Part shown: one piece after another, positions 1-46,385 of the stretch
Position numbering within the stretch: the first letter of the stretch is position 1
Layout of the letters: the number at the start of each line of letters is the position of its first letter
Assembly: GCA_038240335.1 (NCBI GenBank)
Contig: JBBSDV010000002.1
Span: 1-46,385, forward strand
DNA length: 46,385 nt
Reading direction: 5' to 3'
Source of the DNA: Dehalococcoidia bacterium
Lineage (GTDB): Bacteria; Chloroflexota; Dehalococcoidia; DSTF01; JACRBR01
Translations under genes and position numbers: made by a program
The notes under the pieces: generated by a model
What the model saw: the letters and a program-made list of their open reading frames with translations, nothing else
Told to the model about the DNA's origin: nothing
The model's database searches: none

Positions 1-2
1 AT

Positions 3-92
3 TCGACGCTTATCATTGTGATTGTCGTGGCCGGCGTCATCGCGGTCGTCGCCGCCGCCGCGTTGTATCTGGCGTCACAGCGTCGCCGATGA
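3..92 (+). CDS. 3' end of an upstream membrane-anchored protein (partial)
   Basis: Frame reads STLIIVIVVAGVIAVVAAAALYLASQRRR-stop: hydrophobic helix plus basic tail. Confidence 0.6.
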   Translation, partial: STLIIVIVVAGVIAVVAAAALYLASQRRR

Positions 93-126
93 GGCCGCAC
101 GCTGGCGCGGACCGTAGGAATGAAAG

Positions 127-2547
127 ATGATGATCGGCAGGCGCGGCACGGGTACAGGCGGCCGCATGCATAGACGACGGCTGCCCGCGCTCCTCGCCGC
201 CTTGCTCGTCGTCCTTGCGTGCATCGGTGCGCCCTTCGCGCCCCGCATCGCCTACGCGCATGCCTCGCTGATTCGTGCCAACCCTGCGAACAACGAGACG
301 TTGCGGCGGCCGCCGGCGCGCATCGTCCTCAACTTCAGCGAGGCGATCGAGCAGCGGCTCACGCAGATCCAGGTCGCCGACAACAACAAGAACCGCGTCG
401 ATGACGGACCGATCGCGTTCGACGACCGCGACCCGACGTTTGCCTCTATTGGCGTCAAGACGCTCGCCCCGGGCCTCTACTTCGTCAAGTGGAGCAACGT
501 ATCGACTGTCGATGGCCACCCCTACAACGGGCAGTACCCGTTCATCGTCCTCAATCCCGACGGCACCTTCCCCGCGGGCGTGTCGCTGCAATCGGCCGGC
601 ACCGCATCGACGGGCGGCGGCGGCCTCCTGCCGTACAAGATCGATATCGCCCTCAAGTGGATCGCCCTGCTCTCGCTCGCGATCGTCGCCGGCGCGGCGT
701 TCTTCCTGATCGCCGTTTTGCGCCCCGCCGCTCGCTTTCTCGAGGACGAAGAGTTTCTCCGCACAACCGACGCCTCCGAGCGTTGGGTCGTGAATCTCTC
801 ACACGTGCTCTTGCCCGCGTCGTTCATCGCCGGCGCGTTGCTCGTGCTCTTGACGGTCGATCGATTCGCCACGGACACGAGCTTGTGGGAGTACATCGCC
901 CACCTGCGGCCGGGCCAGTACCGAGCCGGACAACTCGTGTTGCTAGTGATCGCGTTGCTCGGCGCCGACCTTCTGTTCCTCGGCGGCAGCGATCGCAAGC
1001 GGAACGCCGGCATCGCGGTTCTGCTGTTCGCATCCGTTGCCGCTCTCTTCATGTACTCAATGACCAGCCACAGCGCCACGGGTCGCGGCGAATTTTGGGC
1101 CGTGTCTTCCGACTTCGTGCATCTCTTCGCATCGTCGACATGGCTCGGCGCGCTCGTCCTCCTCGTCCCGCTCCTCCGTTGGGCGCGACGCGAACTCGAT
1201 GACACGCAACGGTTCCTCTATCTCGCCAATGCATTCGATCGTTTCTCGATCATCGCCGGCATCAGCGTCATCGCCGTCCTCGCCAGCGGCACGTTCAACG
1301 CGCTCGTCGAGGTGCCGAATGCGAGCGCGATGATCGATACGACGTATGGCAAGGTGCTGCTCGCCAAGATCATCCTCATCCTCCCTCTGCTCGCGATCGC
1401 CGGCCTGAACGCGTTCTACCTCAAGCCGCGCCTCGTCGCCGTCATCGACGGCCTGTACCAGCAGGGCGGCACCGGCACCGAGCAACAGCGCTCGACATGG
1501 ATGCAGCAACTGTCCGCGCTTCAGCGCTGGCTGCCGAAGACGATATTGCTCGAGATCTTCCTCGTGCTCGCCGTGTTCGCCTCCGTCGCCGTGCTGAGTC
1601 AATCATCGACGGCAAAGGGAGAGATCGCGCAGGACAGGGCCTCCAGCGCAGCGCCCGCAAAGTTCGATCAAATTGCAGACGCTAACGGTGTGAAGCTGTC
1701 GCTCGAAGTCTCACCAGACCGCGTCGGTCTCAACCAGTACACGCTGTTGATCCAGAACGCCGACGGCACGCCGCTAGATACCGTCACACAGGCCCGACTG
1801 CGCTTCAGCTTCGACGACGTTCAGAACGCCGTCGCCCCGTCCGAGATCATCTTGAACAAGTTCGCGCCCGGCGACTTCCGCGGCGCCGGGTCGTACTTTA
1901 CGGAACCCGGTAACTGGCGCGCCGACGCCAACGTCCGTCGGTCGAGCGGAGACGACGTCACGCATGCGTTCGTCCTGCCGGTCGCCCGCGCCGCCGCGAC
2001 GCCCACGGCGGGCGGTTCGAGCATCTTTGAGCTGCCGTTCACCGCCTTGAATTGGAATGAGGTTGCCGGCGCGATCCTCGCTCTCCTCGGCGCCGCAATT
2101 CTGATCTACCGTCGGCAGTTGCACATTCTTCGCCCGCCGGCCTACCGCGTCGGCGTCACGATAGCCACGGCGCTACTGCTCGCGGGCGCAGTTCTCGCAT
2201 TCGGCGTCCATTCCGACTCGAAGCCCGTCGATGCCCGCGTCGGCAACCCCGTGCCCTCAAGCCCCGCCTCGATCGATCGCGGCAAGATGCTGTTCCAGCA
2301 GAACTGCGTCACCTGCCACGGCATCGATGGCCGCGGCGACGGGCCCGCATCCGTCAATCTCAGTCCCGCGCCATCGGACTTCCGGCTCCATATCCCCTTG
2401 CATACAGACCCCCAGTTCTACGCCTTCATCGCCGCCGGCTATCCCGGATCGGCAATGCCCTCGTTCAAGGATTCGTTCTCCGACACCGATATCTGGAACC
2501 TCGTCAACTTCCTCCGCTCCGCCTTCACCGAGGCGCCCACGCAGTAA
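127..2547 (+). CDS. CopC-CopD-YtkA/FixH-like-cytochrome c fusion protein (copper handling)
   Basis: Signal peptide ending AYA-HASL; CopC motifs H1 and DGH; multi-TM CopD region (SHSA, DFVHL, TTYGKVLLAK); C-terminal heme motif CVTCH with distal AMP. Confidence 0.85.
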   Translation: MMIGRRGTGTGGRMHRRRLPALLAALLVVLACIGAPFAPRIAYAHASLIRANPANNETLRRPPARIVLNFSEAIEQRLTQIQVADNNKNRVDDGPIAFDDRDPTFASIGVKTLAPGLYFVKWSNVSTVDGHPYNGQYPFIVLNPDGTFPAGVSLQSAGTASTGGGGLLPYKIDIALKWIALLSLAIVAGAAFFLIAVLRPAARFLEDEEFLRTTDASERWVVNLSHVLLPASFIAGALLVLLTVDRFATDTSLWEYIAHLRPGQYRAGQLVLLVIALLGADLLFLGGSDRKRNAGIAVLLFASVAALFMYSMTSHSATGRGEFWAVSSDFVHLFASSTWLGALVLLVPLLRWARRELDDTQRFLYLANAFDRFSIIAGISVIAVLASGTFNALVEVPNASAMIDTTYGKVLLAKIILILPLLAIAGLNAFYLKPRLVAVIDGLYQQGGTGTEQQRSTWMQQLSALQRWLPKTILLEIFLVLAVFASVAVLSQSSTAKGEIAQDRASSAAPAKFDQIADANGVKLSLEVSPDRVGLNQYTLLIQNADGTPLDTVTQARLRFSFDDVQNAVAPSEIILNKFAPGDFRGAGSYFTEPGNWRADANVRRSSGDDVTHAFVLPVARAAATPTAGGSSIFELPFTALNWNEVAGAILALLGAAILIYRRQLHILRPPAYRVGVTIATALLLAGAVLAFGVHSDSKPVDARVGNPVPSSPASIDRGKMLFQQNCVTCHGIDGRGDGPASVNLSPAPSDFRLHIPLHTDPQFYAFIAAGYPGSAMPSFKDSFSDTDIWNLVNFLRSAFTEAPTQ

Positions 2548-2668
2548 CAACCGCGCGCCCCGCTCCGTAACGTCGCGCCGTCCGTCGCCATTTACATCTG
2601 ACGGCGACCAGCCTAGACTTGTGTACTCCGCGCGCACGTGCGCCGGGGACAGCATCGAGGCTCCGATC

Positions 2669-4123
2669 ATGGCCAAGGACACCGAAGTTCAGCGCCGCCT
2701 CGCGATCTCGCGCGTCCCGATTAACAAGCAGGATCCCGCCGTCCGCACGAAGAACTGGGACGAGGTCTTCCTCGGCTTCGATATCGAGGCGGCGAAGATC
2801 GAGGCATCACGCTGCATCCAGTGCCCGACCGCCCCCTGCCAGCAGGCCTGCCCCGTCGGCAACGACATCCCCGGCGCATTCAAGCTGCTCGAGATCGGCG
2901 ACGCGGACGGCGCGGCGAACAAGTTTCGCGAGACCAGCAACCTGCCCGAGCTGTGCGGCCGCCTTTGCCCCCAGGAGCGCCTCTGCGAGGGCGAATGCGT
3001 CGTCGCTTTCGCAATCCGCCCCGACATGCATCAGGAGCCACCGGTATCGATCGGCAAGCTCGAGGCCTTCGTTACCGACTACCAGCGCAAGACCGTCGGC
3101 ATCCCGCTGCCCGTCCTGCCCGCGCCGACCGGCTTTCGCGTCGCCGTCGTCGGCGCCGGCCCCGCCGGCATGGCCGTCGCCGAAGAACTCGCAAAACTCG
3201 GTCACTCGTGCGTCATGTACGACGCCTGGCCAGAGCCCGGTGGCATCCTGCTCTACGGCATTCCCAACTTCAAGCTCAGCAAGGAAGTGCTGCAGGACAA
3301 GCTGCGCTACCTCGACCGCCTCGGCATCGGCTTCGTCGGTAACACATGGATCGGGAAAGACGTCACGATCGACGATCTCTTCGCGCAGGGCTTCCATTCG
3401 GTGTTCGTCGGCACCGGCGCCGGTCTGGGCGGCTCGCTCGCGATTCCTGGGGAGGAGTACACCGGCATCTTCGCCGCGACGGAGTTCCTCGTCCGCGGCA
3501 ACCTGCGCCCGGAGCAGCTGCCCGAGCACATGCGCGAGACCCTCGATCCCGGCGCCAATGTCGTCGTTATCGGCGGCGGCGATACCTCCATGGACTGCGT
3601 GCGCACCGCCGTGCGCCTCGGCTCCCAGCACGTCACCTGCATCTACCGCCGCACCGAGACAGAGATGCTCGGCCGTCAGGAGGAGCGTCAGCACGCCCGC
3701 GACGAGGGAGTCGACTTTCAGTTCCTGACGATCCCCCTGCGCTTCATCGGCAACGCCGAAGGCCACGTCACCGGCGTCGAGTGCCAGCGCATGGCGCTCG
3801 GCGAGCCGGACGAGTCCGGACGGCGCCGCCCCGTACCCGTACCCCACTCCGAGTTCATCATCGACGCCGACACGGTCGCCGTCGCCATCGGCTACAACGC
3901 CGACCCCATCATCAAGGATGCCGCGCCCGGCGTCTCGACGAACAGGTGGAATCTCGTCGAGGTGCATCCCGATACATTCATGACGAGCCGCGCCGGCGTC
4001 TTCGCCGGCGGCGACAACGTCAACGGCGCAGACCTCGTCGTCACCGCCCTCGCCGACGGCCGCCGCGCCGCCCTCGCCATCCACGACTACCTGGACTCCC
4101 TCTCCCCGCCCGATCTCCCCTAG
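2669..4123 (+). CDS. gltD: NAD(P)H-dependent Fe-S flavoprotein, glutamate synthase small subunit/SudA/NfnB family
   Basis: EASRCIQC..PC...CP, CGRLCPQERLCEGEC, GAGPAG, GGGDTSMDC and GVFAGGD motifs; ATG 2669 preceded by GAGG. Confidence 0.8.
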   Translation: MAKDTEVQRRLAISRVPINKQDPAVRTKNWDEVFLGFDIEAAKIEASRCIQCPTAPCQQACPVGNDIPGAFKLLEIGDADGAANKFRETSNLPELCGRLCPQERLCEGECVVAFAIRPDMHQEPPVSIGKLEAFVTDYQRKTVGIPLPVLPAPTGFRVAVVGAGPAGMAVAEELAKLGHSCVMYDAWPEPGGILLYGIPNFKLSKEVLQDKLRYLDRLGIGFVGNTWIGKDVTIDDLFAQGFHSVFVGTGAGLGGSLAIPGEEYTGIFAATEFLVRGNLRPEQLPEHMRETLDPGANVVVIGGGDTSMDCVRTAVRLGSQHVTCIYRRTETEMLGRQEERQHARDEGVDFQFLTIPLRFIGNAEGHVTGVECQRMALGEPDESGRRRPVPVPHSEFIIDADTVAVAIGYNADPIIKDAAPGVSTNRWNLVEVHPDTFMTSRAGVFAGGDNVNGADLVVTALADGRRAALAIHDYLDSLSPPDLP

Positions 4124-4275
4124 CCGCCACGTCTCCGGTCGCCGGGCAATGTGACGTGCCAACCCCAACCTGCCCCCTAATCACCGGATCTCCGGTCGCC
4201 GGGCAGTGACGCGCGAACCCCAATCTGCCCCTAACCGCCAGGTCTCCGATCGCCGGGCAATGTGACGCGCCAACC
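4117..4275. repeat. Three degenerate tandem repeats of about 55 bp
   Basis: Core TCTCCG(G/A)TCGCCGGGCA at 4132, 4189 and 4243; the flanking GTGACG.GC.AACC and CCCCTA also recur. Confidence 0.85.
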
Positions 4276-4282
4276 TGAGGGC

Positions 4283-4434
4283 GGGAGCGCAGAGGGCGCA
4301 GCGCCTCTGCCGGGGGCCTGGGGGTGTCCCCCAGCAACCTCTTTCTTCTTCTCAAAAATTGTGTATCCGCGTACGCGCGAGCGGACACGGCGAATGAGGC
4401 GAGAAGCCGCGGCGACTGCCGGCCGCCGTGAACA
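4283..4434. repeat. Dispersed MITE/REP-like element, copy A
   Basis: Collinear blocks shared with 31612-31783; internal hairpins GCAGAGG..CCTCTGC and GGGGG-TGT-CCCCC. Confidence 0.6.
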
Positions 4435-4467
4435 GGGGTTCCGGGGTGTCCCCCGGATGGAGAGAAT

Positions 4468-4503
4468 GAAATAGCCCGGCCCCTCGAAGGGCCGGGCTAT
4501 TTC
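4468..4503. terminator. Intrinsic terminator-like hairpin, probably bidirectional
   Basis: Perfect 15-bp stem GAAATAGCCCGGCCC-N6-GGGCCGGGCTATTTC. Confidence 0.75.
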
Positions 4504-4552
4504 GACTGTGTTGCCAGGCCTGCTGCCCGGCTTCCGCTCTCGGGAGCGCCTG

Positions 4553-4621
4553 CTAGCAGGATACCCCCGAGGTGTTGCGGTCGTCGTTCGGCAAACAGGC
4601 CTTACAACTATCACTATGCAT
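4553..4621 (-). CDS. Putative 22-aa peptide MHSDSCKACLPNDDRNTSGVSC
   Basis: ATG lies 6 nt after the extended SD GAAAGGAGGTGAT; translation is unproven. Confidence 0.35.
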   Translation of the reverse strand: MHSDSCKACLPNDDRNTSGVSC

Positions 4622-4649
4622 ATCCGCATCACCTCCTTTCCTAGAGATC

Positions 4650-4677
4650 AGCATATCAAGCCCCCAAAAAAGATCAA
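4650..4677 (-). promoter_or_regulatory. Sigma70-type promoter
   Basis: TTGATC-N16-TATGCT with a TGn extended -10. Confidence 0.55.
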
Positions 4678-5020
4678 GCCGCAGAGGACATACTCCCAAT
4701 CGCCACAAACGCCGCCACCCCAACGCGAGCCTCCGCACGGCGTCACCGCGCGTCCTCGATGTTTGTTTGTCAACCACCGTCACAGGAGCTACGCCCGCCC
4801 CCGGGACGAAAGCCCACTCCAGTCAGGCAGCCGTTGACCGAGATAGTGCTTCGAGGAACCAGACGCGTTGACGACTAGCACGATCGCCGCCACGAGGCGC
4901 GTGCCCGGTACCGGTATAGGGCACGATTCGCGGCCAAGGGGGTCAGGCGGGACCAACTTTTTTTTGCTGCATATTGCAAATCGTATTGTTAAAGAGCAAG
5001 AGCCGTTCACACAACCGTAA

Positions 5021-5428
5021 CTACCGCGAGCATCCAGAACCGCCGTTGTCTAACAGCACGACTGGTGGGCCATGAAGACACTCGTTTGTCTCAGCGATGA
5101 TGCCAGAAACCGGCAGAGCTGAGAACCCGGCGAGCAGGAACGCGACTAGTAGGGATATGAGCGGGTTAACGTCGGTCGCACGCGCAGATCCAATACACCC
5201 GCCCACGAGCAAAAGACCGCTAGCCGCAAGGCCAAGCCAGAACAGCACGCTCTCTGCCAGAACGACGCCGTCTGACGGGTGCCGCCCAATCGCCCCAACG
5301 AGCGCATAGAACCCCATGAGCATGATCGCGAGGGCGAATAGCGCGCCCGCGAACGCCACGCATCCTACGATGAACGACAGCAGCAGTTCGCTCACCTTCA
5401 CGCTTCTAAACTCATTCGACTCACTCAC
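5021..5428 (-). CDS. Small 3-TM membrane protein, paralog 3
   Basis: Three hydrophobic segments, NPLIS..LAG, terminal C-x15-CSR; start overlaps the upstream stop. Confidence 0.7.
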   Translation of the reverse strand: MSESNEFRSVKVSELLLSFIVGCVAFAGALFALAIMLMGFYALVGAIGRHPSDGVVLAESVLFWLGLAASGLLLVGGCIGSARATDVNPLISLLVAFLLAGFSALPVSGIIAETNECLHGPPVVLLDNGGSGCSR

Positions 5429-5795
5429 CGTGTGAGCACCTATGTTCCCCTGTGTCGGGGAACGATGCTCGGACCGTGCAGTCGCCGTAAATCGAGACGC
5501 AACTGAAGAGCCACAACGCTGCGAGTCCCGTCAGTACCACCGCGACGGCAAGCGCGATCCACGGATTTGCGCGCAGCCGCTTGGACAACCGTACGGGGCC
5601 AGTGACGAGCACCACCAGCGATACGAGCACAACCGCGACGAAGAGGCCGACCGCGAGGGAACCTCGCACTACCTCGTAGTTGTCCGTGTCGAGCCCCCGG
5701 AAGGAGGCGTAGAACGCGACCAGCAACACCCATGCGAGCACCCCCTCGGCCACAAACGTCGTCACACCGAGCGCGACACTGCGCACTGCGGTCAT
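5421..5795 (-). CDS. Small 3-TM membrane protein, paralog 2
   Basis: NPWIA..LTG, terminal C-x13-CSH; ATG 5795 follows GGTGGAAG. Confidence 0.7.
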   Translation of the reverse strand: MTAVRSVALGVTTFVAEGVLAWVLLVAFYASFRGLDTDNYEVVRGSLAVGLFVAVVLVSLVVLVTGPVRLSKRLRANPWIALAVAVVLTGLAALWLFSCVSIYGDCTVRASFPDTGEHRCSHGE

Positions 5796-5841
5796 TATTC
5801 TTCCACCCGAAGCTCGATTCGTCGTAGTGCATGCGTTCGCG

Positions 5842-6207
5842 CTATCGAGTGCAAGCATCGACGGCGTACGGGATGCTCACGTGAAAATCGCAGCTGTTGA
5901 AGATTGACGTTACGAGAAGGAGAAAGTGCAAACCGGCACCCGCAAGAAGCATGGCGCATGCGAATGCGATCCAAACGTTCATCCTCCAGCGTCGGGCACA
6001 GAACATCGGCACCCCGAATAGTACCGTCGCCCCGCTCACTAATGTGATCGTCAACACGAGACAGGCCGAGACCGTTCGCGCCGCCGTGCCGGATGGTTCC
6101 AGCGCAGAGAGCCCCAGTCGGGATCCAAGCAGCGCCGCGTAGCTCGTTATCGCGGCGAGCGCGAACGTGCCGACCCCAATCGCGATACTCGCGACGTTGC
6201 GTCCCAT
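5842..6207 (-). CDS. Small 3-TM membrane protein, paralog 1
   Basis: NVWIA..LAG, terminal C-x12-CTR; ATG directly follows the upstream TAA. Confidence 0.7.
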   Translation of the reverse strand: MGRNVASIAIGVGTFALAAITSYAALLGSRLGLSALEPSGTAARTVSACLVLTITLVSGATVLFGVPMFCARRWRMNVWIAFACAMLLAGAGLHFLLLVTSIFNSCDFHVSIPYAVDACTR

Positions 6208-6909
6208 TTAACAGGATGTTTTCTTGCCCTGCTTCACCTTCGACCCGTCGCTGAAACGATCACTCGACGTCAACTGCGATGCCAGAGCGTTTGCGCCCTC
6301 GATTACTTCCGCCGCTCGCGCGGCCTGGGCGGTTCCGGCGCTATTGCCGCCGCTGCCCCCAATCAAGACCTTGAACAGCGGAGCCTCGATCTGAATGCTG
6401 CCTTCGTATAGTTCACTCGCGGCCGTGCCACGGATGGCGAAGTGTCGCTTCTTGGCATCCTCGATGATCGGAGTCGAGCACGCCGGCTCGACTGAGACTT
6501 GCACAGGTATCAGACAGGAGCCATGCTCGTTGTCCCCCGGCCGACAGGTTCCGTAGTAGATGTAGAAATGGTCTGTCGCCGGAATACCGTAACTACTCGC
6601 GGCCGTCGTGACGTGTTCACATCCAGTGAGTGGAAGCCCCTCGAAGTCTTCTCCCAGCCATACGAGGGGGTAGTCGTCGAACGACTTCATCAGTTGCTTG
6701 CATTTCACGGGGTCGGTCGCCTGAGATGGCGACGTCGACCCCGCGCCCGTGCCCGGCGTGGGATCTGTAACCGGATCAGCCGTGACCGACGCCGGTGAGA
6801 GGCGAGGATAGACAGCGGATCGGAACGCGAAGCCGAATGCGAGCGCGAACATGCCCACACCCAGAAAGACGATACCGCTTCGAAGGCGATGGGATTTGAA
6901 TCGATGCAC
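6208..6909 (-). CDS. Membrane-anchored or exported Cys-containing hypothetical protein
   Basis: GGAGG then GTG 6909; N-terminal TM, Pro/Thr linker, YPLVWLGEDFEGLPLT domain with 6 Cys. Confidence 0.7.
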   Translation of the reverse strand: MHRFKSHRLRSGIVFLGVGMFALAFGFAFRSAVYPRLSPASVTADPVTDPTPGTGAGSTSPSQATDPVKCKQLMKSFDDYPLVWLGEDFEGLPLTGCEHVTTAASSYGIPATDHFYIYYGTCRPGDNEHGSCLIPVQVSVEPACSTPIIEDAKKRHFAIRGTAASELYEGSIQIEAPLFKVLIGGSGGNSAGTAQAARAAEVIEGANALASQLTSSDRFSDGSKVKQGKKTSC

Positions 6910-6926
6910 GCGACCTCCGTCAGAAC

Positions 6927-7739
6927 CTACTGGATGTGGTTCACCCAGCCGTTGCTGCCCGACATTTCTTCGCTGCACTGGTGCATGCGCCGTATGTTTC
7001 CCCAATTCTCGACGCCGAGGAAGGAATGTCCCCCCACAGTGACGAGCTGATAGTAGAACCAGTCGCGGCCAGCGTCGAAACCACTGAGGTCCGGTCGCAG
7101 TCCCGGCCAACGGTTGCCGAACACCGCCGGGACGGCGTGCCAACACGGCCCCGTCCCCTGTTCTTGGTCATAGTGCGGCGTACAAGTTGCCCACGTTCCG
7201 CCGCGAGGATCGGCGATCGAGGCGACGATGTTGCAGCGGACGTGCCAACGCGATTCAGCGCAAGGAACGACCACATAACAAAACTGCGTTCCATCGTTCG
7301 TCGCGGAGCTTATCTCTCCTGCCACACAGGTCGCTCCGTCCTTAAAGTTTTGGTCGCCCTGCCCGTTCACCGTGATCCCGTTGTCGTTGAAAATCTGCTC
7401 GGCCTGCGCGCCGTTGCGCCGAATGATCATCGTGACCGGATCAATTTCGCCGGCATCATCAACGCAACCCGAGCCATAAGAGAACTGACTTCCGTTGGTT
7501 TGCCAGAATGCCGGCGGTGGAGGAATGGGCGTCGCCGTGGCCGTCGGCACCGCTGTCGCAGCACCACCTCCACCACCACCCCCGCCACCTCCGCCACCAC
7601 CGCAGGCGAAGTCGCTCCCGTCGCCCGTGCGAAGGTTGATGCAGGAGGCGGTGCCCGGCTGCTCCTTGCACTGATAGTCCGCGGCGACGGCAAAAAAAGC
7701 CAGCACCGCCAACCCGGCGACTAGTCCGACCCTTCGCAT
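6927..7739 (-). CDS. Secreted Cys-rich protein with a Gly13/Pro-Thr linker and a possible LssY C-terminal-like domain
   Basis: Signal peptide, 11 Cys, motif order DPV...RWHVR...HYD...H...FDAGRD. Confidence 0.65.
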   Translation of the reverse strand: MRRVGLVAGLAVLAFFAVAADYQCKEQPGTASCINLRTGDGSDFACGGGGGGGGGGGGGAATAVPTATATPIPPPPAFWQTNGSQFSYGSGCVDDAGEIDPVTMIIRRNGAQAEQIFNDNGITVNGQGDQNFKDGATCVAGEISSATNDGTQFCYVVVPCAESRWHVRCNIVASIADPRGGTWATCTPHYDQEQGTGPCWHAVPAVFGNRWPGLRPDLSGFDAGRDWFYYQLVTVGGHSFLGVENWGNIRRMHQCSEEMSGSNGWVNHIQ

Positions 7740-7984
7740 AACACACCCCCGCTTCGCTCCGCCGTCGTTGCTGGGGAGCCGATCCTAGCTTTTTGTTTTT
7801 TGTCCTGTCAAGCCCCCAATTTCGCCGCCCGGGGCGACGAACGCACGCCGCCAGCATGCTCCCCTGCAAGGTCACCAGCGCTGCAGCCTCCACTACCATC
7901 CAGCGTCCGAGCATCCCGCATCCATCGCCCCGCTGCGTCGCCCGACGCTCGGACATCAACCTCCACCCGTGCCATGCTCGCCGC

Positions 7985-8560
7985 ATGAACACACACCGCG
8001 CCCTCGCCGTCTCCGGCCCAAAGACACCCGAAGGAAAGACCCGCAGCAGTCGAAACAGCACCGGCCACGGGCTCCGCGCCAACGTCCTGGTCATGCCCCA
8101 ATTCGAAACCGAAGCCGACTGGGTGGCCTGTTCCGACGGCATCGTCGACAGCCTCGCACCCGATGGCGGCACGGAAGTCGCCCTCGCCGCGCGCGTCGCC
8201 GAACTCCTCTGGCGCCTCCGCCGCATCGCCCGCGCCGAAGTCCAAATGGTCGAGTCCGCTTTCGAGGCCACGCACACCAAGGACGCTCGCCAACGACAAA
8301 CGCGCGTCGACGCCGCCGAACAGCTCGCCGGCAGCTTCTATGGCGGTGGCTTCGAGCAGGAATCCGGAACGTCACCTGCTCCAACCGAACGACGGCTTCT
8401 CCCCGCCGATGGCGATCTCGATCAGCTGATCCGCTATGAAGCACACCTCAATCGCCAGCTCTACCACGCCCTCCACGAACTCGAGGCACTGCAGGCTCGC
8501 CGCAACGGATCGAGCCCCCCGCTCGCTCGTATCCAGGTGCACGGTCTCCCCGGATCATGA
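7985..8560 (+). CDS. Hypothetical protein of the GPKTPEGK...N..HGL type (related to HGGxSTG-domain proteins)
   Basis: SGPKTPEGKTRSSRNSTGHGL, WRLRRI and LIRYEAHLNRQLY motifs. Confidence 0.7.
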   Translation: MNTHRALAVSGPKTPEGKTRSSRNSTGHGLRANVLVMPQFETEADWVACSDGIVDSLAPDGGTEVALAARVAELLWRLRRIARAEVQMVESAFEATHTKDARQRQTRVDAAEQLAGSFYGGGFEQESGTSPAPTERRLLPADGDLDQLIRYEAHLNRQLYHALHELEALQARRNGSSPPLARIQVHGLPGS

Positions 8561-8699
8561 AAAGTGCCAAACGATTACATAACGAGAGCCAGGCAAGTAC
8601 CCAGCGCAGATCGCCGCAGCCATAAGAGAGACCCCAACGCGTGTGGCACTGGCGTCCTCGCCTCCGAAACATGAAAAGTGCTAAACGATTACATAACGA
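8556..8699 (+). repeat. Two direct copies of a 30-bp motif (8556-8585 and 8670-8699)
   Basis: CATGAAAAGTGC(C/T)AAACGATTACATAACGA, one mismatch between copies. Confidence 0.9.
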
Positions 8700-8727
8700 C
8701 AACGGGCTGCGACGGGGAGAATTGCGC

Positions 8728-8770
8728 TTGCCATGAGACGCAGTCTCACATAACCTGAGACCCAGTCTCA
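8728..8770 (+). promoter_or_regulatory. zur promoter with two palindromic operators
   Basis: TTGCCA-N17-TAACCT; TGAGAC-N3-GTCTCA at 8734-8748 and 8756-8770. Confidence 0.75.
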
Positions 8771-8785
8771 GCGAGGAGGGACGCC

Positions 8786-9223
8786 GTGTCCGAGATAGAG
8801 CTGGTCATCGAGCGCCTGGAGATGCGCGGCCACCGGATGACCGGAAGCCGTCGCCGCGTGCTCGACGCCGTCATGGCCCAGCCCGCCCACTTCACCGTCG
8901 ACGACGTCCTGCACAGCACGCGCAAGGTGGGCCGCGCCACCGTCTTCCGCACGATGAAGCTCTTGCTCGACCTCAACATTGTCTGCCGCGTCATGCTCGA
9001 TGATGGCGCGCTCCACTACCGCGTCAGCACCCGCAGTCATCACCATCACCTCGTCTGCATCGACTGCGGCCGCGTCGAAGACTTTAGCCAGTGCGACGTC
9101 CAGTCGCTCACCCGCGATCTCGCCCAGGCGACTGGCTACGAGATCGAACGCCACTGGCTCGAGGTCTACGGCCGCTGCCACGCCTGCCGCCTCCTCAAGA
9201 CTGAGATGGCCGCCGTTGGTTGA
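8786..9223 (+). CDS. zur: Fur-family regulator, probably Zur
   Basis: ATVFRTM helix, HHHHLVCIDCG and YGRCHAC; heads a metal ABC operon; GAGGAGG SD. Confidence 0.8.
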   Translation: MSEIELVIERLEMRGHRMTGSRRRVLDAVMAQPAHFTVDDVLHSTRKVGRATVFRTMKLLLDLNIVCRVMLDDGALHYRVSTRSHHHHLVCIDCGRVEDFSQCDVQSLTRDLAQATGYEIERHWLEVYGRCHACRLLKTEMAAVG

Positions 9224-9977
9224 GTCGACCGCCGTCACGCCCGCCCCGCCCGGCCTCGACACCGGCGATCTGCACGCCAGTTGCCTCGTGCTTCACGATG
9301 TGACGATCGCCTACGGGCGCAAGGTCGTGCTCGCCCACGTCGACGCCGATATCCCGCGCAGCCAGGTCGTCAGCATCGTCGGCCCGAACGGCGCCGGCAA
9401 GAGCACGCTGCTCAAAGCGATCGCCGGCCTCACCCCGATCGTTTCCGGCACGATCACGCTTTTCGGCGCGCCGATCGGCACGATGCGCAAGCACATTGCC
9501 TACGTGCCCCAGCGCGAGGATGTCGACTGGGCGTTCCCCGTCGCCGTGCGGGACGTCGTCATGATGGGCCGCTATCCCCGCCACGGCTGGCTCTCCCCGT
9601 CGTCATCCGAGGACCGCCGCGTCGTCGAGCAAGCGATGGCGCAGCTCGCGATCGACGACCTCGCCCGCCGTCAGATCAGCCAGCTCTCGGGCGGCCAGCA
9701 GCGCCGCGCGTTCATCGCCCGCGCCATCGCCCAGGAGCCCGACGTCATCCTCCTCGACGAACCGATGGCCGGCATCGACGCCGAAACGCACGACCGCATC
9801 GTCGCCCTGTTCGAGGATTGGCGGCTCGCCGGCAAAGTCGTCCTGCAGGCGACGCACGCCGCGCGCCACGGCGGTTCCGTCATCGCATTGCGCCGCCACA
9901 CCGATCCCATCCACGCCGACGACGCGACGCATCACGCCGACGAAGGGGGCGAGCATCATGGCATCGTTCGTCACTGA
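9216..9977 (+). CDS. znuC: Zn/Mn ABC transporter ATPase
   Basis: GPNGAGKST, YVPQ, LSGGQQRR and LLDEP motifs; His-rich tail; start uncertain. Confidence 0.8.
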   Translation: MVESTAVTPAPPGLDTGDLHASCLVLHDVTIAYGRKVVLAHVDADIPRSQVVSIVGPNGAGKSTLLKAIAGLTPIVSGTITLFGAPIGTMRKHIAYVPQREDVDWAFPVAVRDVVMMGRYPRHGWLSPSSSEDRRVVEQAMAQLAIDDLARRQISQLSGGQQRRAFIARAIAQEPDVILLDEPMAGIDAETHDRIVALFEDWRLAGKVVLQATHAARHGGSVIALRRHTDPIHADDATHHADEGGEHHGIVRH

Positions 9978-10884
9978 ACCGCTGACCGATCCCGCGTTCC
10001 TGCGCGGCCTGCTCGATGTCGTCGCCGTCTCCATCGTCGCCGGCGTCATCGGGACGTTTATCGTCCTCCGCGGCATCGGTTTTCTCGGCGATGCGCTCGC
10101 CCACTCGATCTTTCCCGGCGTCGTCACGGCATTTCTTCTCGACGCGAACCTGCTCCTCGGCGCGTTGATCGCCGGCCTCTCGACAGCGGCCGTGATGGGG
10201 CTGCTGACGGCGAACGGCCGTGTCCGCGACAACACATCGATCGGCGTCGTCTTCACCGCCGCGTTCGCGCTCGGCGTCGTCATCCTCACCAATAATCGGG
10301 TCAACTCGGACGAACTCGAGGGCATCCTCTTCGGCGATCCACTGGCGGCGAACATGCTCGATGTTGTGATGACGCTCGTCATCGGCGGCGGCGTGCTGGC
10401 GACGGTCGTCGCCCTCCGACGCCTGTTCGTCATGTCGTCGTTCGACCCTTCGGGCGCGCGTGCCATGGGCTTGCCCGTCGTCGCGATCGACGTACTGCTC
10501 CTCGTGCTGACGGCGCTCACGGTCGTCATCGCCTTCAAGGCGGTCGGCAATATTCTCGTGATCTCGCTCTTGCTGACACCCGCCGCAACCGCGAGGCTCT
10601 TCACCGATCGACTTACCGCGACGGCGCTGCTGGCGTCGGCGCTCGGGGCAGGCGCGAGCGTCGCCGGCCTGTTCATCGGCTATCATTTCGGGGCTTCGGC
10701 CGGGGGCGTCATCGTCCTCACATCGACGGCTATGTTCCTCGCAGCGTGGATCTTCGCGCCGCGGCATGGCGTGCTGTGGGCGCGCCTCGCGCTGCGGGAC
10801 CGCTCGTTGTTGCTGCGCGAGCCAGAAGCGGAGGCGGAAGTCGTGCTCGCATCACCGGAAATCCAGGCGCCGCACACCGCATGA
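9958..10884 (+). CDS. znuB: Zn/Mn ABC transporter permease
   Basis: GDALAHSIFPG, ILFGD, SFDP and PAATAR motifs. Confidence 0.85.
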   Translation: MASFVTEPLTDPAFLRGLLDVVAVSIVAGVIGTFIVLRGIGFLGDALAHSIFPGVVTAFLLDANLLLGALIAGLSTAAVMGLLTANGRVRDNTSIGVVFTAAFALGVVILTNNRVNSDELEGILFGDPLAANMLDVVMTLVIGGGVLATVVALRRLFVMSSFDPSGARAMGLPVVAIDVLLLVLTALTVVIAFKAVGNILVISLLLTPAATARLFTDRLTATALLASALGAGASVAGLFIGYHFGASAGGVIVLTSTAMFLAAWIFAPRHGVLWARLALRDRSLLLREPEAEAEVVLASPEIQAPHTA

Positions 10885-11612
10885 TCATGCCACGCATGAT
10901 TGGAGTCGTCTGTCTCGCATTCCTTGCCGCGCTAAGCGCAGCCTGTGGCGGCAGTTCGCCCCGTCTGCCCGCGTTCGGCGTCACCGTCGCCCCGATCGCC
11001 ACCGGCAGCGCGCCCGCGGGCCACAACGCCTCGGCACAGCTCGCGCAAATCGGCGGCAAGCCGGCCGCGCGTCCCCCAAGCAGCCGTACGTCCATCCAGG
11101 AAGACGCCGCAACCCCGAGTGACGATTCGGCCAACGCCGACAGCACGGACTCGGGCACAGAAGCGGCCTCCGACCTGACGCCGACACCCGCGACGCCGAG
11201 CGCCTCCGACGGCAGCCACGCGCCCGACGCCGGCCGCTGGATCGATGTCAACGTCTCGACCTTCGTCGTCCGCTTGATGGATGGCAAGTCGACTCGGCGC
11301 GACATCAAGCCCGTCGCCGTCGGCACGCAGGTCGATACCGGCGATTTCGCATCCACGCAGACCGGCCTCTTCCACGTTTACGACAAGATCCCCGATCTCG
11401 TCTACGACCCGCCCTACGACACCTACATCAGTCACTGGGTCGGCTTCGACCTCGACAAGGCCAACGGCTTCCACTCGTTCCTCAAGGACAAGGACGGCAA
11501 AGTCGCCGACAGCACAACGGGCCGCGTCAGCAACGGTTGCATCCGCACCGGCGACGCCGAGATCATCTTCCTCTACGCCGACATAGGCATGCCCGTCTGG
11601 GTGCATCGTTAG
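10881..11612 (+). CDS. YkuD/L,D-transpeptidase family lipoprotein
   Basis: Lipobox LSAAC; GFH...SNGCIR catalytic motif; ATGA overlap with znuB. Confidence 0.8.
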   Translation: MIMPRMIGVVCLAFLAALSAACGGSSPRLPAFGVTVAPIATGSAPAGHNASAQLAQIGGKPAARPPSSRTSIQEDAATPSDDSANADSTDSGTEAASDLTPTPATPSASDGSHAPDAGRWIDVNVSTFVVRLMDGKSTRRDIKPVAVGTQVDTGDFASTQTGLFHVYDKIPDLVYDPPYDTYISHWVGFDLDKANGFHSFLKDKDGKVADSTTGRVSNGCIRTGDAEIIFLYADIGMPVWVHR

Positions 11613-11766
11613 TTGGCAGTTTATAGTCCGTCGCAGGTAATTTGCTCTGCCTACCTCAACCACGGTGAACGGCAACTGACAGCTGGCCGCTACCAACTGT
11701 GCACCGTGAACTCCATGCCATTAACTCCCGCGCGCCGCGCGCTGGGTTGGTATCCTGAGGGACTCT

Positions 11767-12981
11767 ATGGCTCGAAACGACCATCCATCCGCCCGCAAGG
11801 CAATGCACGCGACAGCCGAGCAGGTTGAGCGAGCGTTTCTGGTCGGCGTTCAGCGTAACAGCGAGCGCGAGAAGTGGCGCGGCGAAGCCTCGCTCGCCGA
11901 ATTGGCGCTGCTCGCGAGAACCGCCGGCGCCGAAGTCGTCGGCAACGTGCTCCAGCAGATGGATGCGCCCAACCCCGCGACCTACATCGGCAAGGGAAAG
12001 CTCGACGAGATCAAGCGCGCCGCGGCGACGTCCGGGTACACGATGGTGATCTTCGACGACCAGCTCGCTCCCGCACAGCAGGTCAACCTCGAGGACGCCC
12101 TCGGCGTCAAGGTGCTCGATCGCGCAACCCTGATCCTCGACATCTTCGCCATGCGTGCCCGCACGCGCGAGGGTCGCCTGCAGGTCGAACTGGCGCAGAC
12201 CGAGTACCTGCTCCCGCGCCTCAAGGGCCAGTGGTCGCACCTCGAGCGGCTCAGCGGCAACAGCGGCGCACCCGGCGCTATCGGCGTCCGCGGCCCCGGT
12301 GAGACCCAGATCGAGACGGACCGCCGGCTGGCGCGAAAGAAGATCCAGAAGCTCAAGGAGCAGATCGAGGACGTGCGCCAGCAGCGTTCGTTGTACCGCC
12401 GCCGCCGCGAGCGCGAGGGCGTCCCGATCGTCGCGCTCGTCGGTTACACGAATGCCGGCAAGAGCACCCTCATGCGCGTTCTGACCCGGGACGCCGACGT
12501 CTTCGTGCAGGACCAGCTGTTCGCCACCCTCGACCCGCTGACCCGCCGCGTCTACCTCGATGCCGCGCACCCGGCGCTCCTGACCGATACCGTCGGCTTC
12601 ATCCAGAAGCTGCCCGCGCAGCTCGTCGCCGCCTTTCGCGCCACGCTGGAGGAGCTGACGGACGCGTCGGTGCTGCTCCACGTCGTCGATATCACGCACC
12701 CCGACGCGGCGCATCAGAGCCAGACCGTCGAGGACACGCTCGCCACGCTCGGACTCGGCGATAAGCCGCGGATCACCGTGCTCAACAAGGTCGATCAGCT
12801 GCCCGACGCCGATGGCAATCCCGTGCATTCGATCTCGGAGCTGGCGTCGTTCCAGGAGTCGCTGGCGGAGAATATCTCCGACGCCGTGCTCATCTCCGCC
12901 GAGAAGCGCTGGGGCATCGACCTGCTCAAGCAGCGCATCGCAGAAACGCTCGATCGCGTCCCTGCCCACGCCGAGACCTAG
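11767..12981 (+). CDS. hflX: GTPase HflX
   Basis: LILDIFA.RA, GPGETQIETDRR, GYTNAGKST, DTVGFI and NKVD motifs. Confidence 0.95.
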   Translation: MARNDHPSARKAMHATAEQVERAFLVGVQRNSEREKWRGEASLAELALLARTAGAEVVGNVLQQMDAPNPATYIGKGKLDEIKRAAATSGYTMVIFDDQLAPAQQVNLEDALGVKVLDRATLILDIFAMRARTREGRLQVELAQTEYLLPRLKGQWSHLERLSGNSGAPGAIGVRGPGETQIETDRRLARKKIQKLKEQIEDVRQQRSLYRRRREREGVPIVALVGYTNAGKSTLMRVLTRDADVFVQDQLFATLDPLTRRVYLDAAHPALLTDTVGFIQKLPAQLVAAFRATLEELTDASVLLHVVDITHPDAAHQSQTVEDTLATLGLGDKPRITVLNKVDQLPDADGNPVHSISELASFQESLAENISDAVLISAEKRWGIDLLKQRIAETLDRVPAHAET

Positions 12982-13104
12982 CCTTCGTATCATCAATCCG
13001 GAACAGATCCCGTCGCGGCTACCCAGCTTTGGCCGAGCGCGTGCTACTCCTCAGGGACACACAAATCGAATGCGCGCGTCTACTGACGTGGTAAGATGCC
13101 GCGC

Positions 13105-13191
13105 ATGAACGCACTTCTAGCTCCTGAGGTACATCCAACCCGCGGTTCATCACCGCGGGGTGCCATTGTCCGGTTGCTGCTTCCCCGCTAG
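13105..13191 (+). CDS. Putative leader peptide of cimA (MNALLAPEVHPTRGSSPRGAIVRLLLPR)
   Basis: Leaderless ATG 7 nt after TGgTAAGAT; Ile-Val-x-Leu-Leu-Leu cluster; alternative stems overlap it. Confidence 0.55.
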   Translation: MNALLAPEVHPTRGSSPRGAIVRLLLPR

Positions 13192-13236
13192 CGGTCGGAG
13201 CGCCATCGCAACATCGGCGCGCATTCAGGAGATTCC

Positions 13237-14826
13237 ATGACGATCGAGCTATACGACACGACGTTGCGCGACGGCGCCCAGATGGAGGGCATGTCGCTCT
13301 CCGTCGAAGACAAACTCAAGATCACACGCCGCCTCGACGCGCTCGGCATGCATTACATAGAGGGCGGCTGGCCGGGCAGCAATCCGAAGGACGCCGAGTT
13401 CTTCGTCCGCGCTCAATCGCTCAACCTTCAGAACGCCCGCCTCGCGGCCTTCGGTTCGACGCGCAAGCCCAACTCCGACGCCGCCGCGGACCCGAACCTC
13501 CGAGCCCTGCTCGATGCGCGGACGCCCGTCGTCACCCTCGTTGGGAAGGCGAGCACGCTGCACGTCCGCGACGTCATCGAGACGACGCTCGAAGAAAATC
13601 TGGCGATGATCGCCGACTCCGTGCGGCTCATGGCCGAGAACGGCCGCACCGTGTTTTTCGACGCCGAGCACTTCTTCGACGGTTTCTACGCCGATCCCGC
13701 CTACGCCCTCCGTTGCCTCACCGCCGCCGCGAGCGCCGGCGCAAGTTGCCTCGTCCTCTGCGATAGCAACGGCGGCATGACCACGCGCCAGCTCGTCGAT
13801 GCGATCCACGCGGTGCAGGCCGAGGTCGATGCGCCGCTCGGCATTCACACGCACAACGACGCCGACCTCGCCGTCGCCAACACGATCGCCGCCGTTGAGG
13901 CGGGAGTCGGCCATGTGCAGGGCTGCGTCAACGGCTATGGCGAGCGTTGTGGTAACGCCAACATCATCAGCATCATGGCCAACCTCAAGCTCAAGCTCGG
14001 CCTCGACGTCGTCAGCGACGACCAGTTGGCGTCGCTCACCGACGTCAGCCATTACGTCAGTGAAATAGTCAACATGGTCCCGAGCCCGTACCAGCCATAC
14101 GTCGGCACGAGCGCGTTCACCCACAAGGGCGGTCTCCACGTCGCCGCGATGCTCAAGTCCGACGTGAGCTACCAGCACGTGCCGCCTGCATCCGTCGGCA
14201 ACACCCGTCGTCTGCTCGTTTCCGAGCTCGGTGGCAGCAGCGGCGTGCGACAGAAGCTCAAGGAGCGTGGGTTCGAGTTCGAGCTGTCCCGTGATGAAGC
14301 GCGCGTCCTGCAGGAGCGCGTCAACGAGCAGGAGGCGAAGGGCTACGCGTTCGAGGGCGCCGAGGCCTCGTTCGAGATGCTCGTCCGCCGCGCCCGTCCC
14401 GGGTACACGCCGCCCTTCGAACTCGAGGACTTCTGGATCGTCGAGCGCCGCGCCTCCGCGAACGCCGATCACGATCGCGAGATGCAGGCAGAGGCCATGG
14501 TGAAGGTGCGTGTCGAAGGCAAGCTGCTCCAGACCGCGGCCGAGGGCAACGGTCCTGTCAACGCGCTCGATGCCGCCGTGCGCAAGGCGCTCGTCGAGTT
14601 CTTCCCGACTATCTACGCCGTGAAGCTCGTCGACTTCAAGGTGCGGATCATCGACAGCGCCGCCGGTACCAGTGCGGCCGTTCGCTCGCTCATCGAGTCC
14701 ACCGACGGCGAACACTTCTGGACCACCGTCGGCGCCAGCACCGACATGGTCGAGGCATCATGGCTCGCCCTCGCCGACTCACTAGAGTACTTCGTCGTTA
14801 AGCGCGCAGCGTGGACACCGGGTTGA
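13237..14826 (+). CDS. cimA: Citramalate synthase
   Basis: YDTTLRDGAQ, EGGWPGSNPKD, DAEHFFDG, HTHND and GYGERCGNAN motifs; LeuA-type regulatory domain. Confidence 0.9.
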   Translation: MTIELYDTTLRDGAQMEGMSLSVEDKLKITRRLDALGMHYIEGGWPGSNPKDAEFFVRAQSLNLQNARLAAFGSTRKPNSDAAADPNLRALLDARTPVVTLVGKASTLHVRDVIETTLEENLAMIADSVRLMAENGRTVFFDAEHFFDGFYADPAYALRCLTAAASAGASCLVLCDSNGGMTTRQLVDAIHAVQAEVDAPLGIHTHNDADLAVANTIAAVEAGVGHVQGCVNGYGERCGNANIISIMANLKLKLGLDVVSDDQLASLTDVSHYVSEIVNMVPSPYQPYVGTSAFTHKGGLHVAAMLKSDVSYQHVPPASVGNTRRLLVSELGGSSGVRQKLKERGFEFELSRDEARVLQERVNEQEAKGYAFEGAEASFEMLVRRARPGYTPPFELEDFWIVERRASANADHDREMQAEAMVKVRVEGKLLQTAAEGNGPVNALDAAVRKALVEFFPTIYAVKLVDFKVRIIDSAAGTSAAVRSLIESTDGEHFWTTVGASTDMVEASWLALADSLEYFVVKRAAWTPG

Positions 14827-14877
14827 CCGCGCGTCGGCCGCGTCCGTCAGGTCGTGAGAAGAATTGAGGAGAACCGA

Positions 14878-15738
14878 ATGAAGAGAGCGCTTGTGCTCGG
14901 CGGCGGCGGCGCAGTCGGAGTCGGTTGGGAGATAGGCCTCCTCGCCGGCCTACTCGAAGGCGGCGCAGACCTTCGGGACGCCGATCTCATCGTCGGCACC
15001 TCCGCCGGCTCTGTGGTCGGCACCCAGATCGCGCTCGGGCGCGACGCACGCGAGCTGCTGCGCGAGCATGGGGACCGCAAACCGCCGGCCGGCAACAACA
15101 TGCCATCGGATCCATCGCACGTCATGGAGGCGTTCAAGCTCTGGGCCTCGTTCGACGAGATGACGCCGGACCGTTGCGCGCAGATCGGCCGTGTCGCGAT
15201 GCAGGCGAAAACGGTACCCGAGGACAAGTGGGTGGCGCAGTTCGCCGAAGGCGTGTCCGACTGGCCGGACAAGCCGCTGCTCATTACCGCCGTCGATTGC
15301 GAGACCGGCGCATTCCGCACCATCGACCGCAGCCAGGGCGTGCCGATCGCCCGCGCGATCGCCGCATCTTGCTCCGTGCCCGGCATGTTTCCGTCGGTCG
15401 AGATCGAAGGCCGCCGCTACACCGACGGCGGCGTCCGCTCGAGCACCTCCGCTGACGCCGTGACGGCGATCCGCCCGGACATCGTGCTGATTCTCGCCCC
15501 AATGGCGAAGGGAACCGAGGGCGTCGGCCGTCTATCCACGCGGCAGGCCGAGCACGAGCGCGCGCAGCTTGAAGAACAGGGCGCGTCCGTCCGCGTGATC
15601 GTTGTCGAGGAAGCGCTCCAACCGCGCGTCGCGAACGGCATGGACCCGGCGTCCGGCGCCATCGCAGCCGAAGGCGGCTACGAGCACGGTCTTCGCCTCG
15701 CCGCCGAGCTCGGCCCATGGTGGCGGGCAGATCTGTAG
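14878..15738 (+). CDS. Patatin-like phospholipase
   Basis: LVLGGGG, GTSAG and DGG motifs. Confidence 0.9.
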   Translation: MKRALVLGGGGAVGVGWEIGLLAGLLEGGADLRDADLIVGTSAGSVVGTQIALGRDARELLREHGDRKPPAGNNMPSDPSHVMEAFKLWASFDEMTPDRCAQIGRVAMQAKTVPEDKWVAQFAEGVSDWPDKPLLITAVDCETGAFRTIDRSQGVPIARAIAASCSVPGMFPSVEIEGRRYTDGGVRSSTSADAVTAIRPDIVLILAPMAKGTEGVGRLSTRQAEHERAQLEEQGASVRVIVVEEALQPRVANGMDPASGAIAAEGGYEHGLRLAAELGPWWRADL

Positions 15739-15908
15739 GTTTTCCTTCGTACTTCATAATTCAGGTCGGTTTTGGTGCACGCGAGATGCATGGCTGCGAG
15801 AATAATCTGTGATGGTTAACGTTCGAGATCTGACCAGGAACCGCGAACCGAGGCGCAACTACAAACGACAAACTACGAACGACAAACTAACCACGCTAAA
15901 CTAGCCCG

Positions 15909-16535
15909 ATGGGCGAAGATGTCACCGCCGGCGACGGTCTGACGCAGGAGCTTTGCGATGCGCTCCTCGAGATCCTGCGCGCCATCGTACCCGCCATGTT
16001 CAAGGCGCAGCAGCCGTGGGCCGTCATGGGCAGCACCGCCTCGGTGCTCCAGGGCATCCCCCACTACATCCCGCCCGACATCGATCTCGTGACCACGATG
16101 GAGGGCGCCTACATCATGTCCGGCGCTGTTGGCAATTGCGGCGCCACGGTGCGCCCCGTCGCCTTCAGCGAATCCGACCGCTACTCGAGCCACTTCGGCA
16201 TCTTCGAAGTGCGCGACGTCAAAGTTGAGGTGATGGGCGACCTCGTGATCCACTGCGATGATGGCGTGATCAATGCCACAGAGCATTTCGCCCGCTGGAG
16301 CGACAAGGTGCGCGTACTTCACTTCGAGCAGTACCACATCCCCGTCGTGCCGCTCGAATGGCAGCTCGTCGCCAACGTGATGCTCCGCCGCCCCGAGCGC
16401 TCGGCTGGCGTCGCCGATTTCTTGAACGCGCACGGCTATGACGCTGCTTATCTCCGTGATCTCCTGCGCGACGAGCATCTCGGCGCGCGCACGATCGCCA
16501 CGTCGCGAAAGGCGGTGCATCTTGACGACGAGTGA
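15909..16535 (+). CDS. Pol-beta-like nucleotidyltransferase family protein
   Basis: GS...DID motif, third acidic site in KVEVMGD. Confidence 0.6.
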   Translation: MGEDVTAGDGLTQELCDALLEILRAIVPAMFKAQQPWAVMGSTASVLQGIPHYIPPDIDLVTTMEGAYIMSGAVGNCGATVRPVAFSESDRYSSHFGIFEVRDVKVEVMGDLVIHCDDGVINATEHFARWSDKVRVLHFEQYHIPVVPLEWQLVANVMLRRPERSAGVADFLNAHGYDAAYLRDLLRDEHLGARTIATSRKAVHLDDE

Positions 16536-17415
16536 TAAGACATCGCCCGAGCGCGTCGAGCCGGATGTCTACACCGACGACTACTACCTGACCAACTGTC
16601 ACGGCTACGAAGACTTCGTCGTCAGCGCCGGCCGCAAAGTCGGACCGCGCTTCATCAAGGCGCTTTCGCTCGCCGGCGAGCTCCGTGGCAAGCGCGTGCT
16701 CGATATTGGCTGCGGCCGTGGCGAGCTCGTCATCCAGTCAGCGCTTCGTGGCGCAGATGCGTGGGGTATCGACTACGCACAGGCGGCCGTGGACATCGCC
16801 GCCGGTGCGCTCGCCGGCATCGACGCAGAGCTGCAGCGCCGCACACACATCGAGCAGATGGACGTAAAGGACCTGCGTTTTGATGACGCCTTCTTCGACG
16901 TCGTATTCATGATGGACGTCGTCGAGCACCTCTACCCGCATGAGCTCGCGCTCGCGTTCGACGAGCTGCATCGTACGATTCGGCCCGGCGGCCTCCTCGT
17001 CATGCACACATCGCCAAACAAAGTCTTCGAGGAAACGGTCTACCCGCACTACAGCCGTCGCATCAATCAAGTTGCGCTAGAGGCCGCGCGCGCGCTCAAG
17101 ATCAGCGATGGCCTGCTCAACGAAACCATGCTGCCGGTCGGTCGCGAGTTCCCGCACGACACGTTCGAGCGCGAGATGCACATCAACGAACAATCGGCGC
17201 CGAAGCTCCGCGCGGAGGTCGAGCATCACGGGTTCGCCGTCCGCAACATCGAGTTCTGGGAGCCTCCGGCCAAGGGTGGGTACTTCGAATCGCGACGGCT
17301 CAACATCGAACTGCGCGTGCTCGACTTCGTGCGATTCTTGCGGCCGCTGAGCCAATATCCGCCGCTCAACCGCTACTTCTGCAACCACATCTGGATGACG
17401 GCGGTGCGCTCATGA
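16522..17415 (+). CDS. Class I SAM-dependent methyltransferase
   Basis: VLDIGCGRGE, FDVV and VVEHL..PGG motifs. Confidence 0.85.
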   Translation: MTTSDKTSPERVEPDVYTDDYYLTNCHGYEDFVVSAGRKVGPRFIKALSLAGELRGKRVLDIGCGRGELVIQSALRGADAWGIDYAQAAVDIAAGALAGIDAELQRRTHIEQMDVKDLRFDDAFFDVVFMMDVVEHLYPHELALAFDELHRTIRPGGLLVMHTSPNKVFEETVYPHYSRRINQVALEAARALKISDGLLNETMLPVGREFPHDTFEREMHINEQSAPKLRAEVEHHGFAVRNIEFWEPPAKGGYFESRRLNIELRVLDFVRFLRPLSQYPPLNRYFCNHIWMTAVRS

Positions 17416-18002
17416 CCGACGCGACGCTGCTCGCCGGCCGCAACGCTCTGGTCCTTGGCGTCGAGCGTCCCGCTGGCCGCGCCGCCGCTGTCGCGCTCGC
17501 CGAGGCCGGCGCGAACGTCGCCGTCGTCACCGTCACCGAGGACACCAAGGCCGAGTTCGCGGCGAACAGCGCGGCCAACGAATTCTGGGCGCTCGGCCGC
17601 AAGGGTATCGCGCTCACCTCGGACGGCCGCGAGACGACCGTCGCCGAGGCGATCGCCGATGCTGCCGTAGAGCTCGGCCCGATCAGCATCCTCGTCTGGC
17701 ACGCTGACGCGGAGGTGAGTCGCGAGACGCTGAGCGGCCTCCGCTCGGATCCGGCGATCGTTATCATCGTCGCCGACGCCGATCCCGCGGCGAACCACGC
17801 GCTGCTCGCATGGACGCGTAATCTCGCCGACGCGGGCCTACGCGCGAACGCTGTGATCGTCTCGCGCGCTGTCGCCGATGCAATCGGCCCCGCGCTCAAG
17901 GAGCATCACGCGGCGCAGCCGCTCGACGTTCCCGCCGCCGTCCGTTATCTCGCATCCGACGCGAGCGCCGCGATCGAGGGCGCAGCGCTGGTCGCGGAGT
18001 AG
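17412..18002 (+). CDS. Degenerate short-chain dehydrogenase-like protein
   Basis: SDR-like N- and C-termini (LAGRNALVLG, GLRANAV, YLASDAS) but no YxxxK motif. Confidence 0.55.
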   Translation: MTDATLLAGRNALVLGVERPAGRAAAVALAEAGANVAVVTVTEDTKAEFAANSAANEFWALGRKGIALTSDGRETTVAEAIADAAVELGPISILVWHADAEVSRETLSGLRSDPAIVIIVADADPAANHALLAWTRNLADAGLRANAVIVSRAVADAIGPALKEHHAAQPLDVPAAVRYLASDASAAIEGAALVAE

Positions 18003-18014
18003 CTCGGAGACCGC

Positions 18015-18464
18015 CTACGTGCTCGCGGCCTTGTCGACCGCTTCCTGCAGCTCTCGAAGCTTCCTCCGCGTGGCGCGATCACGCTCGAAGCGCTCAGAGA
18101 TGTCGCGTGCCTGCGCCATCGCTCCCATCACTTCGCCGTCCGCGCCGTGCACAATCGCAAAGCTCAGCTCTACGTAGATCGTCGAGCCATCCGCCTTCAG
18201 CGCCTTCGTCGGCAGAGATTCCCCGCGATATTTCGTGTCGCCCGCCGCGAGCGCGCGTTCGTACCCGGTCCAATGCGCGTCACGCAGATTCTCCGGGATG
18301 ATGAGATCGAGATTCTGGCCGATCGCACTCTCGGCACTGAACCCAAAAATGCGCTCGGAGGCCGGATTCCAGACGCGAATGACGCCGTCACGATCCGCGT
18401 AAATCAGCGCATCCGGCGTTTGATTCATCATGAGCGCGGGATCGAATGTGTTGGTGCCGGCCAT
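18015..18464 (-). CDS. Stand-alone PAS domain protein
   Basis: DALIYADRDG.I..WNPASERIFG...RDISER; GAGGAG SD. Confidence 0.85.
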   Translation of the reverse strand: MAGTNTFDPALMMNQTPDALIYADRDGVIRVWNPASERIFGFSAESAIGQNLDLIIPENLRDAHWTGYERALAAGDTKYRGESLPTKALKADGSTIYVELSFAIVHGADGEVMGAMAQARDISERFERDRATRRKLRELQEAVDKAAST

Positions 18465-18566
18465 CTCGAATCGTCTCCTCAAACGCCGTACATACGCTGT
18501 GTTGCAGCATACCGTGGCCTACCTCGTACCAGCCGAGCCGTCCGCAGTATCGATACAATGGGCACG

Positions 18567-19184
18567 ATGTCCGACCCATCGGTAAAACTGATCGAGAACG
18601 AGCCGACGCTGCTCGCACGCCAAACGCCGCGGTATAACGTGGCCGCGTCCTACGACGATCAGGCGATTGCGCAGAAAGCGGCGGCTGCACTGCGCTCCCT
18701 GAGCATCGAGATCGAACTGCTAGCAGTCGACGAGACTCCGCCGGTGATCGCATCACCTCCGACCGTGAGTCCGTCACCGCAACGCACATCGCTGGCCGTG
18801 CGGGCGATCTGGAGCGGGTTCCTATGGGGAGTCCCGGGCGCGCTTGTCGGTGGCCTGATCGGCCTCGCTATCGGCTCGCTCGGCGTCGACACGCCGCTGT
18901 TCGGCACGAATACCGCCCTCGAGGTGGCAAGCTGGGCGATGTTCTTGCACATCGCTGCCGCGCTCTGCGGCGTATACATCACACTCACTGACGACGAAGC
19001 ATGGGGCATCGAGCCAGCGGATAGCGCTGACGCGTCGCCGGCGTCGATTCACCTCGCCTTAAGCGACCGATCGATCGTCGACCGAGCGGAGCGTGTGCTC
19101 TGGGACGCCGGCGCCATCCGCATCACAGAGCGCGACGAAGTGGGCGGGACGCGAACCTGGACGCGCTCCGGCGCACATAGGTGA
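18567..19184 (+). CDS. Hypothetical membrane protein
   Basis: Two Gly-rich TM segments; TACAAT-N7-ATG. Confidence 0.55.
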   Translation: MSDPSVKLIENEPTLLARQTPRYNVAASYDDQAIAQKAAAALRSLSIEIELLAVDETPPVIASPPTVSPSPQRTSLAVRAIWSGFLWGVPGALVGGLIGLAIGSLGVDTPLFGTNTALEVASWAMFLHIAAALCGVYITLTDDEAWGIEPADSADASPASIHLALSDRSIVDRAERVLWDAGAIRITERDEVGGTRTWTRSGAHR

Positions 19185-19272
19185 GGAGCGATACCGAGGA
19201 GCTAGAAGCGCCCGATCTCCGGTGTCACACACCCGTTGTTGTACTCTCGCGCGAACTGCCCGACAATGAGGC

Positions 19273-19551
19273 ATGTCCGCCCTCAACGATCGCGATGTCT
19301 CCGCGCGTCTCGAAGCTCTTGCCGGCTGGCGGCTGGAGGATGGCGAGATCCGCAAGGAGTTCTCGTTCGACGACTTTCGTGCGGCGATGACCTTCGTGAA
19401 CAGCGTCGCCGATCTGGCAAACGCCGCGGATCATCATCCCGACATCGACATCCGATACAACCGCGTTCGCATCGCCCTTGCGACGCATAGCGAGGGCGGC
19501 ATCACCGAGAAGGATTTCGCGCTCGCGCAGCTCATCGAGGCTGCGACGTAG
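19273..19551 (+). CDS. phhB: Pterin-4-alpha-carbinolamine dehydratase
   Basis: DHHPD and THSEGGITEKDF motifs. Confidence 0.9.
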   Translation: MSALNDRDVSARLEALAGWRLEDGEIRKEFSFDDFRAAMTFVNSVADLANAADHHPDIDIRYNRVRIALATHSEGGITEKDFALAQLIEAAT

Positions 19552-19568
19552 CGACGGACGGAGCCCCC

Positions 19569-20405
19569 GTGGCCGACGAGCCCGAAGAACACACAGATCG
19601 ATTCACCGAGTGGCTTAAGAAGAACGCGAATTGGCTGGCGCTTGGCTTCGCGCTGGTTTTCTTCGTGCTCCCCTACGTGTCACCGTTCGGCGCCGTCAAC
19701 CACTACCTGCACGCGCCACAGCGGCTGAGCGAGTGGACGCTGCGCAAGCTGGAGCAACTCTTTGTGCACTACGGTTACTACGTCGTCTTCTTCGGCGTGC
19801 TGATGGAGAATGCGATGTTCCTCGGCCTGCTCGTGCCGGGATCGATCATCCTCATCCTTGCCGGGCTCGCCGCCGAGAACGGCTCGATCAACCTGCCGCT
19901 GGTCGTCGCCCTCGGCATCGCCGGCACGATAATCGGCGACACGACGAGCTACTTCATCGGCCGCATGGGCTGGAGCCGCTTCCTCGAACGCGGCAGCATC
20001 GGCGTCATGATGGACAAGTTCCGCGGCGCGATGGATAAGAACCACACCTGGATCATTCTCGGCTACCACTTTGCCGGCTATTCGCGCGTCGTCGGCCCCG
20101 CCGGCGCCGGCATGTTCGGCGTCCCCTTCCGCAAGTGGGCCCCCCTCGACTACTTGGGTGGGAGCGCGTGGGTGACGCTGTACGTGTTGATAGGCGTCGT
20201 GCTCGGCCTCGCCGGCCTCGATTTCGGCGACACGAAGACGATGGCGCGCCTGCTCGAATGGTTCTTCACGGCGCTTATCGTCATTGCGGTAGCAATCGCC
20301 TGGTGGCGCACCTCCCGCAACGCTCAGCCGCCCGCCGACGGTGGAAATGGCGGCTCCGACGCGCGCGCAATCCCCGTCGCCATCCTCGTCGACGAAGAGC
20401 TATAG
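19569..20405 (+). CDS. DedA family membrane protein
   Basis: E...LGLLVPG, GD..SYFIGR and AG motifs. Confidence 0.85.
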   Translation: MADEPEEHTDRFTEWLKKNANWLALGFALVFFVLPYVSPFGAVNHYLHAPQRLSEWTLRKLEQLFVHYGYYVVFFGVLMENAMFLGLLVPGSIILILAGLAAENGSINLPLVVALGIAGTIIGDTTSYFIGRMGWSRFLERGSIGVMMDKFRGAMDKNHTWIILGYHFAGYSRVVGPAGAGMFGVPFRKWAPLDYLGGSAWVTLYVLIGVVLGLAGLDFGDTKTMARLLEWFFTALIVIAVAIAWWRTSRNAQPPADGGNGGSDARAIPVAILVDEEL

Positions 20406-20590
20406 CGCCGACCCCACGCGCGCCACTCGAGGCGGTGCCGATCTCCTCCAGTGCTTCTTGAGAGTCAGTGCTCAGCCAATGCGATGTATGAAGGTCACGC
20501 CTCGATTTGCATCGCCGGTCGAATGAAGCGGAGTGCTGAGGCGCCTGCCGGATCACGCTTCGCCCTCACCGACCACCGGTCACCAGACGG

Positions 20591-21445
20591 CTAGGCGTGG
20601 ATCTCCACTCGCATCCCCGGCGCGCCGAAGAGCCAGAAGTACTGCGCGTCGTGGAGCTGCATGCCGACGCACCCGTGGCTCGTGGCCGTCTGCCCGAAGA
20701 CCTCTTGTGGCCGCCAGTAGTTCAGGTGCAGCGCGTCGCCGCCGCGATCGTAGTACTGGGTGAAGAGCACGCGCTCGACGTCGTACGACGCCTGGCCCGC
20801 CGTGTACCCCGCCTGCGTCGCCGTCATCCGCTCGACCGCGAGCCGGCCATCCTTCTCGATCGAGTGCGTCCCGAGCGGGCTTGGAAACGCCGGCTGGCCC
20901 GTCGAGACGAGCGCCGTGTACACGGCCGCGTCGCCGATCATTGCCGAGGCCGTCTGCGTCGTCACGTTAACGTCGACCCATTTCTCCTCGCCGCGCGCAT
21001 CGGCGAGAGGCGAGGTATCCCCGGGGGTCAGAATGAATACGAATGCCGAGTACACATAACTTCCATCTGTGAGTTTGAACCATGTTCGCGTCCACGTCGG
21101 GATCGTCGTGAGCCACGTCTGGTTGCCCACCAGTACGTTCTCGCCCTGGACGGCGGAGTCGATTTGCACGCGCGCGAGATCCTTGATTGTCCTGACGACC
21201 GGCCCGCTCGTCGTCGGTCCGTCTCTGACACGCAGGTCGCCGCCCACAACGATCGCCGCACCGACGGAGAGCACCGGCGTCGGCGTGAAGCTCGGGAACG
21301 GCGTGACCGTCGGCGGGCCCGGCGTCGGCGTATCGCTCGCCCCGACCGTGGGCGTCTCCGTCGGCGCGGATGCGCGGCCGGAACAACCGACGGTGAGCAG
21401 CGCCAGCATTACGCCAAGCGACATGAGGATAGTTCGACCCGACAT
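20591..21445 (-). CDS. L,D-transpeptidase family lipoprotein with an SH3-like domain
   Basis: Lipobox TVGC; LRVRDGP; ALH...SHGCVG. Confidence 0.85.
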   Translation of the reverse strand: MSGRTILMSLGVMLALLTVGCSGRASAPTETPTVGASDTPTPGPPTVTPFPSFTPTPVLSVGAAIVVGGDLRVRDGPTTSGPVVRTIKDLARVQIDSAVQGENVLVGNQTWLTTIPTWTRTWFKLTDGSYVYSAFVFILTPGDTSPLADARGEEKWVDVNVTTQTASAMIGDAAVYTALVSTGQPAFPSPLGTHSIEKDGRLAVERMTATQAGYTAGQASYDVERVLFTQYYDRGGDALHLNYWRPQEVFGQTATSHGCVGMQLHDAQYFWLFGAPGMRVEIHA

Positions 21446-21682
21446 GCGCCGATCCTAACGCGGTGAGAGTCGGGAGGCGAGAAGTACGAATCGCCCGAGA
21501 GCACGACGCCGATGCGGGAAATGCGAAGTGAAACCCGAAGGTCAGTCACCAACCACCTTTGACAAGCAACGAGCACGAGCAACAAGTAGGCCGGCAGAAG
21601 CCGCAGGCACCAGCAACCAGCCACGAGTTACCAGCGACCAACGGCGGTGGCCGCTACAAACTGCCTTCGCTACACTCGCCGC

Positions 21683-22123
21683 ATGATCAAGAAGGTGCAT
21701 CACGTCGGGATCGTCGTGCGCGATATCGAGCAGGCGATGCGGTTCTATCGCGATACACTCGGCCTCGCACTCCACAAGATGGAGCTGATCCCCGAGCAGG
21801 GAGTCAAGGCGGCGTTGCTCACCCTGGGTGACAGCGAGATCGAACTCCTCGAGCCCACCGTCGCTGACAACGGTGTCGCCCGCTACCTCGAGCGGAAGGG
21901 AGAGGGTCTGCACCACATCTGCTTTCACGTCGACGACGTCGAGCGTGATCTCGCTGACCTGCGCGGATCCGGCACGGAGTTGATCGACCAGGAGACGCGC
22001 ATCGGCATTGCCGGCCGCATCTGTTTTCTGCACCCGAACGCCATGGATGGCACGCTCGTCGAGCTCTGCCAGCCGTTAGACGAATATGCGCAGCTTCATT
22101 CGACCGAACAGGTGACGCACTGA
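21683..22123 (+). CDS. mce: Methylmalonyl-CoA epimerase-like VOC protein
   Basis: HHVGIVV, IELLEP, GEGLHHICF and FLHP....GTLVEL motifs. Confidence 0.8.
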   Translation: MIKKVHHVGIVVRDIEQAMRFYRDTLGLALHKMELIPEQGVKAALLTLGDSEIELLEPTVADNGVARYLERKGEGLHHICFHVDDVERDLADLRGSGTELIDQETRIGIAGRICFLHPNAMDGTLVELCQPLDEYAQLHSTEQVTH

Positions 22124-23499
22124 TGGCGTCTAGCCTCACCCTCGACCACGTCGTCATCGCCGTCCGTGATCTCGATGCCGCGACGAGCGATTACGAGACG
22201 CTGTTTGGGCGCGCGCCGTCGTGGCGCGGCGAGCACCCAAGATACGGCACCAACAACACCCTGTTTCGTATCGAAAACACCTACATCGAGCTGCTTGCGA
22301 TGGGCGCTGGCAAGGCCAAGGAGAAGCAGTGGCGCGAGCAGCTGGCGAAGCACCTCGACAAGCACGGCGAGGGTGTGTACGCGCTCGCGCTCGGCACGGA
22401 TGATGTGAAGGCGACGGCGCGCGGCATGCGCGATAACGGCATCGACATAGCCGATCCGCATGACGGCAACGGCGTCGATCTCATCACCGGCGCCCGCCGC
22501 AGCTGGCGTAACGCGCTCGTCGATCCAAAAACGACAAACGGCGCGCGCATCTTCGTCATCGAGCACATGTCCCCCGCCGAAACGCTGCCATCCGCCGAGA
22601 TCACGTCCGACCCCGGCACGTTCGTTCGCCGGATGGATCACGCCGTCGTCCTCTCCGCTGACATGGAAGCCGCGCGCCGCGTCTGGGACGATCAGATCGG
22701 CGCGAGGCTCGCGCTCGACCGCACGTTCCCCGATCGCAACACCCGGATTCTCTTCTTCCGTCTCGGCGATATCACGATCGAGATTAGCGGTGGCGCGTCG
22801 CAGAGCCGCGCGGGTGAGGGGAAGCCGGATCGGATTTGGGGCCTCGCGTGGGGCGTCGATAGTATCGAGGCGACCTGCGCGCGTCTCAACAGCGCCGGCA
22901 TCGAGACCTCCGGTCCTCGGCCGGGCATAAAGCCCGGTACGATCGTGGCAACTGCCAAGGGCGAGGCCACGCACGGCGTTGCGACGCTGCTCATCGAGCA
23001 CACGCCCGAGTCGTTTCGGCCCGAGTCGCGGGCCGCGCAGGGGGACGCGCTCAACAACACGCAGCCTCGCCGCGCCTTCACAGTGCGGTCGCTCGACCAC
23101 GTCGTCGTCTCAACCGCCGACATCGCGGCCACCGCCGCGAACTGGCGCGAGCATCTCGGCCTGCAGGTAGCGGAAACGCACGAGCCATCCTTCATGCCGA
23201 TCCGCATGGCGAAGTTGCCGGCAGGCGATGCCTTCGTCGAGCTCGTGCAGCCCCTTTCGGGCGACACTGGCATCGCGCGCACCATGAGCGAGCGTGGCCC
23301 CGGCATGCACTCCATCTCACTCGTCGTCGACGATGTCGATGCGGCGGTCGCCGACCTGCGAGCTAAGGGCGTCGAGGTGTCGAATGCCGAGGCCGGCGCG
23401 TGGCCAAACACGCGCGTCGCCCGCATCGCGCCCGCCGCCGCCAACGGCGTCCCCGTGCAGCTTCTCCAGAAGGACGCTCCTCCCCCGCGCGACGAATAG
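22123..23499 (+). CDS. Triple-domain VOC/glyoxalase protein
   Basis: Three (L/M)DH(V/A)V modules. Confidence 0.8.
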   Translation: MASSLTLDHVVIAVRDLDAATSDYETLFGRAPSWRGEHPRYGTNNTLFRIENTYIELLAMGAGKAKEKQWREQLAKHLDKHGEGVYALALGTDDVKATARGMRDNGIDIADPHDGNGVDLITGARRSWRNALVDPKTTNGARIFVIEHMSPAETLPSAEITSDPGTFVRRMDHAVVLSADMEAARRVWDDQIGARLALDRTFPDRNTRILFFRLGDITIEISGGASQSRAGEGKPDRIWGLAWGVDSIEATCARLNSAGIETSGPRPGIKPGTIVATAKGEATHGVATLLIEHTPESFRPESRAAQGDALNNTQPRRAFTVRSLDHVVVSTADIAATAANWREHLGLQVAETHEPSFMPIRMAKLPAGDAFVELVQPLSGDTGIARTMSERGPGMHSISLVVDDVDAAVADLRAKGVEVSNAEAGAWPNTRVARIAPAAANGVPVQLLQKDAPPPRDE

Positions 23500-23521
23500 T
23501 GGCCTCCAGATGGTGCATGGC

Positions 23522-23983
23522 TCAGGGTTGCGCTTCGACCGTCAGTCGCTGAGCGATCGCGAAATAGTAGCCGTCGGGGTCGCGCACGAAGAACTCGCGC
23601 ACGCCGTAGAACTTGTCCTGTGGTGCTTCGGCAGGGTCGATACCGCGAAGACGAAGCTCCCGATACGCGGCATCAGCGTTCTCGACGTACAGGTAGGTGA
23701 GCACGTCTAACCCGCCGTCGTGCAGTGCGTTTGCTCCGCGGAAGACGTGCTGCCCATCGTCGTCATGTTCGTGGTGTTCGTCGACGTGCGGCGCATTGAT
23801 CAGGTCCGCCGGGCGGTCGCTGATCATTATCCCGAACCCATCTTTGCTGAGCCGCGCGAAGAAAACGACCCCATCGTGCTCCAGCCGATCCTCGAGCGAG
23901 AACCCGAGCCCATCGACATAAAATCGGAGGCTGCGGGCCATGTCCGAGACGCGCGAGTACGGCACGGCGCCGAGCAGCTTCAT
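23522..23983 (-). CDS. VOC/bleomycin-resistance family protein
   Basis: FYVDGLGF and YGVREFFVRDPDG motifs; His/Asp-rich insert. Confidence 0.8.
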   Translation of the reverse strand: MKLLGAVPYSRVSDMARSLRFYVDGLGFSLEDRLEHDGVVFFARLSKDGFGIMISDRPADLINAPHVDEHHEHDDDGQHVFRGANALHDGGLDVLTYLYVENADAAYRELRLRGIDPAEAPQDKFYGVREFFVRDPDGYYFAIAQRLTVEAQP

Positions 23984-24091
23984 GTGTCGCTCCGCTTCAA
24001 ATTAGGTCACTCCGGTGGCGATGCGTCACCGTTACACCGCAAAAAGAGTTTGCCGTTTCCCGTCCGCTCCGTTCGGTGTCTCACTTCCCAG

Positions 24092-24988
24092 CTACGCGCC
24101 GCCACCCGCCGTGATGTCGCGTCGGCGGTACACCGCGAACGCGACCGCGATGAACCCGACGATCCACGCCGCGAGGATGATCGACGACGCCTCGACGGAG
24201 TGCACGCTCCCGCTCGCGGCATCGCGCGCGTCCGGGCCGCCGAACGACGGTACGCCCGGCGGCAGGTGATTCTGAAGCAGAATGATGTTGCGATTGGCGC
24301 TGATCAGGTAGCTCGGAATGCCGTGCCACGGCGGCCCGCCCAGTCGCATCAGGCCGCTGATCAGCGGCTCGAGAAACGCCACGCCGATGCCCGCGCCGAC
24401 GCCGGCGAGCGTCGAGCGGCCGATCGTCGCTGCCGCGAACGCGAGTGCCACATATGGCGCCATGACGAACACCGTCCGCAGGTAGCTCAAGAACTGATCC
24501 TTCAGCCAACCCGCAGTCAGGAAGTCCCAGCTTGCCCCGCCGTTTACGGCCGTAATGATCGCGCTGTACGCCAGCGCCACAGCAACCGCCAGCAGCACGC
24601 CGCCGGCCACCAAGCCACCCACGACGATCAGTCGCGCCGAGATCAGCCGTAGTCGTCCGCTTGACGCCGTCGCCATCAGCCGCACCGTGCCCCACGCGTA
24701 CTCGCCGCCCGCCGCGCCGGCCGCGAGGATGATCGCCAGCAACGTGCCGAATGCGGCGCAGACGTTGAGCGCGATGGGCACGCCGGCCGACAAGAACAGC
24801 GAGCGCCGCAGCGATTGATACGTGACGAAGCGCCCCGCATCGCGGAAGCCGCCGGCGCGGCCGCTGACATTCCAAAGGATCGAGTAGAGAAGGATCACGA
24901 GTGCGACGAGCACGGCCGTCACCAGCCACGTCATCATCCGCTTACGCAGCTTGAAGAACTCGACGGCGATCAGGCGCGACATCGTCAC
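24092..24988 (-). CDS. ABC-2 type exporter permease
   Basis: EFFKLR and GGEYAWGT motifs, six TM segments; GTGA overlap. Confidence 0.8.
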   Translation of the reverse strand: MTMSRLIAVEFFKLRKRMMTWLVTAVLVALVILLYSILWNVSGRAGGFRDAGRFVTYQSLRRSLFLSAGVPIALNVCAAFGTLLAIILAAGAAGGEYAWGTVRLMATASSGRLRLISARLIVVGGLVAGGVLLAVAVALAYSAIITAVNGGASWDFLTAGWLKDQFLSYLRTVFVMAPYVALAFAAATIGRSTLAGVGAGIGVAFLEPLISGLMRLGGPPWHGIPSYLISANRNIILLQNHLPPGVPSFGGPDARDAASGSVHSVEASSIILAAWIVGFIAVAFAVYRRRDITAGGGA

Positions 24989-25914
24989 CGCGCGACCTCC
25001 TCTTCTTCGTCGTTCGTGAGCTCGAGGAACTTGCTCTCGAGTTCGACCTCCCACGGCGACAGTTCGGAGACGTACACGCCGAGCGTCGAGAGCGCCTGGT
25101 TCAGCTCCGCGGCCTTGGCCGTCGGCGCCTCCGCGCGCACGTAGCCATCGATGCGCTCGACTCCCGTGACGAACGGCACGCCGCCGAGCGCCGCCGCCAG
25201 AGCATCGTTGTCCGCCGCGCGTATCCGTAGGTACTGACCGCGACCGAGCAACTCCTCGACGGTCCCCTGCGCCACCATCCGCCCCTTCTTCACGATCGCT
25301 ACACGGTCGCTGACCGTCTGCACCTCGTGCAGTAAGTGGCTGCATAGAAACACCGCATGCCCCTGTCGCGCCAGATTGGGGATCAGCTCGCGAACCTCGC
25401 GCGTGCCTGCCGGATCGAGGCCATTCGTCGGCTCGTCGAGAATGATCAGGTCCGGGTCGCGCAGCAGTGTCGATGCGATGCCGAGCCGCTGCTTCATCCC
25501 GAGCGAGTAGGTCTTGTACGCGTCGCGCCCGCGCTCCCGCAGGCCAACCAACTCGAGCATCTCCTCGATGCGCGTCTTCGGAATATCGCCGAGCGCCATC
25601 GCGATCACGCGGAGATTGTCGCTGCCGCTGAGGTACGGATAGAACGCCGGTGATTCGATTACGGCTCCGACCTTCTTGAGCGCGGGCCAGGGGTGCGTCT
25701 GCATGTCGTCGCCGAACACGTAGGCATGCCCGAGTGTCGGCCGCACGAGGCCGAGGATCATGCCGACGGTTGTGCTCTTGCCGGAGCCGTTGGGCCCGAG
25801 GAAGCTGAAGACCTCGCGTTCGTACACGCGCAGGTTCATGTCGGCGACGGCCGTGATCCGGCCGTATCGCTTCCAGAGCCCTTCGGTACGCAGGATTTCG
25901 CGGGCTTCGGTCAA
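24985..25914 (-). CDS. ABC exporter ATP-binding protein (BcrA-like)
   Basis: GPNGSGKST, YSLGMKQRLG and LDEPTNGLDP motifs. Confidence 0.9.
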   Translation of the reverse strand: MTEAREILRTEGLWKRYGRITAVADMNLRVYEREVFSFLGPNGSGKSTTVGMILGLVRPTLGHAYVFGDDMQTHPWPALKKVGAVIESPAFYPYLSGSDNLRVIAMALGDIPKTRIEEMLELVGLRERGRDAYKTYSLGMKQRLGIASTLLRDPDLIILDEPTNGLDPAGTREVRELIPNLARQGHAVFLCSHLLHEVQTVSDRVAIVKKGRMVAQGTVEELLGRGQYLRIRAADNDALAAALGGVPFVTGVERIDGYVRAEAPTAKAAELNQALSTLGVYVSELSPWEVELESKFLELTNDEEEEVAR

Positions 25915-26148
25915 GCTGATCTACTCCGCGATCATCTTAACAGCGTCCGCCGCAGCAGATGTTACCGAACGGTCATTGGCAGTCGTCGAAGACGAAGGGC
26001 GAGGATGGAGCGTAGAGCGAAACTAATCCATGACGTGGCTACGCGTCAGCGAGCCTCTCCGCACCACATCCCGGTCTCGCATCATGACGCTTCCCACGAT
26101 CGCGGCGATTCGATATTATGCGGTGCGTTCGACGCTAACGTGCTCCAT

Positions 26149-26223
26149 TCCTCGGTAGCTCAACGGTAGAGCAATCGGCTGTTAACCGATAGGTTGTTGG
26201 TTCGAATCCAGCCCGGGGAGCCA
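26149..26223 (+). tRNA. tRNA-Asn(GTT)
   Basis: Acceptor TCCTCGG/CCGGGGA, anticodon arm ATCGG-CTGTTAA-CCGAT, GTTCGAATC, encoded CCA. Confidence 0.97.
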
Positions 26224-26237
26224 ATCTCGCATCCAAC

Positions 26238-26265
26238 CCAGCCGCCCGCCATGGCGGCTGGTTTT
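26238..26265 (+). terminator. Intrinsic terminator after the tRNA
   Basis: CCAGCCGCC-N6-GGCGGCTGG-TTTT. Confidence 0.7.
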
Positions 26266-26339
26266 GATCCGGCCTGGCGTCGACCTCTCGGCGCGGAACA
26301 CCACCGACGTGCCGCCGATTGCGTTGGGTAACATCCAGC

Positions 26340-27140
26340 ATGAACACGTTGCCTGAGGACGACCGTATTGAGCTGCGGGCGGGCTTCAATCTTGCCGCCG
26401 ACCTCTACGAACGAACGCGCCCGGTCTGCCCCAATGCGCTCTTCGATGACCTTATCCGCCTCGCGGAACTCGGCCGCGGTGATGCGGTAGTCGAGATTGG
26501 ATGCGGAACCGGTCAGGCGACAATGCCCCTTGCCGAGCGCGGCCTCGCGGTAGACGCCGTCGAGCTCGGAGCGGAGTTGGCGGCCTTGGCGCGTGGGAAT
26601 CTCGCGAGCTTCCCAGCGGTTACCGTCACGACGTCGTCCTTCGAGGCCTGGATACCCGGCCGGTCACGCTACTCGGCCGTGGTGGCGATCAATTCTCTTC
26701 ACTGGGTCGATCCGGAAGTGCGTTACTCGAAGCCGGCACAAATGCTGGAACCTAAGGGGTACCTCGCCATCGGCAACGGCCTGTGGGTTACACCTGCCGA
26801 TGCGGATCCCTTTTTCGATCAGGTGCAAGAGGACTATCGAGCGGTGGGATACGTGGGCGCGCCCCCGCCCCCGCCGGAGAACATTCGCCCGTTCCGTCTC
26901 TCGCCCGAAGCTCAGTGCTACTTCGAAGAGGTGGCGCGCGAACGCTACCCCTTCGATGTCACATTGTCTGTCGATGACTACCTCGGCAATCTCGCCACTC
27001 AGTCCGGTACGCGGCAGCTCGGTGAGCAAAAGGCGCAGGAGTTCCTCGATCGTGTGAGCCGTCGGCTGGCTGCCCGAGTGAAGCCGGACATCGTAAGATC
27101 GCTCGTCGCGGTTCTGACGATCGCGCGCGTTCGGAGGTGA
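26340..27140 (+). CDS. Class I SAM-dependent methyltransferase
   Basis: YERTRP, VEIGCGTGQAT and SLHWVDP motifs. Confidence 0.85.
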   Translation: MNTLPEDDRIELRAGFNLAADLYERTRPVCPNALFDDLIRLAELGRGDAVVEIGCGTGQATMPLAERGLAVDAVELGAELAALARGNLASFPAVTVTTSSFEAWIPGRSRYSAVVAINSLHWVDPEVRYSKPAQMLEPKGYLAIGNGLWVTPADADPFFDQVQEDYRAVGYVGAPPPPPENIRPFRLSPEAQCYFEEVARERYPFDVTLSVDDYLGNLATQSGTRQLGEQKAQEFLDRVSRRLAARVKPDIVRSLVAVLTIARVRR

Positions 27141-27259
27141 TAAGCGCAGCAGCTCGACTCGGAGACGCCGCCCATCGGTCCGATACTCGGCATCGTACTT
27201 GGGTGCAATCTCACAGCCATCACTTCGTCGACGCCTCTCCCACGATGCTGGCTGGCGCC

Positions 27260-28288
27260 CTAACCTCCGCCCAGCGACGCGAGTGCGAAGGCGCCGAGCC
27301 GCTCGACGACGACCTGCGACGCACGTAGCGCCGCGACGTCGTCCGGGTGATGCTCGAGATAGCGCGATGCCACGCCCTCACCGATGATCGCCAGCCGCCA
27401 TGCCGCGAACGCGCGATAGTACTCGATCTTCGAGACATCGCGTCCGGTCCGCGCCCCGTAACGCTCCAACAGCTCACCGAAAGGTGGGAACCCGCCGCCA
27501 GAGGTCGGATCGTTGCTCAGCGCCAGGGGCCGTGCAGGATCGTGCCAGTAGATGCCGAGGTGCCCGAGATCGGCCAGCGGATCGCCGAGCGTACAGAGTT
27601 CCCAATCGAGCACAGCCGACACTCTGCGCGCCTTCATGTCGACGAGGCAGTTCCCGAAGCGATAGTCACCGTGCACGATCGTCACACCACGCTGCTCCGG
27701 GCGCTTCTCCCGCAACCGCTCCTCAACATCGTCAATGATCGGCAGCTCGCGCGTCCGCGACGCGGCCCACTGCTTCGACCAGCGACGCAGTTGGCGCTCG
27801 AGATAGCCGTCATGGCGTGAGAGTCCCGAGAGGCCGACGGCGTCGAGCTCGACGCCGTGCAAGTCGGCGAGCACGTCGATCAGATGCATCGAGGCCTCGT
27901 GCCTTGCCGTCGTATCAAGCGGCGTTGCCTTCTCAGGACGATCGATCACGGTTCCGTCAACGAAGCCCGTGACGGCGAACGGCGCGCCATTGACGCCGCT
28001 GTCCTCGCATACCGCGAGAGCCGGCGGCACCGGTACGGTTGTCGACGCCAGAGCGGCGACGATCCGGTACTCGCGTGCGACGTCGTGCGCCGTCGCCAGC
28101 AGATGACCGAGCGGCGGTCGCCGCAGCACGTAGCGATGACTCGCCGCGTCCGACACCTTGTACGTAAGATTGGAGTTGCCACCGGTAATCAGCTCATACG
28201 CAAACGGCGGCATCACCCCCGGCACGTGATCGGCGAGCCACACCTCGAGCCGCTGCTCGTCGATTCCTGCTGGTGCCGTAGATGGCAT
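27260..28288 (-). CDS. APH-family phosphotransferase (ACAD10/LvaA-like)
   Basis: GGNSNLTY, VLRRPP, HGDYRFGN and LDWEL.TLGDP motifs. Confidence 0.85.
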   Translation of the reverse strand: MPSTAPAGIDEQRLEVWLADHVPGVMPPFAYELITGGNSNLTYKVSDAASHRYVLRRPPLGHLLATAHDVAREYRIVAALASTTVPVPPALAVCEDSGVNGAPFAVTGFVDGTVIDRPEKATPLDTTARHEASMHLIDVLADLHGVELDAVGLSGLSRHDGYLERQLRRWSKQWAASRTRELPIIDDVEERLREKRPEQRGVTIVHGDYRFGNCLVDMKARRVSAVLDWELCTLGDPLADLGHLGIYWHDPARPLALSNDPTSGGGFPPFGELLERYGARTGRDVSKIEYYRAFAAWRLAIIGEGVASRYLEHHPDDVAALRASQVVVERLGAFALASLGGG

Positions 28289-28585
28289 CGCATCACGCTC
28301 TCTCTCGCCGGACGATCGCGCCGCTTGCTCAATATTCGCATCGTCGCGCCTCGCGGTCGAGGCGGCAGATGGTGACGACCGGCATCGCGTCGCGACGCGG
28401 GCGGATGATTCCGGCGACGCCCGCAGTTTGGACGCGGTGGGCGGCTTCGTATGTGCGTATGCGCCGCTCCAGACCGATGTTGACGGCAGCCGCAACGCGG
28501 CCGCTCTCAGTCGTGTACGATAGGCGTACTCTTGGGGGAGAGTTGCCCGCGGCGCATCGCAATCGCCGCCTGCGAGGTTCACCCG

Positions 28586-30226
28586 ATGCATCGTCTCCCC
28601 ACGATTGTCTCCGTCTGCGCGCTCGTTATGCTCTGCTCTTCGACGCTAGGGACACGACACGTCGCCTACGCGACCGGATCGAGCACGCTCACGCGTTCCG
28701 AAGACCCTGTCGTCCTCACTGGCGCCGACGTGCCGTCGCTGCAGGGCATTCCGCCCGGCGATCTCGTTGCGTTCAAGTACACCACCGGCTGGATACAGGT
28801 GCCCGTCCAGGTGGACGAGCGGACGACCAAGGATTTCGGCCTCATCTACAACGACCCGGCGAGCGGGATCACCGCGCCGCAGTACACCGACGCCGCCACG
28901 TTCACCGGCGCCGATCCGAACCCGATGTTCGACAGCGATGACGAGATCGCCTTCATGGCCAAGGACGCGGGCGGGACCCCGCCATCGTTCTCCGAGCCGG
29001 CCGGCGTTATCGCGAACACCGGCGTCCAACTGACGATTACCGACCCACTTGCAGCCGGGCAGACCGGCTACGTGTATCTCTTCCGAAGCGGCACGCTCTC
29101 GCCGGGCGCAGGCCAGTCGTACGTCGCCTACAACTTCAGCCTCAACTCCGGTGCCTACCTTACGACCTACAACAAGAGCAACGGCCCAAACCTCGAGAAC
29201 ACGACGATCACATCGCCGTTCTACACGCATCACTTCCTCGATCGATGGGCGGATGATCGCCTGACCATCACAGCGGGCGCATCAACAGGCGTCGACATCC
29301 TCGACCGGCACAAATCGCTGTTCGCTCCGGGCACGTGCACGCGGAGCGAAGACACCTTCGATAGCGCCGAGGGCGCCTTCGTGATCAACAAGAGCGGACC
29401 GGTCCGCGCTATCCGTTCGTACCTCGGCGCCAACAGCGGCCCTCTTACCCAGCGCGAGCACATCTTCTACGCCCAGCGTCAGGACATGCGAACATTTCTG
29501 CGCGTGCATGACATCGCCGGCATCCTCGATTTCTTCGATTACAGCCCGGCGGCCTCCGGCATGACGTACTACGACAACTTGAACACCGGCGGCGTCCTCA
29601 TCGACGGCAACCCGGACTCTCCCGCCACCGGCCCGCTGCAGTGGGAGATGGTGAACGGCGCGCAGGGCGCCCTCGTCATGTCTCTCTCGTTCTCGACCAA
29701 CGAAAGCCCCTTCGTCACGACCTCGTACTATTTGGATGACTCGACGCCGAGCGGGGGCAGCCAAACGCAGTGCACGGGCGACGGATTCGCGTACGGATCG
29801 AGCGGTCCCTGGATCAACCAGGCGATTCCATGCACCGACCCGAGGCTCGGTTGCACGAAGTTCATGAACGCGTTTCGGACGATGTACTACGAAGCGCCGG
29901 GAGAAACCGTCGCAGAAGCCCAGGCGTTGAACGCAAAGGCGAGCACGCCGCTGGCATTCACGGCGCAGGCGTGGACGGGCGTCGCCGCCACCCCGACGAA
30001 TACGCCCCCGCCGACCAGCACTTCGACGCCCGCAGCGAGCCCGACGCCCACGCCGGCCGCGCTGCTCGGTGGCCTTGATGCCGATGCGCCAGGCGGAGAC
30101 CCCGCGAATCCTCCTGGTGGGAACGGCGCCGGGGGCTGGAAAACGCTTTCGGCGCTGCTGGGAATCGTGATCGTTGCCGTTGGTCTGTTCGGGCTTCGTC
30201 TGGCGCTTCGTCGCAGCCGCGTGTAG
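28586..30226 (+). CDS. Exported protein with a Pro/Thr linker and C-terminal membrane anchor
   Basis: Signal peptide, beta-rich body, PT linker, TM helix plus RRSRV. Confidence 0.75.
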   Translation: MHRLPTIVSVCALVMLCSSTLGTRHVAYATGSSTLTRSEDPVVLTGADVPSLQGIPPGDLVAFKYTTGWIQVPVQVDERTTKDFGLIYNDPASGITAPQYTDAATFTGADPNPMFDSDDEIAFMAKDAGGTPPSFSEPAGVIANTGVQLTITDPLAAGQTGYVYLFRSGTLSPGAGQSYVAYNFSLNSGAYLTTYNKSNGPNLENTTITSPFYTHHFLDRWADDRLTITAGASTGVDILDRHKSLFAPGTCTRSEDTFDSAEGAFVINKSGPVRAIRSYLGANSGPLTQREHIFYAQRQDMRTFLRVHDIAGILDFFDYSPAASGMTYYDNLNTGGVLIDGNPDSPATGPLQWEMVNGAQGALVMSLSFSTNESPFVTTSYYLDDSTPSGGSQTQCTGDGFAYGSSGPWINQAIPCTDPRLGCTKFMNAFRTMYYEAPGETVAEAQALNAKASTPLAFTAQAWTGVAATPTNTPPPTSTSTPAASPTPTPAALLGGLDADAPGGDPANPPGGNGAGGWKTLSALLGIVIVAVGLFGLRLALRRSRV

Positions 30227-30340
30227 CTCGGTACAAATTCGCGCCAGATGCCGACGCACGAAGCAACAACTCTGCTTCGCGCGTATGCCGCCGATCCCCT
30301 AAGCTTTAGCGATCCACCATCCTTGCGAGAGGAGTTCCCC

Positions 30341-31594
30341 ATGCGCATGAACGTCCAGCCGATACCGGCCGTCTCTTCCGAGATTAACGACATTCGCCTT
30401 AAGACGGCGGCGATCGTGAACGAGGAGATCCTTCCGCACGAGAACGAGCTGTGGGCGTGGCGCGACGGCAGTCGTGTCTCAGAAGCCGAAATCCAGCACG
30501 CGCGCGACCTGCGCGAGGGGATAAAGGCCGAGGTGAAGAAGGCGGGCCTCTGGGCGCCCCACTTGCCGAAGGAGTACGGCGGCTCCGGCCTCAATTTTCT
30601 CGAGCATGCCTACATGAACGAGGTGCTCGCCTACGCGTCCGGCGCCGCATCGCTCTTTGGAGTCGTCGCGCCGAATTCAGGCAACCAGACGATCCTCGTC
30701 AAGTACGGCACCGAAGAGCAGAAGAAGAAGTGGCTCCTGCCGCTGATCGAAGGCAAGATGGAGTCCGGCTTCTCGATGACCGAGCCTGAGCAGGCCGGTT
30801 CCGACCCGCGGTCAATCCGCACGAGCGCGCGTCGCGACGGCGACGAATGGGTGATCAACGGCCACAAGTGGTTCACGTCGAACGGCAAGCGCGCCGACTT
30901 CTTCATCGTCATGTGCCGCACCGACGACCCGGACGGTCCCGCCGAACGCAACGGCAAGATGACGCAGATCATCGTCCCCAAGGACACGCCCGGTGTCAAC
31001 ATCATTCGTGGCGTGCCCGTGTGGAGCAATCGCGACAGCGATCACTGTGAGATCGTTTACGACAACGTCCGCGTCCCAGTCACGAACCAGCTCGGCCAAA
31101 CCGGTACGGGCCACCAGGCGGCACAGGATCGCCTCGGCGCCGGACGCGTCTTCCACTGCATGAACTCGATCGGCCAGATGTGGCGCGCTTTCGACCTCAT
31201 GGTCGAGCGGACGATGAGCCGCGAGGTTCACGGCGGCCTGCTCGAGACGAAGCAGTTCATGCAGGGCTTCATCGCCGAGTCCTACATCGACATCCAGGCG
31301 GCGCGCCTGATGACGATTCATACCGCCGAGAAGATGGAAAGCGGCATCGATCCGCGCACCGATATATCGGCGATCAAGATCTTCGTGCCAGCCGCCTATC
31401 ACCGCGTCGTCGACCGCGCCATCCAGGTGTGGGGCGCAGCCGGCGTCTCCGGCGACCTGCCGCTCGCCGGCATGTACGAGGGCGCGCGCACGCTCCGTAT
31501 CGCGGACGGCCCGGACGAGGTGCACAAGATTCTCATCGCGAAGAACATTCTCGCCCGCTACCACAGCGGCCGCAGCTGGGACTTCGGCAACTAG
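30341..31594 (+). CDS. Acyl-CoA dehydrogenase (ACAD10/11, LvaC-like)
   Basis: FSMTEP, INGHKWF, QVWGAAG and RIADGPDEVH motifs. Confidence 0.9.
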   Translation: MRMNVQPIPAVSSEINDIRLKTAAIVNEEILPHENELWAWRDGSRVSEAEIQHARDLREGIKAEVKKAGLWAPHLPKEYGGSGLNFLEHAYMNEVLAYASGAASLFGVVAPNSGNQTILVKYGTEEQKKKWLLPLIEGKMESGFSMTEPEQAGSDPRSIRTSARRDGDEWVINGHKWFTSNGKRADFFIVMCRTDDPDGPAERNGKMTQIIVPKDTPGVNIIRGVPVWSNRDSDHCEIVYDNVRVPVTNQLGQTGTGHQAAQDRLGAGRVFHCMNSIGQMWRAFDLMVERTMSREVHGGLLETKQFMQGFIAESYIDIQAARLMTIHTAEKMESGIDPRTDISAIKIFVPAAYHRVVDRAIQVWGAAGVSGDLPLAGMYEGARTLRIADGPDEVHKILIAKNILARYHSGRSWDFGN

Positions 31595-31611
31595 GGTAGA
31601 ACGTCACCAGT

Positions 31612-31783
31612 GGGAGTGCAGAGACCGTAGCGCCTTCTGCTGCGTGCTCGCCGTGGCGAGGGAGTCTGCGGGGGGGTGCCCTCTAGGAACCTCACTCGCC
31701 CCAAAAAAATGCCCGGGTACGCGGTACCGGACACGGCGAACCGCCGACCAAACCGGATTTGCCGCGCTGCCGGCACGTGACAA
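31612..31783. repeat. Dispersed MITE/REP-like element, copy B
   Basis: Collinear similarity to 4283-4434, including exact CGGACACGGCGAA. Confidence 0.6.
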
Positions 31784-31834
31784 CCGATGTTCGCCGGCAA
31801 CACGGCAACCCGAAGTAACACCGAAGGTGTCTCG

Positions 31835-32617
31835 ATGCCCTACGTCGACGTTCCCGATGCCCGCCTCTACTACGAATTGCACGGCCCCCCGGCCGGTTCC
31901 GGAGAGGCGCTCGTCTTCGCGCATGGGCTCGGCGGCAACCACCTGTCGTGGTGGCAACAAGTCCCGCACTTCCGCGATCGCTTCACCTGCCTCGTCTTTG
32001 ATCACCGTGGCTTCGCCCGCTCGACGGAGGCCACCGGCGGCGCGGGCGCAGCGGCGTTCGCTGACGACCTGCGCCTGCTGCTCGATGCGACCGGAATTCA
32101 TGAAACAACGCTCGTTGCCCAATCGATGGGTGGCTGGACGTGCCTGCAGTTCGCGCTACGCTGGCCTGATCGCGTCCGCCGGCTCGTCCTCTGCGACACC
32201 CACGGCGGTCTCGCGTCGGACGAGATCGAGGACGCCTTCTCAGTAGGCGAGCGTGGCGAGCGGCTGCCTCCCGGCGTGCACCCGGGCGCGGGTCCACGCA
32301 TGCTCGCGGAGCAACCGGGCCTTCACTTCCTCTACCGCGAGATCGATGCTCTCACATCGATGACTGGCGAGCAGCGCCTGAGGACGATGCGCGCCGCCGG
32401 CGCGACGCCCCTCGCCGAAGCCGCGACCCTTCGAATGCCCGTGCAATTCATCTGGGGCGACGAGGACATAGTCATCCCGCCCGCCGTGCTCGACTGCGTC
32501 GCTCCACACATCCCCCGAGCGAGGATCGCCCGCGTCCCCGAGTCAGGCCACTCCGTCTACTTTGAGCGTGCCGCCGCCTTCAACACCATCCTCGACGCCT
32601 TCCTTGCCGAGACGTAG
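31835..32617 (+). CDS. Alpha/beta hydrolase
   Basis: HGLGG, AQSMGG, GDED and SGH motifs. Confidence 0.85.
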   Translation: MPYVDVPDARLYYELHGPPAGSGEALVFAHGLGGNHLSWWQQVPHFRDRFTCLVFDHRGFARSTEATGGAGAAAFADDLRLLLDATGIHETTLVAQSMGGWTCLQFALRWPDRVRRLVLCDTHGGLASDEIEDAFSVGERGERLPPGVHPGAGPRMLAEQPGLHFLYREIDALTSMTGEQRLRTMRAAGATPLAEAATLRMPVQFIWGDEDIVIPPAVLDCVAPHIPRARIARVPESGHSVYFERAAAFNTILDAFLAET

Positions 32618-32986
32618 TTCGTCGCGCCATGCGCGAAGGCTGTTCGAACAACGCCTGTGACCAATTCCTCGGAACGATGCCAACCCACGATCTGCGTCTG
32701 TCGCCATCCGTGGATCGTCACGGACAGCATCCCAGAAAGATCTCCCCTGCCCGTCACCTTCCGCCCTACGCGGTCGTTAGACGAACGAGCGACAACAGGT
32801 TTCCGGACCACCCCCATCGACCGGAGACCTTAGTCGCTCCATTTGTTCCTTCCGTTCGTGGCACCGCCCTCCGGATCACGGCGGCGTAGCGTTCGCCCTC
32901 CATCTCCTCGATGTCCGCATCGCACCCTAAGAAGTGCCCGTCACTTCGCGTCTTTAGCGCCTTCGCCGTGGCCCTGTCCCCGCAGC

Positions 32987-33850
32987 TCACGCCACCACGA
33001 ACTCACCTGCCACGGCCTCGCCCTTGTCGACCGCCGCGAGGAAATCGAGCGTCTCCGCCGCGAACGCATCGGCGCGCCACAAGTTCGTGCCGTGGCCGCT
33101 GTTGCGCACCAGCACGAAGCGGCTGCCCGCGATCTCGCGATGGATCTCGCGGCTCGCTCCCAGCAGGTTGTCGTGCTCGCCGACCAGCACGAGCGTCGGC
33201 GCAGTGATCTGCGACAGCCGGCCCCGCGTCCCGCTCCAATCCTGCATCGACTTGCTGCCGCCGAGATAGCCGTCGACGCTCATCTGCGCCATGTTGCGCA
33301 TATGCGTCCGCACCGCCTCCGGCACCGGTGCGCCGGATGGCGGCCGAAACGTGTCGGCGCGGCTCCGCATCGCGTCGATGATGGCGCCCATTCCCTTGGT
33401 CCGCGCTAGCGTCTGCATCATCTCGCGCATCTTCGCGAACTGCGCCATCAGCGCCGGATCGCGCCCGGCGCCACCCATCCCCGGTCCGGTATCGAACAAC
33501 AGCAGCGCCTTTACTCGATCAGCGTGCTGCAATGCGAACTCCTGCGCGATCATCCCGCCCATCGACAGGCCGCCCACGTATGCCTCGCCGATCTCGAGAT
33601 GGTCCATCAGCGCCAGCAGGTCAGCGACGGAGTCCGTCGCCAGTCCGTATTGCTCCATGTTCGACGGCGCAGTGGTCTGACCATGGCCGCGCGTGTCGTA
33701 CGTCACGACCCGATACTTCTCCGCGAACACCGGCACCTGCTCGGCCCACATCGCGAGCGATGCTGAGTACCCGTGCGTCAGAACGAGCGGCGTCCCCGCG
33801 CCGGACTCTTCGTAATGGATCTCGATGCCGTTGAGCTGCGCGCTGGGCAT
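32987..33850 (-). CDS. Alpha/beta hydrolase (PcaD-like)
   Basis: DTRGHG, GLSMGG, GEHD and SGH motifs. Confidence 0.85.
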   Translation of the reverse strand: MPSAQLNGIEIHYEESGAGTPLVLTHGYSASLAMWAEQVPVFAEKYRVVTYDTRGHGQTTAPSNMEQYGLATDSVADLLALMDHLEIGEAYVGGLSMGGMIAQEFALQHADRVKALLLFDTGPGMGGAGRDPALMAQFAKMREMMQTLARTKGMGAIIDAMRSRADTFRPPSGAPVPEAVRTHMRNMAQMSVDGYLGGSKSMQDWSGTRGRLSQITAPTLVLVGEHDNLLGASREIHREIAGSRFVLVRNSGHGTNLWRADAFAAETLDFLAAVDKGEAVAGEFVVA

Positions 33851-34032
33851 GTGTATCGCCTCCATCAGTGCGTCCCTCGATTCGTCCCGTCGATTCTATC
33901 GCCGATACACATCCAATCCGGACGCTGTCTGCGGCTATCTCCGTTTCCCAAGCACCGGCGGTCATGTATCAGCAACCAACAACGAGCAATTGGCCACAAG
34001 CCACCAGCAACCAGCCGACTATACTCCGGTGC

Positions 34033-34734
34033 ATGTCTGCAGAACCGAACGCTCCCGCGCCAAAACGCATCGTCTACCTGAACCGTCGCGTCGCGTTCAT
34101 CGAGGCCGATCGCATCAACGTCCGGCCCGCGCTGGCCGCGGCGCTCTTCCCGCTCTTCGGCCTGCTCTTGGGGATCGCCGCCTTCGTGTCGATAATCCTC
34201 TGGCTCGATCGGCTGCCGTTCGCCATCATCTTGCTATTGCTTGTGATCGCGATCCTGTCAATCCCGCTCGCCGGCATCGGTTTCGTATACGCGGTTGCAG
34301 GTGCGAACGTCGTATTCGATCGCCAGAAGCAGTCGGGCGTCTGGCAGCAAGGATTTCTCGGCATGGGTGTCGGCACAATCGAACTCGTCCCGTTCTGGAA
34401 GATCGACCAGATCCGCGTCGAAGAAGTGACGCGCGAGCGGCAGCGCGGCGAGCAGCAGGACCTGGCGCAGTTCGAGGTGGTGCTCGTGAAGGAAAGCGGC
34501 AAGCGGCTTCGCGTCGGCGATATCATCGTCGCGCGGTCGATGATGCGCGAGGGGTTGGCGGATGTTCGTGAAGTGGCACAGGCAGTCGCCGGCATGACCG
34601 GCAAGCCCCTCTTCGCCCCAACCATCGTCCGCCGTCGCAAGGATGACCCTGGATCCGACGCCGTCTCGAAGAGCATCACCGAATCGCGGCCCGAATCGCA
34701 CCACGACGCGATGCCGCCCGCGGATGCCTCGTGA
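34033..34734 (+). CDS. Hypothetical membrane protein (2 TM plus soluble domain)
   Basis: Hydrophobic hairpin; TATACT-N7-ATG; GTGA overlap with the GT2 gene. Confidence 0.65.
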   Translation: MSAEPNAPAPKRIVYLNRRVAFIEADRINVRPALAAALFPLFGLLLGIAAFVSIILWLDRLPFAIILLLLVIAILSIPLAGIGFVYAVAGANVVFDRQKQSGVWQQGFLGMGVGTIELVPFWKIDQIRVEEVTRERQRGEQQDLAQFEVVLVKESGKRLRVGDIIVARSMMREGLADVREVAQAVAGMTGKPLFAPTIVRRRKDDPGSDAVSKSITESRPESHHDAMPPADAS

Positions 34735-35519
34735 CGACGCTCGAGGCGGCTCGCCACATCTCTATCAGTGACGATCGCGATCAGCCCTTCATGACGATCG
34801 TACTGCCGGCGTACAACGAGGAGGCGCGCCTGCCGGCCAGCCTCGACCGCGTCATCGGCTTCCTCGCCGAGCAGTCGTTCGAGAGCGAGATCGTCGTTGC
34901 TGATGACGGCAGCCGCGATCGCACGCCCCGCATCGTCGCCGACCGCATCCTCGCCGGCTTGCCGGCAAACGTGGGGATGCGCATCGTCCGCCATTTGCAC
35001 AATCGCGGTAAGGGAGCGGCGATCCGCACCGGCGTCCTCGAGGCGCGCGGGCGCTACATCTTCTTCATGGACGCTGACCTCGCCACGCCGCCCGAACAGT
35101 CGATGCAAGTGCTGCGCGAGTTGAAACTCGGCGCGCCGGTCGCTATTGGCTCACGCATCCAACCCGATGGCAGCGACATGCGCGCCAGCCAGCCGTTCGA
35201 GCGCCGCCTCGTCGGCCGTGCCTTCACGACGATGCGCAAGGCCATGCGCGTCCTCCCCGACATCGATGATACACAGTGTCCGATGAAGGGCTTTGAGCAC
35301 GAAGCGGCTCGCGCGATCTTTCGCGAGCAGCAGCTGAGCGGCTGGATCTTCGATGCTGAAGTGCTCTACATCGCCCGATCGCTTGGCTACGGCATTGTCA
35401 GCGTCCCCGTCGTTTGGCGCCATGTCGACGGCTCCCGCCTGCGTGTCCGCCCGACGCAAGCCTGGGAGGTCCTCCGGGACCTGATCCGCCTCCGCTTCCT
35501 CCACCCCGCAGTCCGGTGA
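34731..35519 (+). CDS. GT2 polyprenyl-phosphate glycosyltransferase (Alg5-like)
   Basis: PAYNEE, DDGS.D, NRGKG, DAD and DTQC motifs. Confidence 0.9.
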   Translation: MTTLEAARHISISDDRDQPFMTIVLPAYNEEARLPASLDRVIGFLAEQSFESEIVVADDGSRDRTPRIVADRILAGLPANVGMRIVRHLHNRGKGAAIRTGVLEARGRYIFFMDADLATPPEQSMQVLRELKLGAPVAIGSRIQPDGSDMRASQPFERRLVGRAFTTMRKAMRVLPDIDDTQCPMKGFEHEAARAIFREQQLSGWIFDAEVLYIARSLGYGIVSVPVVWRHVDGSRLRVRPTQAWEVLRDLIRLRFLHPAVR

Positions 35520-35627
35520 GCCTTACCTCACTCGAGGGGCTGAATCTCGGCCTTCACGAGAATGATTGAGGAGCTACGATAGCCGACTTCCGACGTCCCA
35601 CTTCCGAAGTCGGACTAATTCCAACCC

Positions 35628-36509
35628 TCAGCCCGCCGCCACCACCAGAGCCCCCGCATCACTCGCCGCCGTGATCTCCGTCCGGCCGGAATGCCTGCGG
35701 CTGATCGCGCACTGCATCATCGCGCGCGCGATCCGCTCCTCGCCTTGTATGGCGAAGGTGGCGATCGTCGAACCGCCGCCGCTGAGATACGCGCATAACG
35801 CGCCCGCATCCTTCGCGGCGGCGAAAATGTCGAGCATCGCCGGAAAGATCGTCACCCGCGCCGGTTGATGCAGCTTGTCCTGCGTCGCGAGATCCAGCAC
35901 ATCCCACGCGCCCGTCGCCAGCGCTGCGACGAGCAGCGCGGCACGGCCGACGTTATGCACGGCATCCTCCTTCGCAAGCTGCTGCGGCAGCAGCTTGCGG
36001 CTCTCGCCGGTCGGCATCTCGAAATCAGGGATAAACAGCACGATCTTGAGCCCGGCCGCGATCGGCGATGCAATGTGCGTGTAGGTTCCGTCGCCGGCTC
36101 GTACCACGACGCGCAGACCACCGAAGAGGGCCGGTGCCATGTTGTCGGCGTGCCCCTCGAGGCCCGCGCCGAGCGACAGCATCTGCCCCTCGGTGAGCGT
36201 CCCGCCCATCAGCGCGTTCGCTCCGACGATCCCGGCCGCCCGTGCCGCGGCGCTCGCCCCGAGGCCGCGGCCTATCGGGATCGTCTGCGTTCCGGATGCG
36301 CGCAAATGCGGCACCTCGACGTGCGCCAGCCGATACGCCGACCGTGCCGCATCGAGCACAAGCCGCGAGAGGCCGTCGTAGCTCTGCGGCTGATCGCCCA
36401 ACTCCAGCGTGACATCCTGCGTAATCGCGAGCGCCAGCCCGAGCGAATCGAAGCCCGGGCCAAGATTCGCCGACGTCGCCGGCACTCGCACGGTGACGGA
36501 GTTTGCCAT
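35628..36509 (-). CDS. thrB: Homoserine kinase
   Basis: PATSANLGPGFD, PIGRGLGASA and EGHADN motifs. Confidence 0.95.
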   Translation of the reverse strand: MANSVTVRVPATSANLGPGFDSLGLALAITQDVTLELGDQPQSYDGLSRLVLDAARSAYRLAHVEVPHLRASGTQTIPIGRGLGASAAARAAGIVGANALMGGTLTEGQMLSLGAGLEGHADNMAPALFGGLRVVVRAGDGTYTHIASPIAAGLKIVLFIPDFEMPTGESRKLLPQQLAKEDAVHNVGRAALLVAALATGAWDVLDLATQDKLHQPARVTIFPAMLDIFAAAKDAGALCAYLSGGGSTIATFAIQGEERIARAMMQCAISRRHSGRTEITAASDAGALVVAAG

Positions 36510-36623
36510 GCCGTAGCTTAATCCGGCGCGCCGCCACCGTCGATAGCCGGCTGCTTCGAATGGACATCGGGTGCCTGTACGACTTCATTCTCCATGCTCC
36601 GCCTTCCAGCCCCCGGCAAGCGC

Positions 36624-36653
36624 TTGACCCGAAATGCCGCGCCCGACTACAAT
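36624..36653 (+). promoter_or_regulatory. Sigma70 promoter of the SAM operon
   Basis: TTGACC-N18-TACAAT upstream of the riboswitch. Confidence 0.6.
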
Positions 36654-36674
36654 AGGCCCACAACTGAATACGGA

Positions 36675-36769
36675 CTCTTATCGAGAGTGGTGGAGGGATC
36701 GGCCCGACGAAGCCCGGCAACCCGCATGCGGGTGCCAAATCCGACTCGCAACAGCGAGAAAGATGAGAG
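36675..36769 (+). ncRNA. SAM-I (S-box) riboswitch
   Basis: CTCTTATCGAGAG.GGTGGAGGGA..GGCCC.ACGAAGCCCGGCAACC...GGTGCCAAATCC...AAAGATGAGAG matches the consensus. Confidence 0.95.
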
Positions 36770-36777
36770 AGAACAGT

Positions 36778-36811
36778 GCTTCTCCCACCCCAGCCGACGG
36801 AGAAGCTTTTT
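36778..36811 (+). terminator. Riboswitch expression-platform hairpin
   Basis: GCTTCTCC...GGAGAAGC-TTTTT; the stem also covers a GGAG SD. Confidence 0.7.
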
Positions 36812-36812
36812 A

Positions 36813-37901
36813 TTGCCTGAATCCATACTTACCAAGGTGCAACCGATCGAGTGGCGCGACGGCGTATTGCGGCTCCTCGACCAAACCCTGCTGCCCGCCG
36901 AAATCCACTACATCGAGACTCGCGACTGGCGCAATGTCGCTGCTGCGATCTCGTGCCTCGCCGTTCGTGGCGCACCGCTGATTGGCATCGCCGCCGCCTA
37001 CGCGCTCGCTCTCGCCGATCGCGCAGGCGATGACCTGCAGCTTGTCGCCGACACGCTCGCCGCCACGCGTCCAACGGCGGTCAACCTTCGTTGGGCGCTC
37101 GAACGCGTGCTTGCCTCCGGCAACGCCGAAACCGCCGCGCGCGCGATTCATCAGGAGCAACTCTCGGCCGACATCCGAAGCGGCGAGCTCGGCGCTGCGC
37201 TCATCGAGCGCGGCTCGACGATCCTCACGCACTGCAATGCAGGCTCGCTCGCGACGGGCGGCATCGGCTCCGCCTTGGGTATCGTCAAGACGGCGCACTG
37301 GCAGGGCAAGCGCGTCCGTGCGCTCGTCGGCGAAACACGGCCCCTCCTCCAGGGCGCGCGCCTCACCGCATGGGAACTCGCTCGCGAGGGCATCCCGTAC
37401 GAGATCATCGTCGATTTCGCCGCGGCCGGTCTTATCGCGCGCGGCAGCGTCCAGGCGATCGTCGTCGGAGCCGATCGCATTGCTGCTAACGGCGACGTCG
37501 CAAACAAGGTCGGCACGTACGGGCTCGCATTGGCCGCACGGGCGCACGGTGTGCCGCTCTACGTCGTCGCTCCGATCAGCACGATTGACTTCGCCACCCC
37601 GAACGGCGCCGCCATCGCCATCGAAGACCGCGACCCGGACGAAGTACTCTCGTTCGCCGGCGCGAACATCGCGCCCGCCGGATCTGCAGCCCGCAACCCC
37701 GCGATCGACATCACGCCGCCGCACCTCGTCACCGCGATCATCACCGAGCGTGCCGTCGTGCGCCCAAACGACCTTGCGCGATGGGTCTCGGAATCACAAA
37801 CGCAAGAAGATCGAGGTGTGGCGCGGGCGGGGATGCCTGCGCGCTCGGCACGACCGGCCTCGCAACCCGCACCGCCAGCGCCGCGACCGGTGGCGCGATG
37901 A
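36813..37901 (+). CDS. mtnA: Methylthioribose-1-phosphate isomerase
   Basis: LDQ..LP, VRGAP, RPTAVNL, THCNAG and ETRPLLQGARLT motifs; start is TTG 36813 or GTG 36837. Confidence 0.93.
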   Translation: MPESILTKVQPIEWRDGVLRLLDQTLLPAEIHYIETRDWRNVAAAISCLAVRGAPLIGIAAAYALALADRAGDDLQLVADTLAATRPTAVNLRWALERVLASGNAETAARAIHQEQLSADIRSGELGAALIERGSTILTHCNAGSLATGGIGSALGIVKTAHWQGKRVRALVGETRPLLQGARLTAWELAREGIPYEIIVDFAAAGLIARGSVQAIVVGADRIAANGDVANKVGTYGLALAARAHGVPLYVVAPISTIDFATPNGAAIAIEDRDPDEVLSFAGANIAPAGSAARNPAIDITPPHLVTAIITERAVVRPNDLARWVSESQTQEDRGVARAGMPARSARPASQPAPPAPRPVAR

Positions 37902-38794
37902 GCGAAGCGTGCGCGACGCTTGCCATTATCGGCGGCTCCGGCTTTTACGAGATCGAGGGGCTCTTCGACGTCGAGCGCGTCAGCATCGAGACGCCGTTCG
38001 GCGCAACATCAGACCGTATTGTGCTCGGCATGCTCGATGATGTGCGGCTGGCGTTCTTGCCCCGCCACGGCGCGAACCACCACATCCTCCCCGGCGAGCT
38101 GCCACAGCGCGCGAACATCTGGGCCCTCGCTTCGCTTGGCGTCGAGTACATCGTCTCCGTCAGCGCCGTTGGGAGCCTGCAGGAGTCGCTGCCGCCGCTC
38201 GACATGGTCGTCCCGGACCAGTTGATCGACCGGACGCGCGGCGACCGGCCGTCGACCTTCTTCGGTCGCGGCATCGTCGCCCACGTGGCGTTTGACGAGC
38301 CCTTCTGCACCGTGCTCGGCACGACGCTCTTCGACGCCGCGAGCGAGAGCGGAGTCGAGGCGCACCGGGGCGGCACAATGATCGTCATCGACGGCCCCGC
38401 GTTCTCGACGCGCGCCGAGTCGCATCTCTACCGATCATGGGGCGCCGACATCATCGGCATGACAGCCCTGCCGGAAGCGAAGCTCGCCCGCGAAGCCGGC
38501 ATCTGTTACGCCACCCTCGCCTGCGTCACCGACTACGACACCTGGCACGAATCACACGACACCGTCTCGGCCGGCATGATCGTCGAGAACCTCCGCGAGA
38601 ACATCGGCAACGCGAGGCGCATCGTCGCGGACGTCGCGCGTGCGCTACCCGCGCGCAGCTGCGACTGTGCGAGCGCACTTGCGAACGCGATCATCACGCC
38701 GCTCTCTGCCGTGCCCGACGACGTGAAGCGCGACCTAACACCGGTCCTCACCCGCGCGCGCGTTGCGCGGGAAGCGAGCGAGGTGACAGCATGA
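37898..38794 (+). CDS. mtnP: Methylthioadenosine phosphorylase
   Basis: IIGGSG, RHG, GPAFSTRAES, GMT..PE..LA.E and TDYD motifs. Confidence 0.93.
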   Translation: MSEACATLAIIGGSGFYEIEGLFDVERVSIETPFGATSDRIVLGMLDDVRLAFLPRHGANHHILPGELPQRANIWALASLGVEYIVSVSAVGSLQESLPPLDMVVPDQLIDRTRGDRPSTFFGRGIVAHVAFDEPFCTVLGTTLFDAASESGVEAHRGGTMIVIDGPAFSTRAESHLYRSWGADIIGMTALPEAKLAREAGICYATLACVTDYDTWHESHDTVSAGMIVENLRENIGNARRIVADVARALPARSCDCASALANAIITPLSAVPDDVKRDLTPVLTRARVAREASEVTA

Positions 38795-39702
38795 CCGTTG
38801 TTGAAAGCCGCAGCAGCGAGCTCGAAGGCATGGACGAAGTTCGCGTTGAAGCATTGCACGACGTCGCGCGCATTCGCCGCATCCTCGAGCAGCGTCGGCC
38901 GTACGCGGCCTATGCTCTCGGCCAGCTCGAACCGCCCCTCTTCCGGCTCACTGATTGGCGTCTCGGCACAGGCGCCGCGAACGAGGCGCTCGTGCTCCAT
39001 GCGCGCGGCGGCCTCGGTAACGCCACCTTCGCCATGGGCGAGACGCGTGCGCTCGACGCTATCCTCAGCGTCCATCCCGGCTCGCGCAACACGTTCCTCA
39101 CCTGCGAGGTCCATCACCTCGACGCCGTGCTGCTGCATTTTGATCTCGATCAGCGCCAGACGATGATCCGCATGCAGGTGACCGCCGACACGCTGCGGCC
39201 CGCCGTCGGCCCCGTCCGCCGCCTTCGAGGTACCGATGCCCGCGAGATTAATCGGCTCTATCGCACGGACGGCGTGCCGTCGTTCTATTCGCCTCGGCAG
39301 ATCGAGGAGGGGGTGTACTTCGGCGCCGAGGAGGACGAACGGCTGATCGCCGTCGCCGGCACGCACGTCATCTCGCACAACAGCGCGATCGCCGTCGTCG
39401 GCAACGTCTACACACACCCACGGCACCGCGGCCGTCACCTCGCGCAAGCCGCTACATCGGCCGTCACCGCGCAGCTCCTCAAGTTCTGCCGCGACGTCGT
39501 GCTGAGCGTTGACCCGACCAACCTCGCCGCCGTCCGCGCCTACGAGCGACTCGGCTACGTCGAGGTCGCGCGCCTCATCGAAGGGGCAGCGACGCGTCGC
39601 GACGCTCTCGGCCTGTCGACGGCGGCGCGCCGCTTGGCCGCCCGCATCCACGGCCGCGGCAGCGGCGCCGAGACCGTCCGCCTAGCGTCGCCTATCGAGT
39701 GA
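38791..39702 (+). CDS. GNAT acetyltransferase (FR47-like C-terminal domain)
   Basis: VYTHPRHRGRHLA and N..AVRAYERLGY motifs. Confidence 0.8.
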   Translation: MTVVESRSSELEGMDEVRVEALHDVARIRRILEQRRPYAAYALGQLEPPLFRLTDWRLGTGAANEALVLHARGGLGNATFAMGETRALDAILSVHPGSRNTFLTCEVHHLDAVLLHFDLDQRQTMIRMQVTADTLRPAVGPVRRLRGTDAREINRLYRTDGVPSFYSPRQIEEGVYFGAEEDERLIAVAGTHVISHNSAIAVVGNVYTHPRHRGRHLAQAATSAVTAQLLKFCRDVVLSVDPTNLAAVRAYERLGYVEVARLIEGAATRRDALGLSTAARRLAARIHGRGSGAETVRLASPIE

Positions 39703-39780
39703 CGTCAAGGCCGGCGTTCCAACGTGAGACGAGAGATGCGCGTTTCCAATCAGCAACGTTTCAGCTCAAACGATGTTTGA

Positions 39781-41115
<1,335 letters not shown>

Positions 41116-41216
41116 GTCCGTGGGATGCGGGAAGTGACGTCACAAAGGATCCGACGTGAGATCCTGATCCCGCCTCTCACATCCCGCTTCCGGCATCCAG
41201 CTTCAGGAGGAACACA

Positions 41217-42458
41217 GTGACGACGACATTCATGAGCGCGGAGAAGCTCAGCCTTACCTCAGAGTCCGTGACCGAGGGTCATCCGGACAAGATGTGCGAC
41301 CAGATCAGCGATGCGGTGCTCGACTGCATCCTCAAGGACGACCCGATGGGGCGCGTCGCATGCGAGACCGCATGCACGACCGGCCTCGTCATGGTGATCG
41401 GCGAGATCACGACGACGACCTACGTTGACATTCCGACCGTCGTCCGCGAGACCGTGCGCGACATCGGCTACAACAGCCAGCACTACGGCTTCGACTGGGA
41501 GACGTGCGGCGTCGTCGTCTCCATCAAGGAGCAGTCTGGCGATATCGCGATGGGCGTCGACAAATCGCTCGAAGCGAAGGAGGGCGCCGGCCTCAAGGAT
41601 GATCTCGATACCGGCGCCGGCGACCAGGGCATGATGGTCGGCTTCGCCTGCAACGAGACTCCGGAGTACATGCCACTCACGATCGCTCTCGCCCATCGCC
41701 TCTGCCAGCAGCTCGCCGCCGTGCGCAAGAGCGGCGCGCTGCCGTACCTGCGGCCCGACGGTAAGTCACAGGTCACCGTCGAGTACGAGCGCGGCAAGCC
41801 AAAGCGCATCGACACCGTCGTCATCTCGACGCAGCACGATCCCGACATCTCGCGCGAGGCGCTGCAGAACGATGTGCTGGAGCAGGTGATCAAGCCGGTT
41901 CTCCCGCCCGAGCTCGTGAACCAGGCGCCGCGGGCCTTCATCAATCCGACCGGCCGTTTCGTCATCGGCGGGCCGATGGGCGATGCCGGCCTGACGGGCC
42001 GGAAGATCATCGTCGACACCTACGGCGGCATCGCCCGTCACGGTGGCGGCGCGTTCAGCGGCAAGGATCCGACAAAGGTCGATCGTTCGGCGGCGTACGC
42101 CGCGCGCTACGTCGCAAAGAACATCGTCGCCGCCGGTCTCGCCGACCGCTGCGAGCTGCAGCTGTCGTACGCCATTGGCGTCGCCCATCCGACATCGATC
42201 TCCGTTGAGACATTCGGCACGGGCCGCATCGACGACGATCGCATCCTGGCGCTCATCAACAAGCACTTCGACCTGCGCCCCGCGGCGATCATCCGGGACC
42301 TGCGCCTCCGCCGCCCGATCTACCGCGCGACGGCTGCGTACGGACACTTCGGCCGTCACGACATCGATGCACCGTGGGAGCTTACGGACAAGGCCGACGT
42401 GCTCCGAGAAGAGGCCGGCATCAAGGCCGCCGCCGGAAGCGCGACTGCGGGCGCGTAG
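41217..42458 (+). CDS. metK: S-adenosylmethionine synthetase
   Basis: [17 protein letters not shown] and [16 protein letters not shown] motifs. Confidence 0.98.
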
Positions 42459-42481
42459 CCGATCTTCGTTCCGGCTGTCAT

Positions 42482-42520
42482 CGCGAGAGCGCCGGCCCAA
42501 TAGCGGCCGGCGCTCTCGCG
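42482..42520. terminator. Hairpin between convergent genes
   Basis: 16-bp perfect stem CGCGAGAGCGCCGGCC-N7-GGCCGGCGCTCTCGCG. Confidence 0.7.
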
Positions 42521-42545
42521 TATCAAATCCGGCGTAGTGGAGGCG

Positions 42546-44714
42546 CTACGGAGCGACGCTGATCATCGCGGCCCTCGCGTTGTAGCTGTACGCGGTGGCC
42601 CAGCCTGGCGAGAATACGCCGACTCGCACCGTGTAGACGCCGGACGGAAGATTTGGCGGCGTCGTCCAGCGAAATGTATAGTCGTGCCACACGTTCCCCT
42701 GCATAAACCGGTTATCGAGGAACGCCTGGTACACCTTGGTTCCTGAGGCGTTGTATACCTCCATATCGACGAGCGCGTAGGTCGTCTGGCTCGGTAGCAC
42801 TCGGGCCGTGACCAACGCCGTTCCGCCGCCGCGAATCGGGAACAACGGTGACAGATTCGCCGACGCGCTGAACGCAAGGCCGCTCGAAGCCGCCGTTGCC
42901 GTCGCCGTCGCTCCGCTCGCGGGTGTCGAGGTTCGGGTCGGCGCTGCAATCGGCGTCGACGTGCGCGTCGCTGTCGGCGCGGGCTGCACCGTCCGGGTCG
43001 GGGTCGGCGCCGTCTCGCCACCTGAAAGCGACATCGCGCCGGTAGCGTAGTACGCCTTTACCTGTTGCACCAAGTAGCCCCCATCGTCGTCAGCACTGAT
43101 CGACAGGGCGTTGTTGCCGTTGATCGCTGCCGGGTTCGTGACGCCGTCGCCCTCGCCGTCGCACGCGCACGTCGTGCCGCTGGCACCGCCGCCGAACATG
43201 AACGCGATGACACCAGCATCGCGGTACGCCGTCAGGTGCGCCCGCGTTGCATCGTCGAGCAGCCATTCGACATGATTGTCCTGGTAGTGGCCCGTCGTGT
43301 TGTTGACCGCGCGCATCTTCGTATTGCCGAGCGGGATCTGCCACATGACGATGCGCGTGTGCGACAGCGCCGAAAACTTTCCGAGCATGCGGACGTTGCG
43401 CGCATAGTCGCCGGTGTCCCACCAACCCGCACCGCCGTCGCCCAACACGTACTGCTTGTACCCGGCGTCGCGGTCGCTCGCATCGACGAACGTTACGTCG
43501 AAGTGCGCGCCCAGCGAGTTGTAGAAGTTCGCCGCTTTCGCGCTCAATGCATCGAGCGTCGTGTCGCTCGGATTGCCGAGGACGACGTCGGCGCCGGCGC
43601 CCCAGATACTCATGTGGTAGCCGAGGACGACGTTCGGCGCGTAGGTGTCGCGCAGCTTGACGATCGCCCGTGCGAAGCCGCTGGCGTTATCAGGCAGGCC
43701 TGCGAGGTCCGCGAGCCCCGTCGACCCGACCTGCACCGGCACCGTTGCCCCGTTGTCGCTCGTCGCGTGCTGCTCGATGAAGCCCCAGAGATCGGGTTCG
43801 TCGTGCAGCACCACCTTCGTGTTCGGGAAGGCGCCGGCGCGCTGGAAGAACAGCTTCATGTCGTTGTAGTACGACTGCATCGTCGACGTGTTGACCAGGT
43901 TGTTGTATACGCCGCCAGGTTCGCCCTGCGAATTCCCGGGCGCTGACTGATACATCATGTAGTAGCTGAAGACCGGCGTGATGCCGCTGTTCACGGAGTC
44001 CTGGATGTAGTTCGTGACGAAGCCGCCGTTCGCGCCCCACGTTGCCCAGCCCGCACCCGTGTTCACCCCGCCCGCGAGGTACTGATACCGGAAGCCGTAC
44101 GCCGCGTTCGCCCGCATCCCCGCCGCGCCGTTCGAGCCGCTTGCCAGACCGATCTGTAGCGAGTTCGGCCATCCCGTCGGCAGGGGCGCACCGGAGCCAC
44201 CGGCGCCCGCCGGTGTCGGCGTCGCCGGCAACACGTTGGTCGCCGTCGCGGCCGCGCCGCCCGTCACGGAGAACGACGCCGCGGTCGCGTTCCAATGGAT
44301 GCTCGACGTCCAGCCTGTGCCGAACACACCGACCGAGACGTCGTAGGCACCGCTCGCAGATCCGATTGGCGCCGACCACGTCGTCGTGAACGACCGCTGC
44401 TGGTTCGCGGTAAACGCCTGGTCGAAGGCCTTCTGCAGTACCTTCGCGCCCGACGCGTCGTAGATCTCGATATCGACCACTGCGGAGCGCGTCGTGCTGC
44501 TGGTGACCAGCGCGGTGGCCGTGATGGTACCGCCCGCCGCGATGGAGCCGGGCGTGATCGACGCGGAGGTCGTGAAGCCGCCGCTGTTCATCGCCGCCGC
44601 CTCGCCCGAACGCTCTCGTTGCGAGAGCGGTACAAGAACGGCGGCGAGCACGAGCGCGACGACGGCGCTACGGGTGAGCAGCGAACGGGCACGAAACGAC
44701 GTGGTTTGAAACAC
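42546..44714 (-). CDS. Secreted putative glycoside-hydrolase-like protein flanked by duplicated Ig-like modules
   Basis: AAGGAG then GTG; signal peptide; two homologous beta modules of about 105 aa; central domain with HDEPD. Confidence 0.65.
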   Translation of the reverse strand: MFQTTSFRARSLLTRSAVVALVLAAVLVPLSQRERSGEAAAMNSGGFTTSASITPGSIAAGGTITATALVTSSTTRSAVVDIEIYDASGAKVLQKAFDQAFTANQQRSFTTTWSAPIGSASGAYDVSVGVFGTGWTSSIHWNATAASFSVTGGAAATATNVLPATPTPAGAGGSGAPLPTGWPNSLQIGLASGSNGAAGMRANAAYGFRYQYLAGGVNTGAGWATWGANGGFVTNYIQDSVNSGITPVFSYYMMYQSAPGNSQGEPGGVYNNLVNTSTMQSYYNDMKLFFQRAGAFPNTKVVLHDEPDLWGFIEQHATSDNGATVPVQVGSTGLADLAGLPDNASGFARAIVKLRDTYAPNVVLGYHMSIWGAGADVVLGNPSDTTLDALSAKAANFYNSLGAHFDVTFVDASDRDAGYKQYVLGDGGAGWWDTGDYARNVRMLGKFSALSHTRIVMWQIPLGNTKMRAVNNTTGHYQDNHVEWLLDDATRAHLTAYRDAGVIAFMFGGGASGTTCACDGEGDGVTNPAAINGNNALSISADDDGGYLVQQVKAYYATGAMSLSGGETAPTPTRTVQPAPTATRTSTPIAAPTRTSTPASGATATATAASSGLAFSASANLSPLFPIRGGGTALVTARVLPSQTTYALVDMEVYNASGTKVYQAFLDNRFMQGNVWHDYTFRWTTPPNLPSGVYTVRVGVFSPGWATAYSYNARAAMISVAP

Positions 44715-45097
44715 GATAGGCACTCCTTGACTGGCATGGGCGGCGAGGGGCGCGCGGAAACGCACCCATCTCCATGTCGATGTGTGTCAGTCAGAGCGAA
44801 GCTATGGCACGGTGAAGCGCTGCATGTAGCACACTCCCATCGGCGCCGCAGACGAGTCGTCTGCACGCGGTTGACCCCACAGAGATCTTCGGACACCGCG
44901 GGCGGCGTCGTGAGCACTTCCTGTGCGCGATAGCGGTTTGGGGTCAGTAATCGGGCCATATCCAGCCCGCGTCGTAGGGGGTGACCCTGAAGCCTACCCC
45001 ACGTTGCCGAAGCCTTGCAACGTCGGCCTACCACCTTTCGGCGACATAACACCAAGCCATGTGAGAGGGCGGCGTCCGAATAGACGGTGAGGCGAAC

Positions 45098-45124
45098 TCG
45101 TTATGTAATCGTTTAGCACTTTTC
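45098..45124 (-). repeat. Third, inverted copy of the 8.6 kb motif
   Basis: GAAAAGTGCTAAACGATTACATAACGA, identical to 8673-8699. Confidence 0.9.
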
Positions 45125-45611
45125 GGTGTTTCGGTGGAGCGGAGCGGCCCGGTGGCGCGTCGGCGATGCCTCGCGCTCGCCAGCGCCGCTCAGAATCGCA
45201 CTGATTCTCCCACGCATTGCCGCCGAACTCCGAGCAGGCCAACACACGCGAGGAGGGCGAGTGGGGCGCTGCGCTCGGAGGGCGGGTTGTAGAAGGGGTG
45301 CCGCGTCCAGGTGCTTCATTGTTGCAGTCGGCAAGGTCGTCGAGGACCGCGGCGCCTTCCACCGTCCGGCGACGCACGACGCGTGCAGGCGGCAGGTTCA
45401 AAGGAGTTGACATTCGACAAAGATCTAGCTCGCAGGGAAAATAGGTACACGATGTACCCGTGTAGCTCTTGACAACATCGCCGCCGTAGCAGATGATACG
45501 CCCCAAGCCGCAAACGTGGGGAGCGGCCACATCCGTTCGGTCATCCGTAAAGCAAGCGAGCGCCCCCGCGCCCGCCAAGCATTGCCGCGCGCAGCGCGGG
45601 GGGAGTTTGAG

Positions 45612-46213
45612 TTGAGAAGAAACAACGACCCAAGGCGTCGAAGAGGTCTTCGGGAGTTCCCGCGACTTGTAGTCGTCGCATTGGCGTCGCTCGTAATCGC
45701 GTTGACTCTGCTGGTGTTCCAGTCTGATCGATCCCCTTCCACGGCGCACGCGTTCGGCTTAATCACGATAAGCGATATCGGGGGGAGTGACATACACGGC
45801 GGGTATGGCCCGACCTCGGGTGGCACGTATTCTGGCGGTGCTACCGGTAGGGTGACGATCCTTGGGGACGGGTTCACTGGCGCGGATCAAGTGAAATTCG
45901 GTTCATCGATAGTGCCTACGTCCGATTTCTCGGTTCTGAACGACCACGTGATTACTGCCGTGCCGCCGAGCCACGGAACTGCGGAGGGTGTGGATGTCCA
46001 GGTGTATGCGCCATTTAGCGTATTCTTCGGGCCTTGCTTCTTACCGATACCGTGCCCAAATGCGTATTACTACACGTCCGATACCGACCTACATCTGTCG
46101 CTACCGGTCGCGGTAATCGTCCCGCACACCACGGCGACGGTTGGCCCGGTCGAGCTCGGTTTCAAACTGGAGGCAACCGACGCTCCTCCGACGGTGGACG
46201 GCCATGTGCGACT
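45612..46213 (+). pseudogene. Secreted IPT/TIG-domain protein, interrupted by an IS3 element
   Basis: Signal peptide ending AHA; VTILGDGFTGADQVKFG...ITAVPP; frame runs into the IS terminus at 46214. Confidence 0.65.
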
Positions 46214-46385
46214 TGAGGTTCCCCCGGTTTGCCGGACGGGTGCGTTCTTGGCGCATCATGCCGCATGCGTCGGTGCGGTGTACAGGCGTTCGTGCTCGAC
46301 CGGGCTGTGATAGGCGATCCGTGAGTGTCGGCGGCGCGGGTTGTACCACGCCTCGATCCACTCGAAGATCGCAGAGGCCAGTTCC
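46214..46385 (-). mobile_element. IS3-family insertion sequence, right end (partial)
   Basis: Terminus TGAGGTTCCCCCGGTTTGCCGGAC (5'-TG rule), downstream of a transposase stop. Confidence 0.85.
46256..46384 (-). CDS. IS3 transposase OrfB C-terminus (partial)
   Basis: ELASAIFEWIEAWYNPRRRHSRIAYHSPVEHE. Confidence 0.9.
   Translation of the reverse strand, partial: ELASAIFEWIEAWYNPRRRHSRIAYHSPVEHERLYTAPTHAA

Follow-up and report, generated by a model that had tools for sequence, protein, structure and literature searches.

What is encoded by a minus-strand transcript of about 175 nt that opens with a perfect complement of the 16S rRNA 3' tail and carries a reading frame of only 22 codons? The question is raised by a locus in a stretch of 46,385 nucleotides from a contig of Dehalococcoidia, phylum Chloroflexota (the whole stretch analysed, called here the window). 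A sequence-only reading of the locus had suggested either a ribosome-binding or sequestering small RNA or a highly expressed micro-peptide. The features on which the argument depends are as follows, all of them on the minus strand.

4672..4677, minus strand: -35-like hexamer TTGATC, with TTGAC kept at the same place in relatives
4650..4658, minus strand: extended -10, TG-A-TATGCT (TATGCT at 4655-4650), with TAnnnT kept in relatives
4468..4642, minus strand: predicted transcript of 175 nt that runs from 5' A4642 through the terminator, placed by promoter spacing, the onset of conservation and RNA contigs
4628..4640, minus strand: 13-nt perfect 16S 3'-tail complement GAAAGGAGGTGAT, a maximal Shine-Dalgarno (SD) at RNA nt 3-15
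4553..4621, minus strand: 22-codon ORF MHSDSCKACLPNDDRNTSGVSC, ATG at 4621-4619 and TAG at 4555-4553
4624..4635, minus strand: 5' strand of predicted helix P0, GAGGTG-A-TGCGG (3' half of the SD plus spacer), from RNAalifold, RNAduplex and between-clade covariation
4569..4580, minus strand: 3' strand of predicted helix P0, CCGCA-A-CACCTC, an ORF-internal anti-SD/anti-spacer that shares nucleotides with the 5' strands of P2 and P3
4595..4608, minus strand: 5' strand of helix P1, codons 5-9, in the minimum-free-energy fold
4510..4523, minus strand: 3' strand of helix P1, GCAGGCCTGGCAAC, almost invariant in the window's clade
4537..4572, minus strand: helix P3, CCTCGGGGG with CTCCCGAGAG, around the apical hairpin CCTGCTAGCAGG, which contains the stop codon
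4468..4502, minus strand: terminator hairpin of 16 bp in the predicted fold

The promoter TTGATC-N16-TATGCT described earlier is present, and relatives keep its counterpart, TTGAC-N17-TAnnnT, in the same position. It scored below the cut-off of a consensus scan (8 of 12 matches, threshold 9), and the terminator was not flagged by the consensus scan because its U-run lies partly within the stem. The predicted 5' nucleotide, A4642, is the A of AGGAAAGG and lies 8 nt downstream of the -10; conservation among relatives starts at this nucleotide (BLAST; query position 58-59). Metatranscriptome contigs of 155-201 nt, about the length of the terminated unit, were found for several sequence variants of the element, all from four runs of one study and from relatives rather than the window's genome, in RNA libraries of a kind that can contain DNA. 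Ten of about 17 such pieces end within 3 nt of A4642, often precisely on that nucleotide, and six reach 14-34 nt upstream of the predicted start. Nothing can be concluded from the stretches of the 501-nt query that lack RNA-contig cover, since the relatives do not conserve the flanks. In the window's family the adjoining gene is convergent, and it is GltD-like in at least 23 of 29 loci; the terminator, palindromic and with both an A-run and a U-run, could possibly serve in both directions. The stand-alone transcript proposed earlier, some 175 nt long, is therefore supported by its own promoter-like site and terminator, by the convergent neighbour and by the relatives' RNA contigs at the 5' A.

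The element occurs as a single copy in the window's genome and is conserved across many genera. BLAST retrieved it from 30 of 35 genomes of the family and from 41 of 61 relatives, and its exact 5' motif occurs, once per genome, in 35 of 48 order genomes with a completeness of 90% or more. When species genomes were scanned, at least 120 stretches came back, of which 109 were retained, placing the element in at least 109 Dehalococcoidia species. Eleven of the listed stretches (L057, L058, L064, L065, L083, L111, L118, L122, L139, L148 and L150) were dropped for their long ORFs or AT-rich contexts (Firmicutes, Kiritimatiellae), two of them being Actinomycetota loci. Across a phylum-wide sample the 5' motif was present in only 3 of 401 genomes. 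Genus g21, in the same order, had the motif in none of eight genomes, and a relaxed pattern applied to five motif-less genomes of the order gave only chance matches within coding sequence; in those five the element is either absent or unrecognisable. Among cultured strains it is carried by Tepidiforma flava YIM 72310 (locus L081). No Rfam 15 family reached its gathering score on the element: in gathering mode only a SAM riboswitch and tRNA were reported, both elsewhere in the window, and in E-value mode the best matches on the element were CC2171 at 18.6 bits (threshold 75) and Ms_IGR-5 at 12.3 bits (threshold 45). No earlier description of the element was found in the literature.

The 16S complement was examined against tails from the same family. 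No 16S gene was found in the window's own MAG, and the tail was taken from five copies in four same-family genomes, all ending ...GGATCACCTCCTTTCT; they agree with the complement at 4640-4628 over 13 perfect pairs, with a possible G.U to the last U. The exceptional strength attributed to this SD was borne out, since tail complementarity upstream of any candidate start among 1600 long ORFs of the genome reaches 9 nt at most. The 14-mer with up to one mismatch occurs once in the genome at the element, plus one unrelated match. In 30 relatives retrieved by whole-element BLAST the 13 nt are unchanged, while the remaining RNA averages 65% column identity; outside this set the invariance of the 5' motif is circular, as most sequences were gathered by a pattern requiring it. 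An invariant AUG follows 8 nt after the GGAGG of the SD, and then a conserved frame. Ordinary SDs are present on many genes of these organisms, and this moderate genome-wide use argues against a general sequestration of the anti-SD by the ribosome. An SD of maximal length, kept invariant at the very start of the RNA, fits a ribosome-binding small RNA, as far as complementarity can indicate.

The reading frame that follows is maintained in an unusual manner. The ATG at 4621-4619 is as described before, and the ORF is 19-25 codons long in 107 of 111 distinct homologues, in which the remaining two frames are unconstrained. Within the ORF, indels come in multiples of three, and bigger insertions fall 3' of the stop; the 2-nt insertion of the window sits in the spacer. 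The synonymous fraction pooled over eight clades is 0.33 in frame versus 0.30 and 0.31 out of frame. The three codon positions carry 33, 34 and 31 extra states, with no third-position bias. These comparisons show the ORF to be kept open and in frame across clades with no apparent amino-acid-level selection. The highly expressed micro-peptide suggested earlier was weakened, the frame being conserved but not the amino-acid sequence. CxxC and a terminal Cys are both present in the window, but CxxC is confined to the window's clade and the terminal Cys is not conserved. The stops are TAG in 94, TAA in 15 and TGA in 2 of the 111, against genome backgrounds of 45%, 16% and 38%. Sensing of RF1 through the TAG stop was considered and dropped, TAG being the commonest stop in the genome. 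The avoidance of TGA remains as an observation, in lineages that are not independent.

These data bear directly on one alternative, in which the locus is a tightly regulated micro-peptide gene whose RNA structures tune translation and stabilise the mRNA, with a hydrophilic product of about 22 residues. We regard this as rather unlikely, with a real share of the probability nonetheless. The perfect SD, the optimally spaced AUG and the conservation of frame, length and stop would all be expected of such a gene. A faint pattern, M-D/H-x-x-S/R-C/S ... R-x-S-L-E-V, is common to the clades, Pro-11 is written in all four synonymous codons within the window's clade, and the Tepidiforma-like clade (n=8) is an exception to the pooled result, with a synonymous excess of 0.58 versus 0.25 and 0.18. 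However, the pooled clades lack such an excess, residues 2-4 and 10-14 vary freely inside one family, and the codons that are conserved are those in helices, at all three positions. The 'LEV' of the pattern falls in the same place as a second SD-like RNA tract, which lies 7-11 nt upstream of the stop in 98 of 108 sequences and is nearly invariant in an alignment of 80. Searches of Pfam and NCBIfam with the peptide gave no match. The 108 peptides are hydrophilic (GRAVY median -0.61, maximum 0.14), with hydrophobic or small-residue runs of at most 5 and a composition led by Ser (13.9%) and Arg (11.5%); no codon runs shared across clades were found among them.

Every hairpin arm named in the sequence-only reading (AGGCCTG/CAGGCCT, CCGC/GCGG, CTCGGGGG/CTCCCGAG and CCTGC/GCAGG) is paired in the minimum-free-energy fold, whose energy is -95.9 kcal/mol compared with -65.1 +/- 4.4 for shuffled sequences (z = -6.99; none of 200 shuffles as good). 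The terminator hairpin is likewise present, at 16 predicted pairs and not the 15 given earlier. When the long hairpin and terminator are aligned, 87.3% of cells are paired versus 32-49% with the partners slid, and 19 pairs have changed on both sides, a count reached by none of 500 shuffles. Pairs with changes on both sides number two in P1 (94.5% paired), five in P3 and nine in the terminator, the stems of which are very variable. Relative to the start codon, P1 starts at +13 to +15.

A further helix, absent from the features listed in the sequence-only reading, is formed by an ORF-internal anti-SD/anti-AUG segment covarying with the spacer. RNAalifold gives P0 11 pairs in the window's clade, and its RNAduplex energy is -20.7 kcal/mol in the window (median -19.1 kcal/mol); the z-score against shuffles is modest, with a median of -2.3 and values near zero in some clades. 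The complement of a sequence's own spacer variant is found within its ORF in 80 of 108 cases, and complements of other variants in 24 of 540 tests. Between clades the spacer and its partner covary through six compensating states; this cross-clade evidence is a 5-mer table, the MAFFT alignment having left the P0 partner outside the common columns, and inside the window's clade P0 is invariant and gives no covariation. The spacer/AUG region is thus shown, by comparative sequence evidence, to have a covarying partner inside the ORF with which it would pair.

The predicted energetics of P0 indicate that it would not simply coexist with the long hairpin. A nested P0 fold costs 17-24 kcal/mol relative to the open long hairpin, and in these models P0 would be rescued only by a pseudoknot or by transient co-transcriptional folding; it would exclude part of the long hairpin or make a pseudoknot with it. 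Closed and open folds differ by a median of -2.3 kcal/mol when no pseudoknot penalty is charged, the topology being a pseudoknot in 83 of 87, and charging 9.6 kcal/mol for the pseudoknot leaves the closed state favoured in only 9 of 87. Pairing of the anti-SD with downstream sequence was no better than in shuffles (median z -0.2), and the second SD-like tract serves as its alternative partner in only 43 of 80 predicted folds. A free 5' toehold (nt 1-5 always unpaired) found no support, as RNAduplex has nt 1 or 2 paired in 74 of 109.

The explanation towards which we lean, tentatively and with its function inferred, is a translated, self-gating riboregulator or ribosome sensor rather than a peptide gene. 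An independent, strongly promoted gene would produce a structured RNA of about 175 nt in which P0 hides the translation start site and competes or pseudoknots with the long hairpin, the anti-SD having as its alternative purine-rich partner the second SD-like tract or P3'. The exceptionally long SD would let the tail of a free 30S subunit out-compete P0; translation of the short frame would then remodel the RNA, and the ribosome would leave cleanly at the stop. The output would be ribosome engagement or the RNA conformation, making the element a sensor or modulator of free ribosomes and the peptide a by-product. In either form the RNA gene probably acts through ribosome engagement rather than through its peptide.

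Ribosome engagement might also be the whole purpose. An unlikely alternative is a ribosome parking or hibernation RNA comparable to 6S RNA, which would be abundant, would capture idle 30S or 70S particles by the 13-bp SD-ASD helix and, once translation resumes, would free them as they translate the short, disposable frame to its stop; the stable hairpin from codon 5, at the mRNA entry site, would be a roadblock, and the internal anti-SD and second SD-like tract would keep handling to one ribosome at a time. In an initiating ribosome the entry channel for mRNA lies about +13 to +15 from the AUG, which is where P1 starts. A maximal SD held invariant at the head of the RNA, an ORF conserved merely as a frame with a stop, the housekeeping-type promoter with its extended -10 and the several variants assembled from metatranscriptomes would all be in accordance with such a role. 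On the other hand, P0 would hinder capture rather than help it, many genes in these organisms have ordinary SDs, and the patchy distribution (none of eight g21 genomes) is unexpected for a core hibernation device. If the parking reading were true, the element would be an RNA-based device and a mimic of a ribosome substrate, as 6S RNA is for RNA polymerase.

The genes beside the element suggest a different possibility, to which we assign a low probability: a leader-peptide attenuator of a downstream biotin protein ligase gene, or a derivative of one that is orphan or trans-acting in the window's family. Among the matches listed, a BirA-like gene (Pfam domains BPL_LplA_LipB and BPL_C) is next on the same strand in 56 of 109 retained loci. 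Its start lies a median of 24 nt past the terminator U-run, with an SD-like core in only 6 of 57, and a short ORF with alternative helices and a terminator is the anatomy of an attenuator. The window's family nevertheless has the convergent GltD-like neighbour and no same-strand gene directly downstream, and its birA is found on other contigs, where no element precedes it. Inspection of the alignment revealed no segment covarying with the strongly covarying, very variable terminator stems, and the ORF has no regulatory codon run. In 14 of 57 a TAnnnT -10-like sequence precedes the BirA start by 9-16 nt (crude start calling), which suggests that this gene has its own promoter and a leaderless mRNA, and the RNA contigs roughly match the terminated unit in length.

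It is highly improbable that the element is bound by CsrA, as a sponge or as a mini-mRNA under CsrA repression, with sites at the GGAs in the 5' tail and in the internal SD-like tract: two csrA copies in the window's genome (one to four in 48 of 48 order genomes) and up to four GGA in the 5' 22 nt, with one more in the internal tract, speak for it, but csrA does not track the element, being encoded also in 13 motif-less order genomes including those of g21, the two to five GGA motifs fall for the most part in a 5' tail that the predicted folds leave single-stranded, rather than in hairpin loops, and a need for GGA alone leaves 13 invariant 16S-matching nucleotides unexplained and does not account for the conserved AUG, frame and stop. 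A link to bS21 was also rejected: bS21 is present in 47 of 48 order genomes with no correlation to the element, and rpsU has an ordinary SD.

If the self-gating riboregulator is the correct explanation, the element would represent a new, widely conserved small-RNA family in poorly studied, mostly uncultured bacteria of soil, sediment and groundwater. The longest possible SD at the very 5' end, a frame kept for translation rather than for its product and a covarying start-hiding helix are seldom combined in one transcript, and together they raise the testable question of whether the ribosome itself could be the ligand or target of a bacterial small RNA. With a cultured Tepidiforma carrier, experiments would be feasible.

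Several known systems share parts of this design. 6S RNA is an abundant stand-alone mimic of an RNA polymerase substrate, from which the polymerase escapes by making a short product; the likeness is one of logic only, with the ribosome as the machine here, no similarity in sequence or structure and no Rfam 6S match. STAB-SD is a 5'-proximal SD-like stabiliser of mRNA, not itself starting translation, in an organism with the 5'-exonuclease RNase J. The SD of the element is similarly placed, at RNA nt 3-15, and RNase J is found in the genome (584.6 bits, cut-off 400), but unlike in STAB-SD an invariant AUG and a conserved frame follow. Trans-acting leader-peptide attenuators and dual-function small RNAs have a short translated frame in a terminated, structured RNA with alternative helices. 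The element likewise has a short frame and alternative helices, and differs in having no codon runs, no antiterminator detected and, in the window's family, no downstream operon. In rpsO-type ribosomal-protein mRNAs an SD/AUG pseudoknot alternates with hairpins and the bound ribosome is held ('entrapment'); there the element controls a genuine protein gene, whose product binds to it. A similar SD/AUG pseudoknot is predicted here, but the frame is a mini-ORF.

Two further parallels are found in cited work. The type I toxin mRNA aapA3 of Helicobacter pylori is described as having an ORF-internal anti-SD in metastable hairpins that sequester the SD (PMC6733600). The element resembles it as a small stand-alone unit in which a predicted ORF-internal SD pairing is in competition with a final fold of greater stability, and departs from type I toxin mRNAs in its hydrophilic peptides, which are not of the membrane-active type, and in being single-copy, syntenic and not mobile. 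In Flavobacterium johnsoniae and other Bacteroidia, rpsU is reported to have an extended SD long enough to pair with the 16S tail over 13 bp, and a specialised initiation, in a setting where the ribosome normally hides the anti-SD, the genome is otherwise devoid of SDs and bS21 autoregulates (PMC13000457). Both systems have the potential for a 13-bp SD-ASD helix on a single transcript in the genome; in contrast to Bacteroidia, other genes here use SDs, the ORF encodes about 22 non-conserved residues, rpsU lies on another contig with an ordinary short GGAG SD, and the regulated product is not bS21. If the reading favoured here is correct, the element would be a second independent example, after Bacteroidia rpsU, in which a 13-bp SD-ASD helix marks a specialised circuit and not merely strong expression.

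The element at 4468..4642 on the minus strand is a real, ordinary-looking gene for an unusual RNA and represents a new family. The promoter TTGATC-N16-TATGCT, the 13-mer, the 22-codon ORF and the long hairpin named in the sequence-only reading were all present on the minus strand; the terminator hairpin was also present, but with a stem of 16 bp and not 15 bp.

4677-4672, minus strand: -35-like TTGATC, 16-nt spacer to the -10
4658-4650, minus strand: extended -10, TG-A-TATGCT
4642, minus strand: A, 8 nt past the -10, then 22 nt reading AGGAAAGGAGGTGATGCGGATA
4640-4628, minus strand: 13-mer GAAAGGAGGTGAT, part of the 22-nt 5' stretch
4621-4619 (ATG) to 4555-4553 (TAG), minus strand: 22-codon ORF, peptide MHSDSCKACLPNDDRNTSGVSC
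From codon 5, minus strand: long hairpin (predicted fold), with the stop codon in its apical hairpin
4608-4595 with 4523-4510, minus strand: helix P1 of the long hairpin
CCGC with GCGG, minus strand: helix P2
4572-4564 with 4546-4537, minus strand: helix P3
4502-4468, minus strand: 16-bp hairpin 3' of the long hairpin
2231-4123, plus strand: GltD-like oxidoreductase gene (Pfam Fer4_20 and Pyr_redox_2), convergent with the element
26149-26220, plus strand: tRNA gene (69.5 bits)
36675-36769, plus strand: SAM riboswitch RF00162 (82.8 bits)

The fold energy of the element was -95.9 kcal/mol (z = -6.99), matched by 0 of 200 shuffles. Neither of its signals was flagged by a simple promoter and terminator scan (promoter 8/12 matches, U-run partly within the stem). 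A match to a described family, which would have refuted the observation, was not found for the element in Rfam; the SAM riboswitch and the tRNA were the only matches in the window at gathering score. The palindromic hairpin motif GGGGGACACCCC(C) occurs at 4321-4332 and 4443-4454, between the element terminator and the GltD-like gene, and at 47 sites in the 3.17-Mb assembly; this dispersed repeat looks REP-like or terminator-like.

No 16S gene is present in the window's MAG (3.17 Mb, 315 contigs, 91% complete). All five 16S copies from four genomes of the same family end in ...GCGGCTGGATCACCTCCTTTCT, which makes the 13-mer perfectly complementary to the family's 16S tail, as had been claimed from the canonical end; the preceding G could form an extra G.U pair with the last U. 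Among 1600 long, high-GC3 ORFs of the window's genome, the maximum complementarity upstream of any candidate start was 9 nt, so the impression of an unusually strong Shine-Dalgarno sequence (SD) was justified. Complementarity of at least 5 nt was found upstream of 27% of first candidate starts, versus 10% at control positions within ORFs. Ordinary SDs are thus used by the organism, and that of the element is an outlier. The 14-mer recurs in the genome (at most one mismatch) at one unrelated place only.

BLAST with a 261-nt region gave matches in 41 of 61 related genomes (30/35 in the window's family f1; 3/8, 2/8, 1/2 and 4/7 in families f2, f3, f4 and f5), and the alignments start at the A or G of AGGAAAGG. 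In a MAFFT alignment of 30 matches the promoter spacer was unconserved, and the 5' 19 nt were invariant except for two spacer positions and the first base in L009, the row from the unpublished genome G021. This genome also counts as one unit in the BLAST, order-wide motif, CsrA and bS21 tallies; no conclusion rests on it. Scanning one genome from each species with the pattern AGGAAAGGAGGTGATGYGNATG gave at least 120 stretches; 11 of the 120 listed were removed as unrelated, and at least 109 loci were kept. Nearly all records among the matches listed bore the name Dehalococcoidia or Chloroflexota; Tepidiforma flava YIM 72310 was among them. Of the 48 genomes in the window's GTDB order that are at least 90% complete, 35 carried exactly one exact motif copy (f1 18/19, f2 8/8, f5 6/8, f4 1/1, f3 2/11), the window's own genome being scored as a miss owing to 2 nt inserted in its spacer; in g21, a genus of the same order, the exact motif was found in 0/8 genomes. 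Across an even sample of the phylum it occurred in only 3 of 401 genomes, and the element therefore belongs to some orders of the class rather than to all of it.

Two Actinomycetota loci (L057 and L111, Solirubrobacterales and Actinomycetes MAG records) share the 22-nt 5' motif; 3' of it come a 19-codon ORF with a TGA stop, an internal CCACCTCC and a hairpin resembling a terminator. Their upstream sequence is conserved between both, with no obvious promoter. They may be an independent or transferred analogue and were left out of every count. Another locus, L093, in a record titled Acidobacteriota bacterium, has an element and a birA context of the same type as in a Dehalococcoidia clade; its contig may be mis-binned.

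The stand-alone transcript of about 175 nt that had been predicted found moderate support in contigs from four metatranscriptome runs of one study, which contain small parts of the query and were matched to it at 80% likeness. Contigs of 155-201 nt were obtained from several relatives; about 17 pieces reach the 5' region, 10 of them ending within 3 nt of A4642, and several whole contigs of 171-173 nt span A4642 to just beyond the terminator. Five pieces extend upstream by 14-17 nt and one by 34 nt. The evidence for a discrete RNA having the ends predicted is moderate, as the contigs come from relatives in one study and RNA libraries can hold DNA.

The frame of the element is selected to stay open and to be closed by a stop. 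From the second ATG it runs for 19-25 codons in 107 of 111 distinct homologues (stops TAG 94, TAA 15, TGA 2), whereas the +1 frame meets its first stop at scattered positions and the +2 frame within 9 codons. In the window's family, ORF indels are divisible by three (-3, -9 and three separate +3) and larger insertions are located 3' of the stop codon; the 2 nt inserted in the window are in the spacer. Of 1734 long high-GC3 ORFs in the genome, 45% end in TAG, 38% in TGA and 16% in TAA; TAG as the commonest stop is unusual at 65% G+C. That the gene encodes a regulated micro-peptide is rather unlikely: frame, length and stop are kept, as this reading would have it, but the peptides, which are hydrophilic, differ strongly between clades, and pooled synonymous excess was absent. 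In eight clades with ORFs of equal length, the synonymous fraction of single-base codon differences was 0.33 in frame versus 0.30 and 0.31 out of frame. Variation in the window's clade was even over codon positions (33/34/31), and a synonymous excess appeared only in a Tepidiforma-like clade (n = 8; 0.58 versus 0.25 and 0.18). Pfam and NCBIfam searches found no family matching the peptide. From these comparisons we conclude that selection maintains a translatable, closed frame and not an amino-acid sequence.

Two conserved, partly exclusive helix sets are formed by the RNA, one of which sequesters the spacer and the AUG. In RNAalifold with 22 window-clade sequences, GAGGUG-A-UGCGG, made up of the 3' half of the SD and the spacer, paired with the ORF-internal CCGCA-n-CACCUC. 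This helix, P0, has 11 pairs in that clade, all invariant. RNAduplex located the corresponding partner 22-40 nt 5' of the stop in almost every one of 108 sequences, with a median energy of -19.1 kcal/mol and a median shuffle z of -2.3 (values from -4 to -6 in two large clades and close to 0 in some others). Between clades the spacer varies at two positions (G-YGN-A), jointly with the partner: the exact complement of the own spacer variant lies within the ORF in 80/108 sequences, and complements of the other five variants in 24/540 tests.

Spacer variants, their ORF-internal partners and sequences with the own complement
CGG, partner UCCGC: 45/55
UGG, partner UCCAC: 10/13
UGA, partner UUCAC: 16/23; 6 more with UUCGC (U.G wobble)
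CGA, partner UUCGC: 3/4
CGC, partner UGCGC: 5/9
UGC, partner UGCAC: 1/4; the other three carry GGCAC

This covariation is the decisive point for P0 as a putative helix hiding the start site. The AUG lies within P0 in most relatives; that of the window falls just outside owing to the 2-nt insertion. In the clade with spacer TGA (e.g., L039:2501-2522) the motif reads GATGTGAATG, and a first ATG with an immediate TGA forms a start-stop pair overlapping the real start codon.

The window's clade supports the long hairpin and terminator: 87.3% of cells were paired versus 32-49% with partners slid, and 19 pairs, mostly in P3 and the terminator, were changed on both sides, a count reached by 0/500 shuffles; both measures used a structure taken from the fold of the window's copy, a choice that works in its favour. 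P0 is incompatible with P2 and proximal P3, since its 3' strand shares nucleotides with their 5' strands. As a nested alternative P0 would cost 17-24 kcal/mol in the window's clade. It crosses P1, giving a pseudoknot topology in 83/87 sequences; with P1 kept, the closed state is within a few kcal/mol of the open one (median difference -2.3 without pseudoknot penalty) and is lower in 54/87, or in 9/87 with a penalty of 9.6 kcal/mol. A purine-rich SD-like tract 7-11 nt before the stop (98/108 sequences) is the most conserved stretch after the 5' end in an 80-sequence alignment. In predicted open folds it paired with the same anti-SD nucleotides in 43/80, and the anti-SD paired elsewhere in 36/80; this alternative pairing did not differ significantly from shuffles. 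Competition of two SDs for one anti-SD is a lead at most.

The long SD would enable competition of the 16S tail with P0, the RNA would be remodelled as the short frame is translated, and the function would lie in the encounter of ribosome and RNA rather than in the peptide. Taken whole, this reading, the best of those weighed, falls a little short of probable. The ribosome itself may be the target of the RNA; an RNA that parks ribosomes on the 6S model is improbable.

Of the 29 loci from the window's family, at least 23 have the GltD-like gene beside the element; the other flank is variable. In other clades, 56 of 109 loci among the matches listed have a biotin protein ligase gene 3' on the same strand (BPL_LplA_LipB 66.4 bits, BPL_C 41.1 bits). 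By crude start calling, it starts a median of 24 nt past the U-run, has an SD in 6/57 cases and a -10-like hexamer placed for a leaderless start in 14/57. The window's own genome has birA on other contigs, where no element precedes it. An attenuator of birA, or an orphan of one, is still less probable than ribosome parking. The element behaves autonomously, with neighbours that vary by clade. It is a conserved, single-copy small-RNA gene with a maximal SD at its 5' end. A role as a CsrA-bound RNA is the least credible reading.

Several further observations were made. An 806-residue ORF at 127-2547 (plus strand), a CopC-CopD-C-terminal cytochrome c fusion, overlaps with its end the longest reading of 2231-4123, in which the first Pfam match starts only at residue 172; the GltD-like gene therefore probably starts downstream of 2231. 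The region ~4200-8700, directly upstream of the element promoter, has about 59-63% G+C versus 65% overall and 67-69% in the flanks, with no ORF of the genome's usual high GC3 and a minus-strand ORF chain without Pfam match; it may have been acquired as an island. The window's genome has two csrA genes 11 kb from each other (C34:240-386, plus strand; C34:11578-11724, minus strand), and CsrA gave 1-4 matches per genome in 48/48 genomes of the order, which is notable for Chloroflexota. In g21 (genomes such as G041 and G048), which lacks the element, two bS21 paralogues occur in 7/8 genomes; bS21 in the window's family is mostly single, at about 52-55 bits versus about 70 in g21.

A full-text literature search found no such element described in Chloroflexota. 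STAB-SD stabilisers, rpsO-type pseudoknots, attenuator-derived small RNAs and 6S RNA were also compared with it; RNase J, which bears on a 5'-stabiliser role, is encoded in the window's genome. The family is best filed among translated or leader-like regulatory RNAs. In Flavobacterium johnsoniae, the extended SD of rpsU is reported to form a 13-bp SD-ASD helix and to sense ribosomes without bS21 (PMC13000457); the element has one feature in common but fails the defining one, its product not being bS21. Similarly, SD-sequestering metastable hairpins are reported within the ORF of the aapA3 toxin mRNA (PMC6733600); again one feature is shared and the defining one fails, since the product is not a hydrophobic toxin. 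The extended SD of rpsU and the aapA3 hairpins are the closest mechanisms in print.

Follow-up and report, generated by a model that had tools for sequence, protein, structure and literature searches.

What do five closely spaced genes encoding two Cys-rich, probably exported proteins and three small membrane proteins do for a bacterium of soil or sediment? The genes occupy positions 5021-7739 of a 46,385-nt stretch of DNA from Dehalococcoidia bacterium (GCA_038240335.1 JBBSDV010000002.1:1-46385), hereafter referred to as the window, and the original prediction was that they encode an extracytoplasmic effector, its cognate partner and an expandable array of immunity or receptor proteins. The features considered here are as follows:

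6927..7739, minus strand: g1, 270 aa, defined by ORF and third-position GC (GC3) phase
6208..6909, minus strand: g2, 233 aa, start GGAGG-N8-GTG
5842..6207, minus strand: g3, paralog 1 of the transmembrane (TM) family, 121 aa, three TM segments, tail N-x-C-x12-C
5421..5795, minus strand: g4, paralog 2 of the TM family, 124 aa, three TM segments, tail C-x13-C
5021..5428, minus strand: g5, paralog 3 of the TM family, at most 135 aa, tail C-x15-C, the most divergent of the three
6930..7514, minus strand: C-terminal domain of g1, predicted to be catalytic or an effector, residues 76-270, 195 aa
7782..7811, minus strand: promoter-like site TTGACA-18 nt-TAGGAT, 3' end ~43 nt before the ATG of g1

The frames of all five co-oriented ORFs are each fit by GC3 phase. 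For g2, the shorter GTG start located 8 nt past GGAGG is better supported than the listed 312-aa ORF from 7146, which overlaps g1 and is improbable as a real gene; similarly, g4 is better supported as 124 aa from the ATG behind GGTGGAAG than as the listed 145-aa ORF. The start of g5 is uncertain because internal GTGs are present. The gap between g1 and g2 is 17 nt, g2 and g3 abut (TAA then ATG), g3 and g4 are 46 nt apart, and the end of g4 and the start of g5 overlap by 8 nt, i.e. the close-set arrangement with abutting and overlapping junctions is as originally described. The promoter-like site is the sole sigma-70-like match in 4400-8700, and it sits where the similarity to a paralogous locus on contig C159 of the same genome climbs from 63% to 90%.

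The locus is near-identical in other samples containing it. A contig from a run of a different study (X3) covers 4958-7237 with 7 letters differing, and another contig (X4) covers 5046-7105 with 1 letter differing and a 3-nt insertion. Because these independent assemblies show the same arrangement, we conclude that the presence of three paralogs is not an assembly artefact. Among the contigs of other samples, neither strain-level cassette replacement nor an alternative cassette was seen, and no direct repeats bracketing the locus were found. One X3 joint skips 4332-8673; its shorter side comprises only 23 letters, and it was not relied on.

The three small membrane proteins were proposed to be diverged paralogs. 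In BLASTP comparisons, g3 and g4 matched with E = 4e-8, g4 and g5 with E = 9e-4, and g3 and g5 with E = 0.51. Scored with an HMM made exclusively from 11 TM proteins found in other genomes, g3 reached 70.9, g4 92.7 and g5 37.8 bits, while among 200 composition shuffles per protein the highest scores were 4.9, 11.3 and 6.9 bits, respectively, establishing that the three proteins are homologous. Kyte-Doolittle analysis gave three hydrophobic segments in each, and together with the translations this agrees with the expected three-TM proteins ending in C-x12/13/15-C. The hydropathy profiles predict that the Cys-pair tail lies outside the cell. A word-indexed protein search with the TM family returned four relatives, three of which are from the same genome. 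Membership in the TsaI/DUF443 family was considered and rejected; g3-g5 matched no Pfam family, DUF443 included, at E <= 1, and they have three rather than five segments.

The conserved unit is a triad of g1, g2 and a TM protein. Across the 36 genomes covered from this family, a g2 homolog starts within ~60 nt downstream of every copy of the g1 domain (12/12), and 18 of the 20 places with a TM-family gene lie inside g1/g2 loci, which supports the anticipated linkage. The pairing of g1 with g2 is also present in three distant loci (G540, G447 and G372) and two short metagenome contigs; a search for related loci starting from an alignment found one genome locus and three short metagenome contigs. 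The number of TM genes varies, as had been foreseen, from one to four per locus. Moreover, several loci contain repeats and remnants. The order is g1, g2, TM, g1 3' remnant, g2, TM, g2, TM, TM in G550:C17, and g1, g2, TM, g2, TM, TM fragment in G493:C22. On C159, the order is g1', g2', TM', a stop-containing g1 remnant lacking the N terminus, g2'' and TM''. In G758, a TAG interrupts g1 while g2 and the TM gene are intact.

The distribution of g1 is patchy: it was present in 8 of 401 genomes sampled from the class and in 8 of the 36 family genomes. By comparison, 17 of the 36 family genomes carry g2; nine of these 17 are without g1, and inspection of five g1-less genomes revealed no g1 beside g2. 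Such arrays, g1 remnants and decay are typical of toxin-immunity loci. In total, the idea of an effector followed by an expandable TM array holds for linkage and copy-number variation; however, the relatives mostly repeat g2-TM pairs rather than the TM gene by itself, often together with g1 3' remnants.

The promoter-leader region of g1 and g1' is far more alike than the remaining cassette, giving the locus a mosaic pattern. Between -30 and +208, the DNA identity is 85-95%, and this interval includes the last part of the promoter region, the signal peptide and Cys leader, and the Gly run; past +208, the identity is ~45% through the domain, g2 and the TM gene. A third gene (C81:7348-8037) has the same leader followed by an unrelated Cys-rich C terminus. 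This C-terminal domain had no relative in 30 other family genomes searched, and leader searches in five relatives returned g1-type genes only. Because C81 alone carries the leader on a different domain, the C-terminal polymorphism is limited. The two loci in this genome have unrelated neighborhoods: the C159 locus adjoins lepA, whereas the neighbors in the window are a CopCD-cytochrome c gene and an operon for a Fur-family protein and an ABC-3 transporter. In the closest relative, a rhomboid gene flanks the locus on one side and a MerR/MFS pair on the other. The other loci lack the ORF upstream of g1 (7793-8560), and no phage genes were seen in the flanking regions of the window and the related loci.

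The translation of g1 contains all the elements originally noted. Residues 1-19 resemble a signal peptide (MRR, a hydrophobic stretch and AVA-A), a Cys-rich leader with C24, C33 and C46 spans residues 21-59 and closes in a run of 13 Gly (47-59), and residues 60-76 form a Pro/Thr/Ala linker, i.e. the Pro/Thr stalk; the 11 Cys are divided between the leader (three) and the domain (eight). Based on this N terminus, export is probably of the Sec type. Among 143 sequences of the Cys/His/Arg-rich domain, 15 residues are near-invariant (C92, D100, P101, C138, R164, H166, R168, H189, C199, H201, G220, N248, Q254, C255 and G264), three of them His, and this conserved constellation of His, Arg and Asp looks enzymatic.

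The word-indexed protein search returned only seven relatives of g1, while an exhaustive HMMER search with the domain returned 259 representative clusters at 50% identity, almost all of them metagenomic. In most multidomain relatives, the g1 domain stops within a few residues of the C terminus, and it is mostly at the extreme C-terminal end behind ricin-lectin, beta-helix, PPC or dockerin modules; in 7 of ~20, it is N-terminal and binding modules are C-terminal. None of the five proteins reached a curated cut-off in Pfam-A, NCBIfam, PADLOC or PHROGs; g1 had no match in Pfam or NCBIfam, and in 143 relatives of its domain the Pfam matches were confined to the fused modules, with none on the domain. 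Among the titles and abstracts listed by literature searches on polymorphic toxins or immunity in Chloroflexi/Dehalococcoidia, none concerned the g1, g2 or TM families.

AlphaFold2 modeled the g1 domain with a pLDDT of 96.0 and a pTM of 0.92; a model of full-length g1 made with eight sequences had a pLDDT of 49.8 and was set aside. Foldseek comparison of the domain model with PDB and BFVD gave no match at E <= 0.001 (best E-value 0.82), and the best VIA-align match, a Mediator subunit (Z 5.0, rmsd 3.2 over 104 residues), is within the stated background of that tool. A PDB sequence-profile search with g1 gave no matches, and the ESM Atlas gave no usable match to the domain. As modeled, the g1 domain has no clear structural neighbor, and a comparison with PDB and BFVD is no proof of a new fold. 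With neither a known toxin family nor a known fold matching the domain, nothing independent marks g1 as harmful.

In agreement with the original description, g2 is predicted to be anchored and has six Cys: the translation contains a single N-terminal hydrophobic anchor (approximately residues 12-30), a Pro/Thr/Ser linker and a presumably outward-facing ectodomain (~68-233). In an alignment of 20 sequences of the g2 family, some members have a lipoprotein-like Cys replacing the anchor. The word-indexed search returned six relatives of g2, three from the same genome, and in a PDB sequence-profile search only matches with E > 1 were obtained. The ESM Atlas gave weak leads to DUF4245 and DUF4367 (feature scores 0.91 and 0.86) with few shared features; neither identity was retained, as 0/20 g2 relatives matched either Pfam family at E <= 1. 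The best E-value of these relatives against Pfam was 0.051.

Modeling of g1 and g2 as a complex predicted that the two bind. The ipSAE was 0.88 (0.88, 0.87 and 0.89 in the three runs), compared with 0.00 for the best of three controls, and the mark reached by this model is reached by 116/157 solved complexes vs 2/215 mismatched pairs. The models contain 143-149 contacts with a partner pLDDT of at least 88, and at least 86% of the contacts are common to the runs. On the g1 side, the predicted interface comprises 51 residues (26% of the domain) and includes 7 of the 15 near-invariant residues, among them D100, H201, N248 and Q254. On the g2 side, the predicted interface is more variable than the remaining protein (mean column entropy 2.43 vs 1.89, not corrected for burial). 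R164, H166, R168 and H189, perhaps the core of an active site, are outside the confidently placed g2 contacts, and these contacts thus do not show g2 occluding the g1 site. The foremost candidate to bind g1 is g2, not a TM protein. The original prediction is supported in part: the computational checks suggested with it (homology of the TM proteins, their linkage to g1 and g2 homologs, varying copy number and a modeled complex) each turned out in its favor, with the corrections that the conserved unit is the g1-g2-TM triad and that g2 is the likeliest binder of g1.

Taken together, our best reading is that the locus encodes a new Sec-dependent polymorphic toxin with a two-part extracytoplasmic immunity, made up of three uncharacterised families. 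We assign this reading a probability of about 0.5, and we infer toxicity and protection from the gene architecture alone. g1 would leave the cell via its signal peptide and fold outside the membrane with four disulfides, and its His/Arg-rich site (R164, H166, R168, H189 and H201 with D100, N248 and Q254) would attack an envelope component of neighboring cells, the putative target. g2, presumably on the outer face of the membrane of the producer, would bind g1 via a conserved face and, if binding means neutralisation, would neutralise it at its site of action. The three-TM proteins, in the predicted topology, would expose a short disulfide-stapled tail to the outside and may act as a second, membrane-level component of immunity or docking; the extra diverged copies (g4 and g5) could broaden protection against variant toxins of competitors. 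More tentatively, the g1 domain may be the founder of a family of new-fold extracytoplasmic enzymatic toxins, delivered by Sec from monoderm Chloroflexota and countered by a new kind of two-tier, outward-facing immunity consisting of a g2 cap and a three-TM protein.

A tight g1-g2 complex fits a tether or a regulatory subunit equally well. g1 could thus be a secreted enzyme with a housekeeping or accessory role in a non-antagonistic complex on the cell surface, remodeling the envelope of its own cell or degrading an external polymer, with g2 as tether or regulatory subunit, the three-TM proteins as anchors or signals and the paralogs reflecting diversification of substrates. The predicted complex and the enzymatic look of the conserved residues would be accounted for in this way, and fusions such as those of the domain with dockerin, ricin-type lectin, FG-GAP, PPC and beta-helix modules are commonly seen in secreted hydrolases as well, just as an N-terminal domain followed by binding modules is found in many exo-enzymes. 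However, g1 3' remnants and a broken g1 beside intact partners are hard to explain for obligate subunits, as are g2-TM repeats without g1 and genomes with g2 only. Moreover, the more variable g2 interface, the patchy distribution and the lack of a conserved neighborhood argue against such a complex, which we consider unlikely.

The co-diversifying neighbors, the predicted complex, the variable g2 interface and the disulfide-rich extracytoplasmic proteins would also suit a polymorphic pair for self-recognition or adhesion, in which g1 is a ligand, either secreted or at the surface, g2 and the TM protein form its membrane receptor and diversity serves kin discrimination instead of killing. By contrast, the near invariance of His, Arg, Asp, Asn and Gln residues in 143 divergent sequences speaks for catalysis and not merely for binding, and orphan g2 copies with decayed g1 are a better fit for immunity, making this possibility improbable. 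A lysis cassette of the phage type, with g1 as secreted endolysin, g2 as spanin-like protein and g3-g5 as holin-like proteins, is matched only superficially: the locus has an enzyme-like protein with an export signal, a partner that is type-II anchored or a lipoprotein, and small three-TM proteins. Such a cassette is highly improbable given that 0/5 proteins match any PHROGs family, that the flanks are without phage genes, that the Cys-pair tail of the TM proteins is predicted to be outside and is not a charged cytoplasmic tail, and that lysis cassettes do not feature arrays of g2-TM pairs. The CopCD and Fur/ABC-3 neighbors and the three near-invariant His might suggest that g1 is a His-rich extracytoplasmic metal-binding accessory to metal homeostasis, which is just as hard to credit, as these neighbors are replaced by other genes at C159 and in the closest relative, and the upstream ORF is missing from the other loci.

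Returning to the toxin with two-part immunity, its closest parallels lie in several known systems. In colicin M-Cmi, in the immunity to T6SS amidase and lipase effectors, and in LanI, a protector tethered to the outside of the cytoplasmic membrane binds a toxin acting in the envelope. By analogy, g1 and g2 may share this logic of a tethered protector; PDB profile, Foldseek and VIA-align comparisons gave no sequence or fold relation to these systems.

Polymorphic toxins, in the part of the survey by Zhang et al. 2012 (PMC3482391) considered here, are most commonly exported by the general secretory pathway. Similar to such Sec-exported toxins (PMC3482391, same part), g1 has a signal-like N terminus and a C-terminal putative effector domain (76-270 of 270 residues), a conserved 5' part followed by a divergent 3' part (the g1/g1' switch, with C81 as the sole alternative C terminus), a partner directly downstream, and orphan cassettes with toxin 3' remnants (C159 and G550:C17) as well as genomes with putative immunity only. 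Unlike the toxins in that part of the source, g1 is short and without RHS, filamentous or repeat regions, no catalogued toxin or immunity domain represented in Pfam matches the locus, the putative immunity is extracytoplasmic and consists of an anchored ectodomain and a three-TM protein, and an alternative C-terminal domain on the same leader was found only once.

In S. aureus, according to the portion of PMC9484751 considered, tspA is followed by 2-16 diverged genes for polytopic membrane immunity proteins and a toxin 3' fragment; the LXG protein TspA is exported by a type VII system, and TsaI belongs to DUF443 and has five TM segments. As in that portion of PMC9484751, diverged polytopic membrane paralogs follow the putative toxin gene, and a 3' fragment of it lies within an array. 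Unlike TspA-TsaI as described there, export would be of the Sec type, the membrane proteins have three TM segments and no Pfam family, and g2 is an extra gene between the toxin and membrane genes. EsxX, in the sections of PMC12744356 considered, is a glycine-zipper toxin that depolarises membranes and is met by two immunity sets, ExiAB, which is cytoplasmic, and ExiCD. As far as these sections of PMC12744356 go, one toxin with two classes of protection protein and orphan immunity in non-producers are shared features, the orphan class there being a membrane protein and here g2. Unlike EsxX and ExiAB in the same sections, g1 has a globular domain rich in disulfides whose conserved site resembles that of an enzyme, and both candidate immunity parts are predicted to face outward.

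Sediments and subsurface soils harbor Dehalococcoidia and related bacteria in abundance. To our knowledge, almost nothing is known about competition among them, and we know of no bacteriocin-like warfare system characterised in this Chloroflexota lineage. If the toxin-immunity reading is true, the locus would be such a system, i.e. a set of weapon and shield new for this group, with a new family of toxin domains whose confidently modeled fold has no solved counterpart, and with a new immunity architecture wholly outside the cytoplasm. Moreover, with five genes and one promoter, it would be a compact and testable example: the R-x-H-x-R / H / H site is a ready target for mutagenesis, and the predicted g1-g2 interface provides a specific hypothesis on binding. 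If g1 is merely an exo-enzyme with a tether, the family, with its 259 clusters and no Pfam model for the domain, would still fill a gap. Finally, lipoproteins similar to g2 also occur alone in unrelated contexts, e.g. in G663 behind genes for a secreted protein and a permease, and the g2 fold may therefore have a wider role.

The five co-oriented ORFs of the original prediction, g1 to g5, are present on the minus strand from 7739 to 5021, and the third-position GC phase agrees with them, its switches coinciding exactly with the borders of the operon genes.

Genes and promoter-like site of the operon
7811-7782, minus strand: sigma-70-like site TTGACA-18-TAGGAT, directly 5' of g1
6927-7739, minus strand: g1, ORF of 270 aa
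6208-6909, minus strand: g2, 233 aa, with a GTG start 8 nt past GGAGG
5842-6207, minus strand: g3, ORF of 121 aa
5421-5795, minus strand: g4, ORF of 124 aa
5021-5428, minus strand: g5, ORF of up to 135 aa

The TTGACA-18-TAGGAT element is the sole sigma-70-like site within 4400-8700. Reading g2 as a 312-aa ORF that begins at 7146 would instead mean a 220-nt overlap with g1. Two junctions had been described as abutting or overlapping, and both were found: g2 and g3 abut (TAA-ATG) and g4 and g5 overlap by 8 nt, with gaps of 17 nt between g1 and g2 and of 46 nt between g3 and g4. In translation, the signal-peptide-like N terminus of g1 is followed by three Cys, 13 consecutive Gly residues, a Pro/Thr/Ala linker and a domain that contributes eight further Cys, i.e. 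the signal peptide, Gly13, Pro/Thr stalk and 11 Cys noted originally; g2 has a single N-terminal hydrophobic anchor and six Cys, also as described. Likewise, g3, g4 and g5 each contain the claimed three hydrophobic segments and end in C-x12-C, C-x13-C and C-x15-C, respectively. Contigs from two independent sequencing runs match the operon: that of X3, which comes from a different study, spans 4958-7237 with 7 differences, and that of X4 spans 5046-7105 and is near-identical. Other samples, one of them from a separate study, thus reproduce g5 to g1 nearly base for base, so the arrangement is not an assembly artefact. We conclude that the operon is as originally observed.

For g1-g5, Pfam, NCBIfam, PHROGs and PADLOC gave no hit at or above their curated thresholds. 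By pairwise BLASTP, g3 and g4 matched with E = 4e-8, g4 and g5 with E = 9e-4, and g3 and g5 with E = 0.51, which taken alone makes paralogy of g3-g5 only partly convincing. An HMM of this three-TM family (TM), trained solely on 11 homologues from other genomes, scored g3, g4 and g5 at 70.9, 92.7 and 37.8 bits, against maxima of 4.9, 11.3 and 6.9 bits, respectively, among 200 shuffles per protein, supporting the proposal that the three are diverged paralogues. A 16-member alignment shows a conserved Gly in TM1, L-x-G in TM3 and a tail of N-x-C-x(11-15)-C. Since the N terminus and the TM2-TM3 loop (RRWR, KRLR) are basic, the positive-inside rule suggests that the N terminus lies inside the cell and the C terminus, with the Cys pair, outside.

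Locus architectures were determined by running HMMs of the g1, g2 and TM families on the fetched loci of relatives. Among 36 family genomes, including the window's own (G000), g1 occurs in 8 genomes (12 places), g2 in 17 (33 places) and TM in 9 (20 places). At 12 of 12 g1 places g2 lies directly downstream, and 18 of 20 TM places are inside g2-containing loci, in agreement with the expected linkage. One of the two TM exceptions is at a contig end; the other, in G711, continues the reading frame of a permease-like ORF. In this 591-aa open frame (G711:C56; L056 4312-6087), which has neither g1 nor g2 nearby, a multi-TM permease-like protein leads unbroken into a complete TM-family module (residues 472-588); it could be either a fusion or an orphan TM copy.

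The order g1-g2-TM is found in G550:C32, G589, G576 and G756, the g1 of G756 forming the C-terminal domain of a protein of 806 aa; one metagenome contig has g2-TM-g1. TM copy number varies, as anticipated for an expandable array, e.g. four copies at G550:C17, with the order g1-g2-TM-(g1 remnant)-g2-TM-g2-TM-TM, versus one in G589 and G576. G493 carries g1-g2-TM-g2-TM-TM fragment with a distant g1-like/g2-like pair in front. A second locus in the window's own genome, on contig C159, consists of g1' (276 aa), g2', TM', a stop-containing g1 remnant missing its N-terminal half, a lipoprotein-type g2'' and TM''. In G758:C15 (L047 4312-5088), an in-frame TAG splits g1 into two ORFs and the downstream g2 and TM are intact. 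Moreover, nine family genomes have g2 and lack g1, and in the five of these inspected no g1 was found beside g2. The distant genomes G540, G447 and G372 each have a g1-like gene with a g2-like gene downstream, and next to that an unrelated small 4-TM ORF. Across the class the system is rare and patchy, with the locus in 8 of 401 sampled genomes; in a phylum-wide sample of 401 genomes, the g1 domain was matched in only two, and two more matched the low-complexity leader only.

The cassette is mosaic. The DNA of the window's cassette and that of C159 are 63% identical at -90 to -31, 85-95% at -30 to +208, where the promoter region ends and the signal peptide, Cys leader and Gly run are encoded, and ~45% through the remaining g1, g2 and TM. 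The same signal peptide, Cys leader and Gly run begin a third gene of this genome, encoding 229 aa at G000:C81:7348-8037 (L010 1498-2187), joined to an unrelated Cys-rich C terminus for which searching 30 other family genomes turned up no relative; genes for a SurA_N-like anchored protein and a lipoprotein follow it. G493 has two tandem genes with a common leader and very different g1-type domains. Such a pattern, in which the 5' part is conserved and both the effector end and the downstream genes diverge, defines polymorphic toxin loci (PMC3482391).

An exhaustive HMMER search with the g1-domain profile yielded 259 representative clusters (E <= 1e-3), with 79 of them reaching E <= 1e-10 and 26 reaching E <= 1e-30. 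In 143 members, Pfam left the domain itself unmatched and hit only fused modules (beta-helix, ricin-type lectin, FG-GAP, PPC and dockerin); in multidomain relatives, a C-terminal position of the g1 domain is commoner than an N-terminal one. Conservation is 90% or higher at fifteen positions: C92, D100, P101, C138, R164, H166, R168, H189, C199, H201, G220, N248, Q254, C255 and G264. The conserved Cys probably form two disulfides, and the R-x-H-x-R strand with two more His, Asp, Asn and Gln looks catalytic or metal/phosphate-binding. AlphaFold2 modelled the domain from the 143-sequence alignment with pLDDT 96.0 and pTM 0.92. Foldseek gave no match at E <= 0.001 against the PDB and viral structures, and the best of 48,161 chains in VIA-align had Z = 5.0 (rmsd 3.2, 104 residues), which is background on that tool's own scale. 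Neither structure search gave a clear neighbour.

The 20 g2-family sequences combine a TM anchor or lipoprotein-like Cys with an ectodomain of ~165 aa, joined by a variable linker; certain Cys positions of the family disappear pairwise. The g1 domain and g2 ectodomain, suggested originally to be cognate partners, were modelled as a complex from custom alignments with an ipSAE of 0.88 (runs 0.88, 0.87 and 0.89) versus 0.00 for the best of three controls; of 157 solved complexes, 116 attained this mark, as did 2 of 215 mismatched pairs. The models have 143-149 contacts, at least 86% of them common to the runs, and a partner pLDDT of at least 88; they support a predicted binding between g1 and g2. 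The modelled g1 interface includes 7 of the 15 near-invariant residues, among them D100, H201, N248 and Q254; R164, H166, R168 and H189 lie outside it. The g2 interface is more variable than the remaining g2 (entropy 2.43 versus 1.89, uncorrected for burial). In the model, a conserved g1 face against a variable g2 face fits a diversifying inhibitor better than an obligate subunit.

Altogether, we assign a probability of about one half to the locus being a polymorphic toxin that is Sec-dependent and has outward-facing immunity. Several observations together fit this reading: the adjacency of g1 and g2 is fixed, g2-TM pairs are repeated, 3' remnants of g1 and a decayed g1 beside intact partners occur, some genomes are immunity-only, the leader is mosaic, the distribution is patchy and a complex is predicted. 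The main rival, in which g1 is an ordinary enzyme that is secreted and then tethered or regulated by a membrane partner, is less probable but plausible, as the harmfulness of g1 is predicted only. Lipoproteins resembling g2 are also found on their own in unrelated contexts. In the toxin-immunity reading, g1 would be a putative extracytoplasmic hydrolase or phosphoesterase-type enzyme acting on an envelope component, the weakest link of the explanation, and g4 and g5 would be additional TM-type immunity copies whose own g2 is absent. The effector with an immunity array proposed originally is partly supported: the predicted architecture is borne out, and the function is predicted only.

Two described systems are the closest parallels: tspA is followed by a string of 2-16 diverged polytopic tsaI membrane genes and a tspA 3' fragment (PMC9484751), and EsxX has two immunity-protein classes, of which the membrane one is also found as orphan genes (PMC12744356). 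From both, the g1-g2-TM locus differs in export route, in all three protein families and in pairing an anchored ectodomain with a 3-TM protein, both predicted to face outward. In our searches of the literature on polymorphic toxins and immunity in Chloroflexi and Dehalococcoidia, we found no description of the g1-g2-TM families. Polymorphic toxin-immunity logic would here be built from three uncharacterised families, one of them with a confidently modelled domain that showed no clear solved structural neighbour.

In the closest relative (L011; 6631-7806 and 4721-5470), g2 has an extra ~160-aa C-terminal extension with no Pfam match, and a gene read from its sequence as encoding a rhomboid-like membrane protein lies directly 5' of g1. 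In the window, a divergent 255-aa ORF with coding-like GC3 (7793-8560, plus strand) matched no family in Pfam, PHROGs or PADLOC, and no counterpart was found beside other g1 loci. A joint in an X3 contig (4331-8674) would omit the entire operon and the upstream ORF; its shorter side is just 23 letters, and it may stem from another organism or a repeat. The ~900-nt non-coding stretch between a GltD-like gene and g5 contains a 54-57 nt unit that is present three times in tandem (4109-4275; 79% matches). The metal-homeostasis neighbours, i.e. CopCD-cytochrome c, a Fur-family regulator and an ABC-3 transporter, are not kept at other g1 loci; the first is an 806-aa fusion of CopC, CopD and a C-terminal cytochrome c (127-2547). 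Directly 5' of the genes for the Fur-family regulator (8786-9223) and the ABC-3 metal transporter, a 36-nt direct repeat (8550-8585 and 8664-8699; 92% identical, 114 nt apart) may represent an operator pair.
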